The position numbers and the translations under genes are program-made. A DNA stretch of 63,765 nt, filler included, from Rhabdomonas costata (taxonomy: Eukaryota), in assembly GCA_019059605.1 (NCBI GenBank). It is 53 parts of 53 records of this genome, joined end to end, with 100 filler letters (N's around TTAATTAATTAA, not from the genome) between each part and the next. Parts side by side here need not be neighbours in the genome. Positions count along the whole stretch, not along the records: positions 39,772 to 40,876 come from JAHMHO010028356.1; positions 40,977 to 42,081 come from JAHMHO010028357.1; 51 more parts are not named here. The stretch is one strand, 5' to 3'. Shown in pieces: positions 1 to 63,765 of this stretch. The notes under the pieces are model-generated. The model made no database searches and was not told the origin of the DNA. It was given only the letters and a program-made list of their open reading frames with translations. Position 1 is the first letter of the stretch. Each line of letters opens with the position of its first letter.

Positions 1-230
1 TCTTGACTCCGCGCAAAAGCAAAAGCTTTATGGCCCAATGCCTCTGTATCCCACTCATCTACTGTAAAATATTTCGGTAGCTGATGATGCCTTTCTGAAG
101 CGAACAGGTCAATGCAAGGTGTCGCCATCAAATTGTAACACATCGCTATAAAAATTGTCGGCTCTAACTTCACTTCTTCTTCCGAACCAAACTCTGGACA
201 ATTGGCTTGTCCTACAATTGGACGCAACAT
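1..230 (-). pseudogene. Dam-like DNA N6-adenine methyltransferase domain of the DIRS-retrotransposon type, partial (runs off the contig start)
   Basis: Manual translation from 230 down to 1, not in the ORF track because it has no stop: MLRPIVGQANCPEFGSEEEVKLEPTIFIAMCYNLMATPCIDLFASERHHQLPKYFTVDEWDTEALGHKAFAFARSQ. It fits the DIRS MT pattern P.IDLFAS..N/H.QLP.Y/F....D..A...DAF...W. The catalytic NPP(W/F) motif would lie just beyond the edge. Confidence 0.75.
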
Positions 231-1100
231 TACCTCTCCGTAAGCGTTATCTTGTGTGAACCTTCTTCATCCGTCACACCATGTGGAAAGTCGTCAAAAT
301 TTACTCGCAAAGCATCAAGAGACCCCACATGTGGCCCTTGAACTGCGGCATACACAGATCTTTCATCCGTTCTCCTCTGTAACTCTCTGAAACGCTCCGC
401 CATACTGTCTCCACAAGCTTTGGCTTCGGGGGAAACCTCCACCACCTGTGGTTCCACGTACGGCTCTGGCAGATGCTCTGTAAACTGTTCGCCATCTTCC
501 GGCCATCCACTCCCTGAGCCTTCTTTGCATAACTCCTCCAGATCTGGCTCTGTACGGGTATGGTACTGCTCTGGTTCTGCTGCCACAACCTCGTCCCCTT
601 CTGGAAGCTCTGCGTCTGTGTGTCCATGTCATACTCCTCTTGTCTAGCAGGAACCTCTAAACTCTCTGGAACCACCTCACCTTCCTCTGCGTAAGGACTC
701 CACACTGGGTCTAACCCTCGAACATCTTCCTCTTTGCCTTCATCTTCTCCGTAATCCGGACTCCGCAATGGAGTCTGTCCTCCACTCGTCTCGGATATTG
801 ACATCTCTGAACTTACCTCTGAAGCGACACTCAGACCTGTGTATGGGATTGGATCATCACTTCCTCCGTACTCATCTGGAACGCTGTCCCTTGGATCTTC
901 ACTGCCGTCCGCCTCATCCTCCGGTAACATTCCCACGTGGTCGAGCACTCTCGACTCGTACGTGCTTTCCCCCGCACCTCCTGTGGAATGTCCATCACAA
1001 AGGTTGTCTCCGTAATCTTTTTAATGATGGCGAACGGTCCCACTGCTTTTGGGTGGTCTCCAAACCTCCCGTGGTAATGCTTCCGCTTACTGATCAACAC
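1..1100 (-). mobile_element. Decayed Ty3/Gypsy-like pol 3' region: integrase GPY/F module, acidic linker, Dam-like methylase
   Basis: 1100-960 encodes LISKRKHYHGRFGDHPKAVGPFAIIKKITETTFVMDIPQE (PK..GPF.I......F..D.P is the GPY/F module). Acidic ORF pieces 948-301 and 586-230 and the methylase frame follow on the same strand, with about 3 frame shifts and no splice signals. Confidence 0.65.
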
Positions 1101-1106
1101 ACACCC

Positions 1107-1206
1107 NNNNNNNNNNNNNNNNNNNNNNNNNNNNNNNNNNNNNNNNNNNNTTAATTAATTAANNNNNNNNNNNNNNNNNNNNNNNNNNNNNNNNNNNNNN
1201 NNNNNN
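1107..1206. other. Artificial contig linker N44-TTAATTAATTAA-N44 (first of 52, about every 1.2 kb)
   Basis: An identical 100-bp spacer with stops in all six frames recurs 52 times. The contigs between are nearly all ~1.10-1.11 kb. Confidence 0.99.
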
Positions 1207-1351
1207 GCTTTGTGTCCAGGGTAGTATTCCGGTTAGTGCGCTGAGCTTTGTGGGTCGGGTCATGGTTTTATGCCTTGTGGTGTCATTGCGTATTCTGATG
1301 TTGCGTCCGCTTTCATGGTTTCGTGCCTTCCTTTTGTTCCTTCCTTTCCGG

Positions 1352-1652
1352 CTTTGCACTCCCAAGTAAGTATCCAGGTCTCGTGTGTGTGTATTCTTTG
1401 CACTCCCAAGTAAGTATCCAGGTCTCGTGTGTGTGTATTCTTATGGTGTGTTGGTGTCGAAGTGTGTCGTTGTGTCGGTTTCAGAGGTCTGTAGCAACCA
1501 TGCTCATTGTGTCAGTCAACCATGCCGTGTGTCTACCATCCCGTGTGTGTCAACCATGCTCACGATCTACCATGCTCTCAGGTTCTGTGTGTGTCAACCA
1601 TGCTCTCTGTCTCCGGTTCTGTCAACCTTGCTCTCTCTCTACCATGCTCTCT
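1352..1652 (+). repeat. 44-bp tandem duplication followed by a degenerate CAACCATGCT minisatellite
   Basis: CTTTGCACTCCCAAGTAAGTATCCAGGTCTCGTGTGTGTGTATT x2 (1352-1439), then about 7 C(A/T)ACC(A/T)TGC motifs at 1495-1652. Confidence 0.85.
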
Positions 1653-2021
1653 GTTGCTGTGTGCTTGTACGGGTTTGCAAGCATGGGGACCACCATGGGC
1701 CGGAACATGGAATGGAGCCCCCCTTTGGGACCGCCCTCCGGGCACACATGCATTGTGGGTCGGGGAGTGCAGCGGTTGGGGTCCCTTGAGCACGGGTGTG
1801 CGGCAAATCGGCGGCCATTGTACCAACCAAACTGCTGTGCCTGAGAGACTGTGAAACCCCAAGAAAGAAGCGACCAGACCTTCTGTATGGCTGGGGAAGG
1901 ACGGCATGACTGGGTGCTGGATTTGTGCTGATCCGCCAGCACGGCTGTTGCAAATCGTCGAATGCCTTGTCGTTCCTTTGCTTCTCAGCCTTGCGTCCTC
2001 TTCGACACAGCCCCAAACCAA

Positions 2022-2312
2022 ATGTCGATGTCCTACAACATGAGCGGCATGAGCATGGGCGCGATGCCGATGACCTCGAGCGGGATGCCGATGATGGGCA
2101 TGAGTGGGATGCCGATGACCAGCAGCGCGATGCCGATGGCGTCGAGCGGGATGCCGATGATGGGCATGAGCGGGATGCCCCAGGCGGGAATGATGAGCAC
2201 GGGCATGAGCGGGATGCCGATGATGAGCACGGGCATGAGCGGGATGTCCATGGCCTCGAGTGGGATGCCGATGGGGTCGAGCGGGATGCCGATGATGAGC
2301 ACGGGCATGAGC
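2022..2312 (+). CDS. N-terminus of a Met/Ser/Gly/Pro-rich low-complexity repeat protein (partial)
   Basis: Pyrimidine tract and CAG at 2008-2010, ATG at 2022, then 97 codons with high GC3 made of SGMPM repeats, open to the contig end. Confidence 0.75.
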
Positions 2313-5300
2313 NNNNNNNNNNNNNNNNNNNNNNNNNNNNNNNNNNNNNNNNNNNNTTAATTAATTAANNNNNNNNNNNNNNNNNNNNNNNNNNNNNNNN
2401 NNNNNNNNNNNNAAACATAGCAGAATCGTCACCACACGATACAGACACCACAGCACAGCACCCCAGAAACAGCCCGCGCACACAACCCCAAAAACAACAT
2501 CACGGGGTTATGCGACATGGCAGGTAAACACCAATGGCGTCGGGGTGGATGCCATGCCTTTGACCACCCACCGTGCCACAGTGGCACCACGACATGACCA
2601 CTGGGAGGGCCTAGGGATGAACCACACTACGCACCATGACGGCATGCCACAGCAATCACCGCAACAACATCAAACGTTGGACTAACAAGGCTATCACACC
2701 AAAGCCTCGGAGCGACACTATTCCAAAACCACCGAGCAGCATTCAATGCTATTACACAACGAGACACGGCGCGCCCGGGAAGGGACGAAGAGGAAGAACC
2801 AGAAGACTTGGTCATCCCGGAGGCCTCAACCGGCGCACGGTTAGCAAGGCGGTCAAGCGGGCAGCGGGGAATAACACGCGCGTGCTGGACAGGACCGAGA
2901 TGTAGTGTGGAGGACGGTAACCGCTGAGGGGGACGACGAGAGCAGCGAGCAACGCATCCCGGGGGTCGCGGGGGACTTCTCCCCTGCGCCGGTCCCCGTC
3001 CTAACCGGCGAGTACCAAGGCCCAACCCCAAGGCTCGACAAGCCGGGGCAGCCACCCGGGCTCACGTTGGGCTGCGCGACCTCCCCTCGGTAGAGGTTCT
3101 GCCCCTACTTCGGGAACCAGTTCCCCCGACCAGCGCCCCACCCTTGAGCTACGCGGGGAAACCGCATATGACGGTTCACGCCTGAACGCGGTTCCCACCC
3201 CGCGCGCCCCAGAGGACTCCAGCGCCGGGGCGCCAACCACGTACCCACAAGCGAGACTCCTATGCAACGCCGACGCGGGGAGCTGCGTGGCCCATCCCCC
3301 CCATTTTGTGGTCGTTAAAGCCGAAACGCGTCTTTAGGCGGATTTGAGGTTTTTTGGAGCTCTGGTGAGGGATTCTCGCGGCCATTTTCAATGAAAAACG
3401 GGCTTTTTTGGCCTCCAAAAGGCTTGAACAAGGGTCAAAATGAGGGAATTTTCGAGCTGTTTGGTAAAGTGGTGCTTGCTTTGCTAGTATGTGCTTGGGT
3501 TCCAATAGCCGCAAACCGNNNNNNNNNNNNNNNNNNNNNNNNNNNNNNNNNNNNNNNNNNNNTTAATTAATTAANNNNNNNNNNNNNNNNNNNNNNNNNN
3601 NNNNNNNNNNNNNNNNNNTTGTTGTTTTGAAGTCACGTGCACACGTTCTGCAGCAGAGCAAGGTTCGCGCATTGGGATAGATTGCGTTGGATTGTAAGAG
3701 CCCATCTTCTTGTTTTTATCCCCATACACACAAGAAAACGGCTTTATCGAAGACCAAGAAGGCGCACGCACGTTTTGTCCGTCCAAAGGATGTGTCAGAT
3801 GAAGGTGTGTCGTGGTGGCTCCCTGCGTCCCTCTCCCCCTTGTTCTTGGTTCTTTCCACACATTTCTCGAACTTTCCACATCTTTTTGTTTTGATTTTTT
3901 CGAAGAAGTTACGGCATCAATGCAGGGTATCAGTGCAGACAAAAGCACAGTGCTGGTGACATGACGAAAGAGCAAAAAAAAAGATGAGAAGTGGGAGAGA
4001 AAGGCAGCGAAGAGATGCGGGCCATTTTGTTTTTATCAACGCTTGTACGTGCAAATTCGCTTGAGATAACATGGATATTTTCGAGGAGCGGAGGGAGCAA
4101 AATGGAAATAATAATACAGTTGAACTGGGTACAGCACTGGTATTGGAGGGGGGGTTCATTCTTTCCTTGATGAACTTGCCTTTAGCAAATTTTTCTATGT
4201 GTGTTTCCTGCCTCAGGGTGTGTGTTTCCCACGACCTCCACTCTGCCGCCGAGGCAGGTGCTCCGGCCCCCCTCGGAGTTTGACTGGTCGGCGGCGCAGG
4301 AGGAGCTCCGCAAGGCCGCCGCGTCCACCCTAGCCAATTTCGAGGTGTCCCCTCGCATACGCGCGCATGCAAATTAGCTTTTAGTGCGGACTACGTTGTG
4401 CCGACTTTCATGAATTCTTCAAGGTAAAAGAAAATGACAAATCTGGGTTACAGTTCCCTGGGTCTGGGCCCGGCTCAGTGCACAGACCGCAAAACCTCTG
4501 GAGCGACACTGCATGGCTGTGTCTGACTGACATTGCTTTGACGTTGCTTTCCTCAGTTGCGGCCAGTTCCCCCACGCGCACGCATACCTTTCCTTTTTGT
4601 GATTCAGGCGGAGCTGACCACTTCGCCGCTTTCCCGGGACGGCGAGAGCCCACCATCGCCCCTATTCCGGAGCAGCCCGGCCGCCGAGGCCGATGCCAGC
4701 GGCGGGCAGCGCTTGTGGCCGCNNNNNNNNNNNNNNNNNNNNNNNNNNNNNNNNNNNNNNNNNNNNTTAATTAATTAANNNNNNNNNNNNNNNNNNNNNN
4801 NNNNNNNNNNNNNNNNNNNNNNCATTCTGAACGTCCAACCGACTCATCATGGGGTAGTACAAGTCCACCTGCAAAGCGAACCCGCAAGCAAGCGCGAGCG
4901 CACACATACTTTGGTATCGTCTTTTCCGCGGGGAAAAGACTACGGAAAATCACAGCAAAAAGGACAAATTTCGTCCGGCGGACAACCTGCAAGGAATGCA
5001 GGCCCGGTTTCTGTCCATCCTAACCAGAACGTATATAAGTGACACAGTGAGAAAGAATGAGAGCCACGGGAAACATCGAGGAGCAAGTAATGCTTTGGAC
5101 ACACTGTAACTTGGATATTCTCCATACACCCCGCTGCAAACCCCCGTGCCCAACCCTGTCGTCGGACTCACAACAACACAACACAACACAACACATGCGC
5201 ATGTGCGAATAGCAGTGATAATGCACCGAAAAAAGGAAGGCACAACTGAAACCCTAACCCCCCCCCATCCCGCTAAAGTGCAATACACACTTCTTTCCAG

Positions 5301-6521
5301 AACTCTTGCTTGAGTTTGTAGAGTCCTCTGGTGCTCGCCGAAGAAGGTGGAACAAAGGTCGCTACAGCAGCGAGGAGCTCATCCAAAGATGTTTTCAAAT
5401 CTTCCTCCTTCGAAACAAATGGTGACGCAGTGCAAAAGAAAGACAGCAAAGAGCAGTCCGAATTTCACTTGCCATAACCTCTTCATCACAATGTACGCGG
5501 CAGAAGCGAAGAAGCCAGAGGGGAGGGTTGGGGGGCGGGATGCAATTCAATCGACACATTCGCCAATGCGCACCTCTTCCTCCGGAGTCTGGTACTTCGG
5601 GGTGGAGTCCACTAACTCGGAGTGAGTGCAGTCCTTGATCGCAAGCCGGTGGATAAGAAAGCGTCGCATCCGATCAGCAGTGGTATGCCCGCAGTTAGAG
5701 CGGTCCAGCACAACCCCAAGCAAGGTCGCCAGAAGGCCTTCCCCGCACAAGCGCGGCTCGATGACGAGCTCCCCGGGACGGGTAGGAGAAATGACGGGGC
5801 ACTGCACTGGGTCCTGCTTCCATATGAACAACTTGCCCTTCTGCAGAAAAAGTGGGAGCTCCGCGAAAACACCATACACATCATTCGCAAGCTACCCACA
5901 ATTTCCTTCCGACTTTCCACAAACACCNNNNNNNNNNNNNNNNNNNNNNNNNNNNNNNNNNNNNNNNNNNNTTAATTAATTAANNNNNNNNNNNNNNNNN
6001 NNNNNNNNNNNNNNNNNNNNNNNNNNNGGTGGGTGGTCGTCGCTTGCCAAGGGTCGGGAGTGTTTTTGTTGAGACAATTGTGTGTACATCGTTTCCGCCA
6101 CATTTCTTATGCCACGGCGATGCCGAAAGAAAGCCGGTAAGGTCTCCTATTTCGTCGAAAAGAGACACATCTGTGGAGCGCCACGTTTGCGGCGCGCCGG
6201 CCAGAGAATGGCCAGAGGATTCCATGCAAGAAGAGGAGAGAGGAGAAGAGAGGCAGATTGGGGCGACTACAGGTTTGGCGCCCCTTGAACCCTAACGAGC
6301 CAATGGTGTTTCCTAAGGGCCTTGCTGGAATGGGGTAACCGCACCTCCGAGCATTCTCTAAGTAGAAGAAACACTCGCAACCACGCCCGCTGGAGGCAGA
6401 ACAACCTCTACAACAACGACTGCCTCCTGAAAATAATTTTCATCTATGTGCGTGTATTGCTATCAGGTTCGCGAGGTGTGCCAAGTGCTAAGGACCTCAT
6501 GGCCTCCTCCTCCTCAGATAC

Positions 6522-6748
6522 CTCGCAATCTTCGCGCAGTGGGGACAGACGAGGTATTTCTGAGGGGAGCTAAGACGAAGCTGTGTCAGGGCCTCCTTTA
6601 GGGTGGAGTTGGGGTGGGCCTGCGAGGGGTCCAGCCCGGCCTTCTCCTGGCGCTCCGCCAGGCCCTCACCAAACTTCGCGGGGTTGCCCACGGTGGGTGG
6701 GGCAAGCGCGGCGGCCAGCCTCGCAACCTCCGTGCGCAAGGCAGTCAC
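6522..6748 (-). CDS. Internal exon of an unknown protein ending in a CxxC motif
   Basis: TTTTGTAAG| acceptor and AG|GTATCT donor; VTALRTEVARLAAALAP...KYLVCPHCAKIAR. Confidence 0.5.
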
Positions 6749-7691
6749 CTTACAAAAGAAAAAGGACAGAACCAACACCATAGCATCACAAATACATACC
6801 TCCTCAAGGTGTTGCCTTGCGTATATGTATGTCAAGCATATGCAGAACACATAAAGACAGTCGGTACTCACCAGACCAAACAGGTAGGCAGGCAGGCAGC
6901 CGGAGTAGCTGGACGGAAACCGGCACAAATAATCTCGCTGGCAGCGCGGAGACACCATTGTTTCATCACACAAACACAAACAAAAGCTTCCCTGGTCCAC
7001 GAGCCCTTTGACCGTTGGTCTTGATGAACGTGTCCGCTGGGTCCCATGGAGCTACTTGGCCTCCTCAACCCTAAAATGCACGTTGAGTTCACTCAACGTC
7101 TCCCCGCCTCGTCCCACCAAACACCCAACACANNNNNNNNNNNNNNNNNNNNNNNNNNNNNNNNNNNNNNNNNNNNTTAATTAATTAANNNNNNNNNNNN
7201 NNNNNNNNNNNNNNNNNNNNNNNNNNNNNNNNTGTGACTCCCAGATGAACAAATGCCCCCCCCCCACGTAAAAAACCACGAACTACAAGAGCGAGTGGGA
7301 CCGTGCCTGTCATCCTGTCTAGAATGGCTGCCCACGGGGGAGGGCTGCGGCAAGGACTCGCGACTCCCGCGGCGCGCGCCTTCCGCTGCAGCAGATGACG
7401 CTGCGGAAGGGATCTCGACAACGGGGTCCGGCCGCTGTGGGGTAACGCTGGGGTACGCCTGTGCATTAGCGGATTTCAGCGCTTTTGGAGCAGAGAGAAT
7501 AGAATGTGGGGTAGCACAACAGCACTATGTAATTGTGTACAGCACACATATCTCAGTGTGAAAAAAGCACCTCGCTTTTCTTTTGTTTCTCCCTTTGCTT
7601 ACTTGTGCTGCCCCACAATCAACAGGCCACATGGACCCTTCACCATGGATGAGGGCAGAGGGAGGTCACGAGACCGCGGGCCGAAACTCAC

Positions 7692-7848
7692 GGAAGAGGG
7701 AGCTCCGGGTGGGCTTGTAGATGCTCTCAATCTCCTTGCCCATCTGGTCGTACCAGTACGGAAGGATGTTCACGCGATTCCCATGCAGCGTGGCCGTGGC
7801 ATGGCCAAACTTGCTGAACTTGGGTACCGCCTCCACGAACTTTGAGTC
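7692..7848 (-). CDS. Internal exon of an unidentified protein
   Basis: CAG| acceptor, |GTGAGT donor and high GC3; DSKFVEAVPKFSKFGHATATLHGNRVNILPYWYDQMGKEIESIYKPTRSSLF. Confidence 0.6.
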
Positions 7849-9636
7849 CTGGCAGCCGCCCATGCCGCGGAGTGTTGATGCGCCACCCAAAAATGCGAAG
7901 CACCCCCCTCCCCCCGCTTTTAATCATGTCCATTTTTCCTGTTCCCTGTTTTCAAACACCCCTTTCCCTTCCACTCAGCAACTACGATGTTATGCGCCAG
8001 TATCTGGGCATCATCAGAAGCGGTTAGCCCTACTGCCCAAGTACCCGATGAAGTTGATGGAAGTGGAGCAAACAACGGTTGCGGCGAAGCGGGTGATGTT
8101 CGTTCAGGTTGTGAGCGACAAACGTGTTCCATTTTGGATATTGGCCGGACGATGGACTGGAACCATGCATGACCCTGCAGAACCGAGAGCAGATACGCCA
8201 CCACACACGCCCGATACCCTTAGATACTCCACCCCCGCAACCGATACCCCAACACACGCATACGTCAGCCAACTGCAGAACTTCAACTGCACAATATCCA
8301 CCGGCAGCTACAACACATCTGGGGATGATCGTGTTTTNNNNNNNNNNNNNNNNNNNNNNNNNNNNNNNNNNNNNNNNNNNNTTAATTAATTAANNNNNNN
8401 NNNNNNNNNNNNNNNNNNNNNNNNNNNNNNNNNNNNNGGGGTGGTGTGGCGAACGGCAATGCGCTGATTGGTCTCTTCTAGAAGAGTACCCTATTGTAAA
8501 GGAACTCAGAATGCCGACTGACGAGCAATGCGGTGTAAGGCCTCATTCCCCGTGGCGAATCAGAGAACCCAGAGAACCAGAAAATCAAAGTGACCAAACC
8601 CCGTTCTCGAATTTTGCCAAAAATACTCGGTTTTTTTATTTGCTTTGTCATTGCTTCCTCACGAGCAATGAAGCCACCCCATTTTAAACAAGACGGGTTA
8701 GGTGCAAGACAATAGCGTTTCGCTCCAGCCCGCAGGCCGCATCCCTTCTCAGCTCTTCGGCGCAGGCGTACGAAGCCCAGCCCATGGAAACATCCAAAAC
8801 ATACACACAGGCAAAGAGCATGCAGTTTCAATCGGTGCGGTGCACTGTACATGGCAGACAAGCCGGGCAGCCATATGGACAAAGAGGAGAGGAAAACTGA
8901 AGGAAAGATCTGAGAAAGAGTGAGCCAGGGAGGGGGGAGAGAGAAGCACGCTGGCATAAAGGGAGACTGAGACGGGGACATTGCGAGACTTCTGGCTGCA
9001 CGCTAAGAAACAACACCGCTAAGATTGCTAAAAAGGAGAAACCTAGTGGTGCGGGTCTGAAATTCAGGACGGACGGGTCCATCCCATCCCATCCCCACAC
9101 TGTTGAAGAAGACAGCGCAGGCAAGATTATAAAAAGCGCAGGCGCACGCACATGGAGGCAAAATCATAGACACACAGGCAGAGGTGAGGACTCCCTACTG
9201 AAAGGGGGTCCTCTTCTGGGGACTGGTCACCCACCACGCAGACATTCACCCGCTGGAGCTGCAAAAGTACCAGACCTGCAAAGGCGGAGAAAGGTTTTTG
9301 CACTTTGGACCGGAACCCTCTTCCCCCACACCAGTCTGGGCTAAAGTGATATTTTGGGGAATTTCAGGAACGTCTTTCTTCCGACGTTTCTCGCGCATAT
9401 TTCACCTACCATCCCGTTTACCCACCACCCCAGCAAAGCTGATCGGTGACTGATCACCAGTAAACCAACAGGGTACATCGAAAAAAAAAGCTAAAAGGGA
9501 ACAAGACAGAAAGTACCCACAGAGCACAACAAACNNNNNNNNNNNNNNNNNNNNNNNNNNNNNNNNNNNNNNNNNNNNTTAATTAATTAANNNNNNNNNN
9601 NNNNNNNNNNNNNNNNNNNNNNNNNNNNNNNNNNGG

Positions 9637-9810
9637 TGGGGTGTCGTGACTTCCGAGAGTTCGTGAGTCTCAAGCATAAGACAGAAGTTTAACCGATGGT
9701 GGTGGCAACCGCGGGCAGGCCCTTCCGCAGGTATGGCACCACAACTACCATCGGTTAAACTTCTGTCTTGCGCTTGAGACTCACGAACTCTCGGAAGTCA
9801 CGGCACCCCA
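9637..9810. repeat. Long inverted repeat (64-bp arms, 46-nt loop) at a contig start
   Basis: 9637-9700 is the reverse complement of 9747-9810 with 3 mismatches. Confidence 0.95.
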
Positions 9811-10839
9811 GCCCCCTCAGCCCCGATGGAATCTGCTGATACTAATCAGCAGACGTGGGAGGCGGTCGAGGAAAGACCGCCCGAGCAGATAGGCACGAAA
9901 GGTCCAAAGAAATTTGAGAATGTACTCAAGATAAAAGATATAGGTAAAGGAGCGATTCTGGAGCGAGACGGAAACTGGGACAAACCGCTGACAAAGGGCA
10001 CCGCCATCATGCAAATCAAGTCAGTCAAGTCAAGTATTGCAAAGGAGATGCCACTCATTTAATAGTAGCCCCAGTTCAAAGAAGGACAGTTCCATAAACT
10101 CAGAAAAGTTGAAGACGACCTCTTAAAGCTCTTTTTGCCGTTTATGTTGGTGTGAGCTGCGATACCAAGGTACCAACTCGTCCTCGCTCGTGAGTCACTC
10201 CTGGAAAGGTATTCAGGGCTTCCGCAATACTTTCCTTTTTGCTTGCTTGTGGGATTGCTTAACGCTTCTTCATTGTCTTAGTGTTGCTGAAGTGGGCATT
10301 TTCTCTCCTTGCCTCTGCTTTGCAACACACCTTTGCCCCTGTGCCGTCCAGTCCTATTTCTACCGTAAATCAGTACATTCCTTGCACCCATACTGAGAAC
10401 TTTTTTGCTGCCATCTACAGTCCTAAATCCATCCAAATATCTATCCATCCACAAACTCTTCCCAGCTCACAGCTAGCTTCTCGAGCGCCTCCCCATTCAA
10501 ACCCACACATCGAGAACCCCAGATCTCTTGAGGGTGGGTTGAAAATAGTCCTTCCTTTATCTCTGACCGTCGACTAAAGCCCTATTCTCACCGCTTCCGA
10601 ACGCAGCCGTTTAAGTTGCGATCATAAAATAGCTGCAAAAATGCACCGCAAAAGCAAGCACAACACAAGATGTACAAGACACTGAAGACTGCAGCCCCGC
10701 AATCGGCGAAGACCAAACCACCCAAACGCACACAACACANNNNNNNNNNNNNNNNNNNNNNNNNNNNNNNNNNNNNNNNNNNNTTAATTAATTAANNNNN
10801 NNNNNNNNNNNNNNNNNNNNNNNNNNNNNNNNNNNNNNN

Positions 10840-11842
10840 GGTGTAGGATGTGCATGCGCTCGTCCGGGTTCCGCGAGACAAGCACCCCGAAGATGTTGGT
10901 GTAAAACATTTCGAAGTAGTGTGGAAACACCTTCGGGGTCCAGGCGTTGATAATGGTCTTGGCATCACAGCGGTCATCAGGATTGAGCTGCAACAAAAAT
11001 GCCCCGAAAGCTATCGATCGCGGGAAGCCCACCGGTCATCGAGAATTGATCGAGATGAGAACGGAAGAAAAGAAGGTCAACTGCGACCTCCCCCTGACAT
11101 GGCTTTGGTGGTTTTTTTCATACAGCACCAGCCACCAGGTTCACCGAACCCTTTTCTCGATTCAACCAGAAGGTTCAAAAGCTTTCAAAAACCACTGTAT
11201 GCGGTTGCCCATGTCCCGGGACCCTCTCCCCTCTCCGCGCACAGTCCCACTTTCATTCTCGTGCTTGTGGTGCACCACACTCCGCGCATTTCACTGCGCT
11301 TGTAGTTTGTGCGATAATGTGTGGACAAGCGCAACAACTTTTAGACCTGTAGCATCTGCCGCAGCATAGCACAAACTTCCAGAGGAACCTTTCGGTCTTC
11401 CAGCACTGAAAAAGGGTCGAAGGTGCCCTTCCGATATCTGAAGAAACAAGCGCATATAACCACTAGGGTCAATTACAGCAAAGCATTGCAACGCGTGCGC
11501 AGAAAACACCAAGATGTGTTTCTGCACAAAAGCCATTTAGTTCTCGTTCTCAAGTTGGGTGCATTCAACCACGGACGGTTTTTCAGCGAAAGAAATGAGA
11601 TTGCAAAATGGCCATTTAACGTGCAAATTATTGTTCGGTACTCGCTAAATCATCAACCATCAAAACGCGTGAGCTACCCCAGCGCAGAGGAGCAGGAGGC
11701 ATACGCCAGCAAATTGGGCAAAGTGAACAGAGCGTCCCCATTCATGAAAAGCTGTGCAATGACACAGCCCGCAGAAAAGACGTCCATCTTCTCGGTGACA
11801 GGGGCATCCGCTTCAAAGCACATTTCCTTGGGATCGTAGAAT
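10840..11842 (-). CDS. VPS15: VPS15 / PIK3R4 kinase domain, three exons (11842-11705, 11437-11347, 10987-10840)
   Basis: Phase-consistent GT-AG splicing gives RFYDP...[38 protein letters not shown]...RQMLQLNPDDRCDA...KVFPHYF...PDERM. This matches PIK3R4 [23 protein letters not shown].G. Confidence 0.93.
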
Positions 11843-13673
11843 CTTAAAAAGATGAGTTGGCGTGCAAGTGATTACCCCCCCCCCCAGAGACACAAGCAAA
11901 CCGCACAAAAGAAATCAGATCAACTCCTAGGCACGCCGAGGGCCCNNNNNNNNNNNNNNNNNNNNNNNNNNNNNNNNNNNNNNNNNNNNTTAATTAATTA
12001 ANNNNNNNNNNNNNNNNNNNNNNNNNNNNNNNNNNNNNNNNNNNNTTTTGTGGGTGATAACGCGGAGCGGAGGTCAAGTGTCAGGTGGGCACAAATCAGC
12101 CAGAATGGATACTTGGCCACCCGGTTCTGTGAGATGCCCTCGAGGATTCCTTCAGGTCATTTTTAGGGGTTTATCAGCCTCGGCACAGCAGCCTTAACTC
12201 TGGCAACGGAAGCAACGGAGTAACCCCTCGATTGATGCACGAGGAAGCAGAACCGGCTCTCGAGGCGGGAGGCGCAACAGATCCGAGCAGATTGAAACAG
12301 CCAGAGAATTACCTGTGCTGCACGAGAGCTCTTCTCCACAGAGGAGGGAGGACATCCCCCTGTTTGAAAGAATGTGCGCGCACGTGCTCGTGCGCCCGCG
12401 AGCCTCTCAGCCAGCCCTGACATTGAGGGCTGCCTCTTTGTCGATGAACTGTGTGTATTCTGGGGGTGTCTTTCGCTGACAGCCCCACTTACTATTTTTG
12501 TACGAGCATCTTTCCTGCCGTTCTTTCCTGCAGTTCCTGCCCCCGTCCACTTCTTTTTGCTCTCTTTTTGCGCATGCATGTCCTATCACTCTCTTTCATT
12601 CGGAATGTTGGCCTTTAACCACGCTGTTAGCTTTCCCAATAAATACGAGTCTCCAGCCCCTGATTTGTACTCTAACATCATCCTCTTGCCTCTTTCGTAT
12701 TTTCTTCCTCCTCCTGCTCTTCTCTGTGTTTTGCCTGCAACATTTTGAGGGTCCACAAGTTTTCCCTTTCTGCCAGGGCTCCAAAGGCACGACGAAGCGG
12801 AAATCGTAAGGAGAATGCAACCAAGGACTGAAACACAACCAAACATATAAATATACGGTTGGATGCACACAGGATGAACACAGGACTGAGCGACAGTGGC
12901 AGCAACAATTGCGCGAAATCACAAGGGTACAGTTTGCGTGCGAAGAACAATGAACAAACATAGGCATACGCGTACTTCCAGAGGCTGGCGCTGAGGAAGC
13001 TGCAGAGTGAAGGGAAACCTTCGCAGGGCTACCGGAACTGCCACCACTGATTTCAAGCCCTGAAATACCAGAAGCACCCCCTGTAGGGCTTCGGGTGAGA
13101 AAATGCTCCCGCTTCTGTTGCATCTGCAGAACCTAGAACAAAACACAAAANNNNNNNNNNNNNNNNNNNNNNNNNNNNNNNNNNNNNNNNNNNNTTAATT
13201 AATTAANNNNNNNNNNNNNNNNNNNNNNNNNNNNNNNNNNNNNNNNNNNNGTTGTGTGGTGGTATTGGACGGGCGTTTCAGAGAGTTAGCCGATTTCGGA
13301 CCCTATGTACCCTGAAGCCTGAATCGTCACTTTTGGCGAGGTTTCACGTTGGTTTTGGAAGTAAAAGAAGTAGATGCTCTACTCTGAGGGATACTCACGT
13401 TTTCATCGTGAAACAGCCCAACGCTCGCGTGTATGCATATTCCAAATTTAGGCGCCAACATTCCAACACATTCCGCTCAATGAGACCTTCGTCTTCCTCC
13501 GCTCTGATTACACGCCAAGGGAATGGCCTTCCTGATCCTTTTGTTCCAGGGCTCCCTCCTTTTCTCTTTCTCCCCTTCCCCTTCTTGTTTTCATTGTATC
13601 GGTCCTCTTTCCCTTTTCCTTGTGACTTCTTGTGCTCCCCCTCCCCCAATCCCTAACCGGAGCACATGCACAG

Positions 13674-14085
13674 GACGCAGCTCTCCCAGGGCCCCTCCTG
13701 TGAAACACCCTCCAGCCTTGGGCTGCACGCCACCCTCGTCCCCACGGCAGGCCGCTGCTTCGAGGCTTCCCCTTCCGCCGGCTCGGGCACCTCCCCCACT
13801 GACCGAGCCTCGTGCTACTGCCTGCAGCAAAAGCAGGCTTCCGTGGTCCGCGACCACCTGGACCGCGTGTCGACCGTCGGGGATGGCGCCGCTGCAGAGG
13901 CCTTCTTGGGAGGACCTAGGCTCCCGTTCTGGGGTGCCCGTGTGCGGCTTCCGCTGCGGGTGATCTTTGTGGTGGTACTGTGCGTGTTTGCCGTGGCACC
14001 CGCGGTGACAATGTGGATGATCTCCTGGCGGGCGGGGCAGACCGCGCTCAGCGGGGTGCAAGTCTCGGCAATGGCCTCCCTGAAG
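13674..14085 (+). CDS. Exon of a membrane protein with one TM helix, probably the N-terminal part of a receptor-type adenylyl cyclase
   Basis: CTAAC branch site, CAG acceptor and AAG|GT donor; hydrophobic stretch PLRVIFVVVLCVFAVAPAVTMWMISW. The cyclase link is inference. Confidence 0.5.
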
Positions 14086-14891
14086 GTCCTGTGTGCGGCC
14101 CTGCGGTCGGCTTCCTTGGCTGCGATTGGGAACTCTGGGGTCACATTCCTATTCGCAAACCGTTCGTCCTTGAGAATCAAACCCGTTCGCTGTTGGCTCT
14201 CTGTAAGACGAAATATGATTGGGTCGACCGCTCGGGAGCCACCTTTGTTCTGCTCAACCCTGTCAAGTTCTTTTTGCAAAATCGTGGAAAAAGGCAAACT
14301 TCACATTCAGGGCGTTCCAAGTTTATCTCCGTTCCTTTTTTCAAACAACACACAANNNNNNNNNNNNNNNNNNNNNNNNNNNNNNNNNNNNNNNNNNNNT
14401 TAATTAATTAANNNNNNNNNNNNNNNNNNNNNNNNNNNNNNNNNNNNNNNNNNNNTTCTTTTATAATTGACATTCGAATCCTTTCCCTTAGAAAAAGGGC
14501 CGGACCTCAGACCTGTGTGTGAGTGTGAGCAGGAGGGCATATCAGCCAATGGCAGGCAAGCTAATGGGGGAGTCTTCTGCAAGTTTTTGGAATAAGGTAA
14601 CGTTACGCAGCAGCACAGGTCCGCACAGTGAGATGCACACAGGATGGACAAACTGGCGCGGAAGCACAAAGGTACAGCGGCATTGGAAAAATGGACAGAA
14701 GGAGGGGATGGAGAGGGGAAGCGATGTCTTGGGACGCGCAAATATCTGCTGACGAGTCGTAAACCTTCGCGTTATTCAAAGTGGCCTGATCTTAGGCGTC
14801 CTTGGACATGACCTGAGATCCAAGCCTGGACATAGCTATCACTGTTACTGCTGCTCATGCACGTGCCCGTAAAACGGGTGCCGCAGCACAC

Positions 14892-15032
14892 CAGCAGCAG
14901 CTCGGTGCTCAGGCGGGCGCCCTCCTGCAGGACCGCCCTCAGGCCTTGCTCCACCAATGCGCTGTCCGCGTCGGCCACTGCGCTGCGCACCCGCTCCTCC
15001 GCTGGGAGGTCGGCAAGGGAGACCTCGAAATA
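14892..15032 (-). CDS. Exon of an unknown protein, preceded by a candidate 37-nt GT-AG intron (15069-15033)
   Basis: YFEVSLADLPAEERVRSAVADADSALVEQGLRAVLQEGARLSTELLL; high GC3 and flanking splice signals. Confidence 0.45.
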
Positions 15033-15430
15033 CTGTGTTTGAAATTGCACAAAAGAGAGTCCAGGATACCTGTGAAGCGGCTGGCGCCCTCATCACGGCA
15101 TCAGTAGCAAACTACTTGAACATATCGCGGACGATGCTTCCCCAAATTCACTGCTGAACCTCCAGAAGAAAAAACCAGTTTCAGGCTTGGAAATGGAACT
15201 GATTAATCAGGAAAAGCGGTCGGGCTGGCAGGTCCGTACAGAGAAACAGGAGGTAGGGTCCAGGAAACTCAAATGGAAGAGAAAGGATAGTCAGATAGAC
15301 GGTCTCACTACAATACAGGCACCCAGACAGACCTTCTCCGGCTGAACCTTCATGCTGGCCAGGATTGCGAAGCAGAGATCGGGGCGGCTGCACCGTTGGT
15401 ACGCCTGTACCCCCCATTTTCCCACGGCAC

Positions 15431-15477
15431 GAGTGCGAGTGCGAGTGCGAGTGCGAGTGCGAGTGCGAGTGCGAGTG
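15431..15477 (+). repeat. (GAGTGC)n microsatellite, about 8 units
   Basis: Read directly from the sequence. Confidence 0.95.
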
Positions 15478-15676
15478 TGTGCTGTGAAGGGCACTGGATG
15501 AGGGCGGGGCTTCTTCTTTGGAAGCGCATCAACTTCTGGGCTTGCGGGGATAGACAAAAANNNNNNNNNNNNNNNNNNNNNNNNNNNNNNNNNNNNNNNN
15601 NNNNTTAATTAATTAANNNNNNNNNNNNNNNNNNNNNNNNNNNNNNNNNNNNNNNNNNNNGGTGTTGGGGCCAAAC

Positions 15677-15901
15677 TTTCCCGTTTAGTTTGCCGCAGTA
15701 CGGGAGGTCCGCTCCCCCAGGGAACACCAAGAGCTTCGTTGTACCCTCCCACTCCCCGCTCGGTCCCAGCAGCTGTGCCGCCGTGATGGGTTGCACAGCG
15801 CCGTGTGCCACGGGGTCTACCAGCCCGCCCAGGCAGGTCAGTGCCTGCCCCAGCGACACCGGTCCTGCCCCAGAGTCCGCATACACCCGCACCGCCGCCA
15901 T
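15677..15901 (-). CDS. Biotin-protein ligase N-terminal (BPL_N, glutamine-amidotransferase-like) domain, first coding exon
   Basis: MAAVRVYADSGAGPVS...WEGTTKLLVFPGGADLPYCGKLNG; V.VY...G and LLVFPGGADLPYC..LNG are diagnostic of BPL_N. Confidence 0.88.
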
Positions 15902-17044
15902 ACGTGCCACGCACACAAAACAGCAGCCCAATGTCCGATACAACCGCAAAACTGGATGACAGAAAAAACACAGTGGGTGCAAGCCACGAGAAAGGGGTTG
16001 CAGCCCAACGGACTCCGCAGCTCTTTCGCCAAGGAGCCAAGAGCTCCAAGAACGAACGAGCTATCAGCGAACGCGCTAAAAACATTGCGGCCTCCAACCT
16101 GGTTGACTAGCCTTGCAACTCTCTTTTCTCGGTCACATGATCGATGACATGGTTGAAGGGAGGAAACCAAAAGCTACCGCAGGTTGGCTCTGAAGCACAA
16201 CTCCTTTTTCGATGCCCATGCAAAACCTTCCCCACAGGCAGGAAAGGTGAATGGGGTGACGAGGCGCGTCTTTTCCAGAATATACCGCTTATTTGAGTAG
16301 AGAAGTGATGGGCATGGGGCACAGGGGGCGTGAGTGACGGAATTTTCGAACCGCTAAGCAAGAAAACAGCGCACGATGTAAACTGCAAATTGGAGGTACA
16401 GTCTTGTACAACTGCCACCTCAAAGGCCAAGTTGCTGCACGGCCAAAAGACAAAGCAGAAAGAAGAGCGGAGGGGGAGGCAGCGAGGAAGTCCCAAACTT
16501 CGGTCCGCGGCGTGCCAGTGTGGCAGTAAGTTAATTGCTCCGTGCTCCAAGTGTCAGGAGGTGAAGGTCAAAATAATGCAAAGGAAGAAAAAACACGGTT
16601 ACAGGTATCTAGCTAAAGGATGAATGGCAGAGGGCGGGAAAAGCAGCCACTAGAGACTATGCCAGTGGTGGGAACCGCGGTTGAAAACGAGCAAATGGAG
16701 AAAACCAGCACCAGCGACTTTTCCTCTCTGGCCCAACAAAAGCCACGCCGAGGGGCACCCAAAAAANNNNNNNNNNNNNNNNNNNNNNNNNNNNNNNNNN
16801 NNNNNNNNNNTTAATTAATTAANNNNNNNNNNNNNNNNNNNNNNNNNNNNNNNNNNNNNNNNNNNNGTGGGCGGGGCAGAAAGCGCCACAATGTCGTACA
16901 TACTACACTTGAACCAGAGCGAACAATGCGGCACTGTGGTATGACACACCCTAAACTGCAGAACTGCAGAACTGGAATCCAGGCAGGGGTCATATCAACC
17001 GTGCAATTGGGGAAGGACGGCAAAAAAAAACAGGGCAACAAAGC

Positions 17045-17970
17045 TCACTGCTCGTTGCCAAAGGCGAGCTTCTCATCACTGAGGACAACGTCGAAAGCGG
17101 CTTCCAGTACAGAGCGGGCATTTCCGGGGCACTTGGCTTCGTCTATAACTAACCATTTCCGGAAAAGACCAGGGCTTCTTGCGATCTCCAACAATAAAGT
17201 AACACTGGCCCCGCTCAGACTAATCCCAGACAACCCCAGAACCAAACACCGAAGCCCTCTGCACTGCTGCAGCGCCGCACACAGCAGCGCAACCCCATTA
17301 TCCCCGAGCTCACTACCCGCCAGGTTCAGACTCAGCCATGCAAGGGTCTGGCCAAGAAAGCCCAAAACCTCCAGGAAAGGTGGCAGCGTCACCACGGACA
17401 CGGTGATGTGCAAAACAAGCCACTTCGGGCACGGGCTGTGCCGCAGTGGCCCCAAAGCAGAAATCGCAATGCTTGGGAACTGTCGCAGCTGAAGAGTCAA
17501 CTTGCGCAGCGCAGGCATCTCCCGGAGATGAGCTAGCTCATCGGAAACCTCCTCGCGCTCGCCACCGTACATCCTGAGCGCAAGGCTCAGGTCGGTGATC
17601 GAGGCACTGTGGCGGATGGCCCTCAGGATGGCCACAACAATGTGGTCGCTGACGCAACAGCCGATGCGATTGTTAAGGGAGAGTCGCAGCTGCGCAAGGC
17701 AGGGGAGGCCCACAAGGGTGGGGAAGGATCGGATCCAGTGGTGATGGGTCATCGTCCCAAGGGAGAGGCAGAGGTGCCCCCGAAGACCCCACTGCACCAG
17801 GTGTTGGAACAAGGGCACCTCCTCAATCCACTCGACGCTCGACCGAATGCAAACCCGCTCGAAGGGCGGATCTTCACAAAACCCCATAATAACGGGCCAC
17901 TCGTCTTCATGAGAACTCCGAAACTCTTTGGCGATGGTGAACGAAAGAAGCTTAAGGGAGGGTAGTTGCG
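17045..17970 (-). CDS. Leucine-rich repeat (RNI-like) protein, C-terminal part, no introns
   Basis: The frame is open from the contig edge to the stop at 17045; repeats such as LAWLSLNLAGSELGDNGVALL, LRCLVLGLSG and LAQLRLSLNNRIG. Confidence 0.7.
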
Positions 17971-18383
17971 NNNNNNNNNNNNNNNNNNNNNNNNNNNNNN
18001 NNNNNNNNNNNNNNTTAATTAATTAANNNNNNNNNNNNNNNNNNNNNNNNNNNNNNNNNNNNNNNNNNNNTGTGGTGTGGATGAATGGTTCGAGATCCAT
18101 TATTTGTAATGCATTATTTGTTTTCCTTTAGCAAGGGGAAATCCCTGGTTCGGGTTATTGCAGCACCAAGGAGTGTCAATTGGTTGTTTGCCAAGTGCTG
18201 CCGCGTGCTGTGGTTGGGGACTGCTTGAAGGATGCGATTTCACTTTGCTGGTTTGATGCCCTGACGAAGCTCTGCTGCTTTTCTGAATTTTCTTGGGTGG
18301 TGTGAAAGCCGTCTACAACAAGGAAACCTGTTTCTCAATTTTATGTCGATGAAGAGTTTTTATGCTTCCCTCTGGCCTAACAG

Positions 18384-18503
18384 GTTTGACCATCAGGGAC
18401 GCCCTCGCACAGGGGTCCTACAGCAGTCAGGTAACGCGGGGTGCCCGCTCAGCCTCGCCAGCGCTTCCCTTCCCGGCCCTTCTGCAGGAATCTACTGCCT
18501 ACC
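18384..18503 (+). CDS. Two small exons (18384-18430 and 18488-18503) of an unknown protein
   Basis: CTAACAG| ... CAG|GTAACG, a 57-nt pyrimidine-rich intron, then CTGCAG|16 nt|GTGAGT; GLTIRDALAQGSYSSQ-ESTAY. Confidence 0.45.
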
Positions 18504-18610
18504 GTGAGTGCGTGACAGTGCCAGTGTGTGCCCTTTTGTGTGCGCGGGGGTGCGGAAAAAAAAAGAACAACTGAAGAAAAACAGAATAAAACAAAAAACC
18601 CAAAACACAC

Positions 18611-18696
18611 CATGTTTTCGGCCATTGCTCCATGTTCCAGTGTACTTGTCTCCACTTGGGTACGTGTATGTTGCCACCTCCTGGGCTACATTTTTC
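18611..18696 (-). CDS. MORN-repeat exon
   Basis: ATYTYPSGDKYTGTWSNGRKHG matches the MORN consensus Y.Y..GD.Y.G.W..G..HG. Confidence 0.8.
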
Positions 18697-19114
18697 CTGA
18701 AGACATTTGCGATACCCCGTGGCATATTACATGACAGACAACTTTTGTAGGGATTTCAAACTAACGCAACTACTGATTCTCCATTTTTAATGGACCGAAA
18801 TTTCAAAAGACCCAAGTTCGAAGAGGTATTGAGTTGATTGTTACTTTTTTTATTTTTTGTGTTTGCTGTATTCCAGAGTGCACCGGTTTTGACTAACCCT
18901 GCAGTTTGACTGATACGAGGCGCAAGGTTGTGCTTTTTGCCAGTATCAATCACCGTTGCTGTTATGAAGGGAAACGGTTCTGAAAAACCGGGGCGATGCC
19001 TGCGGTAAAGAAGAAAACTGGAGAAAGAATTGCAACGCATTGATCAGGGTGGAGCATTTTTCTGCTGCGCTGGTGCCGTGCGCCAAAGGCCGGTGCACTC
19101 AGAGATGTGCCTCA

Positions 19115-19167
19115 TTCAAAGCGATGCAAAGCAGACCCTCACTTCAAAGCGATGCAAAGCAGACCCC
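19115..19167 (+). repeat. 28-bp period tandem duplication
   Basis: TTCAAAGCGATGCAAAGCAGACCC x2. Confidence 0.85.
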
Positions 19168-21124
19168 CCAACCCCNNNNNNNNNNNNNNNNNNNNNNNNN
19201 NNNNNNNNNNNNNNNNNNNTTAATTAATTAANNNNNNNNNNNNNNNNNNNNNNNNNNNNNNNNNNNNNNNNNNNNGTGGGTTGTGTATCACGCATCACAC
19301 TCGGAGAAAGTATGATATCTTGCTGCTCGGGACTTCCGAAGCTTTGGGACAAAACGGTTTGTGGGGGGATATTTTTTGGGTGTTGCATGTGTTTGTTTTG
19401 GGTGTTGCATGTGTCCAAAGCGAAGACTTCGGCTCATCGTTGCGAGGAACGGGAACCAAGTCCCCCGAAATTCTGCAATTGCATCCCCCTCACTACGTTT
19501 CACTTTCAACTTTTGTCTTCGCAGAGTCTCCCTTTTTTTTCTTTCGTTGGTCCTTTCTATTTCTTGCGTTGGTCCTTGTTTTTCGGCTACTCGTTTTGGA
19601 CTCCTTTGCGACACCAAGACATGTCTGAAACTGCCGTGCCTTCCACTGTGGTATGCTGTCAACGCAACGTCCGCAGGGGTCGTGTCCGGAAGGATCGCTC
19701 AACCCAAACGAACATACCCACACCCAGCCCATTTCCTCCAGGCTGACGACCCCATTCCCTGAGAGTGCGAATCATTGACTTTCAGCGTTTAAATATTGCA
19801 GGCAGCACGAAGATGCAGAAGTCCCCTTTTAGTTCAGTTCTTCTCTCTATCTCTCTCATTCTCTCCTCCCGCTGGGATTTTTTGGTGGTTGTCGCTGCTG
19901 ATGCTGGTGGTGTTGTTTGCGTACAACACAAATGTAAATTGCAGGGTGCGCGGTCCCTAGGCTAGTATGGCACCCCGTTTATGCATGCATGCCCTGGTCT
20001 AATTTCCGTGAGTTTCCGTTTCAAATGAGTATCCGTTTAATTCGTTTCCGACGTTTTTCCTTAATTAACCCCACACACACACATCAAGGCCCTGCAGCGT
20101 GTCTGAGGGTCATACACAATTGGGTGGGGGAGTGGAGGTGGCGTTTGCCCCTCGTTACACGCTAAATCCCACCTAACTCCTCCTAACTCCAGGCTCCGCC
20201 CCCAGATCCCCTTTACGTGTGTCGCCTCCTTTCTACAAAGCGTCTGTTCGAATCTCAGGAGCCGCTTGCATGCAAAGCCTTAATTGGAATCCCAGGGGTA
20301 CATGTCGCACCTTCCTAACCCCCCGCAATACCTCTTTTGAAAGTATCTCGTAGCCCCAACCAACCAACCACACCCAACACNNNNNNNNNNNNNNNNNNNN
20401 NNNNNNNNNNNNNNNNNNNNNNNNTTAATTAATTAANNNNNNNNNNNNNNNNNNNNNNNNNNNNNNNNNNNNNNNNNNNNAAGCGCGCCACGCCATGGTG
20501 TGTGGATGCGTGTGTGTCCTTGTTGAGATGGATTGATTGGTGACTGATTGAAAATTCGTTGACAGTCCTGTGCCTGGTTGCCTGTGATTAAGTATTGGTG
20601 GAAAGGGGCGTCGTTTTCTTTCCTTTGAATGTCTCATCTTTGGGTGGCGGGCGGGGGGAAAGCGGTTTGCCTGAACTCTTCCGTTCTCCCAACAGAAGCA
20701 ATTGAATACCAGGTGGTTTGGAGCGTTGGTTGCTCTCTAACCCTCTCGGCCTGAAAAATGTTTCTTTGGACCTGTTCCCGGTGGTTTTCGGAAAGGTATG
20801 CCAGCCGTGTGAGAAAATAACCCTGTGAAGCATTTTAATCGTTTTTGCATCAGTCCCCAAAAACCAATGAAGGCTGAGGGAGTGGGGGGAGGGGGGGTGA
20901 AAGAAGCACTCTCCACGGCAAAGCAAGCACATCACGTATAGCGAGGGATGATGGATGACGGGATGATGGATGCACTGCGGCTGTGGTTGAGGTGGGGATG
21001 GACAAGAGACGAATGGGCGAGAGAAAAAAGAAGAAAAAACAGAGAAAAAAAGAAAGAGGAAGAGAGAGAGAGTTTGAACACGCTGCAGGAGAGGAAAGGT
21101 GAGCATGGAGACAATTGTTTTTAC

Positions 21125-21253
21125 CGTTGTCGGCAGTGAGAGCGGCTAGAAGTTGGCAGGCGCGTGTCTGAGCTTCCTCGTCTTGGGTGTGCGTGCTCAG
21201 CCCGGTGAGCACGGCGGGCAACAGCTCACGGCGCAGGCAGTCATCCTGGTGCT
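21125..21253 (-). CDS. Armadillo-repeat exon (129 nt, phase 1-1)
   Basis: CAG| and G|GTAAA boundaries; EHQDDCLRRELLPAVLTGLSTHTQDEEAQTRACQLLAALTADN fits the ARM pattern V...L..H..D...Q..AC..L..L. Confidence 0.7.
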
Positions 21254-24094
21254 CTGCGGCAAAGGAGTGGGTGGCGCAAGTGAACATTGTCCAAAGCTCC
21301 CAACAACTCAGCAGAAGTGATATGACCAAACTGAGGTGAATGGGCAATGTGGTTGACCTGACCCCATCAAAGACGGCGGTAAGGTCACTCTTAAAAGATC
21401 GACAATTCGCAGCCAATTAGCACTGCCAACTGGGCACTGGGCGAACTGGAAGAGCAAGGACCGAAGAGCAAAGCCCTTAAGCCGATTACCAAAGTGAAAG
21501 TCCCTTTTCCTGAAACAGCTGTTTAAAGGCACCTCGAAATTGACACAAGATGCATCAATAAGCGCTGTCCTCCCACCACCCCNNNNNNNNNNNNNNNNNN
21601 NNNNNNNNNNNNNNNNNNNNNNNNNNTTAATTAATTAANNNNNNNNNNNNNNNNNNNNNNNNNNNNNNNNNNNNNNNNNNNNTGTTTTGTGTAGGCTGCA
21701 AACCGTGCAGGAGCTGTCAGCGGGTGTCAGCGGCAGAGAGATTAGGTGTGAGGGTGAGTGGAAGAAAGTGGGCCATTTTTGGAAATTGTCTGTTTTGGAA
21801 CGTGTAAACGTGTCATGTTACGGTGGCAGGGGGAAGGGGGTGCTGTGGAGGTGAGGCGGGTGCGCTGGACGATGGGCAGCTTGGCTTGAGCAGCGGGTTC
21901 CCATCCTGTTCGGGAGCTTGTGTCTGCCCATATGTCAATGTCAGCGACATCGCTGTCCTGTGGCGGTGGCTATGTGCATGGGGTTTGCTTCGCTATACGT
22001 GATAGGTTTTGTGTTTCGCGGGTTGCGTGTCTGTGGTATTGCCAGTATATCCTCAGCCGCAAAAATGGTTCCCTGTTGCATGCACAGTTGTTGGAACCTC
22101 GGCTTGCACAGTACCCCTTTCACCCGACGCCTTACCGTTTTTGCTTCGATGCTTCTCAGAGGTGCACATCGAAAGTGTTATTATGAATGGTTCGACTTAA
22201 AAAGCAGGACTGTAGTTCTTACAGTTATAAAAAAGTATACAAATCGTGAAAAATGAAATAAAAAAGCCGTTGGGTGTGGTGTGTGTGCAAATTTATTTTG
22301 GGCGGCATTATGTGTGTTGGTTACAACATTGTCGGTTGGGGACAACATCAGCTGTTCCAAAGGTTCCTGCTGAGTCTGAAAGACACGCTGCGTTTTGTTT
22401 TCGTGCTGTTCTGGTCACCAATCATCGGCGGGTCGGGAACAGCAGCTTTGTGTTTTCTGTTACTAGGCACTTTCCACTTCATAAGAGAAGCGTCGGAAGG
22501 CGGTCTCTGAATGAGTTGCGGTGTGGTTGTCAACGCTGCCCTGAATCCCCGGCCAAAAGTGGCCGCTTCCCACCATTCATCCTTCCCATTTTCAGTTCCA
22601 CTTAGTACGCCCTCGGTTCTTTGTTTTATGCTTTCTGCAGCCAAAGCTGTTTTTTCGTTTTCTTTCAATTGCCACTAGTTATTTCTGTCGTTAGGGGTGC
22701 CCCTTTGGTGTGTCCACCCCGTGCCTTCAGTCTTCCTTCCCGTCAATTCAACTCTCACCACCCGAACCATAAAAATGACCAACCCACNNNNNNNNNNNNN
22801 NNNNNNNNNNNNNNNNNNNNNNNNNNNNNNNTTAATTAATTAANNNNNNNNNNNNNNNNNNNNNNNNNNNNNNNNNNNNNNNNNNNNGTGTGGTGTGTTT
22901 GGGGGTGGGGTTTCTGGTGTGTGTGTTTTTGCATAGGTTCTGGGTCGCATTTCTGATTTTGTAATCTGCGTGTGTACTTGGAGTTTTGTGACAGGGTTTC
23001 TGTATTCGGTCTTTGGGTGTCGTTGTCATTTGTAGTGGGTATTCTGGACTTCCTCTGTCGTCTCTATGGGTGTTGGGCGTGGGATTTACGTGGCTTTGGT
23101 TCTGTTTGCGTTGTGGTGTGGGTTGGTTCGTGTTGCATTCGTGGATCTCTTGGCATTAGGAATGGACATTTGTGGTATTTTTTGTTACATTCGTGGTTAT
23201 GGATCTGGTTCGTGGTCGTGTGGGTCATTCAGCGTGTCTTCCTCTTACATGTAAGTGCATATGCTAGCAGAGCGTATTCTCCGAAGCTTGGTTACTGCTT
23301 ACACGGATGTCTCTCAACTTCTGTCTGTGTGACTCGTGCACATCTACGTTCTCTCTACAACTCAAAAAACTGGTACTTCTACCGTTGAGTGGCGGTCGCA
23401 ATAAACGATACCTCAAAGCCGTATTCTTGTACTGCTCGCTGTCAGCAACACAAATGGCAGCGGCGTAGCATCGCCTAGCGGAGTCCCGGCCTCATCGCAC
23501 GTGCAGGTGGCTCCGGATGACTTCCAGGATTTGATAAAACGTCTGCGCACGTCGGTATGTGGGTCTTTCGTCGGCGGGTTACTGTCCTTACCTGTTGAAG
23601 GCTGCACATGTGGCAGAAAGTTTGGAGCTCTTGACAGGAGCAATGACCGCATCTCATGTGACACGTCAGTTGCCAAGCACGCTGACATGAGATGGCTCGG
23701 TCTTCCGAACCTGGTACTGGGCTCAGGGCGGTTTATACTTACTACACTTACTCACTTTACAAAATACTTTGCTGATTCGGTAGTTATTCAGTTGAAACTC
23801 CCTCTCTTTCCAAATACCTAAAGAAAACCGTTAGAAGGAAACCAAACAAACACATACAGCTTCTACCCTCGAATTAGGAATTCAAAACTCAACGCCAATC
23901 TCAGGGTGCTTTCAATCCACCAATACCATTCCAGCAGCCCGATCCAGACACCCACACCCACACCCACACCGAGGTCTCCAGCACCCCCAACCNNNNNNNN
24001 NNNNNNNNNNNNNNNNNNNNNNNNNNNNNNNNNNNNTTAATTAATTAANNNNNNNNNNNNNNNNNNNNNNNNNNNNNNNNNNNNNNNNNNNNGG

Positions 24095-24266
24095 TTGTGT
24101 GTCAACACCAAAGCAAGAGACGGAAAGAGGTTCCCAGAAAGCCCTGTTTGGACTTACAAAGGGCTAAGCGCAGGCACCTGCTGAACTATCCCATTAACCC
24201 TTTGTAAGTCCAAACAGGGCTTTCTGGGAACCTCTTTCCGTCTCTTGCTTTGGTGTTGGCACACAA
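24095..24266. repeat. Long inverted repeat (69-bp arms, 34-nt loop) at a contig start
   Basis: 24095-24163 is the reverse complement of 24198-24266, with one mismatch inside the first 10 bases of the contig. Confidence 0.95.
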
Positions 24267-25613
24267 GGGGAGCAGGGAACGCGCGGACCAGACCAATAAA
24301 CCTTGATGCGACCTCTGAGCACTACACAAGCACAGAGGGCAGGGCGTGGGTGTGGGTGCAAGTGCAAGTGCTCGTTTGGCCGATCTCAGCTGTGCACGGA
24401 TCCATCTCCCCCACATGGAGAGAATCTCTCCGTCAGAATGTACGCCCTCCTCTCTTGGCAGTGCGTTGAGGTAACCATAAGGCTGATAAGCGTGCACGCT
24501 TTGAATTCAGCTCCCAAGAATTTTACGGTGAGATGAGAAACTGTCGTCTAGAAATAGGGGGTTTTCCGCCCAACCTCTCGCCCAGGGTTCTGCCTTCCCG
24601 TCTATATAAAGAGCAAGTATGAATCTAGAACCACCCACAGCCATTTAAACCACACCCAACTGATCGGCCTCGCCTTATAATAAAACTCGAAAAGAGTAAT
24701 GCAAAACGCCCATAACGCCAAAACGACTGCAGTAAGGGCCAAAACCATTGCAAAACCGACGATATAGCCGCAAACCCAATGGAAACCAGCGCAAAAACCT
24801 GGGGAAAAATACTAAAACTAATGAACCTGCCAAAAATCAGACTCATCAAACCCATCGCAAGCTGGTCAAAAATGCTGCAAAAGCACCGCCATCAGGGAGT
24901 ATTTTTTACAATATATTTTACAATCTTTCCTGGTGTCTAAAAGAAAAAACACGCAAAATCAGGTCGAAAAGCTCATGATAGTCGTTTAAAAGTGTTTTTC
25001 CACCATCCTCTTTCAGCCTCTGAGTGTGTCCCGGCGTACCCCCAGGTGGCTCATGTACCGCAGCCCCACGGGGAGCAGGGCAAGCCCCCAGCACAGCATC
25101 ACCATGCCCGCCACCCGCCCGGAGACCGCACCCGTGAAACTGGTGGCGGGCGGCGCGCCCTGCTCCATAGCCGCCACCGCGGCTGCCCCAAACCCCCNNN
25201 NNNNNNNNNNNNNNNNNNNNNNNNNNNNNNNNNNNNNNNNNTTAATTAATTAANNNNNNNNNNNNNNNNNNNNNNNNNNNNNNNNNNNNNNNNNNNNATT
25301 TTGTTATCTTCTCTCCGATGAATGGCAAACGCATTGTGTCGATGATGCCACACAAAATGCAACGAATCCACACGTACTCACATATTCCGTCCTCTGGTTG
25401 GCATCTTCATACTATTTCGACCTCAGTCTTTTAAAACAGACGTTCGAGAACAGTTTCAAGCAGACATGGGGAAACATGGCTTTGCCATAACTTTTGAGCG
25501 TGTCAACTTCAGCTTTTTCAAAGCCCCTTGCAACTGACTCCGATCTTCAGCCGGCGATCGAATACAACGGCATATGGGGGATGTCGGACAATTGCTGGTG
25601 GCAAATGAAGGTT

Positions 25614-25615
<2 letters not shown>

Positions 25616-25656
<41 letters not shown>
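25616..25656 (+). repeat. (TG)n microsatellite inside an intron
   Basis: Read directly from the sequence. Confidence 0.95.
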
Positions 25657-25657
<1 letters not shown>

Positions 25658-25700
25658 GTGAATGACCGTGTTTGGATATGCGAATCCGAGGAAGGGTTAC

Positions 25701-25944
25701 CTGCAGGGTCTGCAAACTCCACGAACCCAAACCGCTGTGGCTGTGAGTCATCCCCGGCGAGCTTGGCGTAGGTCACGGGACCGCAAGCCCGGAACAGCTC
25801 CACCAGCTGCTCCGTGGTCACCATTGAGACGATGTTGGCGACATGCACGGTACGCGCCACGTCGAACAAGTTCACCGGAGGTGCCGCCCCTGTTGCTGTT
25901 GGAGGGGTGGTCTCATCTTTGTTTGGGAACCCCGGAGGGACCTC
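25701..25944 (-). CDS. RRM-domain RNA-binding protein exon (SREK1/SRSF11- or CID8-like RRM)
   Basis: RTVHVANI...TTEQLVELFRACGPVTYAKLAGDDSQPQRFGFVEFAD contains RNP2 and RNP1; donor CAG|GTAAC. Confidence 0.88.
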
Positions 25945-26554
25945 CTGAAGCGCAAGCCCAAACACAGGCCAATGGTGCGGGTCTCCCGGTCGCGCTCGTC
26001 ACTTAGCAGCAAGGACAAAACAAATAAAGCACACGCACCCACACGCACATGCACGCATTTGGCGATGGCCAACTTTTTTCTGGGGAAGGCTTGCGATTCT
26101 CCCCCCTCCCTCTCTCCGCATTCACCCCACTCTCGAAGGGCATGGGCATATCAGGCCTCACTGTCCCCTCTGCGCCTCTCTGCCTAATACTATTAGGGCG
26201 TCCTTCTCGGGACCTACTGCCGATGGCGCGTTTTGAGTACTCTTCACAACATACACACATACACAAACACAAGCAAAAACACACAACTACATCCAGACAG
26301 CGAGACGCCGCAATGATTAAGGCTCACGAAACAAACTATTGTAAGCTATAGCTATTGTATCTTTTGGCATCTCATTGGAATGAGGTGAAAACCCAACCCC
26401 NNNNNNNNNNNNNNNNNNNNNNNNNNNNNNNNNNNNNNNNNNNNTTAATTAATTAANNNNNNNNNNNNNNNNNNNNNNNNNNNNNNNNNNNNNNNNNNNN
26501 GGGTGGTTCGTTGTCAAGTACGTTGTGGGTGCTGTCGTAAACCCTCCGCTGCGT

Positions 26555-26716
26555 GGGGCAAGAAGCGGCGCAAAAGGGTTACGAAAGAGCCGCCAAGGGG
26601 CACCGTCACCGGCCGAGGGTGAAAGGTCGGGAATCTCCTGACCCCAAGGACCACGCAGCGTTTCGGGAGGCCTGCTGTATATACAAAGACCTCAGGCCTG
26701 CTTCGGCTTAGCCTCT
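26555..26716. repeat. Dispersed ~160-bp repeat, copy 1 (copy 2 at 58422-58587)
   Basis: Long shared blocks GAGCCGCCAAGGGGCACC, CACCGGCCGAGGGTGAAAGG and CCACGCAGCGTTTCGGGAGGCCTGCTGT occur in two unlinked contigs. Confidence 0.92.
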
Positions 26717-27704
26717 TCCTCTGTTCGTTGGGTATGGAGGGGGGCAGAATAGACTTGCGGTCTTTTAACCATCATTGCGTCACACTGGTGGATCGAGAGA
26801 TAATTGTACTGTGGTTCGTGCAGCTGAAGTCGCATGGGAGGCGTGGAGGCGATTGTTTTCTTTTTAATTTCGGTTTGTCTCCGAGGTCATCCAGCACCTC
26901 GAAAAATCCATCCAACTTCTTCATTTCTGTTGTAAGAACTCGCCCACCGCACCCACGGTGACCTCCAAAAGACTTGACACGCTGCTGTCTTTGACGAATC
27001 GGGAATCAGGTGGCGGCTCTTGTGGTGCACCGGCGCCGCGTGTGAGAGGATGCAACACTTGAAAGTTATTGACCAAGTGTGGGAAGTTCCGTTCGTGACC
27101 GCTGCGACCGTTGTCTCACGCACAGGTGAAGTTTTGGTTCGCAGACGTTGCGCTGGACTTCCAGCTTCGCCAGATTTTGCGTTTGTACCCCTCGCTCCCG
27201 TACTTCGTTTTTCCATTTGGTTAGGTCACTGCAATTCACTTTCAGCAAAGTGAGCGTTGGTTAGTAAAAACCACCGCGGTTTACTCCTCCCCCTCACATC
27301 GAACGATAATTTCATTCCCCTTTCAGTCTTTCTTTTTGTGCTTTGCTCCTAATTTTGGACACCGGCTTATGGGCGATTTCGTTTTCGTTTCTTTTTGCCT
27401 TCAGTCGCCCTCAGTTGGTTTGCCCACTCAGGTTGAGTTATTGTTGAGCAGCCCCCCTCCTTGCGGCACGCTAGAACGAGCGGTGTCCGAGTGCTTATAA
27501 AAAGGAAAGTTTTGGAAGTTTTTTTTTTTTGATAAAGAGAGAAAACGATTTGAATCGGCAGGTAGGGGCGAAACCCTGCCCCCCACACCAAACACACCCA
27601 CCACNNNNNNNNNNNNNNNNNNNNNNNNNNNNNNNNNNNNNNNNNNNNTTAATTAATTAANNNNNNNNNNNNNNNNNNNNNNNNNNNNNNNNNNNNNNNN
27701 NNNN

Positions 27705-27721
27705 GTGGTGGGTGTGTTTGG
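27705..27721 (+). other. Residual WGA universal-primer sequence (GenomePlex/PicoPLEX type)
   Basis: GTGGTGGGTGTGTTTGG is one mismatch from TGTGTTGGGTGTGTTTGG. Reverse-complement remnants sit at the contig ends near 7117, 20364, 27588, 36040 and 57731. Confidence 0.85.
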
Positions 27722-27911
27722 TTGGTTTTGGATATTGCCGTATCTTATCTCTGCGGGCCTGGTGGAGAGCAGCTGTGGTGCGGTGTGGGTGTGGGTGATT
27801 GTAGCCATGCTGAGCTAAAGAGCTTCTGCTGCGTTGGGCGAGGTTAGCGATGATTTATTAGCTAACAATAGGCTGTTGGTGTGCTTATCCCCTTATTTTT
27901 CAAAATGCAAG

Positions 27912-28079
27912 GGAGTGGAGCAGTACCAGAAGGGCGACCCCAAGGCCGCCCTGAAGTGGTTCACCGAGGCCCGAGCAGTGATGCCGTCAGACAAGGCCTG
28001 CCGCGTGATGGCTGAGCTGTGCCAAAAAGCCATCACCGGCGGTGCCTCCGATGGGGTGATCGACGTTCTGACCAAGTGA
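27912..28079 (+). CDS. Last exon: TPR-like C-terminal tail typical of class III adenylyl/guanylyl cyclases
   Basis: GVEQYQKGDPKAALKWFTEARAVMPSDKACRVMAELCQKAITGGASDGVIDVLTK* fits G...Y..G....A...F......P.D......C.......DGV....K. Confidence 0.65.
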   Translation, partial: GVEQYQKGDPKAALKWFTEARAVMPSDKACRVMAELCQKAITGGASDGVIDVLTK

Positions 28080-31000
28080 GGAGGGAGACCCGGGGCCAAC
28101 GCTCAACGCTGGCTTCTTTATTCCCCTGGGGGCTTCTTTTCATTTTCCATTTCTTCTCTTTCCGAGACCTACACCCCCCAACACCACTTTGCTGCGCGCA
28201 CACTTCCCCTGCCTCTCTTACCTTTACTTTCTTTCTGTCTGTCTCTCTTCTAGTGGGCGTTTTTGCGCTCCTTCTCGTTGACCAAAGGACTGCTGGCCGT
28301 CACGTTGGGTTGTAAACCATCAGCTTTCGATGCGTGGGTCAATGTGAGGGACAGCTGCATCAGGAAAGGGTGCTGGGGGTGAGATCCGAAGCGGGAGGAC
28401 ACGGCAGGCCCTAACTCACCCTTGGCATCCTGTTGTGCCTGTGTGTGTCTGTGTGTGAGGATGGGTACCCGGTACGGTGCGACGGTGGCATGAGATCCAA
28501 GTTCAGTTCACGACTGCATATGGTGTATCAGTCGGTGGTTTTGGTCATCTTTGACGATAGACAAGTGGACAGTTTTTCTTTGTTCCCCCCCCCCCTCTCT
28601 CTCACTTTTTCAATCCCCTTTGCATTCGTAGGTCGTTCGATGTATCCCGTCTTTCTCTGTGCTTGCGCCTGTGTACATAGTCGTATTCAGAGATTGTGAC
28701 GTCGCCTGAGCTTCACACATGTCTCCATCTCAGTGTCAATCTCAATAGGGCTTCTTCCTGCTGTCTCCCCACCCTCCGCGGACATACCTCAGGTACATAC
28801 ACACAACCNNNNNNNNNNNNNNNNNNNNNNNNNNNNNNNNNNNNNNNNNNNNTTAATTAATTAANNNNNNNNNNNNNNNNNNNNNNNNNNNNNNNNNNNN
28901 NNNNNNNNTGTGAGCATATGCATCTCTCTTTCTGCTCTTTCCCAAATAGCTCAAATACCCAAAGACGGGGGCCTGTCCAGAAAAGACGGAAGGTCAACGA
29001 CCACATGGGAGGAACCCGGTACACGGGACAGCATATTTTGCTCTGAAATCGATCCCAGCCAATTTTTTGTGAAGCAGGCATTCGTGATGCATTGGTTCCG
29101 GTTTTCGGTCGAAGAAGAGAGGAAGTCCGGGACGAGGGTGCCCCCCAAAAAACCAGAATCCTCGAATGGTGAGTAAGAAAATCAAGATTACGTCATGAAG
29201 CACGGAGGGTCGTTGGGTCCACAGCTATTCTCTCCTAGATTACATTGCATGTCGTGCTGCCCAAGAGGCAAACTTCACAGTATAACTTGACCCTGAAAGA
29301 AAAGAAAACCGACACCCCACTCTTTTGGGGTTTGGGGGGCCAGGACCCCATTACGTCGTTACATTGCTACGCCACCTAAGCTGCTGAACAATTCCGCATT
29401 TCCTCACCTTGCCCGGGTCACGTTTCTGCGCAGAAACAGGGGAAGCATAAAAAACAGCGAACGCATCCGGAAACAGTGTCCTACACAACCCGCACTCCTA
29501 TACCTACCCTCATGCCCGTTCTAGCACTGCTGCGTGCTTCCAAACTTTCCCCATTTTGTCTGCACCGCAGGCTGGTCATGTGGCGACAAACTCTGGATCC
29601 TTGGGAGGCTCTTGAGAGATGGAAAGCTTCCGCTGCCTGAGCGGAAAAAAACAGGATTTTCGCTCGATTCAAACGTCGAAATGCCAAAGCGGCAGCGCTC
29701 GAGCGCGCTGTCACCTCCAGAACCTCAACACGAACTTACGTCTCTCGCGTACCAAACTAGCTTTCTGCATTATCTGAGAAACCTAACCTGCCGGAGGGAG
29801 GGGCCTTCCGAAATCCGTAAAAACAAAAACCCATCATAAAGAACAACACCTCCTGGACTTCCCCAACATCGCAGTAAGCAGTAAGGCAACCCAGGGAATC
29901 AGAAAGACAGTTTCGCCTGAGGTAAAGCCATAGGGCAATAGCGAAAACAAAACATCCACACAAGAAAAGCACCGAAGGCGGTGAAGGCATTTTCCAGCGG
30001 AGGGAAGCGCAGCNNNNNNNNNNNNNNNNNNNNNNNNNNNNNNNNNNNNNNNNNNNNTTAATTAATTAANNNNNNNNNNNNNNNNNNNNNNNNNNNNNNN
30101 NNNNNNNNNNNNNTTGTGTGGGGAGTGGGGTCCGAGGCGCAGATCGCCGGGAGGGCCTCACAGAGAATGGAGAAGTCCACCACTGGAGCAGGGCCGGAGC
30201 TGTCGTCGTACTGCGGGGGATGGAGAGGTGAGCACCATCTGTGTTCTTCGTTGGTGGCTTCTTGGAGCGATGTGGGTCAGGAAGGAAACGATATATAGCA
30301 CGATGCAGCGTAAGCTCAGAACAGCCACTTCCTTCTTAGTGAGGCACCATCAACAATCGAAATCTTCCTATATGCGGGCCTTTACGTCGCCCCATACGTC
30401 GTTACATATCGCCTTTCAACTGCAAATACCCTCGAAATTCTTCTGGGTCAAAAGTAACAGCTGTTTCGGGCAACCGCCAAACGAAGACGACGATATGTAT
30501 AAAGGGTACGTCAAATACGTACGTTCGTCTGAAATCTGGGGGGTAACTATCCTAAGTTGTGAAGTATGAGCCCAAAATTTGGGTGCGAGACAACCTTTTT
30601 GCCCGCATGAATGTGCGGGTATCGGTAATTACCCTCACAACCGTCACCAGTTGTAGGACCTGTGTGCGCCTGTGTGCTCCTCTCCTTTTTTAACAGCTCA
30701 CGCACGTGTGCGCGCATGCAGATCGCAGATCGCAGATCTGGAACACCACCTCCGGCGTGAAATTCACCCGAAGCCGAACGGACACCGCGCCTTTTGACGT
30801 GCCTTGGGTTTCCGCACGGAAGCGTACTCAACGTGCATTAAATCAACAACTACGTACTTTCCATCACGCCCCGCCATTGTCTTCTTTGCCTGTGACACCA
30901 AACGTGGGTGTGATTGATAGCGATGCTTGGCTTGTTCTCTTGTTGTCCACACGGTCCGAGAATTTCAAAAAGAGGGCAGTCCCAGGAGGTCTTGCGACGC

Positions 31001-31318
31001 GAGCACCAGCGGAGCCTACGAAATCTACAATGTTGGACCGACGTTCCTTGCAACTTCTGAAAAACTCACCACACCCAATATTTGCACACCACTGTTGGGG
31101 TTGGCTCCCCGCCGTTCAGGGTCAGCATCACCGTAGCCGCCTTGGGCCGTGGCCGTAGGTTTTCCAGCCGAGGCGAGTGCTCAGTTGGATCCCTTCGAGG
31201 GGTGGCCAACCCCAACCCNNNNNNNNNNNNNNNNNNNNNNNNNNNNNNNNNNNNNNNNNNNNTTAATTAATTAANNNNNNNNNNNNNNNNNNNNNNNNNN
31301 NNNNNNNNNNNNNNNNNN

Positions 31319-31362
<44 letters not shown>

Positions 31363-31468
31363 TTTTTTTTTTTTTTTTTTTTTTTGTTTGTGTTTGTGTT
31401 TGTGTTTGTGTTTGTGTTTGTGTTTGTGTTTGTGTTTGTGTTTGTGTTTGTGTTTGTGTTTGTGTTTG
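31319..31468 (+). repeat. Poly(T) tract (~65 nt) fused to (TTTGTG)n
   Basis: Read directly from the sequence. Confidence 0.9.
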
Positions 31469-31816
31469 TTTGTGTGTGTGTTGAATTCGAAGGAGGCGAA
31501 GGGTCTTGAGGACATAATTGGGAAACTGTGTGTGCGTGTTTGTGTGTGTGTGTGCTGCTGTTGCTGCTTCTCAAACCCCCACCCGTGCTTCTAGCTTCTC
31601 TTTGGTTTCCGGCAGCTCTGCTGTGACTCTGTCTGTTTTCATTTTTACCGGAGGGAGAGTGGGACTTCATCTTGTGCATGTGATTGTCGTTGGTCCGCGA
31701 GTCAGGTTACCGTCCTTTACTGTGCTGGTGTTCACGGGTTCGCGCGTCGATCCTACTGTGCAACTTCATTGACGGAGAGACAGAAGGAGCTCAGCAGCCT
31801 CCAGAATGGGCTTGCA

Positions 31817-32094
31817 GAGCTCTCGGCCCGCTCCGGCCCCAGGCTGTGCCGTACCCGACCCTGCCCTGCTGCGACGGCTAGAGACCCCCCAGCACACCCC
31901 AGTGCTGCCGTTGCCTCCGGGCTGTGGCGGAGCCTTGCACTACTACAACCCCGCCTACACCAGCCCCGTGGAGGCCAGGACGCGACAGCAGAGGCGCCGG
32001 GTGGAGCAGCTGCGGAGGGGCCTGGGGCTTCCCTCTGGGGACCTCAGCCCCAAAGGCAAAGCTCCGAAGGCTTCCGCCCGCAAGACCTCGGAAG
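31817..32094 (+). CDS. Exon of an unknown protein (5' boundary uncertain)
   Basis: High-GC3 frame LHYYNPAYTSPVEARTRQQRRRVEQLRRGLGLPSGD ending at AAG|GTGGG. Confidence 0.4.
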
Positions 32095-33745
32095 GTGGGT
32101 TTTTTTCCTGGTGGAGAGCAGTGATTGGGCAACCCTGCACTGAGACTTCTCTCGCACAGCTTTCCTCTCCCCCCAGCCTACTTCACTGTTGAGGGTGCTC
32201 TCGTGGGGGCCGCGAGCTCTAACCCCTTTAGTGTCTGGCCTTACCGTTTGCATCACTCATTGATTCTCTGCGAAAAAAGAAATCCTCCCCTTGCTCCAGG
32301 ATCCAGAGACATGCTGTTTCACGCTCGGAACTACATTTTTGTTGTACTCCCTGAGGAACCCCAGTTTTATCCAAACGTCTTTTTGAGGATGCAATCCAAA
32401 CTTGTTTTCACTGGTGTTATGTGTCATTTCTTGGCAATTANNNNNNNNNNNNNNNNNNNNNNNNNNNNNNNNNNNNNNNNNNNNTTAATTAATTAANNNN
32501 NNNNNNNNNNNNNNNNNNNNNNNNNNNNNNNNNNNNNNNNTTGTTGTTGTGGAAGTGGTCCATTTTTTTGGACAAATGCTAATACAATGTTATGACTAAC
32601 GGCTTAGTTATGATTTTGACAATTATATTGAACTCTTGTGAGTTACACGTGGTGTGCAAAATTTTTGTGCGCAGTTATTTAGGAAACAGTCAGTTGCGGA
32701 ACAATTTTTTGGAATCAGTGTTGACAAAACATTACTAATAAGAACAACGTTTCTCCACATCTGCATTTTGCAGTTTTCTGGGGGCAGACAAAATCAATAC
32801 GTCAAACTCAACATCCTTCCAATGCGTAGTCACCGTGTTTTACAAGACTTTTATGATATTTATTCTCGAGTCGAAACACGCCTGAACACAGCAAATGCTC
32901 AAAAATCTGGAGGTATTATTTTGGCTTAAGGTTACTTGACTGTGCTGTGAGCCACGCAAATTATTTTTGCGTTGTATAAGTGGACAACAAGTGCTTGAAT
33001 AAACGGTAACAAAATTATACACTATAGATAAAACTCGTACAAAAAACATTTGGTGTGGTTGCACCTGTTAATGGTGCGTACTTGTGGCATGAATGTAATA
33101 AATAAACATTATTCCCATGGAACTATGACACATACACTGTGTATGCTTAATCGGCATAACTCCAAATGATGGGCCATAGGAAGATCACGAAACACTCCAA
33201 GAGTCATTGGAAGTAGCCACCAAGGATGCAACACAGCAGGTAACATGGGTGTAAAAGAGCAGGAAAACACTCACTAACCGTAGGTAAGTTGTGGGGGTGA
33301 CGGAGTCCCCCCGCAACTTGCCTAGGGTTAGGGAGTGTTCGTTTTCTCCCCAGGTTAGGGATGTTTTCGATTTTTGAACTGCAAGAACTATGTGAGGATG
33401 AGTGCCGCTTGAGACTTTTCTTCTTCGTTTTTCCTTTGGGCCGGGATAGTGGAGTTACGCCATATAATCTACCACGCTTGTCAAAGCTATGCCGCAAAAG
33501 CTCTGACCCAAGCTTTTCTTTCCTCTCGGCAATTACGTCATCCGGGAAGCAATTTTGCACCCATAGACCCGTCCACCTTCCTTTCCGGCACGGCTTGGGT
33601 ATCGCAAAAAAGCAAGACTTGTCTGCAAGGTCTTTACAACACAAANNNNNNNNNNNNNNNNNNNNNNNNNNNNNNNNNNNNNNNNNNNNTTAATTAATTA
33701 ANNNNNNNNNNNNNNNNNNNNNNNNNNNNNNNNNNNNNNNNNNNN

Positions 33746-34300
33746 GTGGGCTACGCGGGGAAGTCGCAAATGCCACGTAAATGGTCCGAGTCCGCCGTGC
33801 CGTCTGACACATACCAGCAGGGTGTTCTTCCACAGTCCAAGGATGTCACCTGCCTGCCAGCGAAGAAAGTGCTTGCGCAGAATGCGGTACATGTGTCACA
33901 CTCCAGCGATATTGCGGGAACACTTAATTGGCTCCTACTTCTTGAGGTGGTAATGCCTCTGGATCCTGCTCTCGTTGGACTGTTTCCAGACATTGCTTGC
34001 ACAAGGTGGGCGCTGCATCGACTTACCTAGGTAACTTCCAGGGTGTCGCTGTGGCTACTTTCCTTGAGCGTCACCTTTATGAAATGGGGGTGGCGCCGAC
34101 AACTTGCCTTCACCAAGCCGGTTTGGAATCTGGAAACCTTTGGGTCACGGCTTCTGCAAATGACTGGTGGGGGGTGAGATGCACGTGTGACTCTGGTGGT
34201 GTGGCTGCTCTGGACACAGGTGGGGTCGAATTGTCGGGCCTTAGGGCTCACACCTTCTGGGCTGTGGAGGGGTTCCGCTTGGCGGGTCTCGCCGCTTATG
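33746..34300 (-). mobile_element. Possible decayed CRE-like non-LTR retrotransposon fragment (region upstream of RT)
   Basis: HMYRILRKHFLRWQAGDILGLWK resembles the R....RW..G....LW motif before the RT of CRE/RLE elements; the frame is broken by stops and has no splice signals. Confidence 0.35.
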
Positions 34301-35360
34301 CCATTCCACGATCTCCCAACAAAAGCAAAGGATGTGGAAGGGGCACACGACTCACACGCTTTGTCCTGTGTAGATCTGCAGCGTTCTCACCCCAAACGCT
34401 CTGCAAACCCCCCGCCTCTGTACCCTCTGCAGAGCCCTCATGGTCTCCGCTCGGCTCTGGCCTGCGGCTCTGCTGTGGTTCTTTTTAGGGCACCTCTGTA
34501 ACAACAAATGGAGAAAATAACGAGAAAAACACTCTGAAAAACAAAGCGACAAAAGAAGGGACCATAACCTTTCAAACTGCCGCTGTGTAACACAACACAC
34601 TGTCCATCTTCTCCGCCTGCATCCCCTGAGGCCTTGTCTGCGAAAATCCTCTGAAATCTCGTTCTCTTCGTATCTTTCACCTGTGAAAACTCTAGAAAAA
34701 ACTGTGGATGCATCCTTCTTCCTCTGAAAAACTCCGAAAACATACCACCTGAATCGCTGCAGTCGGTTCATGTGCACGCATTCCCATTCCATGCGGTCTC
34801 CCTCCCGTGGCCTGGCTCTCTGTCTCACCCGGGGTCTCCCACCACACAACANNNNNNNNNNNNNNNNNNNNNNNNNNNNNNNNNNNNNNNNNNNNTTAAT
34901 TAATTAANNNNNNNNNNNNNNNNNNNNNNNNNNNNNNNNNNNNNNNNNNNNGGTTGTTGTGGTTGAACGTCTGTCTGGCACCTGACGGAACACTTCACCT
35001 CGTCACACTGAACATAACCTGTGGGTGGTTATGTTGGTGGGTATCACCCACCCAAGTGCCTACATTCCTCAAGTCAGTCTGTCGCAACGATGATTTCAAT
35101 AGTTTCACGTTTCAAGAGCGAAAACGTTCAGCATCCCTTCTGTTTGGCGTTCAGCAATGCTGGATTTTCAAGGCCCCCTCTTCAAAAAGAATGAGATTAC
35201 CTTCAGTCTCAAAGAATATTTGTTTCGGCCTCCTTTCCCTTCTCTTCATAACTAGTGGGCAGCCTGGGTCATCCAACACCTCGGTTTGGATATGTTGCCG
35301 CCTTTGTGACCTCACCTTCACGTTGGGCCACCTACCTCTTCTTGTTCCGTTTTTTGACAG

Positions 35361-35695
35361 ACAACCCGTATCCCGAGACCCTGCGGCACGTAATGATAAC
35401 CCGGATGATGAGCTACTCCCAGTTCTCACCGAGCCTCACTGGGATGACCACTTTTGTAGGGCTGGGTACCGGGGTGTTCCTGGGGGTCTTCTCGGACACT
35501 TACTCCGGTCACCTGCTGTGGGCTATTAGCTGCAACGAGACGGGGTACCATCAGGTGTCGTGGCCGGCCACCGAGCTGGCGAATGACTGCAAGAGCTGCG
35601 GAAGGTCGGAGCATGGGCTGTGGAGGAAGGACAACTGGAAGAAGTTCTATGCCAACGGCTCTATGGGCCCCGACCGCTATAACGTCTCTAACTCG
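35361..35695 (+). CDS. Exon of a probable extracellular sensor region (possibly a receptor cyclase)
   Basis: TTTTGACAG| and TCG|GTGGG boundaries, phase-consistent 335 nt with high GC3; TTFVGLGTGVFLGVF...WAISCNETG with N-glycosylation sequons NET, NGS and NVS. Confidence 0.5.
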
Positions 35696-36458
35696 GTGGG
35701 TATTGCCCCTTTTGATTTACGGTGTTAAGGAGCCTCTGCCTTTCATTGGGTTCCTTGCTGGGATGGGGCGGAAACAGATTTTGGCGTGCACTTTCAGTTC
35801 CAGTTTCCATCACCTCCACCACTCCCTAGTTTCGCCTCAATGCTGAACTTAGTATCAGTACAAGAATGTTAGCAGTATTGAAATCACCTGATATGGCAAC
35901 ATGGTAATGGTGATGTTGATTGAGCAATGCCACTCACCCGCTTGGGGTCTTCTTAGTCTTTATATGACTACGTGGTTCACACCAACTACACCACAATCGT
36001 TGGGCCGGCGTTCGTGGCGGAGCTTCCCGACCCCAACACCCAACCACACCCAACACNNNNNNNNNNNNNNNNNNNNNNNNNNNNNNNNNNNNNNNNNNNN
36101 TTAATTAATTAANNNNNNNNNNNNNNNNNNNNNNNNNNNNNNNNNNNNNNNNNNNNGTAGTGCTGTATTGTGAACTGAAAATAGTGCACACTGATAGCAA
36201 GGCTTTCGCGAAAAGGGAAACAATTGTAGATCAAAAGTGAAGTAATGGGTTCAACAAAACAAGCAAAATCAATTGGAGCAGAGATGGAGGCAAGGATACG
36301 AAAACGCCTCCGTGTGAGAAAGTGTGAGATGGTCTGGAACTTGGGGCGTGTATGAGCCCTATTTTTTTTTGCCCTTATTGCCGTATATGACGGCTTTCAA
36401 TGGCACGTTGGGTCTTCTTTCCAGTTTCTCTTTTTGCGATTTTTTGCCCACCTTGCAG

Positions 36459-37022
36459 GGTGTGATGTGGGGCAGGGGATGCGCGTGGTGTGCATTAGTG
36501 ATACCCACGGAAAGCACCGGCGGCTGAGACTTCCCCCGGGGGACCTTCTGGTGCACGCCGGGGACTTCACCGCACGGGGCCGCCTGGAGGACGTGCGCGA
36601 CTTCAACGAGTGGCTGGGCGGCCTGCCCTTCCCCCACAAAGTGGTGATTGCAGGTCCAACTTTGGGGGCAGCAGCGCCCATATAGCTGCACCATGGGTGG
36701 TTTTCTTGCCTTTTCGCTGCACCTTTGGCCGCGGAGGTTGTTTGTTGGCCTTCCTCGTGCAAAAACCTTTGCGATGCGCTATTTCTTTCCAAGTTGATGA
36801 TTCTCTGACCTTGCACTCTTTCGCGGAGAGCCGTTTCTGCCTTCGGGGACCAGCAGCCTTTCTGTTATATGCGCTTTGTCGTGTAGTCTGTCCCATTTTT
36901 CTGCCCTCGCCCTCTGCTTCCTATGTCGCGCAGGCAACGCGGATCATTGCATGCAGTGGTTTTCGGAAGAGGCGGAGGGCTTGCTGACCAACTGCATCTA
37001 CCTTAGGGATTCACAAACCACG
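36459..37022 (+). CDS. MPPED1/2-like calcineurin-family metallophosphoesterase, exons 36459-36653 and 36934-37022
   Basis: RVVCISDTHG...GDLLVHAGDFT..G....VRDFNEWLGGLPFPHKVVIAG|NADH...LLTNCIYLRDS, joined by a GT-AG intron. Confidence 0.92.
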
Positions 37023-37670
37023 GTGCTTTTTCATCCTCCACCCCCACCTCCATCCCGTGTGCAGGCCCTGCATGTTGCTCCTGTGGTATGTGGGGTGCAG
37101 CTAATAGCGCATGCCGCAGCGACAGCCGCCATGCCCGCGAGCAGTAGGGTTAGGGGATCCGAAGTTTTAATTCTCTCGAAGTCCCTTGCTGCGTGTATGT
37201 ATGCCCAGGGTCTGCCGGCTGGTGTGTTGTATGTACATATTGTCAGGGTGCCCGCCCCACCNNNNNNNNNNNNNNNNNNNNNNNNNNNNNNNNNNNNNNN
37301 NNNNNTTAATTAATTAANNNNNNNNNNNNNNNNNNNNNNNNNNNNNNNNNNNNNNNNNNNNGTTGTTTTTTGTATTAGAGGTATTTTTTGTCGGCCGGTC
37401 TTCGCGTCGCAGCAGGATAAAGAGTGCCTGTGTTACTTCGATGCGCTAAATGTGCTTTCCGCTCAGGACGGCACTCTTTTTGAAGCGCCGAACAACACTT
37501 GAGGATACCTCAGCCTTCATCCCGTTGGTGTGATGATATCTGTTCCCGAGGCTGTCTCTCGCGCGAATGGGAATGGGGGCTGACTTCACACTGATTCGTC
37601 CAAGCCCCCCCACCTGATGTGATCCGACCGACATGCACTTGACCTCACGAGTTTTCATGCCCTTCTTCAG

Positions 37671-37887
37671 GCCTCCCTCGGGGAACCTTGTGCTTCGGCT
37701 GTTGCGTGCGCTGCGGGACTTTGTGCTGAGCTTCACGGAGTGGCTGTGCTACAGCGCCTTCCTGGCCAACCTACTGGGACGGCCCTCTGGGCTAGCCATG
37801 GTGCTGCCCGCCTCTGCGCTGGCCTACGCCCTGCTCACCACCCCGCGCAGGATGTACTGGGAGCTCGTGCTGGGCTTCACAGAGGCG
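37671..37887 (+). CDS. PIEZO: Piezo-type mechanosensitive channel exon
   Basis: LRLLRALRDFVLSFTEWLCYSAFLANLLGRPSGLAMVLPASALAYALLTTPRRMYWELVLGFTE parallels PIEZO1 LRLLRA...SELLCY...LN......SLVLP......ML..PRP...FW......FTE; CAG| and G|GT boundaries. Confidence 0.82.
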
Positions 37888-38639
37888 GTACATGTGTGTA
37901 TGTGCGCGCGCGCGCTGTCCTTCAGCATAAATGTCTTGCGGTTTAAGTGTGATCCTGCTTTCTTTTCTGCATGTAGGAGACGGGTGCCAACTTAACGTGA
38001 TGATGTGATTGCTGAAGGTCAGGGGCAGGCCTCTGGGCACCCGAGCGTGTGGGAGCGTGGCGTGGTCAATCATGCTTTTTTCGGAATGCCTGAGAGGGTC
38101 TCGAAGTCGGTGCACTGTCATCGTGACTCAATTTCTTGCGCCCCAACCTCACGGGGTTTCATTCAAAATGCTTCGAAATGTTTTTAATGTGAAGCCCTGG
38201 AAGCCTTCGATGACACCTCGGCCTGTCCCTCTATTATTGCACTTCCGCCAGATCGCGAGACCCTGATTGTGAAGTGCCAGATAGGGCGAGCACCAAACTG
38301 TACGGAAAGACGCAGACCAGTGTTAAGGTTGAGGATGGGGATCAGAGCACTTCAAAGCTCGGTAGGCGGAGGCGAGCTCGTGGACCACCAGATCCAGAGG
38401 TGCAAGCGACCAAGGAAAACAGTAAAAAACGGAAATTGCGGAAGTTTCCCTCTGTACCAACCCAAANNNNNNNNNNNNNNNNNNNNNNNNNNNNNNNNNN
38501 NNNNNNNNNNTTAATTAATTAANNNNNNNNNNNNNNNNNNNNNNNNNNNNNNNNNNNNNNNNNNNNGGTGTGGTGGAAACTGCTCATTTTTTGCACGATG
38601 TGGTGTCCGTTTTTTCAGTTCCTCTTACACATCTTATCA

Positions 38640-39660
38640 CGGTTTTGTGGTCTTATGTGGGACCGCCCACATACTTTGAGGACTTCTGCACAAAGAGATT
38701 AGCCGGGTTGGAGATTTTCTTGGATCGGATAGTTTAATTAGACTGTCCGCAAATCTCCTTGCTTCTACTGCGTTTGTTTCTGGGTGCGTGCAAACTTTCC
38801 TACGCGGCACGGACAATCCATTTCGCCTTATTGAGCTCTCTTTGCGCAATTTCTCATACTTTGTTAGCTGTGTCAAAGTCTCGGGTGTCCAATATTGGAT
38901 GATCAGTGGGCTCGAGTCTGCTTCTCACTTTCTTGTGGCGTAATTGGCATCAGTGACCCGCTTTCATGGGTCCTGTGGCCTTTATCTCCGGGGCTCTGTG
39001 TTTTGCTTACGAGGCATCGATAGTGGGGTGGGACAGTGCACTCAAATTCCACTGTTGGTTCAGGAACTCTGCACGACACGTTCAAGCTCATCTCGGGACT
39101 CCTCGGGGACACTCCTCCAGTGGTGTGACTGGATCTCTTCCACCCCTTGGGCCCAAAGAACGCGCCACCATGCTGCTGCAGTCAAAATGGAGAAGACTGC
39201 TGTCCAAACACCGCCTTTGTCTCTGGGACGCCCAAGTTCCGCCACGCGAGCAGTTCCGCAGGCTCTTTCAGGCCCATCTGCATGCCTCGAAATGGATGAG
39301 CGCATCCACCAGTGCCGCACTCGGCATCCTCTTTGCCCCGACGTATTTCCAGCTGATCTGCCGGCGCTGGCTCGGGGTCCCGTTTTTCCCTCCCCAAAAG
39401 CTGCACTATGCCCAGCCTGCGACGTCCATGGAGATACTCACGTGTACCACGTGCTGTGCTGCGCAGCACCGGGCCGGTAGGCGCTACACACGGCAATTGC
39501 TGACGCCATGGTGTACGTTGCCGAAGCGGAGGTATTCACCTGCCTTCTGGAACAAGGCGTTGATCAGTACAGGCAGCGGCCCGTGGACTTACTCATCTTT
39601 GGGTTCGACCGCTGGGTGGACATGGCCGTGGACGCATCCGTGGTGCATCCACGGCCATGT
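38640..39660 (+). mobile_element. Decayed CRE-clade non-LTR retrotransposon: RT C-terminus, CCHC knuckle, restriction-like endonuclease
   Basis: Across shifted frames: LDCPQISLLLLRLFLGACKLSYAART; LDDQWARV...GVIGISDP; ASKWMSA...LG......FQLICRRWLGVP; CPACDVHGDTHVYHVLCC; LHTAIAD; EQGVDQYRQRPVDLLI...AVDASVVHP (RP.D...D RLE motif). Contains internal stops and frameshifts. Confidence 0.88.
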
Positions 39661-40030
39661 CCACCCAACAANNNNNNNNNNNNNNNNNNNNNNNNNNNNN
39701 NNNNNNNNNNNNNNNTTAATTAATTAANNNNNNNNNNNNNNNNNNNNNNNNNNNNNNNNNNNNNNNNNNNNGGACAAGGTACCATGGGCTGACAAGGGTG
39801 TGAGGCCCGATGGGCCCATGCCCCATCGAAAGGTGGGAGCCCAGGGGGGAAGTGGACCTCGAGTCCTCCCCAGAAAAAACTCATCCTTGCCAAGTGCAGT
39901 CGAGAAGGTATGACCGCGGCCTTTCTCGGTCCCTTTCGCATGCCTCAGAGCAGTTTACTCCCGCTATTGCTCGCGCAGTTCACTTATCGCTGTTGGTTTT
40001 GTTCCTGGAGTGTCCAATTTTCCGTTGCAG

Positions 40031-40518
40031 GCCACAGTGCTCTTCTCGGACATCTGCAGCTTCACCGCGCAGACCAACAGCGTCACCGCCAGCGCCTTGC
40101 TGGAGTGGCTGGGGTACACGTTTGGGGTGATGGACCACGTGGCTCGGTACAGTCCCCTCTCACCCCTTACCCGGGTTGTTCGCATTTTTGAAATGTATTT
40201 TTTTTTACAAACAGCGTGTCCTTGTCTGAACTCTTCTATTTAGATTCGTTTTCTGTGTTATGGTTGTCTCCTATAAAAAGATTCGAGCATGTGCAGCTCA
40301 TTGCCACCGACCATCTCATTCGCTCTCGTCGTCGCTCATCTCGCCATTATCGTCAACAGGTATTACAGGGTGTACAAGGTGAAGACCATTGGGGACGCCT
40401 ACTTCGCGATCTGTGGGCCCGCGTGCCTGATGGAGGACGACGGCGCCGACGAGCGGCATGGCAGCCCTACCCTGCGGATGCTTCGGTTCGCGTCGGACTG
40501 CGCGCAGATCTTCTCGGG
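40031..40518 (+). CDS. Class III adenylyl cyclase catalytic domain, exons 40031-40146 and 40360-40518
   Basis: ATVLFSDICSFT...R|YYRVYKVKTIGDAYFAICG has both metal-binding Asp residues and Lys at the ATP-specifying position; GT-AG intron. Confidence 0.93.
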
Positions 40519-41004
40519 GTGTGTGGAGTCATGTGCTGTGCATTGTTATTTTCGTGGCCTCAGCCTGTAGGAAGGTTTTCTTTTGCTGAAACAGACGAGA
40601 GATGGTCTCGGCGTCGTCACAGCCATAGCCCCTGGACCCTGGACCCAGCTGGTAGATGCCCTGGCTGAAGTCTGCTGTTGGCGGCCTGCCTTCATCCGGG
40701 CTGCGCCACAACGTAAACCCCGAAAATGTTTGGAGCTTCTTCAAAAATACCTCTTTAAAAGGCTTTTTCTTCTTCTTTTTTTTTTAAAAAAAAATAAATA
40801 TATAGCAGGCTACACCGTAAATGGAGAGTTTACACAAGCCCAAGCCTACTCGGCATAAAAACATGCCAAAAACCCCNNNNNNNNNNNNNNNNNNNNNNNN
40901 NNNNNNNNNNNNNNNNNNNNTTAATTAATTAANNNNNNNNNNNNNNNNNNNNNNNNNNNNNNNNNNNNNNNNNNNNTTTTGGTGTTATAATTATATATAA
41001 TAAT

Positions 41005-41310
41005 AATAGCAAAAATTGAAAAGATAAAGATACGCACGATGATAAATATGTTCATTGTTCAAAAGATCAAACACAATATGGCAATTTTTATTTTCATAAA
41101 CATAACAATGGTTCATACAAAAATGGAACTTTCAAAGGTGTTGATATCGTTTTAGGAAATTAAAATTTATATTGTGGTGTACTTATGCGTTCAATATCTA
41201 CATATACATATACAGATATATATATGCAGGACATATATATACAGGACCCCGTATTGGTTTATCGCACAAGTACATATTGTACAATGATAAACAATATAAA
41301 CATTCACCTC
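41005..41310 (+). pseudogene. Broken 3-methyladenine (methylpurine) DNA glycosylase-like gene of the type seen in giant viruses, inside an AT-rich island
   Basis: From 41023: DKDTHDDKYVHCSKDQTQYGNFYFHKHNNGSYKNGTFKGVDIVLGN*NLYCGVLMRSI (TAA at 41161), then in another frame IYTGPRIGLSHKY. This fits H.D.Y.H....Q...G.FYFH....SYK.GTFKG.DI..G....G.L.RS and PRIGL. Confidence 0.7.
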
Positions 41311-41725
41311 ATGCTGGAACATTGGAAATTTTATTTGATTTTATAAATCTTGGTGGTATCATTTTTATTTAATTTATTTGAATTTATTTTTAATGAAAAT
41401 ATATATGAATATGAATGAATTCGTGAATACAATTTAATGCATTGTGAACATGTGTATCTGCAAATGAATATAAATTATTTGTTAGTTTGTTCGATTTTTT
41501 AATATTATTATGTCTCAAAAAATAAATTTATATTGTCCACCATTTCTTCATATGCATTAGGATTAAAAAATATGAAGATGAATATGAATATGAATTGTTT
41601 ATTTTATTTTAAGATAAATGTATATGTTCATTACATTACATTCATATTTTTTTGGATTATGGAATTAATGCTTCTTTACTTAAATATTTTAAAGCAAAGA
41701 ACACAAATATATATAAGTAAGAAAG

Positions 41726-41783
41726 CAATGCCCGCACATTCAATGCCCGCACATTCAGCGCCCACGCATTCAGCGCCCGCACA
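41726..41783 (+). repeat. 15-bp minisatellite x4 at the AT-rich/host-like junction
   Basis: CA(AT/GC)GCCC(G/A)C(A/G)CATT units start at 41726, 41741, 41756 and 41771. Confidence 0.9.
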
Positions 41784-42334
41784 GCGGCAAAAGTCTAGCA
41801 CCGTCTTTTTTGGGGCTGTTCCTCGCCGTCATCACTTCGGGGCCTTGGTCCCATCTCTCTTTCGATTTCGTATTTGGTGGTGGGAACGTAACCGGTTTTT
41901 TGAGTCGCGCCCAATCCAAATTTTGGTATGGCTCGTAACCGTATGATAACAACCACGGTATGTTCTCCGCATTCATGCTTGAAAGAGGAGGCAGAGGGTT
42001 GGTTGTACTTGGGACTGCATCCAAACTTGAGACTTGAGACCAACATGGGCCATCAGAGGAAGACGAACCGTCAGTGTCCATNNNNNNNNNNNNNNNNNNN
42101 NNNNNNNNNNNNNNNNNNNNNNNNNTTAATTAATTAANNNNNNNNNNNNNNNNNNNNNNNNNNNNNNNNNNNNNNNNNNNNCAAAGAAAAAGCAAAGAAA
42201 AAGCAAAATGTGTGTGTGCAAGAGAACTGAAGCAAAAATCTCCAACAATTCAATTTTCCGATCAATTGTTGTCTGAAAAAGAAAAACGAAAAATTTCGGG
42301 TGCGAATTTTTGGAGATCCCTGGTCAAAGGCAAC

Positions 42335-42535
42335 CTCAGAGGCCACTCTAATGCGCAGCTGAAGCTTGGGGTAGGTCGCTGCCTCATCGAAGGGGTTGGT
42401 GTTTTGCTCCAGCCAGTTCAGTCTATCCAGGTCGGTGGCCACAGCGCGGCGGAACACCAGACCCGAGGGGGCGGCACCATCCCTGTGGCGATCCGCTATG
42501 TTCGAGGCCTTGCCCTCTTTCCCCTCCACTTCCAT
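42335..42535 (-). CDS. GNAT-family N-acetyltransferase (PAA1-like), first coding exon
   Basis: FRRAVATDLDRLNWLEQNTNPFDEAATYPKLQLRI fits R.....D......LE....P..EAA....L..R; CAG directly before the ATG and a GAG|GT donor. Confidence 0.7.
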
Positions 42536-43906
42536 CTGGCTCAATAGCCCGAGCAAACTTATCTCAGAAAGAAATACTAGCCTGCGATGCAAACTTGCAA
42601 CACAATGCGCGCTGCCCAACCTGAGCTGAGCGGTGCGGGCCTTTCACAAACGGGTTTGCCCCCATCTTTTTGCAGTTAAGCGCGCCAAAAAGTTGCCGTA
42701 TTTACCGTGCCACAATAACAAATGTGCCCCCTGCTCCATTTCCGTCAAGGAGCAATGCAAACCTCACCAGTTAACCCTGCGGGGGGTCGTAGTTCACATG
42801 TCTCATAATCTGGAAATTGATGAATCTATAGGGGCTTGAAACGTGGACCACTTGCAAAATTTGTGACATACCTTGACACCAGCGGCTTTGCCTTGCATAC
42901 AAAACCCATCTGCCTCAAGGATGTTACGCGACCCCCATTTCTTCGCAACCGTTCTGCATGAGATTCCGACGGAAATTTTGCATCAGGTTACAAGTTGCTT
43001 AACGTGTCCCCTGGGGGTTCCACCCGAAAAAAAAATGAAAAAATATTGAAAATTTTGTTCTCCCAGCAAAAAACACGTGAGGGGGTCATCTAGAGGCCTC
43101 CCAAATTTCGCGGTGGTGATCCTTTTCACTCCCAATGCCACAACGAAGCAAATGAAACATAGACTGATCAGGGAATCCAGCACTCACAGCGTGAAAGCAC
43201 AACCCAGTGAGTCCGAGCAGAAGCGAGTGAACCGAGTGAAGTTCACTCTGCGGCGCCGAAGCAGTCCGTAATCAGCCCACACCCCCNNNNNNNNNNNNNN
43301 NNNNNNNNNNNNNNNNNNNNNNNNNNNNNNTTAATTAATTAANNNNNNNNNNNNNNNNNNNNNNNNNNNNNNNNNNNNNNNNNNNNGGGGGGGTTGTGAA
43401 CCACCTTGGATCTCTCACACTCCCGAGCCTGCAAAGTGCACGTCCAGGATCTGCGAGCGGGCAGGGCGTCCTTCGCTGGGGGTAGTCTCTGCATGGTTGC
43501 AGAGTACTCGCCAATCGAGGGCAGTGGTGGTTTGGGTGGTCTGCAATGGTTTACCGTTGAGTGCACGCCGTCTTCCGAGGCTGGCTCGTGCGAGTCAGAC
43601 TCTGAACGCAGACAAAAACCAGGTGGCCTGAACTTCGAGGACACAGATATATGGACTTAGGGTGCTAACGTGCTAACGTGCCACCTGTAGCGCACCTGCT
43701 ATCGGCAGGACAGCACTTCAGTAGGAAAGTTTCCCCAATTCAGGATACTCTGAACGCACGTTGAGGGCAACCGAACTCAAGCCTTTAGAATGCCATAATA
43801 CTCTTCCTACTTGGGAAATACGCCAGTTTATGCTCAGGTCAGGTTGCCTCGGATCTCGTTCCGGTACTGGGCATGCTCCTCTCCGGCACAATGTTTATTT
43901 TTGCAG

Positions 43907-44028
43907 TTGTGTACCATGCCGAGATGGGTTCCCCGCTGCCTCCACTGTCCGAAGACGAGCTCGTGGTGTGCCACTGGCGCCGCGTGCCACGGTCTGAGCT
44001 CCGCCGCCTCGCCGAAGCCTTCGAGCTG
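43907..44028 (+). CDS. Exon of an unknown protein (possibly the start of a cNMP-binding domain)
   Basis: TTTTTGCAG| acceptor; VYHAEMGSPLPPLSEDELVVCHWRRVPRSELRRLAEAFEL, after which the sequence becomes TG-rich and intron-like. Confidence 0.4.
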
Positions 44029-46021
44029 GCATGCCTGTGTCTGTTTGTGTGTCTTTTAGCTGTTTGCATTGAGCTGCGTGAGACCTGTGTTGTGACGAGT
44101 GTTTCCTTCAAATAGGCGAACAAACCAAAGACATGATCATGTTCTCTTTTGTGTTCCATCAATAAGCAGAGGCCCATCTCTGCATCCTTGCACAATCAGG
44201 CAGTGCTCCTCCCCACCATAACCAATATACAATGTGCGGTGGGCAGGCACACCGCCGTGCGCGGTGGTCAGGAAGTCGTCGAACCAGCCACCGCCACATT
44301 CTTTCGTTGACAGCGGAAGCGAGGGAGCCACTGCTGGGGCCTTCAGTTGGTACTTAAAACCTTTACACTTCTCAACTTCAAAAAGTTTCTGCGTTCTTGC
44401 ATTTGAAGCGAATGTTGGTGGTCTCTTTCCACCGATTTGGTCCCAAGGAAGCGTTGCATTCTGACAGGATTGAAGGAAGGACACCAAAACCNNNNNNNNN
44501 NNNNNNNNNNNNNNNNNNNNNNNNNNNNNNNNNNNTTAATTAATTAANNNNNNNNNNNNNNNNNNNNNNNNNNNNNNNNNNNNNNNNNNNNTGTTTTTGT
44601 GAAGTTTGTAATCAGTATCTCGGTTTTTGCATTGTTTTTGTTTAGATGAAGACAAAGTTTGATGATGCGGGAGATCAGCAGGGTTTCTTCTATGTAGCCG
44701 GCTGTTGTTTTAAACCATTTAAAGTGAGTGGGCGGCAGTTACGTTTTTCGAAATTTATGCACAAATTCCAACACAGCAGAGCACTCGTTTCTGACTTCCT
44801 TCCTTTATCAACCTGCCTTTTGTCTTTCAAACATTTACACTATATAGAAAAAACCATTTACTTAAGGACGGAGGCATTTTGGTTCACGTGCATTTGCTTT
44901 TTGCTACTGCGTTTTTGGTCAAGTACCTCGGTCCCGACAAAACCAGAGACAGATATGTTTTGAACATCATTCTCGGAAAAAGCTTTAAACAATCTTGTTG
45001 TGAGATTTTTTTATAGGGCTTCTATAAAGAGCGCTTGGTTTCACGGGCAAGGTGTTTACAGATTTAACTATGTAAGCAAACGCCCTTCGAGGGAAAGATG
45101 TTTTCGTCTCGCTTTTTTTATGTTGTAGAAGTCCCCGTATTCAGAAGGGAAGGCATCACCACATCTATTGGTTGATTTGATTAGTTTATTAGCGCATAGT
45201 CCTGTTTGGCAAAACAAAACACACGTCCATTTTTGGGCCGCTTTGGGCGCCGTTCGAAAGCAAACGAACCACTGACTTACGTTGTGTCCGCGCGGAAGCG
45301 GCTTTTATAAAAACGGCGTGCCAGAACGATGTGTTTAATGATTTTGCCCAATTATGGTGTCGTTTTCAAAGGCGGCATTGGGAGAATAAATTTAACGGCG
45401 TTGCCATGGGCAAAGGCCCCAAATGGGGGCCAAGAGAAATTCGAAGTTCAAAGGGCACCGAAATGAAAGGGGCTTGAAACGAAAACGAGAAGCCACCGCA
45501 AGGGGCACTAACATGATTTAAGAACATAGGTTTGACGTGGGCAGGACAAGGAACCTGGACACACTTGGGGCGAGAGTTGTTTTAAAAAAGCGGTATTTTT
45601 GAAGCTTTTAAAGGTCGAAAGCACCCGGGACATATCATAAAGTTTCGGAATAAACATCACCCAAAACCGCGCCCCCCAGCGGTTGCCCCCAACAACNNNN
45701 NNNNNNNNNNNNNNNNNNNNNNNNNNNNNNNNNNNNNNNNTTAATTAATTAANNNNNNNNNNNNNNNNNNNNNNNNNNNNNNNNNNNNNNNNNNNNCCCC
45801 GTTTTTTTTCCGCTGCCCTCTTCACAGCTCGATTCCCCCATTGGGTGTGCCGCTGTGATTGCGGTCCCATTCTGTGCTGTCGTTTGCAGAACGGAGGTGT
45901 GTGGGAGCGGTGGTTCTCTCCGCGGCCCTCCAGCCCTTTTCACATTTGTGCCGAGAAGGAACGCCTTTGCAGGCCGCGCAAGAAGAGGAGGTCAGGGGGA
46001 GCTTCATTAGGGCCTTGCGCA

Positions 46022-46880
46022 ATGTTTCGGAGAAAAGGGGGGAGCTCCCAAGAGGCCGCCGCCTCTGCTTCGGAAGGGGCATCTTCTGCGGAGGATGAGG
46101 TGATGCCGGCGCAGTCCTCCCCTTCCCCGCCGACGGCGCCCTCGGAGCTAGCCAGGGCGGGGTCGAAGGGCGAGGGCGAGGACAAGGCTTTTGGGCAGCT
46201 CGAGGCGGAGCGTTTGCGACAGATCCTCCCCGTGGTGAAAGCCAAGGAGGACGAGGTACTTACTCACTCAGTCAAACAGGCACCCACGTTTTCATTCTTC
46301 CATGGACCGCAAGGACCGTAAAAGTTAAAAAGTACGTCCTCAGTTGGGTAGTCTGCGACCAATGCACGGTGCTTTGTCCGTCCTGGCGGTAGGGTCAAAA
46401 GTTGTCCCAACCCCTACCACGAGTCGAATGAACACTTACGTACGCTTATTTCGCCGTCTATGTGCGTTTATTTAGATAGCTGAGAGCTTTTAGGGGGAGT
46501 TGGCACTATTCACAAAAGTAAGTCTGGGGGGAGTTGGCACTATTCACAAAAGGAAGTCTGGAGCACAGATTTGTACGGATGGAAACTTGATTCTTCCCGT
46601 TGCTGTGCTGTCGCGACACTCCAAGGAAAACGTGACCCCCACCATTGAAATGTGTTTTGCAAAAAAAATAATCGTCCATAATTTTTCAAAACCTTCCCAC
46701 ATTCCGTTGTTCACGACCTTGTCAGAGTCTCTGCATCCCGCGCTGTTGAAATGGGTGTGTGACAGCCTGCTTGACCTGCTTGACCACAATTGTACCGGAA
46801 CGCGGCGATTGAACCTTTCCCTCCTCTGGTTCTCTGTTGCCCATTACATTGTCTTCTGCTTCGCACCCCCAGTTTATGAG
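46022..46880 (+). CDS. 5' exons (46022-46255 and an 8-nt micro-exon 46873-46880) of a possible globin-sensor protein
   Basis: ATG...EAERLRQILPVVKAKEDE|GTACT, then a long pyrimidine tract, CCCCAG|TTTATGAG|GTGAGT. The globin assignment is tentative. Confidence 0.45.
46493..46561 (+). repeat. ~33-bp tandem duplication inside an intron
   Basis: GGGGGAGTTGGCACTATTCACAAAAG(T/G)AAGTCTG x2. Confidence 0.9.
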
Positions 46881-47047
46881 GTGAGTGTAATACCACAAAA
46901 ANNNNNNNNNNNNNNNNNNNNNNNNNNNNNNNNNNNNNNNNNNNNTTAATTAATTAANNNNNNNNNNNNNNNNNNNNNNNNNNNNNNNNNNNNNNNNNNN
47001 NGGTTGGGTGGCCGGCCCTATGGAAGCTTTTTTTTTGGGGGAGGGGG

Positions 47048-47074
47048 GTAACGGTTACCACTGGTAACCGTTAC
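47048..47074. repeat. Perfect palindrome (13-bp arms, 1-nt spacer)
   Basis: GTAACGGTTACCA-C-TGGTAACCGTTAC. Confidence 0.95.
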
Positions 47075-48205
47075 GGGTGGTAACAATAAACTGTCTTAAA
47101 GTTTTGCTAAATTAACTTGACAACGGTTAGGCAAAACATGCCAGCACTCGAAATGACTTTATTTTTGTTTAAGGGGGTTAGGTATACTTTGCAAGCCTCC
47201 CTAAGTGAGTGTTTTCGCACAGCAACTGAAAAGTACTGCTGGCTAAGGACTCGACAATAGCTGGGAATTGGCTGGATGAATGGGACAGTGTTGGTTTAGG
47301 GGCTGGGGCGGGAACGTGGCCTGGGGACGTGAAGAATTTTGAAAATGTGCTCCAATGGAACGAATTGTTTGTTACCCGTGATAACCACACCCAAAGTACG
47401 AGCCGTCGTGAACTCAGTGTGAGAGAGCTGGGGAGAGGCGCACGCGCAAAGCCGTTGCGGCCAAGGGAAAGAGGAAGAGGGTGACGGAGAGGGGACGCGG
47501 GCACACCGACGTGACTGTGGAGAGGTGCAGACCACGAGGCGGTAAGCTGAGAAACAACACCACGCGCCAAAGGAAGGAGTGAAAAGGACTTGGGTCCCTA
47601 GGACTTGCGTCCCTAAAAGCTCTGATGACGATGTGAATATGCTCCATTGGTGGAGAGCCGCAAACCACAAAAAGGTATAAAAATATAGCTACCTCTCCGT
47701 GCTGGAGCCTGGGGGTGTGGTAACCATTTTTATGGCCGTCCACAGAAACTGACCAACTATAAACTGACACCCTGGGTGTATATGACAGAAATTTATGGCA
47801 CTGGGCATCACTACAGCACCCCAGGTAACATCACCGCCTCTGCCCCCCTGTACTTCACCTTCTGCCGCGCTCGTTTGCTCACCAGCCGATTATTTTTTAC
47901 GCGGGGGAGGGCTGAGCATTTTCTCACACTTCCGAAAAGCCTGGATCAGTCTTAAAATGTCAGCGAAACGGAAATTCTTGGAACCACATGAACGGGAAGA
48001 CAAAACCACTCGGAACGACACGGAACAACAGACGCAACTAAGGTTCTGGACTACATAGCAACTAAGGTTCCCCTCAAAAAGCAAGGTTTTCATGCAAGGG
48101 CACTTNNNNNNNNNNNNNNNNNNNNNNNNNNNNNNNNNNNNNNNNNNNNTTAATTAATTAANNNNNNNNNNNNNNNNNNNNNNNNNNNNNNNNNNNNNNN
48201 NNNNN

Positions 48206-48308
48206 GGGGGGGTTGAGATCAAGTTTAGAGTTAGGGTTAACAATAAGGGCAAGGTTGGTTTGGCTTTTCGGTTAATGTTGGGGTTACGGTCGGGTACGTT
48301 AGGGGTTG
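48206..48308 (+). repeat. Degenerate telomere-like (TTAGGG) tract
   Basis: TTAGAGTTAGGGTTA...TTGGGGTTACGG...TTAGGGGTT; shorter TTAGGG/CCCTAA pieces also occur near 5250, 33325 and 37145. Confidence 0.45.
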
Positions 48309-48658
48309 ATCCCAATTATGCCTAGACACCTGATGCCGCGGGACGAGAGGGCTTTATGCACTCAAATATTGTGAATGGGGTTGGTCCCATTGGCAGCCTG
48401 GGAAACTCACAACCCGGCGGCCGCCCATTTCCGTACGAGCGCCTTAACCTTTTCGATCCCGCCCGGCCGCACCCCGGACCTGGAGCAACGCGTGGTGCGT
48501 CTAAATCCAACCCGTACAAGCTGCAGTCCAGTTTCGCTTTCGTGCTTGGCCTTTTGGCGTTGCTTCCTCCTCGACCTCCTTCTCGACCTCGGTTGGTGAT
48601 CTGTGGAAAAATGAATGAATGCCCAAAAATCGGTGGTGGTTTCTGCACATCGCAAAAG

Positions 48659-48836
48659 GCTTTTGGGACGGTAGTAATGGTCTCGGAAAGCACCCTGGCG
48701 GGCGCCGCGGGGGGGTTCGACTTTCGGAGGCTGGGCCGGGTGATTGTCCCTGGCAAGGCCGAGGTGGTTACTGTGCACGAGCTGCTGTTTGAGCATAAGG
48801 ACCCACATCCAGGCTCAGGGATGGAGAAGTGCACAG
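48659..48836 (+). CDS. Class III nucleotidyl cyclase, C-terminal half of the catalytic domain (one exon)
   Basis: AFGTVVMVSESTL.....FDFRRLGRVIVPGKAEVVTVHELL fits FGT.I.ISE.T...F..R.LG.V.V(K/P)GK...V.VYEL; AAG| and CAG|GT boundaries. Confidence 0.85.
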
Positions 48837-50170
48837 GTGCGTGCGTTGGGTTCTGCAGAGACCATTGTTAGCCCTGTTTTCATCTCTGTCCCATCTCCGT
48901 TGACCCAAAGGTGAGTTTCTGCAGCGTCCAGGCTCCTTGAGATTCCCGCACAGTGCTCAATGAAAGCTTGCCCCGTGTCATGTCAAGAAAAACTGGAAGT
49001 TACCTGTACATCGTGAAAGACAACATCCTGGAAACATCCCAATGAGCGCTGTATGGTGGAGCAAGTCAACGGGTGCGGTTAGGGATCGTCAAGAGATCTT
49101 GAATCAGGTCTCCGAAGAGAATGAACGTCCGATGACCGATTGATAGCGGACCCTCCCTAATTTCATACGAACGTTGTGCTTCATCCCAAAGCGATCATGG
49201 GCCGGATAGCAGGTGACCGATTTCCAACTATAGCAGGCAACACCGTAAATCGAGAGTTTACAACCTTTGTGTATTCACCAAGACACAGCATATGCTACCC
49301 AAGCCAAACANNNNNNNNNNNNNNNNNNNNNNNNNNNNNNNNNNNNNNNNNNNNTTAATTAATTAANNNNNNNNNNNNNNNNNNNNNNNNNNNNNNNNNN
49401 NNNNNNNNNNTGCTCGGCGCTTGATAGAACCGGTGAAAGCGAATTGGGAGGGGGTGAGGCACTGGTGCCGCCTGCTGAGGTCAGCACGCTCAAGTCAGCA
49501 CAGCTGCCAGCTTGCTGCCGCTTAGCGTATCTGCGGGCGCTGCGAGCATCAAGGGGTCGCAGAAGTTTCAGTACGGGAGGAGCGCGCTGGGCGCCCTTCA
49601 CCATTATGAAAAGCAGACCACGAACAAAAGTGCCCGAAAAAATGATTACACTCAGTAAAAGTATCTAGTGCTAGTCCCAAACGGGCACAAGCTATCTTTT
49701 TAGAGTGGTGGTTACTCTCGAGTTTCCACTCAAACGCGCACAAGCGAAAACAAGAGAGCAAAAGGGGACGTCGTGTGGCACCTTTTTTCCGCAGTTCTCC
49801 CCCTTACCCGCCTCTTGCACCCTTCTCTGGCCGATTATACACCTTCTCCCACGCTCCCTCCCATTCGTTGATCGCCAAATCCCCCTCTCCATGTGCCATA
49901 TCTCCTCGGAAGGCAATGGTCCATTCCGTGTTATCAAAGACACTCGTCCACCCGGGAATACCCCCTCTATTTCTTTGCTCTGTGTTCGATGTTTGCTGCT
50001 GTTTGCTGCAAGAACGATAATGGGACAAGAGATACTTTTCACTAGATAGTTTTTTCTTGTGCTTGGAGATATATAATGGCAGCAGCAGCGGCGGCAGTAC
50101 CACCGCAGTTCCCGCATTACCGGCGGGTGGAATGGTGCTGTTGCGGGTGTCCGGGACGCATTGTGGCAAG

Positions 50171-50224
50171 GTGCCGCGAGCTGTGGGGCTCTATTCACAA
50201 GGCTGCGTTTTTGGAGAGCTCGCG
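50171..50224 (+). CDS. Short exon with a cyclic-nucleotide-binding phosphate-binding-cassette motif
   Basis: VPRAVGLYSQGCVFGELA|GT fits V..Y..G..FGELA. Confidence 0.5.
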
Positions 50225-50912
50225 GTACTGCCACGTGGACGTTCCTTCCTCATGTGAGGACCCGCTGTACTCTCGTCGCAAGAGGTAGTCTTTCCTGGCA
50301 GCAGAGCAGGCGCACGCGGAAATGGAGGACATGATGCAGGAAAGGGAGGGAAAGAACGAAGAACGAAGATAAAATATAGACAAAGGGATTGGAGAAAAAG
50401 CGAATGATGCTCCGGGATGGGGTTTAGGACACCCAGGACAAAAACATTATCAGACGTAATGATTGCATTCTGCTGTGATTCCACCAAAATTTCGGGATGA
50501 TCCTCCCAAACACCNNNNNNNNNNNNNNNNNNNNNNNNNNNNNNNNNNNNNNNNNNNNTTAATTAATTAANNNNNNNNNNNNNNNNNNNNNNNNNNNNNN
50601 NNNNNNNNNNNNNNTTCGAAATCCTCCAGAACTCTCTCGTCAACCTACCCTCTCTCGGCATGTAACCGCAACCCGACTGAACACTCTTCACATCCATTGC
50701 ACGCATCCCCCCCACAACCCGACACAGACGAAGGCACTGGGAAGAGGGCACCAAGAAGAGGGAAGTGCGCAAACGGCCGACCGATCAGTGGTGGGCTGTA
50801 CTGGACATGACCCTCCTCTCGGGGTTGCCCCTGCCTGTGTGTGTTCGTGCGTGAATGTGAGTGTGGGCGTTTGTGCGGGGGTCCCCGCTTCCCGTTTCTT
50901 TCAGTCTGCCGC

Positions 50913-51556
50913 CTATTTCTCGAAGTGGGCCTTGACTCCGTCGCGGAGCTGCTCGCAGACCTTCTTGGCATCCCCGAAGAGCATGTAGTTGTTGTCCTTG
51001 AAGAACAGTGGGTTCTGCACTCCGGCGTACCCTGTGGCCATCGAGCGCTTCATCACGACGCATGTCTTGGCCTTCCACACGTGCAGCACGGGCATCCCCG
51101 CCAGAGCGCTGTTGGGGTCCTCCAGGGCCGCGGGGTTGACGACATCGTTGGCGCCAATCACCAGGCTGAGGTCGGTGTTGGGGAAGTCCTCGTTCAGCTC
51201 GTCCATCTCAAACACCACGTCGTACGGCACTCCGGCCTCGGCCAGAAGCACGTTCAGCTGCCCAGGCATACGCCCTGCACGCCACGGCAGACGTTGGATA
51301 CAGAAGGAGAGAGAAATTCCAGGAAGGATGGCGTATCTGTTCCTGGTGGAGGTGAGGAGATCGAAGGTTGGGGCACGTACAGCACACCGGCGACGGGGTG
51401 GATGCCAAAGCGCAGACGGACTCCATTCTTGTTGAGGATCTTGGAGATCTCCGCGGTGGCGTACTGGGCCTGGCCCTGGCACAGCCCAAAGCCGGGCACG
51501 ATGATGACCTCCTTGGCCTCGCACATCCAGCCCACAACCTCAGCAACCGAGGCTTC
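50913..51556 (-). CDS. NNT: NAD(P) transhydrogenase, C-terminal NADP-binding domain III; last two exons (51556-51388, 51274-50913)
   Basis: [14 protein letters not shown]...[27 protein letters not shown]...[18 protein letters not shown]...GMPVL.VW...[16 protein letters not shown]...MLFGDAK; 113-nt GT-AG intron. Confidence 0.97.
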
Positions 51557-52870
51557 CTAAAACGAGAGTTGGGATGGCTGGGTGCTGTCTCTTGCTCTCA
51601 ATTCTGAAAACCTGAGTGCCAAAATGTCCAGCAAAACAAGTTGTGCTTGCAGGCGCTTGCAATTGAAATCTATAAGAAGGGGCTCCTTCACAAGCGACAA
51701 GAAACCAACCCCCCCACANNNNNNNNNNNNNNNNNNNNNNNNNNNNNNNNNNNNNNNNNNNNTTAATTAATTAANNNNNNNNNNNNNNNNNNNNNNNNNN
51801 NNNNNNNNNNNNNNNNNNGTAAAAATACATGGTTCGGAAATCGGGGGCATGTTCGAAGAAGCACGCGCATCCATCGCTGCGGACCACCTCGTGTGCTCCA
51901 GTCAAACAAACGTACATTGCTGCTCACTCGACGTCCAAGTGGAGGCAGTCTGATTTTGCCCCAGGAAGCTTCGAGAGCCCCCAAGTCTGTGTCAGAAACA
52001 ACCAAATTAGGGGGGAAAGGCGAAACTGATCAGCAAAGGCCAGTTACGGTTCCATTGCCCCGACCTCTGGGGCACTCTCCATCGGCATCATCAGGCCATG
52101 CATCCAAAATCTGGGGTTCTCACGATGATGCCAGAAAAAAAACAAAAATCGGGGATAAGGATCCACGGGCACCTTTCTTCCATCGCCCCGTTCTGGAGAC
52201 TTTTTTCTTCGCTTCCAATTTCCATGGAACGTCAAGGGCCAGATGGCCAATTCGGTCCCAGAAAAGTTGCTCCCAGCAAATGGCAATGAGCCCCGCTGGA
52301 ATAGCACGGAAAAAAGGTCACAACCCAAGCAATCGCAAGAAACAGCACGGACCATCTTCTCAACCAAACGTATGCGCTGAAGAGTCTATTGCGGCAAAAC
52401 AAAAAAGGGAGGGGGAGGGGGCACGTAGGGCGAACAAAAAGTTATCACCAGCACCGTATCACAGTATACCGTGAGAGCGAGGGGTAACATTGGACACTCC
52501 TCGAAAGTATCTCCTGCCGCTGCTCGCGTGCTGCAAGTGGCCAAAGCTGTGCGGTCTACAAGCAGCAGTTACCATGTGTTATGTGGGATGCGAGACACGG
52601 GTTGGAGGAAGAGGGAGGGGGATCAGGCAAGAAAAAGCACAGAGAGAGAGGGGCTTTTCGGGGTTTGGTTGGGGAGCGGAACAGATTTTCGTTCAACCCA
52701 GAACTGCAGCAACATGGGAACATGGGAGCAAAAAAATCAGCGTGAAAAGAAGTGCACTGGAAGAGCCATCCCCCCTGCCACCCTATGCAACTGCTCACCC
52801 AAGTCAAACGTAAGCACACACTGTGTGCACATACCACATACTTGAAAAAAGGCAAGAGGCGAGAAAAGCG

Positions 52871-52871
<1 letters not shown>

Positions 52872-52926
<55 letters not shown>
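52872..52926 (+). repeat. (CA)n microsatellite at a contig end
   Basis: Read directly from the sequence. Confidence 0.95.
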
Positions 52927-52927
<1 letters not shown>

Positions 52928-53499
52928 ANNNNNNNNNNNNNNNNNNNNNNNNNNNNNNNNNNNNNNNNNNNNTTAATTAATTAANNNNNNNNNNNNNNNN
53001 NNNNNNNNNNNNNNNNNNNNNNNNNNNNGGTGGTGAAAACGACAACGGTAAGGGTGGCTACGGTTACAGACATCCTGCAAGTAGTTTTGAAAAGACGGGA
53101 AAAGGGTTTCCTTTGAAAAGAAAAGTTGTCTGAAAAGAAGCGGCTGACTGAACGAAGGCAGAAAAGAGAGATATTGACAGTCGCTTTTGTAGTAAATTTG
53201 CATTGCATGCAACTCAATCATTTCAGCATGCCTCCCTCATTCCATTCAACGTACTGAATCTTAATCAAACAACTCTCCGTGCCACACTGCTGCAAGATTC
53301 CACATTTTGTAAGTGTCAAAGAGACGTTTGAAGTTAAAAATTCAAAAAAGGACACAATTCAGGGACTTTTTCAAAATCATACCCTCAGTTGAGACCTTCT
53401 CTGGGGAAATCCTGCTTCCCAAATGGCCCCGTTTTTTCTCCCAAACGATGGCAAATATGCCTGAGAATCAATGTGCAATGCAAAAAGGTTTAAAAATAT

Positions 53500-53748
53500 G
53501 TTTTGAAAAATAAAACACGTTTGAAAAAGGACAATGCAAAATTAAAGGACAAAATACAAAAAAGGACAAAAATCAAAAACGGAAAATTAAAAGGAACCAA
53601 ATGTAAAGGACAAAATTCAAAATCCAGGGTCGAAAAATGCATAAATTTCGAAAACATGCGAGAAATTAGGATAAATAACCAAAATAAACGCAAAATTCGA
53701 AAAAGTACATAATTCGAAAAAGGACAAAATTCAAAAAAGGACAAAGGT
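53500..53748 (+). repeat. A-rich degenerate minisatellite with an AAAGGACAAAA motif
   Basis: About 7 AAAGGAC(A) motifs among A-tracts, plus another copy near 53345. Confidence 0.75.
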
Positions 53749-53959
53749 TGAGAGGGAGGGGGGAGGGAGGAAAAGAGGGAACTCGATTTTGAACTATCCA
53801 CACGTGCCTGCCGGTGGCTGACCTCACAAAGCATCTGTGCCGCGTCGGCAGTATCATGAACCCTTCTGGGGACAGGTCCTAAGTCTGTTCCAGTTGCCCG
53901 TCGCAGGGCGGCGCAGGGCAGCAGCGAGTGGAGGTTGAAAGAGGGGGGATGGCAAGCAC

Positions 53960-54133
53960 CTGGTCGTCTACATCCAGTACAGGACCGAGGTCCCCTTCGC
54001 CATCGTTTCTGTCATTCTCGTCGCCGGAGTCCCCCTGCAGTTGGGTCAGCACGGCTTGGGGGATGTATTTCTTGACCTGCTTCAGGCTATGCAGGATCCG
54101 GATGCACGACTGCTGCGTCGTCGTCGGGCGCTG
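53960..54133 (-). CDS. Exon resembling the helical linker preceding protist class III cyclase domains
   Basis: Manual translation: QQSCIRILHSLKQVKKYIPQAVLTQLQGDSGDENDRNDGEGD...Q|GT, with an L...K.Y(I/V)P..V motif followed by an acidic spacer. Confidence 0.5.
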
Positions 54134-55593
54134 NNNNNNNNNNNNNNNNNNNNNNNNNNNNNNNNNNNNNNNNNNNNTTAATTAATTAANNNNNNNNNNN
54201 NNNNNNNNNNNNNNNNNNNNNNNNNNNNNNNNNGGGTGTGTTGAGCGCGTAGAGCGCTGGCTAAGGTGGAGCTGATGTCTTGGTCTTCTGGTGATCTCCG
54301 ATCTTCTGAGGCTCAAATGTGCGTGCATGTCACCTTCTCTGAGGCAGGACGCTGAAGCGTGTGTGTATTTGTGTGAGCGCACGAGCGCATCCGTGTATGA
54401 CTTTGTGACGTGAGGTCATGAGCTGCCTTTATTCTTCACAGAGTAGCACGAATAAGAGTTGAAATACGGGCTTGCTGAAGAAGCTGGGTGTCTCCTGCTG
54501 TGCGTTCCTCTCTCTCCTCTCCTCTTACCGCCCGAGCATATTGGGGAAAGGTGCAAACAACTCAAAAAGTGACTGCCTGCTTGCTACTCTACTGACGGCA
54601 CATACTCAATAAGGAAAAAGGGAAGAATGTACGTGATGAACATAATGAATTTGGTAATCTTGACTTCTCCAAACCAACTGGTTGCTAAATTTTTAATAGT
54701 TTTAGGAGGCATGAGGTACGATAATACCTATCCTCACACCCGAACTTCCGGACACTGACCACTATCACACGCAGTGCCCAATGCAAATACCAAGTTGCAT
54801 GGCGCTTTATTCCAACCCAAATCCTTTCACCCCACATTTTCAGCTATTTTTCGCAACTGCAACTGGGACATCCCTTTCCCCCCCTCGCTATCGCCACGCA
54901 TTGTGCCGGAAAATGCGGCATCACTGTCACTGGAGGATATAAAAAGATGCCAACCTTCGCCCAGAGTATAGTAAAACAAAAACCCTGAGGCACAGCATTG
55001 GGAGGCGGAGGCTGATTCGGGTATGGCTGTGCGCCCTGCGACCGACCGTGAGCCGCGGGAGAGGACGCGGACGAAGGCCCACTCTGTGAAATGACAGGAG
55101 CAAAAACACACACAGAAGAGCTGTCAGAGACAAAACATAGAACCCCATAATGCAAAGTTTTCAACACAGGAGAGATCAAATTCATCAAATGGGGAACGCA
55201 ACCACATCCTGCATTCAGAGCACATTGTGGGTTGTTACCTTCGAAAGCAGTATCATCATTTTCAATTATGCATTTTTTTACGAGCGCGCAATTCTCAACC
55301 GAATAATATCACAAATATTTGGAGATGCACCACACAANNNNNNNNNNNNNNNNNNNNNNNNNNNNNNNNNNNNNNNNNNNNTTAATTAATTAANNNNNNN
55401 NNNNNNNNNNNNNNNNNNNNNNNNNNNNNNNNNNNNNGGGGGGGGGTTCAAGATGTAATACACACGCGCAGGGATGTGGCCGGAGGCTGAGAAGCTTCCG
55501 GAAAACTCAGCTCAGGAGTGCTACCAGCCTCACCAAGTTTGGGCCCCAGCCCCGGCAATTTCACTTTTGAAATTTGGCTCTACTTTTGATTTA

Positions 55594-56380
<787 letters not shown>

Positions 56381-58421
56381 CTGAGCACACAAAACCGCAG
56401 CCGTGGGAATATGAAAAAAGCCTACTGCTTCCGCTCGTATCCTGAGATAAATAATGGCTAAAAATGACTGCGTGTCCGGGGGTACCCAACGAAGTGGTGG
56501 CTTCGTGCCTTTAGATGCAAACAGTTGTGGCACCAACCCACNNNNNNNNNNNNNNNNNNNNNNNNNNNNNNNNNNNNNNNNNNNNTTAATTAATTAANNN
56601 NNNNNNNNNNNNNNNNNNNNNNNNNNNNNNNNNNNNNNNNNGGTGTCCCAGCCGTACGTGCCCTCCTCTTCCGCCAAGACAGCCCTGAGTGGGGATAGGT
56701 AGGTCAACATGTCTGGAACTGGGGGAATAAGCAGGGAAGCAGCGAAGTCAGGCCAACCTCGATGGGGGTCTGGTTTACAGAAAGTTCAGGGATAGAGGAC
56801 TTCGTTAGGGTTTGGGGGAGAGCTGGAGGTTTACTTCGGTTTGGATATGAGCCTAAGACCGGGACAGCTTCGAAAGGAGAGGGGCAGGTGTGCACAACGA
56901 ACATGCTCAAGCCTAAGTCCAAAAGTCCAGGTCCAAACTGCTGCAGCGCTGAGCGCAAAAGCAGCACAGGGGTGAGCCTGACCACCGCAAAGCCATGGGG
57001 ATGGGAGAAAAAGTGAGCGTCTGCTAAACAAGGAGAACCTGTAAACCAGGGGAGCTCAATACAAAATGACATAACCAACGGAAACCAGTCGAAAGAGCAG
57101 GCACGACCAAAGCCAAGCAGAAAAAGAAGAGGCACTACAACAAAGGAAAAAAGAATAAGACGTTTTCTGCTCAAGCCAAAAAAAATCTACAGCGACAGGG
57201 CATACATGCTGTTATATACAGGAAGGGCTGACAGTCCAAGCCAGGATAAAGGAAAAAAATCCCCACCCCACTATCGGGGATTTCAGAGGTTGAGCGAGCG
57301 AGCAGCAGACGGTGTAAGTGAGTGAAAGGGCGAGTGCATTGTGAGGGAGGGAGGGAGGCAGTTGTATTATTGTGTGTAGGGACCTCAGGTCAAGAATTCC
57401 TTGGGACGCCACCGCAGCGCTGGCCCCGCAGAGGAGCTCCCCATCAAGAGCGCAGACGAAGGCCTTGAAAGGGGACAGCGCCACGGCGGAGGGGCCTCCA
57501 GAGGCATCCCATGTCGGGAAGACGAAGCAGCTGGGGGCATACCTGCGGTGGGTGGCAAGGGCAAGGTGATGGTGGGCTGCTGTTCGGCAACTAAGTGGGT
57601 GGTCACGGCGGGAGACACACACACACACACAGCATTGCAAGTTATCCATTCCAACCAGTTCCACAGATAATCGGGAAACGTCTGTCGTCCCACGTATTGT
57701 CTTTCCAGAGGTGAGGTGACCACACAAACCCCAAACACACCAACACNNNNNNNNNNNNNNNNNNNNNNNNNNNNNNNNNNNNNNNNNNNNTTAATTAATT
57801 AANNNNNNNNNNNNNNNNNNNNNNNNNNNNNNNNNNNNNNNNNNNNGTGGGGGTGCACCGTCACCGCCTCCTCTGAGCTCAGCCCGGAGGTCACCAGCTT
57901 GCGGTACACGCCCTGCAGGGCACTGCCCAGAACTACAGGCACTTCTCTCGACAGCAACGGAGGAGAAGCTTCACTGAGGTCCACTGAGAAAAAGGTTGTC
58001 CCTGAAACTGAGATGGGCTTGGACCTAATTCATTTGCTGACCTGACGGTGGTGAACGCTTGCCGGGTTTTGCACATACCCGGCACTACAGCATGCACAGT
58101 TCGAACAAAATCTGGGAAGTGACTGGACCCCAGCAGCATCCCCACCTTTGAATCAAACAACAGCAAGCCAGCGCTGCAAAAGAACCTGTTTTTTTAACTG
58201 GTTCTTGGATTATAAGCTTTTTTCCTGGATGGTCTACCGGGATAAGTGCGGTCAGAAGTCACTGACGTTCGGTCACCCCTTGCAAACCAGGCTCGCTGAC
58301 CCGCTGCAGGACGCGTATGCCCAAGCACTTAACTCCGTGCTGACCCTCACGCTCCTGAACCACCCAACCACAGAACCGTCACCGCAGCCGCAATTCAACC
58401 CCTCTCATTTAATATCACGAG

Positions 58422-58587
58422 GGGGCAAGACGAGGAGCAAAAGGTTACGAAAAGAGCCGCCAAGGGGCACCACCACCGGCCGAGGGTGAAAGGCCAGGAT
58501 CTTTGACCCCAAGGACCAGCCACGCAGCGTTTCGGGAGGCCTGCTGTTCATACAAAAGACCGCAGGCCTGCTTCGACTTAGCCCTCT
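58422..58587. repeat. Dispersed ~160-bp repeat, copy 2 (copy 1 at 26555-26716)
   Basis: Aligns by eye with copy 1 over its whole length, with scattered substitutions and small indels. Confidence 0.92.
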
Positions 58588-58613
58588 ATATTCGCACTGA
58601 TACGTCATATGTC

Positions 58614-58931
58614 ATATCGCCTTGGACATTTTTATTTCACGAACCATGTACTTTTTCATGGCGGTGCCAAAGCACAAACACTTTTCCGCTTGATGGCGGC
58701 TTGAAGGATTAAAACTTTGAGCATTTTTCTGTAGTAAAGCCATCCACTGCGGTGTTTCTGAATCTGTGCGGATTTTGGACAGCCTATCATGCACATCGGT
58801 TTGCAGAATTGAGGCTTCATGTTATATGTTTCCAATGATGTTGTCTTATCAGCTCGCCTTTTATTGTTTGCTGCCATTATGTGTCTCACAAACGTTTATC
58901 AGTTCATGAAAATAAATGTCCATGGCGATAT
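58614..58931. mobile_element. Candidate MITE with ~30-bp imperfect terminal inverted repeats
   Basis: ATATCGCCTTGGACATTTTTATTTCACGAAC (58614-58644) versus GTTCATGAAAATAAATGTCCATGGCGATAT (58902-58931); TA on both sides and an AT-rich non-coding interior. Confidence 0.65.
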
Positions 58932-59916
58932 ATTGGTGTTCCCAAACCCCNNNNNNNNNNNNNNNNNNNNNNNNNNNNNNNNNNNNNNNNNNNNTTAATT
59001 AATTAANNNNNNNNNNNNNNNNNNNNNNNNNNNNNNNNNNNNNNNNNNNNGGTTGGGGTTTCAGTCATAGTTCTTTGGTAGGGTCATGTGAGTCAAAGTT
59101 GCATTTCCTCCACCTGCAATTTCTCAAGTGCTTTTCCCCAAAGGTGTGGCTCTGTTTGCCTCCACCCGTTCCGCCACGATGTGCCCCGAGCATTCTGCAG
59201 TTGTGCAGTCCGACCAGGCTGAATGCTGTTCGGATGTTCGGAAATTCAACAGCTCAACGTCCCACTGGTGCACGACTTTCAGGTTTCATGCAAAATGCTG
59301 AGTGGCAGTATCTCAGGCGTCCCTTCTCTCCCCTTCCAATCGCCACGTAAATATCGATGAAATGAGGGAATATACATGTGTACATGTGTACATGTGTTTG
59401 CATACATGGAGACTTCCAAGGGGTTTTGTCCATATTTCTTGGAAAGCTGCATCGCCCTCTGACTCCACAGCATCCCTGTGTGCCTCTCCTCCCTCCCTCC
59501 CAGGCACGACGTGTTTGTAAATTTGAGCCCTTTTGGTGACGTACGTCGTTGTAGACACGTTTATTTGGATGACTGCTCATTTTTGCGCATTCCTTGATGG
59601 GAGTATTTTTTTTGGGTGGGCGGACGATTTCGGATGCACTTTAATCCTTCCTTTTGGTTTTGTTTTCATGTTGGTTGCCGACACATTTCTGTGAGGGACG
59701 TCTGGTTATTCAAGTAACCTATTGCAATATGTCCATTGTTGTTTTGCTGACGAACCAAAAGTTCACGTGACACGTGGTCCGTCCTCTTTCACGTCGTTCG
59801 GTCCTTTTTCTCCCTCCTTCCCTCTCCTTTACAATGGTTCACTACCTCTCTTTCCTCGAATTTCCTCCAATGGTGTCTCGTTTTCAATTTTTCCTCCCGG
59901 CATATGCGCTCGTGAG

Positions 59917-60040
59917 GTGGGTGAGGGCGTCGTCCACCAACTCCCTGCAAAGGGTCTGAACATCTTCGAGGCCTCCCTGCTGGAGGCCAGCCCGGAGATC
60001 TCCACGGACGAGGACTACGAAGACATCCTCGGCACTATTG
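59917..60040 (+). CDS. Exon of an unknown protein
   Basis: VGEGVVHQLPAKGLNIFEASLLEASPEISTDEDYEDILGTI, high GC3, donor G|GTATGT. Confidence 0.5.
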
Positions 60041-60061
60041 GTATGTATATGGGTGTGTGGA

Positions 60062-60144
60062 TACTGGCTTTGGCCAGAATGCCCCGGAGGCTCGCGGTCC
60101 CTCGGGCGGGGTAGGGATACGGGGCATTCTGGCCAAAGCCAGTA
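60062..60144. repeat. Inverted repeat (25-bp perfect arms, 33-nt loop) running to a contig end
   Basis: TACTGGCTTTGGCCAGAATGCCCCG / CGGGGCATTCTGGCCAAAGCCAGTA. Confidence 0.95.
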
Positions 60145-61531
60145 CCCACAACCCNNNNNNNNNNNNNNNNNNNNNNNNNNNNNNNNNNNNNNNNNNNNTT
60201 AATTAATTAANNNNNNNNNNNNNNNNNNNNNNNNNNNNNNNNNNNNNNNNNNNNGTGGTGGTGAGAGTAGAAACTTGGGCAAGGACGGCAGAAGGAGCAG
60301 AGGGAGAAAGCACAACTGGTGGGAAAGGTTGGGGCTGAGGGGAGTGGCGGGAATGCAACAACGAAAAACTGCAGCCAGGAAACTGTTGCTCGAGGGAGAT
60401 CTTTATCTGATACAGGCGCACAAACTAGACACCAAGCGAAACTTCAGTTAGCAACACGAAAATGATATTGGGAGGGGCATCCATGTCTCACCTCACTGAG
60501 AAGAAGACAAGACTGAGAACCACCAAACCTCCGAAGCGAGAGCTGTGCCACCGCCACCGCGACTTTTCAGCGAGGGAGACACCACTGGCAAGGCCCTTTG
60601 CGTGCAAAGGTGCAGGCGGAGCTAAGGGTGGAGTGGCAAATGGCAATTGGCATGGCAACTGCCAGGCAAGAGACATGCCACTGGCAAATGCCAGTTCTCC
60701 CAGGACTAAGAATACTTGAGAATTACAAGCGTCGACTCAAGACAACGTTATATACCACCACCGTGGAACTGCTCCCAATTTGGAAATACGCTCTGTAGGG
60801 GCTCTATGGGTTGGCGGGTTGGAAATGGGGCTGTGTTGCAGGTGGCGCTGTCCGTGGAGTGCTTCCGGGTGTGGGCGGTGATGGAGCCCGCCCTGTGGCA
60901 GGCTGTGGTTCGGCTGACGAGGATGCTCATCAGCGTGCGACTGCTGGACTTTTCCTCTGGAAGCCGGTGTGCCACTGGAAAGGAGGGTTGAAAGGTATTC
61001 TGTGACAACTTTGCTGCTGTTGATGTATAACGGGAATTTCTTTTTACCGAAAAAAGTCTTGATAACCATGTTTTTTTTATTACTGCAGCGAAGTAACGAT
61101 TCCCGCCACTGAGATGCAATGTTTATGAGGTGTCTCGGGTGTTGTGATTTAGGACAAAGGATGACGAGTTCGGACAAAGAATATTGCGGTACACCTTTGA
61201 AAAAAAAAGCACAGAACAAGCTCCGCAGCCTCTTGCGAGCAATGCCGCAGCAAGGCCTCAGGACTCAGCTGCAGACCGTGGGATTTTCCTTCGGCAGTTC
61301 TTTCGACTTTTAACATTTTCTAAATTTTCATTTTTGAATTTTTGACGTGTTGCAGACNNNNNNNNNNNNNNNNNNNNNNNNNNNNNNNNNNNNNNNNNNN
61401 NTTAATTAATTAANNNNNNNNNNNNNNNNNNNNNNNNNNNNNNNNNNNNNNNNNNNNGCGTGGCGTGGGGTTGGCGGGGGGGGGGGCATATGGGCGTCTT
61501 TTGAGTTTTCCCCTCTTCCATAAGGGCTCAG

Positions 61532-61630
61532 GTGGAGGAGCTTTTGACTTACTTGGTGGGCACGAAGTATCCCAAGAGTTTGTACAGCGTGCTGAAAGAG
61601 CAGTGCCTTATCACCGATCTCAAGCTTGAT
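61532..61630 (+). CDS. Exon resembling the middle domain of insulinase/pitrilysin (M16A) peptidases
   Basis: VEELLTYLVGTKYPKSLYSVLKEQCLITDL resembles L.HL.G.E..GSL.S.LK..G....L; donor |GTATGC. Confidence 0.4.
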
Positions 61631-63765
61631 GTATGCATGCCTTTCCAGGACGTACGCATATTTATGCCTTTGCAGGCCAGCTTGTTGAATATTCGTACAA
61701 CGAATGTTAAGAAAGGCATGCCGCCGGTCCTGTATCCGTCCTGTGTGCAACCGACCATGTGGACCTCTGCAGCTGCTGAGTTTTTTTTGGGGGGGGGAAT
61801 ATTGAAGAGCCGGTTATAAACACAAGACCGTTTTGAGGGGAACAGCGGGAGAGTACACGAGCAAGGAGAAATGCGAGGAGCCAGCTGCTGAGGTCAGCGT
61901 GGAGGTGCAGCATGAGCCCAAAAGATAGTTGAGCGAGATCTGAGGAAGCTATAGAGCGACAGATAAGAATACAAGAAGGTCACGAAGTCCTCGTTTGTGA
62001 CTCTCCGTGGTCAGAAGATGATGACCTGAGGCCCACACAGCAGTGACGAAGCGAGGCCCACCGATCCATAAGAGGAGACGGGGCTAGCGCAGAGGCTTTT
62101 TGCTCCCGAATACCATTACAATGTTGATCAATGCTGGCATGCAGCAGAGGGCGCGTGTACCAGGGAAGCGGCCAGTGAGTGGCAGGAAAACCTCCAGAAT
62201 AGCGACGGCTTCTGGACGTAGTGTGCGCTCAAACTGTCTCTGAATTACCAGGTTATTCACCACAGTTGCAGACATTTGTCGCGTAATTTCGCGTGGGATG
62301 ACCAGGTGCAATATTTTCTTGTTTTTCTCCCTTCCATTCTGCCCGGCACGGGGGGTGGGGGTGTTCAGCTGCGTTTGTCTGTCGGCACCTTCGTCGCATC
62401 GGACGACAGTACTGTACGACCCTTTCTGGCGAGCGCATATTCCGTTTAGCCACCATTTTTCTTTTCGTTCTGGTTTTCCCTTTTCGTTCACTGCTTACGT
62501 TTAATCGCACAAACGTTCGCAAACGCAAATCTGCCAGAGCTGTCCCTAAATCCAACAAAAANNNNNNNNNNNNNNNNNNNNNNNNNNNNNNNNNNNNNNN
62601 NNNNNTTAATTAATTAANNNNNNNNNNNNNNNNNNNNNNNNNNNNNNNNNNNNNNNNNNNNGCACACTCACACTGCTGACCTAATCTGCTTTGATGTGCT
62701 TTCAGGATGTAAGATATTCTAATCAAAATAAGAACAGGAAACGTTTATCCCAATATGCATACAGTAGATAGCGTGCAAAAAAGGATTTCCTGAACTGAAG
62801 GAAGCGACCCTCTCCTCGAAAGATTCTCCCCTCTCTTCTTCCGACGGGTATCAACCGCGAAGGAGCACTTTCAACACCATGCAGTACCACTATTTGCAGC
62901 AGCCAAACGGGGCATTCCATCACAGAACAACAACAAGCACACCTCGAGAGGTGAGAGGAGAAAAAAAAGAGACCATGAAAGCGTGTTCAATGCACACCTG
63001 CACGAGAGTGAGAGTGAGAGTAAGAGTGAGAGGGGGGGATGTTTGCGCGGCATGGTGTGGGCAGAAGGGGGCACACACCACACCACTTGAAATACAGCTT
63101 TCAAAGAACCTTTCCCCCCAAAAGCCATGCATGAAACGAAACCGGCCGCAAGCACACAGGAGAGCTACAGGCAGGCAATACACGTCATGTGAGTGGAAGC
63201 AATCTTGCAGGGAGCGGGAGGATGCACGACAGGATCCACGACATGAGCGTGGCTCCCTCCCCCTTTTAAAGCACAGGAACGAGAGGGCCGCACTGGGCGA
63301 GAAAGAAGAAGAAGCGAAGATCTGGGATTGACGGAGTGGTGCAATGTCATAGGGCTTTTGCTGCAAAACGGACTCGGTTCCAAGCATACTCTGACGTTGT
63401 TATGTGGTATTGCCCCAAATATTAACCACCACGTAAACGCCTCCTCCAGATACCTCCTTTTAACGTGAAACACTTGCTATAGAAATTCTGCAAGTGTAGG
63501 AATTAATCACAGCTCAAAGGAAGGCTCTTGACTATCACATTGCCCAACACTCAAATTGTCTTTTCAGATTAAACTACCTGTGCATACCGCCAACGTACAA
63601 TTTACATAAATCCACAAACCAACAGCCCTTCTGTGGCACTTTTCAAATCTGTGTGAAGGTATGTGAACAAATGGCAGACATCCCCCCCGCGTAGTTCTTA
63701 ATAAAGCATTTCTTCTTTGACTTAGGGACAGTGTGTCAGCATGCAACACCGCAAGGTCACATGAT

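What the first reader, a model, noticed from the sequence alone, without database searches (positions are those of the whole stretch)
1..1100. Gypsy-type integrase tail followed by a Dam-like N6-adenine DNA methyltransferase: a candidate methylase-carrying LTR retrotransposon
Seen: on the minus strand, a GPY/F integrase C-terminal module (PKAVGPFAI..I....F..DIP...YESR), ~230 codons of acidic linker, then EEVKL.P..F...C..L...PCIDLFASERHHQLPKYFT.D..D.EA.G..AF. The last frame is absent from the ORF track because it runs off the contig. Established: GPY/F modules belong to DDE integrases of Ty3/Gypsy elements and are often followed by a chromodomain, whereas this Dam-like domain is characteristic of DIRS elements, which use a tyrosine recombinase and have no DDE integrase. 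Inference: a Gypsy lineage here carries an adenine methylase in the chromodomain position, possibly marking its cDNA or insertion sites. Methylase capture by retrotransposons is known in some algae and protists, but I do not know this domain order from euglenids. This copy is decayed (about 3 frameshifts, a deletion of FHVS, and R where W is expected).
Basis: partly seen in the sequence, partly recalled or inferred. Interest (0 to 1): 0.82.

Follow-up and report, generated by a model that had tools for sequence, protein, structure and literature searches.

The report
Decayed Gypsy retrotransposon fragment with methylase tail
This 1.1-kb contig is a broken piece of a Gypsy-type jumping gene whose integrase is followed by an adenine-methyltransferase-like domain, a combination that is real but was described in a 2026 preprint, so this copy is an ordinary extra example.

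Summary
The window is 53 contigs of about 1.1 kb joined by N linkers, and the finding is contig 1 (1..1106). On its minus strand lie a partial Tf2-type SH3/GPY-F integrase tail (1100..963), about 230 codons of acidic linker read in two other frames, and the first ~85 residues of a DIRS-type "MT" domain (266..3) that runs off the contig.

The MT-like ORF has 69 relatives among 1.84 billion proteins (best E 1.7e-22). Public proteins P0014/P0070 match both ends of the contig colinearly. Four intact polyproteins (P0078, P0086, P0087, P0088) carry PR-RT-RH-integrase-SH3-linker-MT in one ORF that ends just after the domain. That makes a chimera, a nested DIRS insertion or a tyrosine-recombinase element unlikely.

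A model of a full domain folds as an N6-adenine methyltransferase, nearest to PCIF1 and small phage Dam enzymes.

This copy is dead: a 31-nt deletion in the SH3 module, at least two further frame changes, and R for a conserved W.

The architecture ("DAM-LTR") is reported in bioRxiv 10.64898/2026.05.21.726589, including for Euglena gracilis. Novelty is therefore low. Catalytic activity and substrate (DNA or RNA) remain open. I could test neither the organism nor LTRs.

The parts
963..1100 (-). C-terminal SH3/GPY-F module of a Ty3/Gypsy-type DDE integrase. Only the first half is kept. Codons are in phase with nt 1106.
   Evidence: Pfam SH3_Tf2-1 E 5e-4, 20.6 bits, below cutoff 30. P0014 44% identity over 50 aa. 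P0086 E 8e-9 and P0070 E 2e-9. P0078 E 2e-8.
958..965 (-). Deletion junction. About 31 nt are missing relative to P0070 and P0078. The loss removes the FH(A/V)S-type strand of the SH3 module and shifts the frame.
   Evidence: Where P0070 and P0078 have 11 residues between ...RA and YxSR, the window has 2 nt. The YESR-type continuation is read in phase 1104.
631..960 (-). Acidic linker, first part (phase 1104).
   Evidence: Open frame 1020..301. D+E 27% over 1020..631. Relatives have Asp/Glu/Pro-rich linkers of about 30 to 400 residues at the same place. No close relative of this linker was found.
267..628 (-). Acidic linker, second part (phase 1105). It is reached by a frame change near nt 630 and left by another between about nt 300 and 257.
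   Evidence: Open frame 628..230. D+E is 24% here, against 7% if phase 1104 is kept. The choice of frame rests on composition only.
3..266 (-). N-terminal ~55% of a DIRS-type MT (Dam/PCIF1-like N6-adenine methyltransferase-like) domain, in phase with the integrase tail. It is cut by the contig end before the NPP(W/F/Y) motif.
   Evidence: phmmer: 69 hits, best E 1.7e-22. P0078 48% identity over 80 aa, E 3e-20. P0070 49% over 75 aa.
96..110 (-). DLFAS motif. Reading it as motif I (the cofactor loop) is my inference from recalled Dam and M.TaqI motifs.
   Evidence: D, F and A are invariant in 22 of 22 full domains. D[LMI]FA is present in 58 of 69 hits.
9..11 (-). CGG (Arg) at a position where relatives have Trp.
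   Evidence: W is invariant in alignment A2. W is found within the +28..+38 stretch scanned in 45 of the 51 hits that reach the position.

Best explanation
Contig 1 is an internal, dead fragment of the pol gene of a Ty3/Gypsy-type LTR retrotransposon of the 'DAM-LTR' kind.

In intact relatives, Pol reads protease, RT, RNase H, integrase (H2C2 zinc finger, DDE core, SH3/GPY-F), a disordered acidic or proline-rich linker, and then a compact domain of about 150 residues as the last domain of the polyprotein. That domain is N6-adenine-methyltransferase-like, of the kind first seen in DIRS elements. It carries a DLFAS-type loop and an NPPW motif.

Shown here:
- the domain order in relatives;
- the colinearity of this contig with those relatives;
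- the methyltransferase fold of a relative's domain;
- the strong conservation of DLFA and NPPW;
- the defects of this copy.

Inferred:
- Tethered to integrase, the domain would travel with the cDNA/pre-integration complex.
- There it would methylate adenines of the new copy, as cDNA or RNA-DNA hybrid, so that the insertion carries 6mA, a mark of permissive chromatin in protists that have AMT1. This is the model of the 2026 preprint.
- This particular copy cannot do that. A 31-nt deletion breaks the integrase SH3 module, at least two more frame changes break the linker, and a conserved Trp is Arg.
For: - phmmer of the 88-aa ORF: 69 hits, 17 at E<=1e-10.
- Pfam over all 69 hits: 9 with SH3_Tf2-1, 9 with Dam, 1 with rve, none with a tyrosine recombinase family.
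- P0014/P0070 match nt 1100..963 and 236..15 in the same frame and in order.
- P0078 (1684 aa) has RVT_1, RNase H, Integrase_H2C2, rve and SH3_Tf2-1, and then matches the window's MT piece at residues 1520-1599.
- P0086, P0087 and P0088 have the same order plus an aspartyl protease.
- Both halves of the contig share the same best full-length relatives, P0070, P0086 and P0078.
- AlphaFold model of P0009 from 22 aligned domains: pLDDT 88.3.
- Foldseek against the PDB: top matches are PCIF1/CAPAM and KsgA.
- VIA-align: PCIF1 Z 11.7, Erm/KsgA Z 9-9.6, T4 Dam Z 8.9, E. coli Dam Z 8.7, M.TaqI Z 8.3.
- BFVD: small phage DNA N6-adenine methyltransferases at E 3e-8, giant-virus PCIF1-like proteins at about E 1e-6.
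- NPP[WFY] is present in 27 of the 38 hits long enough to show it. N, P, P and W are invariant or nearly so in 22 full domains.
- Preprint 10.64898/2026.05.21.726589 (Introduction, Results and Discussion read) reports DAM domains in Ty3/Gypsy elements, E. gracilis included, and more 6mA on DAM-LTR copies.
Against: - The window's own MT fragment has no Pfam hit. Its integrase tail is below the Pfam cutoff.
- Dam PF05869 never reaches its curated cutoff in any relative (best 23.4 bits and E 2.7e-5, against a cutoff of 28.1).
- No RT, DDE core, gag or LTR lies on this 1106-nt contig. No other copy is in the window.
- The genome is not held, so the element was never seen whole in its own genome.
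- No close relative of the linker was found. The nearest MT relative is only 53% identical.
- The second and third frame changes are placed by composition and open frames, not by homology.
- On function: the preprint's expression of eukaryotic DAMs in dam-deficient E. coli gave no rise in 6mA. Iyer et al. 2016 judged DIRS1 MT domains likely inactive (passages only).
Confidence: 0.85

Rival explanations
1. The identity of the element is the same, but the C-terminal domain is not a DNA 6mA writer. It is a PCIF1-type module that acts on, or merely binds, RNA. The target could be the element's own capped transcript (m6Am-like marking) or the RNA polymerase II machinery. Alternatively it is a catalytically dead mimic.
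For: - PCIF1, the cap-specific RNA adenosine methyltransferase, is the best solved-structure match: Z 11.7, 138 residues aligned, rmsd 2.8. It stands about 2 Z units above Erm/KsgA rRNA methyltransferases and about 3 above T4 and E. coli Dam. It also tops the Foldseek list.
- One of the 22 full domains hits Pfam PCIF1_WW at E 9.6e-5.
- Iyer, Zhang and Aravind 2016 (PMC4738411, passages) place the DIRS1 MT domain in the PCIF1 clade and suggest it binds template transcripts or mimics PCIF1.
- The preprint found no 6mA gain in E. coli.
Against: - Sequence profiles favour Dam: 15 of 22 domains hit PF05869 against 1 of 22 for PCIF1_WW.
- Among predicted viral structures, small phage DNA N6-adenine methyltransferases score best, E 3e-8 against 1e-6 for PCIF1-like proteins.
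- DLFA and NPPW are invariant across domains only 33-50% identical, which argues against a dead domain.
- The preprint reports more 6mA on DAM-LTR copies.
- Fold rank does not show substrate.
Confidence: 0.25
2. The juxtaposition on this contig is secondary. Either a DIRS-like element (or its MT fragment) is nested in a decayed Gypsy element, or the 1.1-kb contig is an assembly or amplification chimera.
For: - The assembly is extremely fragmented: 53 contigs of about 1105 nt.
- The linker has three reading phases and no detectable relative.
- The preprint itself allows nested insertions or assembly artefacts for some E. gracilis DAM-TEs.
- DIRS-like orders exist among relatives: P0089 and P0090 have RT then MT with no integrase.
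Against: - The same order and similar spacing (about 250-290 residues) occur in P0014/P0070, which match both ends of the contig.
- Four uninterrupted polyproteins from other sources have the same order.
- Both ends lie in the same reading phase.
- Both ends have the same nearest full-length relatives.
- The linker is acidic like those of relatives.
Confidence: 0.05
3. The frame changes are sequencing or assembly errors, and the copy is an intact, possibly active, DAM-LTR pol.
For: - The conserved positions of the MT piece are otherwise intact (D, F, A, HHQ, Y, AF).
- The three phase changes sum to zero, so the integrase tail and the MT piece are in phase.
Against: - A 31-nt loss inside the SH3 module is not a typical base-calling error.
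- The in-phase frame has 9 stops between the two domains.
- A conserved W is R.
Confidence: 0.07

Closest known systems
[quoted passage not shown]
   Same: A Ty3/Gypsy-type Pol carries a DIRS-derived adenine-methyltransferase-like domain with an NPP motif. Some lineages lack a chromodomain. Many orphan, degenerate copies exist. The relatives found here show exactly this.
   Different: - This copy is a 1.1-kb dead fragment.
- Its nearest relative in the protein collections is 53% identical.
- I could not tell whether this family, or the organism, is in the preprint's data set, because supplements are closed and no sequences are in the text.
- No chromodomain or DNMT (their 'EpiLTR' form) was seen in any relative scanned. 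The window's copy is cut before the place where such domains could follow.
DIRS1-type tyrosine-recombinase retrotransposons (MT domain of Goodwin and Poulter; recalled, cited)
   Same: The same MT domain family: DLFA...AF..W...NPP(W/F) and a C-terminal block. Two relatives, P0089 and P0090, have the DIRS-like order, RT then MT with no integrase.
   Different: - Here the domain follows a DDE-integrase SH3/GPY-F tail, not RNase H.
- No tyrosine recombinase domain was hit in any relative.
Chromoviruses (Ty3/Gypsy elements with a chromodomain after the GPY/F module; recalled, and mentioned)
   Same: An accessory chromatin- or epigenome-related module is appended to the C-terminus of integrase after the SH3/GPY-F module.
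   Different: The appended module is a methyltransferase fold, not a chromodomain. It is separated from integrase by a long disordered linker of about 30 to 400 residues in relatives.
PCIF1/CAPAM cap-specific adenosine N6-methyltransferase and small phage Dam enzymes (Pfam PF05869)
   Same: Best structural neighbours of the domain. An NPP(F/W/Y)-type catalytic motif is shared. Iyer et al. 2016 group the DIRS1 MT with PCIF1.
   Different: - No WW or helical domain of PCIF1 is present.
- Sequence similarity is sub-threshold: Dam reaches at best 23.4 bits against a cutoff of 28.1, and PCIF1_WW hits 1 of 22 domains.
- hmmsearch of the domain profile against PDB sequences found no methyltransferase.
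DNMT-carrying retrotransposons of dinoflagellates and charophytes (de Mendoza et al. 2018, PMC5890265; search listing and abstract only)
   Same: A retrotransposon has captured a DNA-methyltransferase-type domain.
   Different: Those are C5-cytosine methyltransferases, an unrelated enzyme family with a different mark.

Membership tests
Ty3/Gypsy (Metaviridae) LTR retrotransposon | Integrase C-terminal SH3/GPY-F module of the Tf2/Ty3 type | tested here: met
   Pfam SH3_Tf2-1 E 5e-4, partial and below the cutoff. It is backed by 44-48% identity over 50 aa to the SH3 modules of P0014, P0070 and P0086, E 2e-9 to 8e-9. Those modules pass Pfam's cutoff.
Ty3/Gypsy (Metaviridae) LTR retrotransposon | Pol order PR-RT-RNase H-DDE integrase | not testable with these tools
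   The contig holds only the last ~46 codons of integrase, and the genome is not held. The order is met in relatives P0078, P0086, P0087 and P0088.
Ty3/Gypsy (Metaviridae) LTR retrotransposon | Long terminal repeats, primer binding site, target-site duplication | not testable with these tools
   The 1106-nt contig is wholly internal to pol.
DAM-LTR (preprint 10.64898/2026.05.21.726589) | DAM/MT domain in the same ORF as, or directly beside, LTR-type pol domains | tested here: met
   The integrase tail and the MT piece lie 700 nt apart on one strand and in the same phase. They are colinear with P0014/P0070. In this copy the ORF is interrupted.
DAM-LTR (preprint 10.64898/2026.05.21.726589) | Match to the Pfam Dam model PF05869 at its curated cutoff | tested here: not met
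   The window fragment has no hit at E<=10. Relatives: 9 of 69 at E<=0.01 and 15 of 22 full domains at E<=1. The best scores are 23.4 bits and E 2.7e-5, against a cutoff of 28.1. The preprint's own detection threshold was not seen (Methods not read).
Dam/PCIF1-like N6-adenine methyltransferases | Catalytic (D/N)PP(Y/F/W) motif IV | not testable with these tools
   The motif lies beyond nt 1 of the contig. In relatives, NPP[WFY] is present in 27 of the 38 hits that reach the position and is invariant or nearly so in 22 full domains.
Dam/PCIF1-like N6-adenine methyltransferases | Class I SAM-methyltransferase (Rossmann-like) fold closest to adenine-N6 enzymes | tested here: met
   Tested on relative P0009, not on the window fragment. 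pLDDT 88.3. PCIF1 Z 11.7, Erm/KsgA Z 9-9.6, T4 Dam Z 8.9, E. coli Dam Z 8.7, M.TaqI Z 8.3. Phage Dam E 3e-8.
Dam/PCIF1-like N6-adenine methyltransferases | SAM-dependent adenine methylation activity | not testable with these tools
The preprint's heterologous test in E. coli was negative. Iyer et al. 2016 thought DIRS1 versions inactive.
DIRS-type tyrosine-recombinase retrotransposon | MT domain follows RT/RNase H, with a tyrosine recombinase instead of a DDE integrase | tested here: not met
   In the window the MT piece follows a DDE-integrase SH3 tail. No tyrosine recombinase family was hit in the 69 hits or the 11 longer proteins. The full element in its own genome was not seen.

The most novel reading that the evidence does not exclude
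The methyltransferase-like tail of these Gypsy integrases, and by extension the DIRS 'MT' domain, is a PCIF1-type RNA enzyme or RNA binder and not a DNA Dam. It would mark or hold the element's own capped genomic RNA, for example by m6Am-like cap-adjacent methylation that aids stability, translation or packaging. The extra 6mA reported on such elements would then be indirect. This would reconcile three things: the negative DNA-methylation assays, PCIF1 being the best structural match, and the strict conservation of NPPW.
Probability: 0.18. Interest if true: 0.65.

Novelty: new member of a known kind. Interest (0 to 1): 0.3.

Why it matters
If the domain is active, these elements carry their own writer of an 'active chromatin' mark. 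That would be a way for a transposon to escape silencing by imitating host genes.

That idea, and the existence of such Gypsy elements, is already in a 2026 preprint. This dead 1.1-kb fragment adds one more diverged family: 53% identity to the nearest known domain.

- Independent confirmation, from unannotated public protein collections, that integrase-linker-MT is a recurrent, intact, C-terminal Pol architecture.
- The observation that the best solved structural neighbour is the RNA cap methyltransferase PCIF1. This keeps the substrate question (DNA, hybrid or RNA) open and testable.

Tried and rejected
- Whole-genome search: no genome is held for this window.
The indels could therefore not be checked against reads.
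- Other copies in the window: none by tblastn or blastn, and none with full-length relatives as queries.
- Word-indexed protein search with the 88-aa ORF, longer proteins: none.
- Word-indexed protein search with the 239-aa linker ORF, near lengths: none. Both are weak negatives by the tool's own note.
- PDB by sequence with the 88-aa ORF: only chance-level rows.
- PDB by sequence with the domain profile: no methyltransephase-type match. The one row at E 9.6e-5 is a DUF4827 protein, left unexplained.
- Rfam on the whole window: no family.
- Fetching DNA of a full-length DAM-carrying element to look for LTRs:
  - P0011 against metagenome contigs found nothing.
  - P0075 returned 66 ordinary Gypsy loci, and 0 of the 66 carries the MT domain.
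  - Viral contigs gave nothing.
- Tree of the first 68 columns of the domain, 57 rows. I left out 5 near-identical cluster mates and every protein without a D[LMI]FA match or with fewer than 58 residues in the region. Resolution is low: 4 starred branches of 52. It shows only that the window groups with short fragments P0001, P0002 and P0009 and the P0003-P0008 family (SH-aLRT 93). The integrase-linked P0014/P0070 lies among the next rows of the wider, open group.
- Pfam scan of the ten longest other ORFs of the window: only an RRM.
- The organism was not determined. I did not try to trace the assembly.
Full report
**What the window is.** The 63,765-base window is not one stretch of chromosome. 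It is 53 contigs of about 1,105 nt each, joined by runs of N around a TTAATTAATTAA spacer. The finding is contig 1 (nt 1..1106), and nothing to its right belongs to it. No whole genome is held for the window. The element could therefore be studied only on this contig and through public relatives.

**Checking the observation.** On the minus strand, three phases carry the signal.

- *Integrase tail.* In phase with nt 1106, nt 1100..963 encode the first half of an integrase C-terminal SH3/GPY-F module.
  - Pfam SH3_Tf2-1 gives E 5e-4 and 20.6 bits, under the curated 30, over profile positions 22-48 of 64.
  - Alone that is weak, but the same stretch is 44% identical over 50 residues to P0014.
  - It is 48% identical to P0086 (E 8e-9) and matches P0070 at E 2e-9 with the whole window as database.
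  - It matches P0078 at E 2e-8.
  - The modules of those proteins pass Pfam's cutoff.
- *Deletion.* After ...RGKA the homology jumps to phase 1104 at ..YESR... P0070 and P0078 have 11 residues between these points (the FHA-type strand), while the window has 2 nt. About 31 nt are missing.
- *Linker.* The linker is acidic. D+E is 27% in nt 1020..631 in phase 1104 and 24% in nt 628..233 in phase 1105. It is 7% if phase 1104 is kept through nt 630..304. Composition therefore places a second frame change near nt 630.
- *Third change.* A third change lies between about nt 300 and 257, because the final frame has stops at nt 269-267 and upstream.
- *MT-like ORF.* The last ORF (nt 266..3, 88 aa, open at the contig end) is again in phase with the integrase tail. 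It holds the DLFAS motif (nt 110..96) and ...AF.F.R, with R (CGG, nt 11..9) where relatives have W.

**Is the MT-like piece more than chance?** Yes.

- phmmer against 1.84 billion representative proteins gave 69 hits at E<=1e-3 and 17 at E<=1e-10. The best was 1.7e-22 at 53% identity.
- 58 of the 69 carry D[LMI]FA.
- 45 of the 51 that reach the position have the W.
- 27 of the 38 that reach it have NPP[WFY].
- Pfam itself does not recognise the window's fragment, with no family at E<=10.

- Of the 69 hits, most of them short fragments, 9 carry SH3_Tf2-1, 9 match Dam PF05869 at E<=0.01, and 1 carries rve. None matches a tyrosine recombinase family.
- P0014 (500 aa) and its cluster mate P0070 (537 aa) have SH3, a linker of about 280 residues rich in Asp, Glu and Pro, and then the MT domain. 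They align to both ends of the contig in order.
- A cluster mate of P0011, P0078 (1684 aa), reads RVT_1, RNase H, Integrase_H2C2, rve and SH3_Tf2-1 (residues 1057-1121). It then matches the window's MT piece at residues 1520-1599 (48% identity, E 3e-20) and stops 117 residues after the D of DLFA.
- A profile search found three more such polyproteins, P0086, P0087 and P0088, each with an aspartyl protease as well.
- In 9 of 9 long relatives, Pol ends 116-141 residues after that D. The domain is thus the C-terminal module of Pol, the place of the chromodomain in chromoviruses.
- The linker varies from about 30 residues (P0087) to about 400 (P0078).
- Both halves of the contig have the same best full-length relatives.
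- A nested DIRS insertion or an assembly chimera is therefore unlikely. I give it 0.05.

Other orders also exist. P0089 and P0090 have RT then MT without integrase, which is DIRS-like. P0091 has the MT piece N-terminal to RT-RH-INT. The domain is not a general feature of the Gypsy lineage. None of the 66 metagenome loci fetched with P0075 (33-56% identical in RT-INT) carries it, although some of those loci are cut short.

**What the domain is.** I aligned 22 full domains, 33-50% identical to the first. D, F and A of DLFA, F of AF, W, Y and N of NPPW are invariant, and P, P and W are nearly so. AlphaFold on this alignment gave pLDDT 88.3 and pTM 0.83 for P0009.

| Search | Result |
|---|---|
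| Foldseek, PDB | 21 matches at E<=1e-3, led by PCIF1/CAPAM (E 2.8e-5) and KsgA/Dim1 |
| VIA-align, 48,161 chains | PCIF1 Z 11.7 (138 aligned, rmsd 2.8) |
| VIA-align | ErmC', ErmE, DIMT1, KsgA Z 9-9.6 |
| VIA-align | T4 Dam Z 8.9; E. coli Dam Z 8.7; M.TaqI Z 8.3; DpnM Z 7.6 |
| Foldseek, predicted viral structures | small phage 'DNA N-6-adenine-methyltransferase' proteins, E 3e-8 to 5e-7 |
| Foldseek, predicted viral structures | giant-virus PCIF1-like proteins, about E 1e-6 |
| Pfam on the 22 domains | Dam PF05869 in 15 of 22 at E<=1 (best 2.7e-5, never at the cutoff of 28.1 bits); PCIF1_WW in 1 of 22 |
| Domain profile, PDB sequences | no methyltransferase |

The domain is thus a compact N6-adenine-methyltransferase fold, close to both phage Dam (PF05869 type) and PCIF1. 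Reading DLFAS as the cofactor loop (motif I) is my inference from recalled Dam and M.TaqI motifs. The window's copy holds only the part before NPPW.

**What is known.**

- *The 2026 preprint.* A full-text search found bioRxiv 10.64898/2026.05.21.726589 of May 2026. I read its abstract, Introduction, all of Results and the Discussion. I did not read Methods or supplements.
  - It reports 10,030 eukaryotic DAM proteins. 53.9% are tied to retrotransposon features, and most of those are LTR elements with or without chromodomains.
  - It calls this the first identification of such domains in non-DIRS LTR elements.
  - It describes 'EpiLTRs' in E. gracilis with chromodomain, DAM and DNMT.
  - It reports more 6mA on DAM-LTR copies.
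  - Expression of eukaryotic DAMs in dam-deficient E. coli gave no rise in 6mA.
  - Its model is methylation of reverse-transcription intermediates, so that new insertions recruit host AMT1.
- *Iyer, Zhang and Aravind 2016* (PMC4738411, passages only) place the DIRS1 MT domain in the PCIF1 clade. They think it derived from cellular PCIF1 and is likely inactive.
- A search for Euglena + retrotransposon + 'adenine methyltransferase' found only the preprint. PCIF1 + DIRS + methyltransferase found only Iyer et al. and an unrelated paper.
- The GPY/F and DIRS MT literature (Malik and Eickbush; Goodwin and Poulter) is recalled, not read.

**Mechanism.** I commit to the following.

- *Shown:* this is the 3' part of pol of a Gypsy-type element whose integrase carries a C-terminal adenine-methyltransferase-like domain on a flexible linker. 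The domain's catalytic-type motifs are under strong conservation in relatives. This copy is inactivated.
- *Inferred (about 0.55 within the main reading):* the tethered domain methylates adenines of the element's cDNA or RNA-DNA hybrid in the pre-integration complex, and so seeds 6mA.
- *Rival (0.25):* it is PCIF1-like in function and acts on or binds RNA, or it is a mimic. My fold ranking favours PCIF1 among solved structures. Sequence profiles and predicted phage structures favour Dam. The data do not decide.

**Verdict.** Novelty is low: this is a new, diverged and dead member of a kind described in a 2026 preprint. Interest is 0.3. What remains open is the full element in its genome (LTRs, copy number, anything after the MT domain), the organism, and the substrate of the domain.

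Noticed in passing
window 1-63765: The window is 53 separate contigs of 1097-1122 nt joined by N runs around a TTAATTAATTAA spacer. Neighbouring segments are therefore not physically linked. GC ranges from 0.32 (40977-42081) to 0.59.
   Followed up: partly
P0061 (429 aa, public protein): A 5'-deoxynucleotidase domain (Pfam NT5C, E 1e-4, residues 77-217) lies upstream of a truncated MT-like N-terminus (residues 345-393). This is either an odd fusion or a gene-call artefact.
   Followed up: no
P0089, P0090, P0091 (public proteins): The same MT domain occurs in other positions. In P0089 and P0090 it comes after RT with no integrase (DIRS-like). In P0091 it is N-terminal to RT-RH-integrase. The module has moved between positions and element types.
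   Followed up: partly
profile of alignment A2 against PDB chain 9his_J: The MT-domain profile matches a 'DUF4827 domain-containing protein' at E 9.6e-5 over profile positions 11-90, including a D.FA-like and a Y.NP-like stretch. Unexplained.
   Followed up: no
window 1578-2364, both strands: Contig 2 carries a long imperfect repeat. It reads as His/Arg/Pro/Ala-rich units on the minus strand and as Gly/Met/Pro/Ser units on the plus strand, and is open in several frames.
   Followed up: no
window 25459-25998, minus strand: A 180-aa open frame with an RNA recognition motif (Pfam RRM_1, E 2.1e-8). It was the only clear host-gene-like hit among the ten longest other ORFs.
   Followed up: no
P0003, P0004, P0005, P0008, P0017, P0023, P0027, P0030, P0048, P0053, P0063 (public proteins): Many short, visibly broken representatives of one closely related MT family, from contigs of about 0.5-1 kb where looked up (P0003 and P0005). 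They suggest a highly repeated, decaying DAM-carrying element in some fragmented public assembly. It is the sister group of the window's copy in the low-resolution tree.
   Followed up: partly

Follow-up and report, generated by a model that had tools for sequence, protein, structure and literature searches.

A decayed Mimiviridae-type AAG-like DNA glycosylase gene fragment in an AT-rich island of a Rhabdomonas costata contig, a candidate giant-virus-derived insertion

Introduction

Eroded giant-virus DNA in eukaryotic genomes is already widely documented. The available portions of the relevant reports describe it in Euglena gracilis (PMC12455990), in Rhizophagus (PMC10640383) and in protists at large (PMC10120064), and a survey for giant-virus elements has covered 7,103 assemblies (bioRxiv 10.1101/2025.04.19.649669). 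A marked difference in base composition between virus and host is described for Bodo saltans virus, with 25.3% GC in the virus and about 50% in its host according to the available text of the virus paper. The same text lists uracil-DNA and formamidopyrimidine-DNA glycosylases but not the AAG-like family that is the subject of the present work.

Here, we analyse a broken gene of this AAG-like family, which lies in AT-rich DNA beside host-like DNA in a contig of the Rhabdomonas costata assembly. The window, meaning the whole stretch of DNA that was analysed, is 63,765 bases long and consists of 53 unplaced contigs of 1097–1122 nt strung together via 100-nt artificial linkers, each made up of 44 N, TTAATTAATTAA and a further 44 N.

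Results

Composition and boundaries of the AT-rich island

The remnant-bearing contig occupies positions 40977–42081 (1105 nt) and is set between an artificial linker that joins two unplaced contigs (40877–40976) and another that leads into the next unplaced contig (42082–42181). GC computation delimits an AT-rich island of 749 nt at 40977–41725 (plus strand), with 22.7% GC compared with 52.2% for the remainder of the contig (41726–42081). The island is real and unique within the window: across 415 windows of 749 nt sampled from the other 52 contigs, GC averages 52.5% (sd 4.5) and never falls below 37.2%, which speaks for an insertion. Only two other patches in the whole window drop below 32% GC per 150 nt, and each consists of simple sequence, one a poly-T/TGTTTG run and the other an A-rich 17-nt repeat. 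At the right-hand edge, the GC content of 100-nt windows rises from 0.21 (41627–41726) to 0.59 (41727–41826) in one step. An earlier sequence-only reading, made by eye, had estimated an AT-rich stretch of about 750 bp with an abrupt switch to host-like composition, and both statements agree with the computed values (22.7% GC, with 52% for the remainder of the window).

The setting of the island differs from that reading, which overlooked the concatenation. Rather than lying within 64 kb of host sequence, the island comprises the first two thirds (749 of 1105 bases) of one unplaced contig, and its left edge at 40977 is the contig end. As this base directly follows the 44 N/TTAATTAATTAA/44 N linker, which thus forms the apparent left border, there is no host junction on that side; only the right side is host-like. 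The single composition junction, 41725/41726, lies inside the 1105-nt contig, and a 15-nt tandem repeat of about 3.9 copies (41726–41783) begins exactly at the switch.

These features count against an insertion and bring in a competing explanation that we regard as a substantial possibility, namely that AT-rich DNA from another entity in the sample, either a giant virus or an organism carrying one, became fused to a host read, whether in a chimeric clone or read or through a false overlap. Such an assembly or cloning artefact would have passed the contamination filters because the contig is partly host-like. Chimeras and contaminants accumulate in bins of tiny unplaced contigs, and the contig is one among 53 equally small pieces; its sole junction coincides with a tandem repeat, it has no second flank, and the composition of the island is entirely unameliorated. 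Set against this, the other 52 contigs include none that is AT-rich overall (the lowest whole-contig GC content is 41.5%), and the window shows no contaminant pool from which the island could have been drawn.

Beyond the glycosylase remnant described below, the island continues as an AT-rich tail (41304–41725, 20.4% GC) in which ORF comparison and simulation revealed no recognisable gene remnant. The longest stop-free stretch, of 74 codons, spans the junction, has no match in Pfam, and is equalled in 115 of 2000 simulated sequences. When compared with 1823 open frames drawn from 31 giant-virus loci, the tail showed chance-level matches only, and the same set of viral frames identified no further viral or NCLDV hallmark gene anywhere in the contig outside the glycosylase blocks. 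The lack of a second viral gene is a further point for an artefact and against an insertion, whereas some 420 nt without an open frame beyond chance would be unusual for the densely coding virus that an artefact calls for. A blastn search against a phage collection returned no match, nor did an Rfam search of the whole window, and no repeats common to the two parts of the contig and the other 52 contigs were found.

The host-like flank and the other contigs

The oligonucleotide usage of the right-hand side of the junction (41726–42081), at 52.2% GC, fits that of the other contigs, although with weak discrimination. Under a fourth-order Markov model, for which the other contigs served as training data, the flank scored 0.018 bits/nt, compared with 0.001 ± 0.036 bits/nt for host pieces and −0.032 ± 0.028 bits/nt for 46 non-host pieces of similar GC content, and none of 200 shuffles exceeded 0.009 bits/nt, which speaks against simple contamination. 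The score nonetheless corresponds to about the 93rd percentile of the non-host controls, so that it overlaps their upper tail and is not decisive. Translation of the minus strand gives an open frame of 103 codons (41770–42081) that enters from the contig end and terminates at a stop codon at 41770–41772; two protein search modes and Pfam yielded neither a homologue nor a family for it, a point against an insertion.

The character of the other contigs was assessed from 143 open frames of the window, of which five matched Pfam (PNTB, Piezo-like, RRM, BPL_N and, at a looser threshold, FbpC_C). The transhydrogenase exon is closest to mitochondrial NNT; in a protein atlas the transhydrogenase piece retrieved bacterial clusters only. 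The Piezo-like exon has AG/GT borders. Telomere-type repeats were not found in the window. Judged from their sequences, the contigs that could be assessed are eukaryotic, with no visible pool of contaminants, and the host has spliceosomal introns, so it is not a kinetoplastid.

A glycosylase gene fragment with several lesions

The frame from 41020 reads KDKDTHDDKYVHCSKDQTQYGNFYFHKHNNGSYKNGTFKGVDIVLGN, followed by a TAA codon (41161–41163, plus strand) and then by NLYCGVLMRSI; a second frame, at 41235–41303, reads IYTGPRIGLSHKYILYNDKQYKH. A phmmer search with the first of these segments (block 1) against 1.84 billion representative proteins produced 635 matches at E ≤ 1e-3, including 76 at E ≤ 1e-10. 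The best match, a 255-aa protein referred to here as P0001, has an E value of 9e-21 and 73% identity over 56 residues. Exhaustive searching was needed for this result, as a word-indexed protein search with the fragment found nothing, and the peptides of the window matched no Pfam family at E ≤ 1.

A family profile of 216 positions, built from 35 of the matched proteins (alignment A1), matches the contig in two places only, both on the plus strand. Block 1 (41029–41196) corresponds to profile positions 48–108 with 104.6 bits (E = 1.7e-33), and block 2 (41235–41303, 'IYTGPRIGLSHKY...', at profile positions of about 162–186) lies in another frame, where the profile matches over positions 153–186 with 19.7 bits (E = 1.6e-7). 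Profile positions 1–47 and 109–152 were not recovered in any of the six frames of the contig, and a search for the missing central part elsewhere in the contig and on the other strand gave only chance-level, mutually inconsistent matches. As block 1 runs almost directly into block 2, without positions 109–152 between them, about 130 nt of conserved core, with a nearly invariant Gly-Pro, have been lost, and the internal deletion is genuine. Both the change of frame and the 44 missing profile positions coincide with a microsatellite-like 15-nt repeat in three copies (41204–41247). Translation and alignment place the TAA inside block 1 at a position that is variable in the family.

The N-terminal part of the gene is also missing, and with it the E-x-E-x-Y motif, in which the family alignment shows no variation at E40, E42 and Y44. 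We take the catalytic Glu and Tyr to lie in this E-x-E-x-Y or 'ETEAY' motif, with roles as in human AAG. The N-terminal third was either cut off by the contig end or has decayed. A peptide in the third frame, 'IAKIE' (41006–41020, plus strand), could be a last trace of the motif, although it is a weak candidate beyond the reach of any profile match and carries no statistical support. The peptides quoted in the sequence-only reading are therefore present in the DNA, and their homology is far beyond chance (E = 9e-21), with the exception of 'IAKIE', which is at most a weak possible remnant. The stop codon, frame break and internal deletion noted there were recovered in the profile alignment, as the TAA at 41161–41163, the two frames and the missing positions 109–152.

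With about 60% of the profile lost, in addition to the stop and the frame change, and only positions 48–108 and about 153–186 of 216 kept, the copy is unable to work and has no function now. The surviving blocks are, by comparison, well preserved. Block 1 retains the invariant D52, Q61, Y68, F69, H70, G80, D86, L99 and R101, and R183, which is Lys here, is the only invariant or nearly invariant position in either block to have changed. Because conserved positions have been retained within the surviving blocks, we take the gene to have been inactivated by deletions that are probably not very old. The same retention, in all but one residue, also counts towards an artefact, against which the several independent lesions in the gene weigh.

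The lesions were also considered as the possible product of misreading a working host gene, through introns or an unusual genetic code. This explanation is refuted so far as can be read from the DNA, and we leave it hardly any chance. It has in its favour that the in-frame TAA falls at a variable family position. However, positions 1–47 and 109–152, with the E-x-E-x-Y motif and the Gly-Pro, occur in none of the six frames; as sequence is missing rather than inserted, introns cannot rescue the gene, and its composition is 30 percentage points away from that of host exons. Reading the DNA with the ciliate code (TAA = Gln) removes the stop and leaves both the frame change and the missing core in place. 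The ciliate code, which had been named beforehand as a way in which the viral interpretation might fail, thus does not apply, as the Gln reading does not bring back positions 109–152.

The family has a distant AAG fold

Profile searches with intact members of the family gave weak results. Eight of 12 full-length relatives match Pfam PF02245 (methylpurine-DNA glycosylase) over the whole length at 16.8–23.7 bits, below the 27-bit gathering cut-off, and 18 of 35 relatives match NCBIfam NF002003 (DNA-3-methyladenine glycosylase) at E ≤ 0.01, well short of the 182-bit cut-off of that model. A search of PDB sequences with the family profile found nothing at E ≤ 1. The fold was judged from the full-length relative P0001 rather than from the fragment. 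AlphaFold gave a confident model of this protein, with a mean pLDDT of 87.6, and the top nine PDB matches in Foldseek are all human AAG (E = 1.3e-6 to 3e-4), with a probability of 1.0, TM scores of 0.44–0.55 and 12–15% identity; apart from human AAG, nothing was found below E = 0.1. From the sub-threshold PF02245 scores and these structural matches, the family is predicted to be a distant AAG-fold group, outside PF02245 by the curated threshold. The sequence-only reading, which had proposed a methylpurine-glycosylase-like family, was right in substance, in view of the eight of 12 sub-threshold Pfam matches and the nine top-ranking human AAG structures. The intact relatives (190–290 aa) would presumably flip out and excise damaged purines.

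Distribution of the family and affinity of the fragment

Members of the family occur in viruses and bacteria. Searching the viral structures of BFVD with the P0001 model identified Catovirus CTV1 (A0A1V0SB56, E = 9.5e-27, 44% identity), Hyperionvirus sp. (A0A3G5A9Y1, 36% identity) and a 131-aa protein of Acanthamoeba polyphaga mimivirus (APMV) Kroon (31% identity). A taxonomy look-up assigns all three viruses to the Mimiviridae, and the first two to the Klosneuvirinae. In IMG/VR, 31 loci with a relative were found when the alignment was used as the query (P0001 alone gave nothing); many are on giant-virus bin contigs or on contigs of more than 1 Mb, and the one relative-bearing record that was examined carries an NCLDV capsid gene (117.5 bits). 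GTDB genomes contributed 48 loci, mostly from Myxococcota, with others from Planctomycetota and Cyanobacteriota, and JGI metagenomes contained 191 relatives, of which the best 80 were used. Two statements of the sequence-only reading, that the family is present in Mimiviridae including Klosneuvirinae and that it has bacterial homologues, are thus borne out, the former by Catovirus CTV1, Hyperionvirus, APMV Kroon and the 31 IMG/VR contigs and the latter by the 48 GTDB loci.

The short mimivirus protein also bears on the meaning of the lesions. It had been argued that the decay of the gene speaks against a live contaminant, and this argument is weaker than claimed: since a 131-aa member occurs in a live mimivirus, a broken copy need not mean endogenisation, and a damaged copy could reside within a free virus genome. 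The existence of short family members in live viruses accordingly counts towards an artefact. Cross-project contamination from a sequenced organism is disfavoured, as no near-identical sequence was found in IMG/VR, GTDB, the best 80 of the 191 JGI metagenome relatives or the 1.84-billion-protein library, where the best match is the 73% identity to P0001.

A third explanation is that the donor was not a virus but an AT-rich protist or bacterium owning a member of the family, with the DNA arriving by horizontal transfer or as a contaminant. We consider this improbable. The family is indeed also bacterial, with its 48 loci in Myxococcota, Planctomycetota and Cyanobacteriota, and the closest relative, P0001, is known from one 9.2-kb Logan contig of unlabelled origin; nine of the 10 best phmmer matches likewise have no informative name or origin. 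That P0001 and most of the near relatives are unlabelled metagenomic proteins, possibly cellular, also stands against the insertion of viral DNA. The sequence comparisons point in the other direction. In tblastn against 79 loci (31 from IMG/VR and 48 from GTDB), the top 18 are all IMG/VR giant-virus contigs, with 44–64% identity in block 1 versus 31–50% for the bacterial copies. When the best 80 of the 191 JGI relatives are included (159 loci), the best match is a 1.7-kb metagenome contig with 69% identity in block 1. The contigs of the nearest relatives have 23–33% GC, whereas the bacterial family genes have 37–76%, except for one at 31%. A ciliate donor, for which the TAA would encode Gln, again leaves the frame change and the missing core in place.

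The phylogeny, which rests on 78 informative columns, was examined at two levels of sampling. A quick tree of 121 rows (30 viral, 44 bacterial and 46 unlabelled, plus the fragment; a duplicate locus and four frames longer than 420 aa were excluded) joins the fragment to P0001 (SH-aLRT 87) in a poorly resolved mixture of viral and unlabelled rows, outside which lie 42 of the 44 bacterial rows. An AU test on this set, with the fragment held with the bacteria, returned p = 0.60, an uninformative result, as the constrained search had arrived at a better tree than the short, free one; the test was therefore repeated with 39 chosen rows and a careful search. In the resulting tree, which contains 16 of the 31 viral loci, 14 of the 48 bacterial loci, eight unlabelled rows and the fragment, the 14 bacterial rows split off with support of 100/98, the fragment falls in a 95/94 group with 14 viral and eight unlabelled rows, and it pairs with P0001 (84/92). 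In both trees the unlabelled relatives are interleaved with giant-virus contigs. Holding the fragment together with the bacteria costs 14.8 log-likelihood units and is not rejected (p = 0.164), which leaves a non-viral donor some room. The tree thus matches the viral expectation of the sequence-only reading in that the fragment sits on the virus/unlabelled side of the 100/98 split, while the AU test still admits a bacterial placement. Taken as a whole, the phylogeny favours a placement on the viral side, without proof.

Discussion

We favour, at slightly below even chances, the explanation that the island is a genuine decayed insertion derived from a giant virus. It would consist of foreign AT-rich DNA with the dead remains of an AAG-like DNA glycosylase gene of the Mimiviridae type. 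A segment from a giant-virus genome would have been inserted into the nuclear genome of an intron-bearing eukaryote of about 52% GC and would then have decayed through deletions at AT-rich simple repeats, and the insert would be young enough for its base composition and the conserved residues of its surviving blocks still to be viral-like. That the DNA was physically integrated, and in the direction from virus to host, we infer, whereas the composition of the island, the homology and lesions of the gene and the viral affinity of its family are direct observations.

A more specific version of this explanation is rather unlikely as a whole, namely that the junction is real, that the island is the relic of a Klosneuvirinae/Mimiviridae-like virus, and that its glycosylase belongs to a branch otherwise represented by one metagenomic protein, P0001. 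If true, the island would give the first sign of giant-virus infection in this lineage and would hint at a group of viruses not yet sampled, and more relics would be expected in other AT-rich contigs that the assembly leaves unplaced. A real junction would make the contig a record of a past encounter of this eukaryote with a mimivirus-like giant virus, would justify screening the remaining assembly for larger viral relics, and would add a small further example of a phenomenon documented across protists, algae and fungi. If the contig is instead a chimera or a contaminant, it amounts only to a quality flag for the unplaced-contig bin of the assembly.

The AAG-like family itself is perhaps the more useful by-product of the analysis. 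It has at least 635 representatives and a confident AAG fold, with no curated model reaching threshold, and it spans giant viruses, myxobacteria, planctomycetes and cyanobacteria; our literature searches found no experimental study of it, no activity assay of any member and no paper on its occurrence in giant viruses.

Among known systems, the AAG-like proteins of Mimiviridae are the closest in sequence. They share both blocks with the copy in the window, in the form of the patterns YFHK..NG.YK.GTFKG.DI.LGN...G.L.RSI and GPRIGLS.KY, and their genes share an AT-rich coding context (23–33% GC), with identity in block 1 reaching 64%. They differ in that the viral genes are intact, at 190–290 aa, whereas the copy in the window is broken, and in that its nearest relative overall is the unlabelled P0001 (73%) and not a named virus. 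Human AAG/MPG (PF02245; PDB 1EWN, 1BNK and 3UBY) has the same fold as the full-length relative P0001, and the relatives give weak whole-length matches to the corresponding Pfam and NCBIfam models, but the identity is 12–15% and all of the scores are under the curated cut-offs. Bodo saltans virus, so far as the available text of its description goes, displays a GC contrast between virus and host of the kind seen in the window contig. Endogenous giant-virus elements (EVEs/GEVEs), as described in the available portions of the literature, are many kb to Mb in length, contain several viral genes including hallmarks, and are placed in scaffolds, whereas the present locus comprises 280 nt of one gene and 420 nt of unrecognisable AT-rich DNA, with one candidate junction; what it has in common with them is foreign, viral-type DNA, with an eroding viral-type gene beside host-like DNA.

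Relatives and upstream sequence of the glycosylase remnant

The AAG-like family, the distant relatives of the AAG/MPG alkylpurine DNA glycosylases to which the broken gene in the AT-rich island (40977-41725) belongs, comprises at least 635 representative clusters, sampled here as proteins P0001-P0150 from the phmmer search and loci L001-L159 from IMG/VR, GTDB and JGI, and is held by giant viruses as well as by Myxococcota, Planctomycetota and Cyanobacteriota. Structural modeling confidently predicts the AAG fold for the family. None of the curated models checked reaches its threshold for the family, and our literature search yielded no study of it.

Directly upstream of block 1, the first surviving part of the gene (41029-41196, + strand), lies the octamer AAAATTGA (41012-41019), whose sequence is that of the mimivirus early-promoter motif. 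As about 0.2 chance occurrences are expected per 750 nt at the composition of the island (a hand estimate from base frequencies), the octamer carries no evidential weight.

Exons and introns in other contigs

The window (1-63765) consists of 53 separate contigs of 1097-1122 nt each, joined by 100-nt spacers (44 N, TTAATTAATTAA and 44 N). Both features that seem to span a spacer and "neighborhood" arguments within the window are meaningless. By protein match, 50916-51539 (− strand) contains an exon for nicotinamide nucleotide transhydrogenase, specifically for its NADP(H)-binding C-terminal domain. Here, residues 88-208 score 180 bits against the bovine and human mitochondrial enzyme, reaching its last residue, and 170 bits, slightly lower, against bacterial PntB. 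The match has an abrupt start inside the open frame, resembling an intron border. A Piezo-like transmembrane unit (about 37670-37886, + strand; PF23188, E = 1.1e-7) is bordered by ...ttcttcag/G on one side and G/gtacat on the other; both borders are canonical splice sites, thus spliceosomal introns are present in the organism. Additional eukaryotic exon fragments are a partial RRM domain, truncated at position 49 of the 70-position model (25459-25998; PF00076, E = 2e-8), and a biotin-protein ligase N-terminal domain (15662-16060; PF09825, E = 4e-12), both on the − strand.

Repeats and simple sequence

Two separate contigs have in common a 78-nt stretch (26555-26632 and 58422-58499, 85% identity) that may be a dispersed host repeat. 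A 44-nt unit is tandemly duplicated in exact copies at 1352-1439, and imperfect 21-30-nt repeats at 2018-2306 would encode a low-complexity protein segment rich in Gly/Met/Ser/Pro. At 31319-31482, a contig starts with a 67-T run that has two G in it and is followed by about 17 × TGTTTG. The A-rich patch at 53426-53750, where GC content falls to 25%, is a degenerate 17-nt repeat, CAAAATTCGAAAAAGGA, and the host therefore possesses AT-rich sequence of its own; however, this patch is simple sequence, whereas the island is complex sequence.
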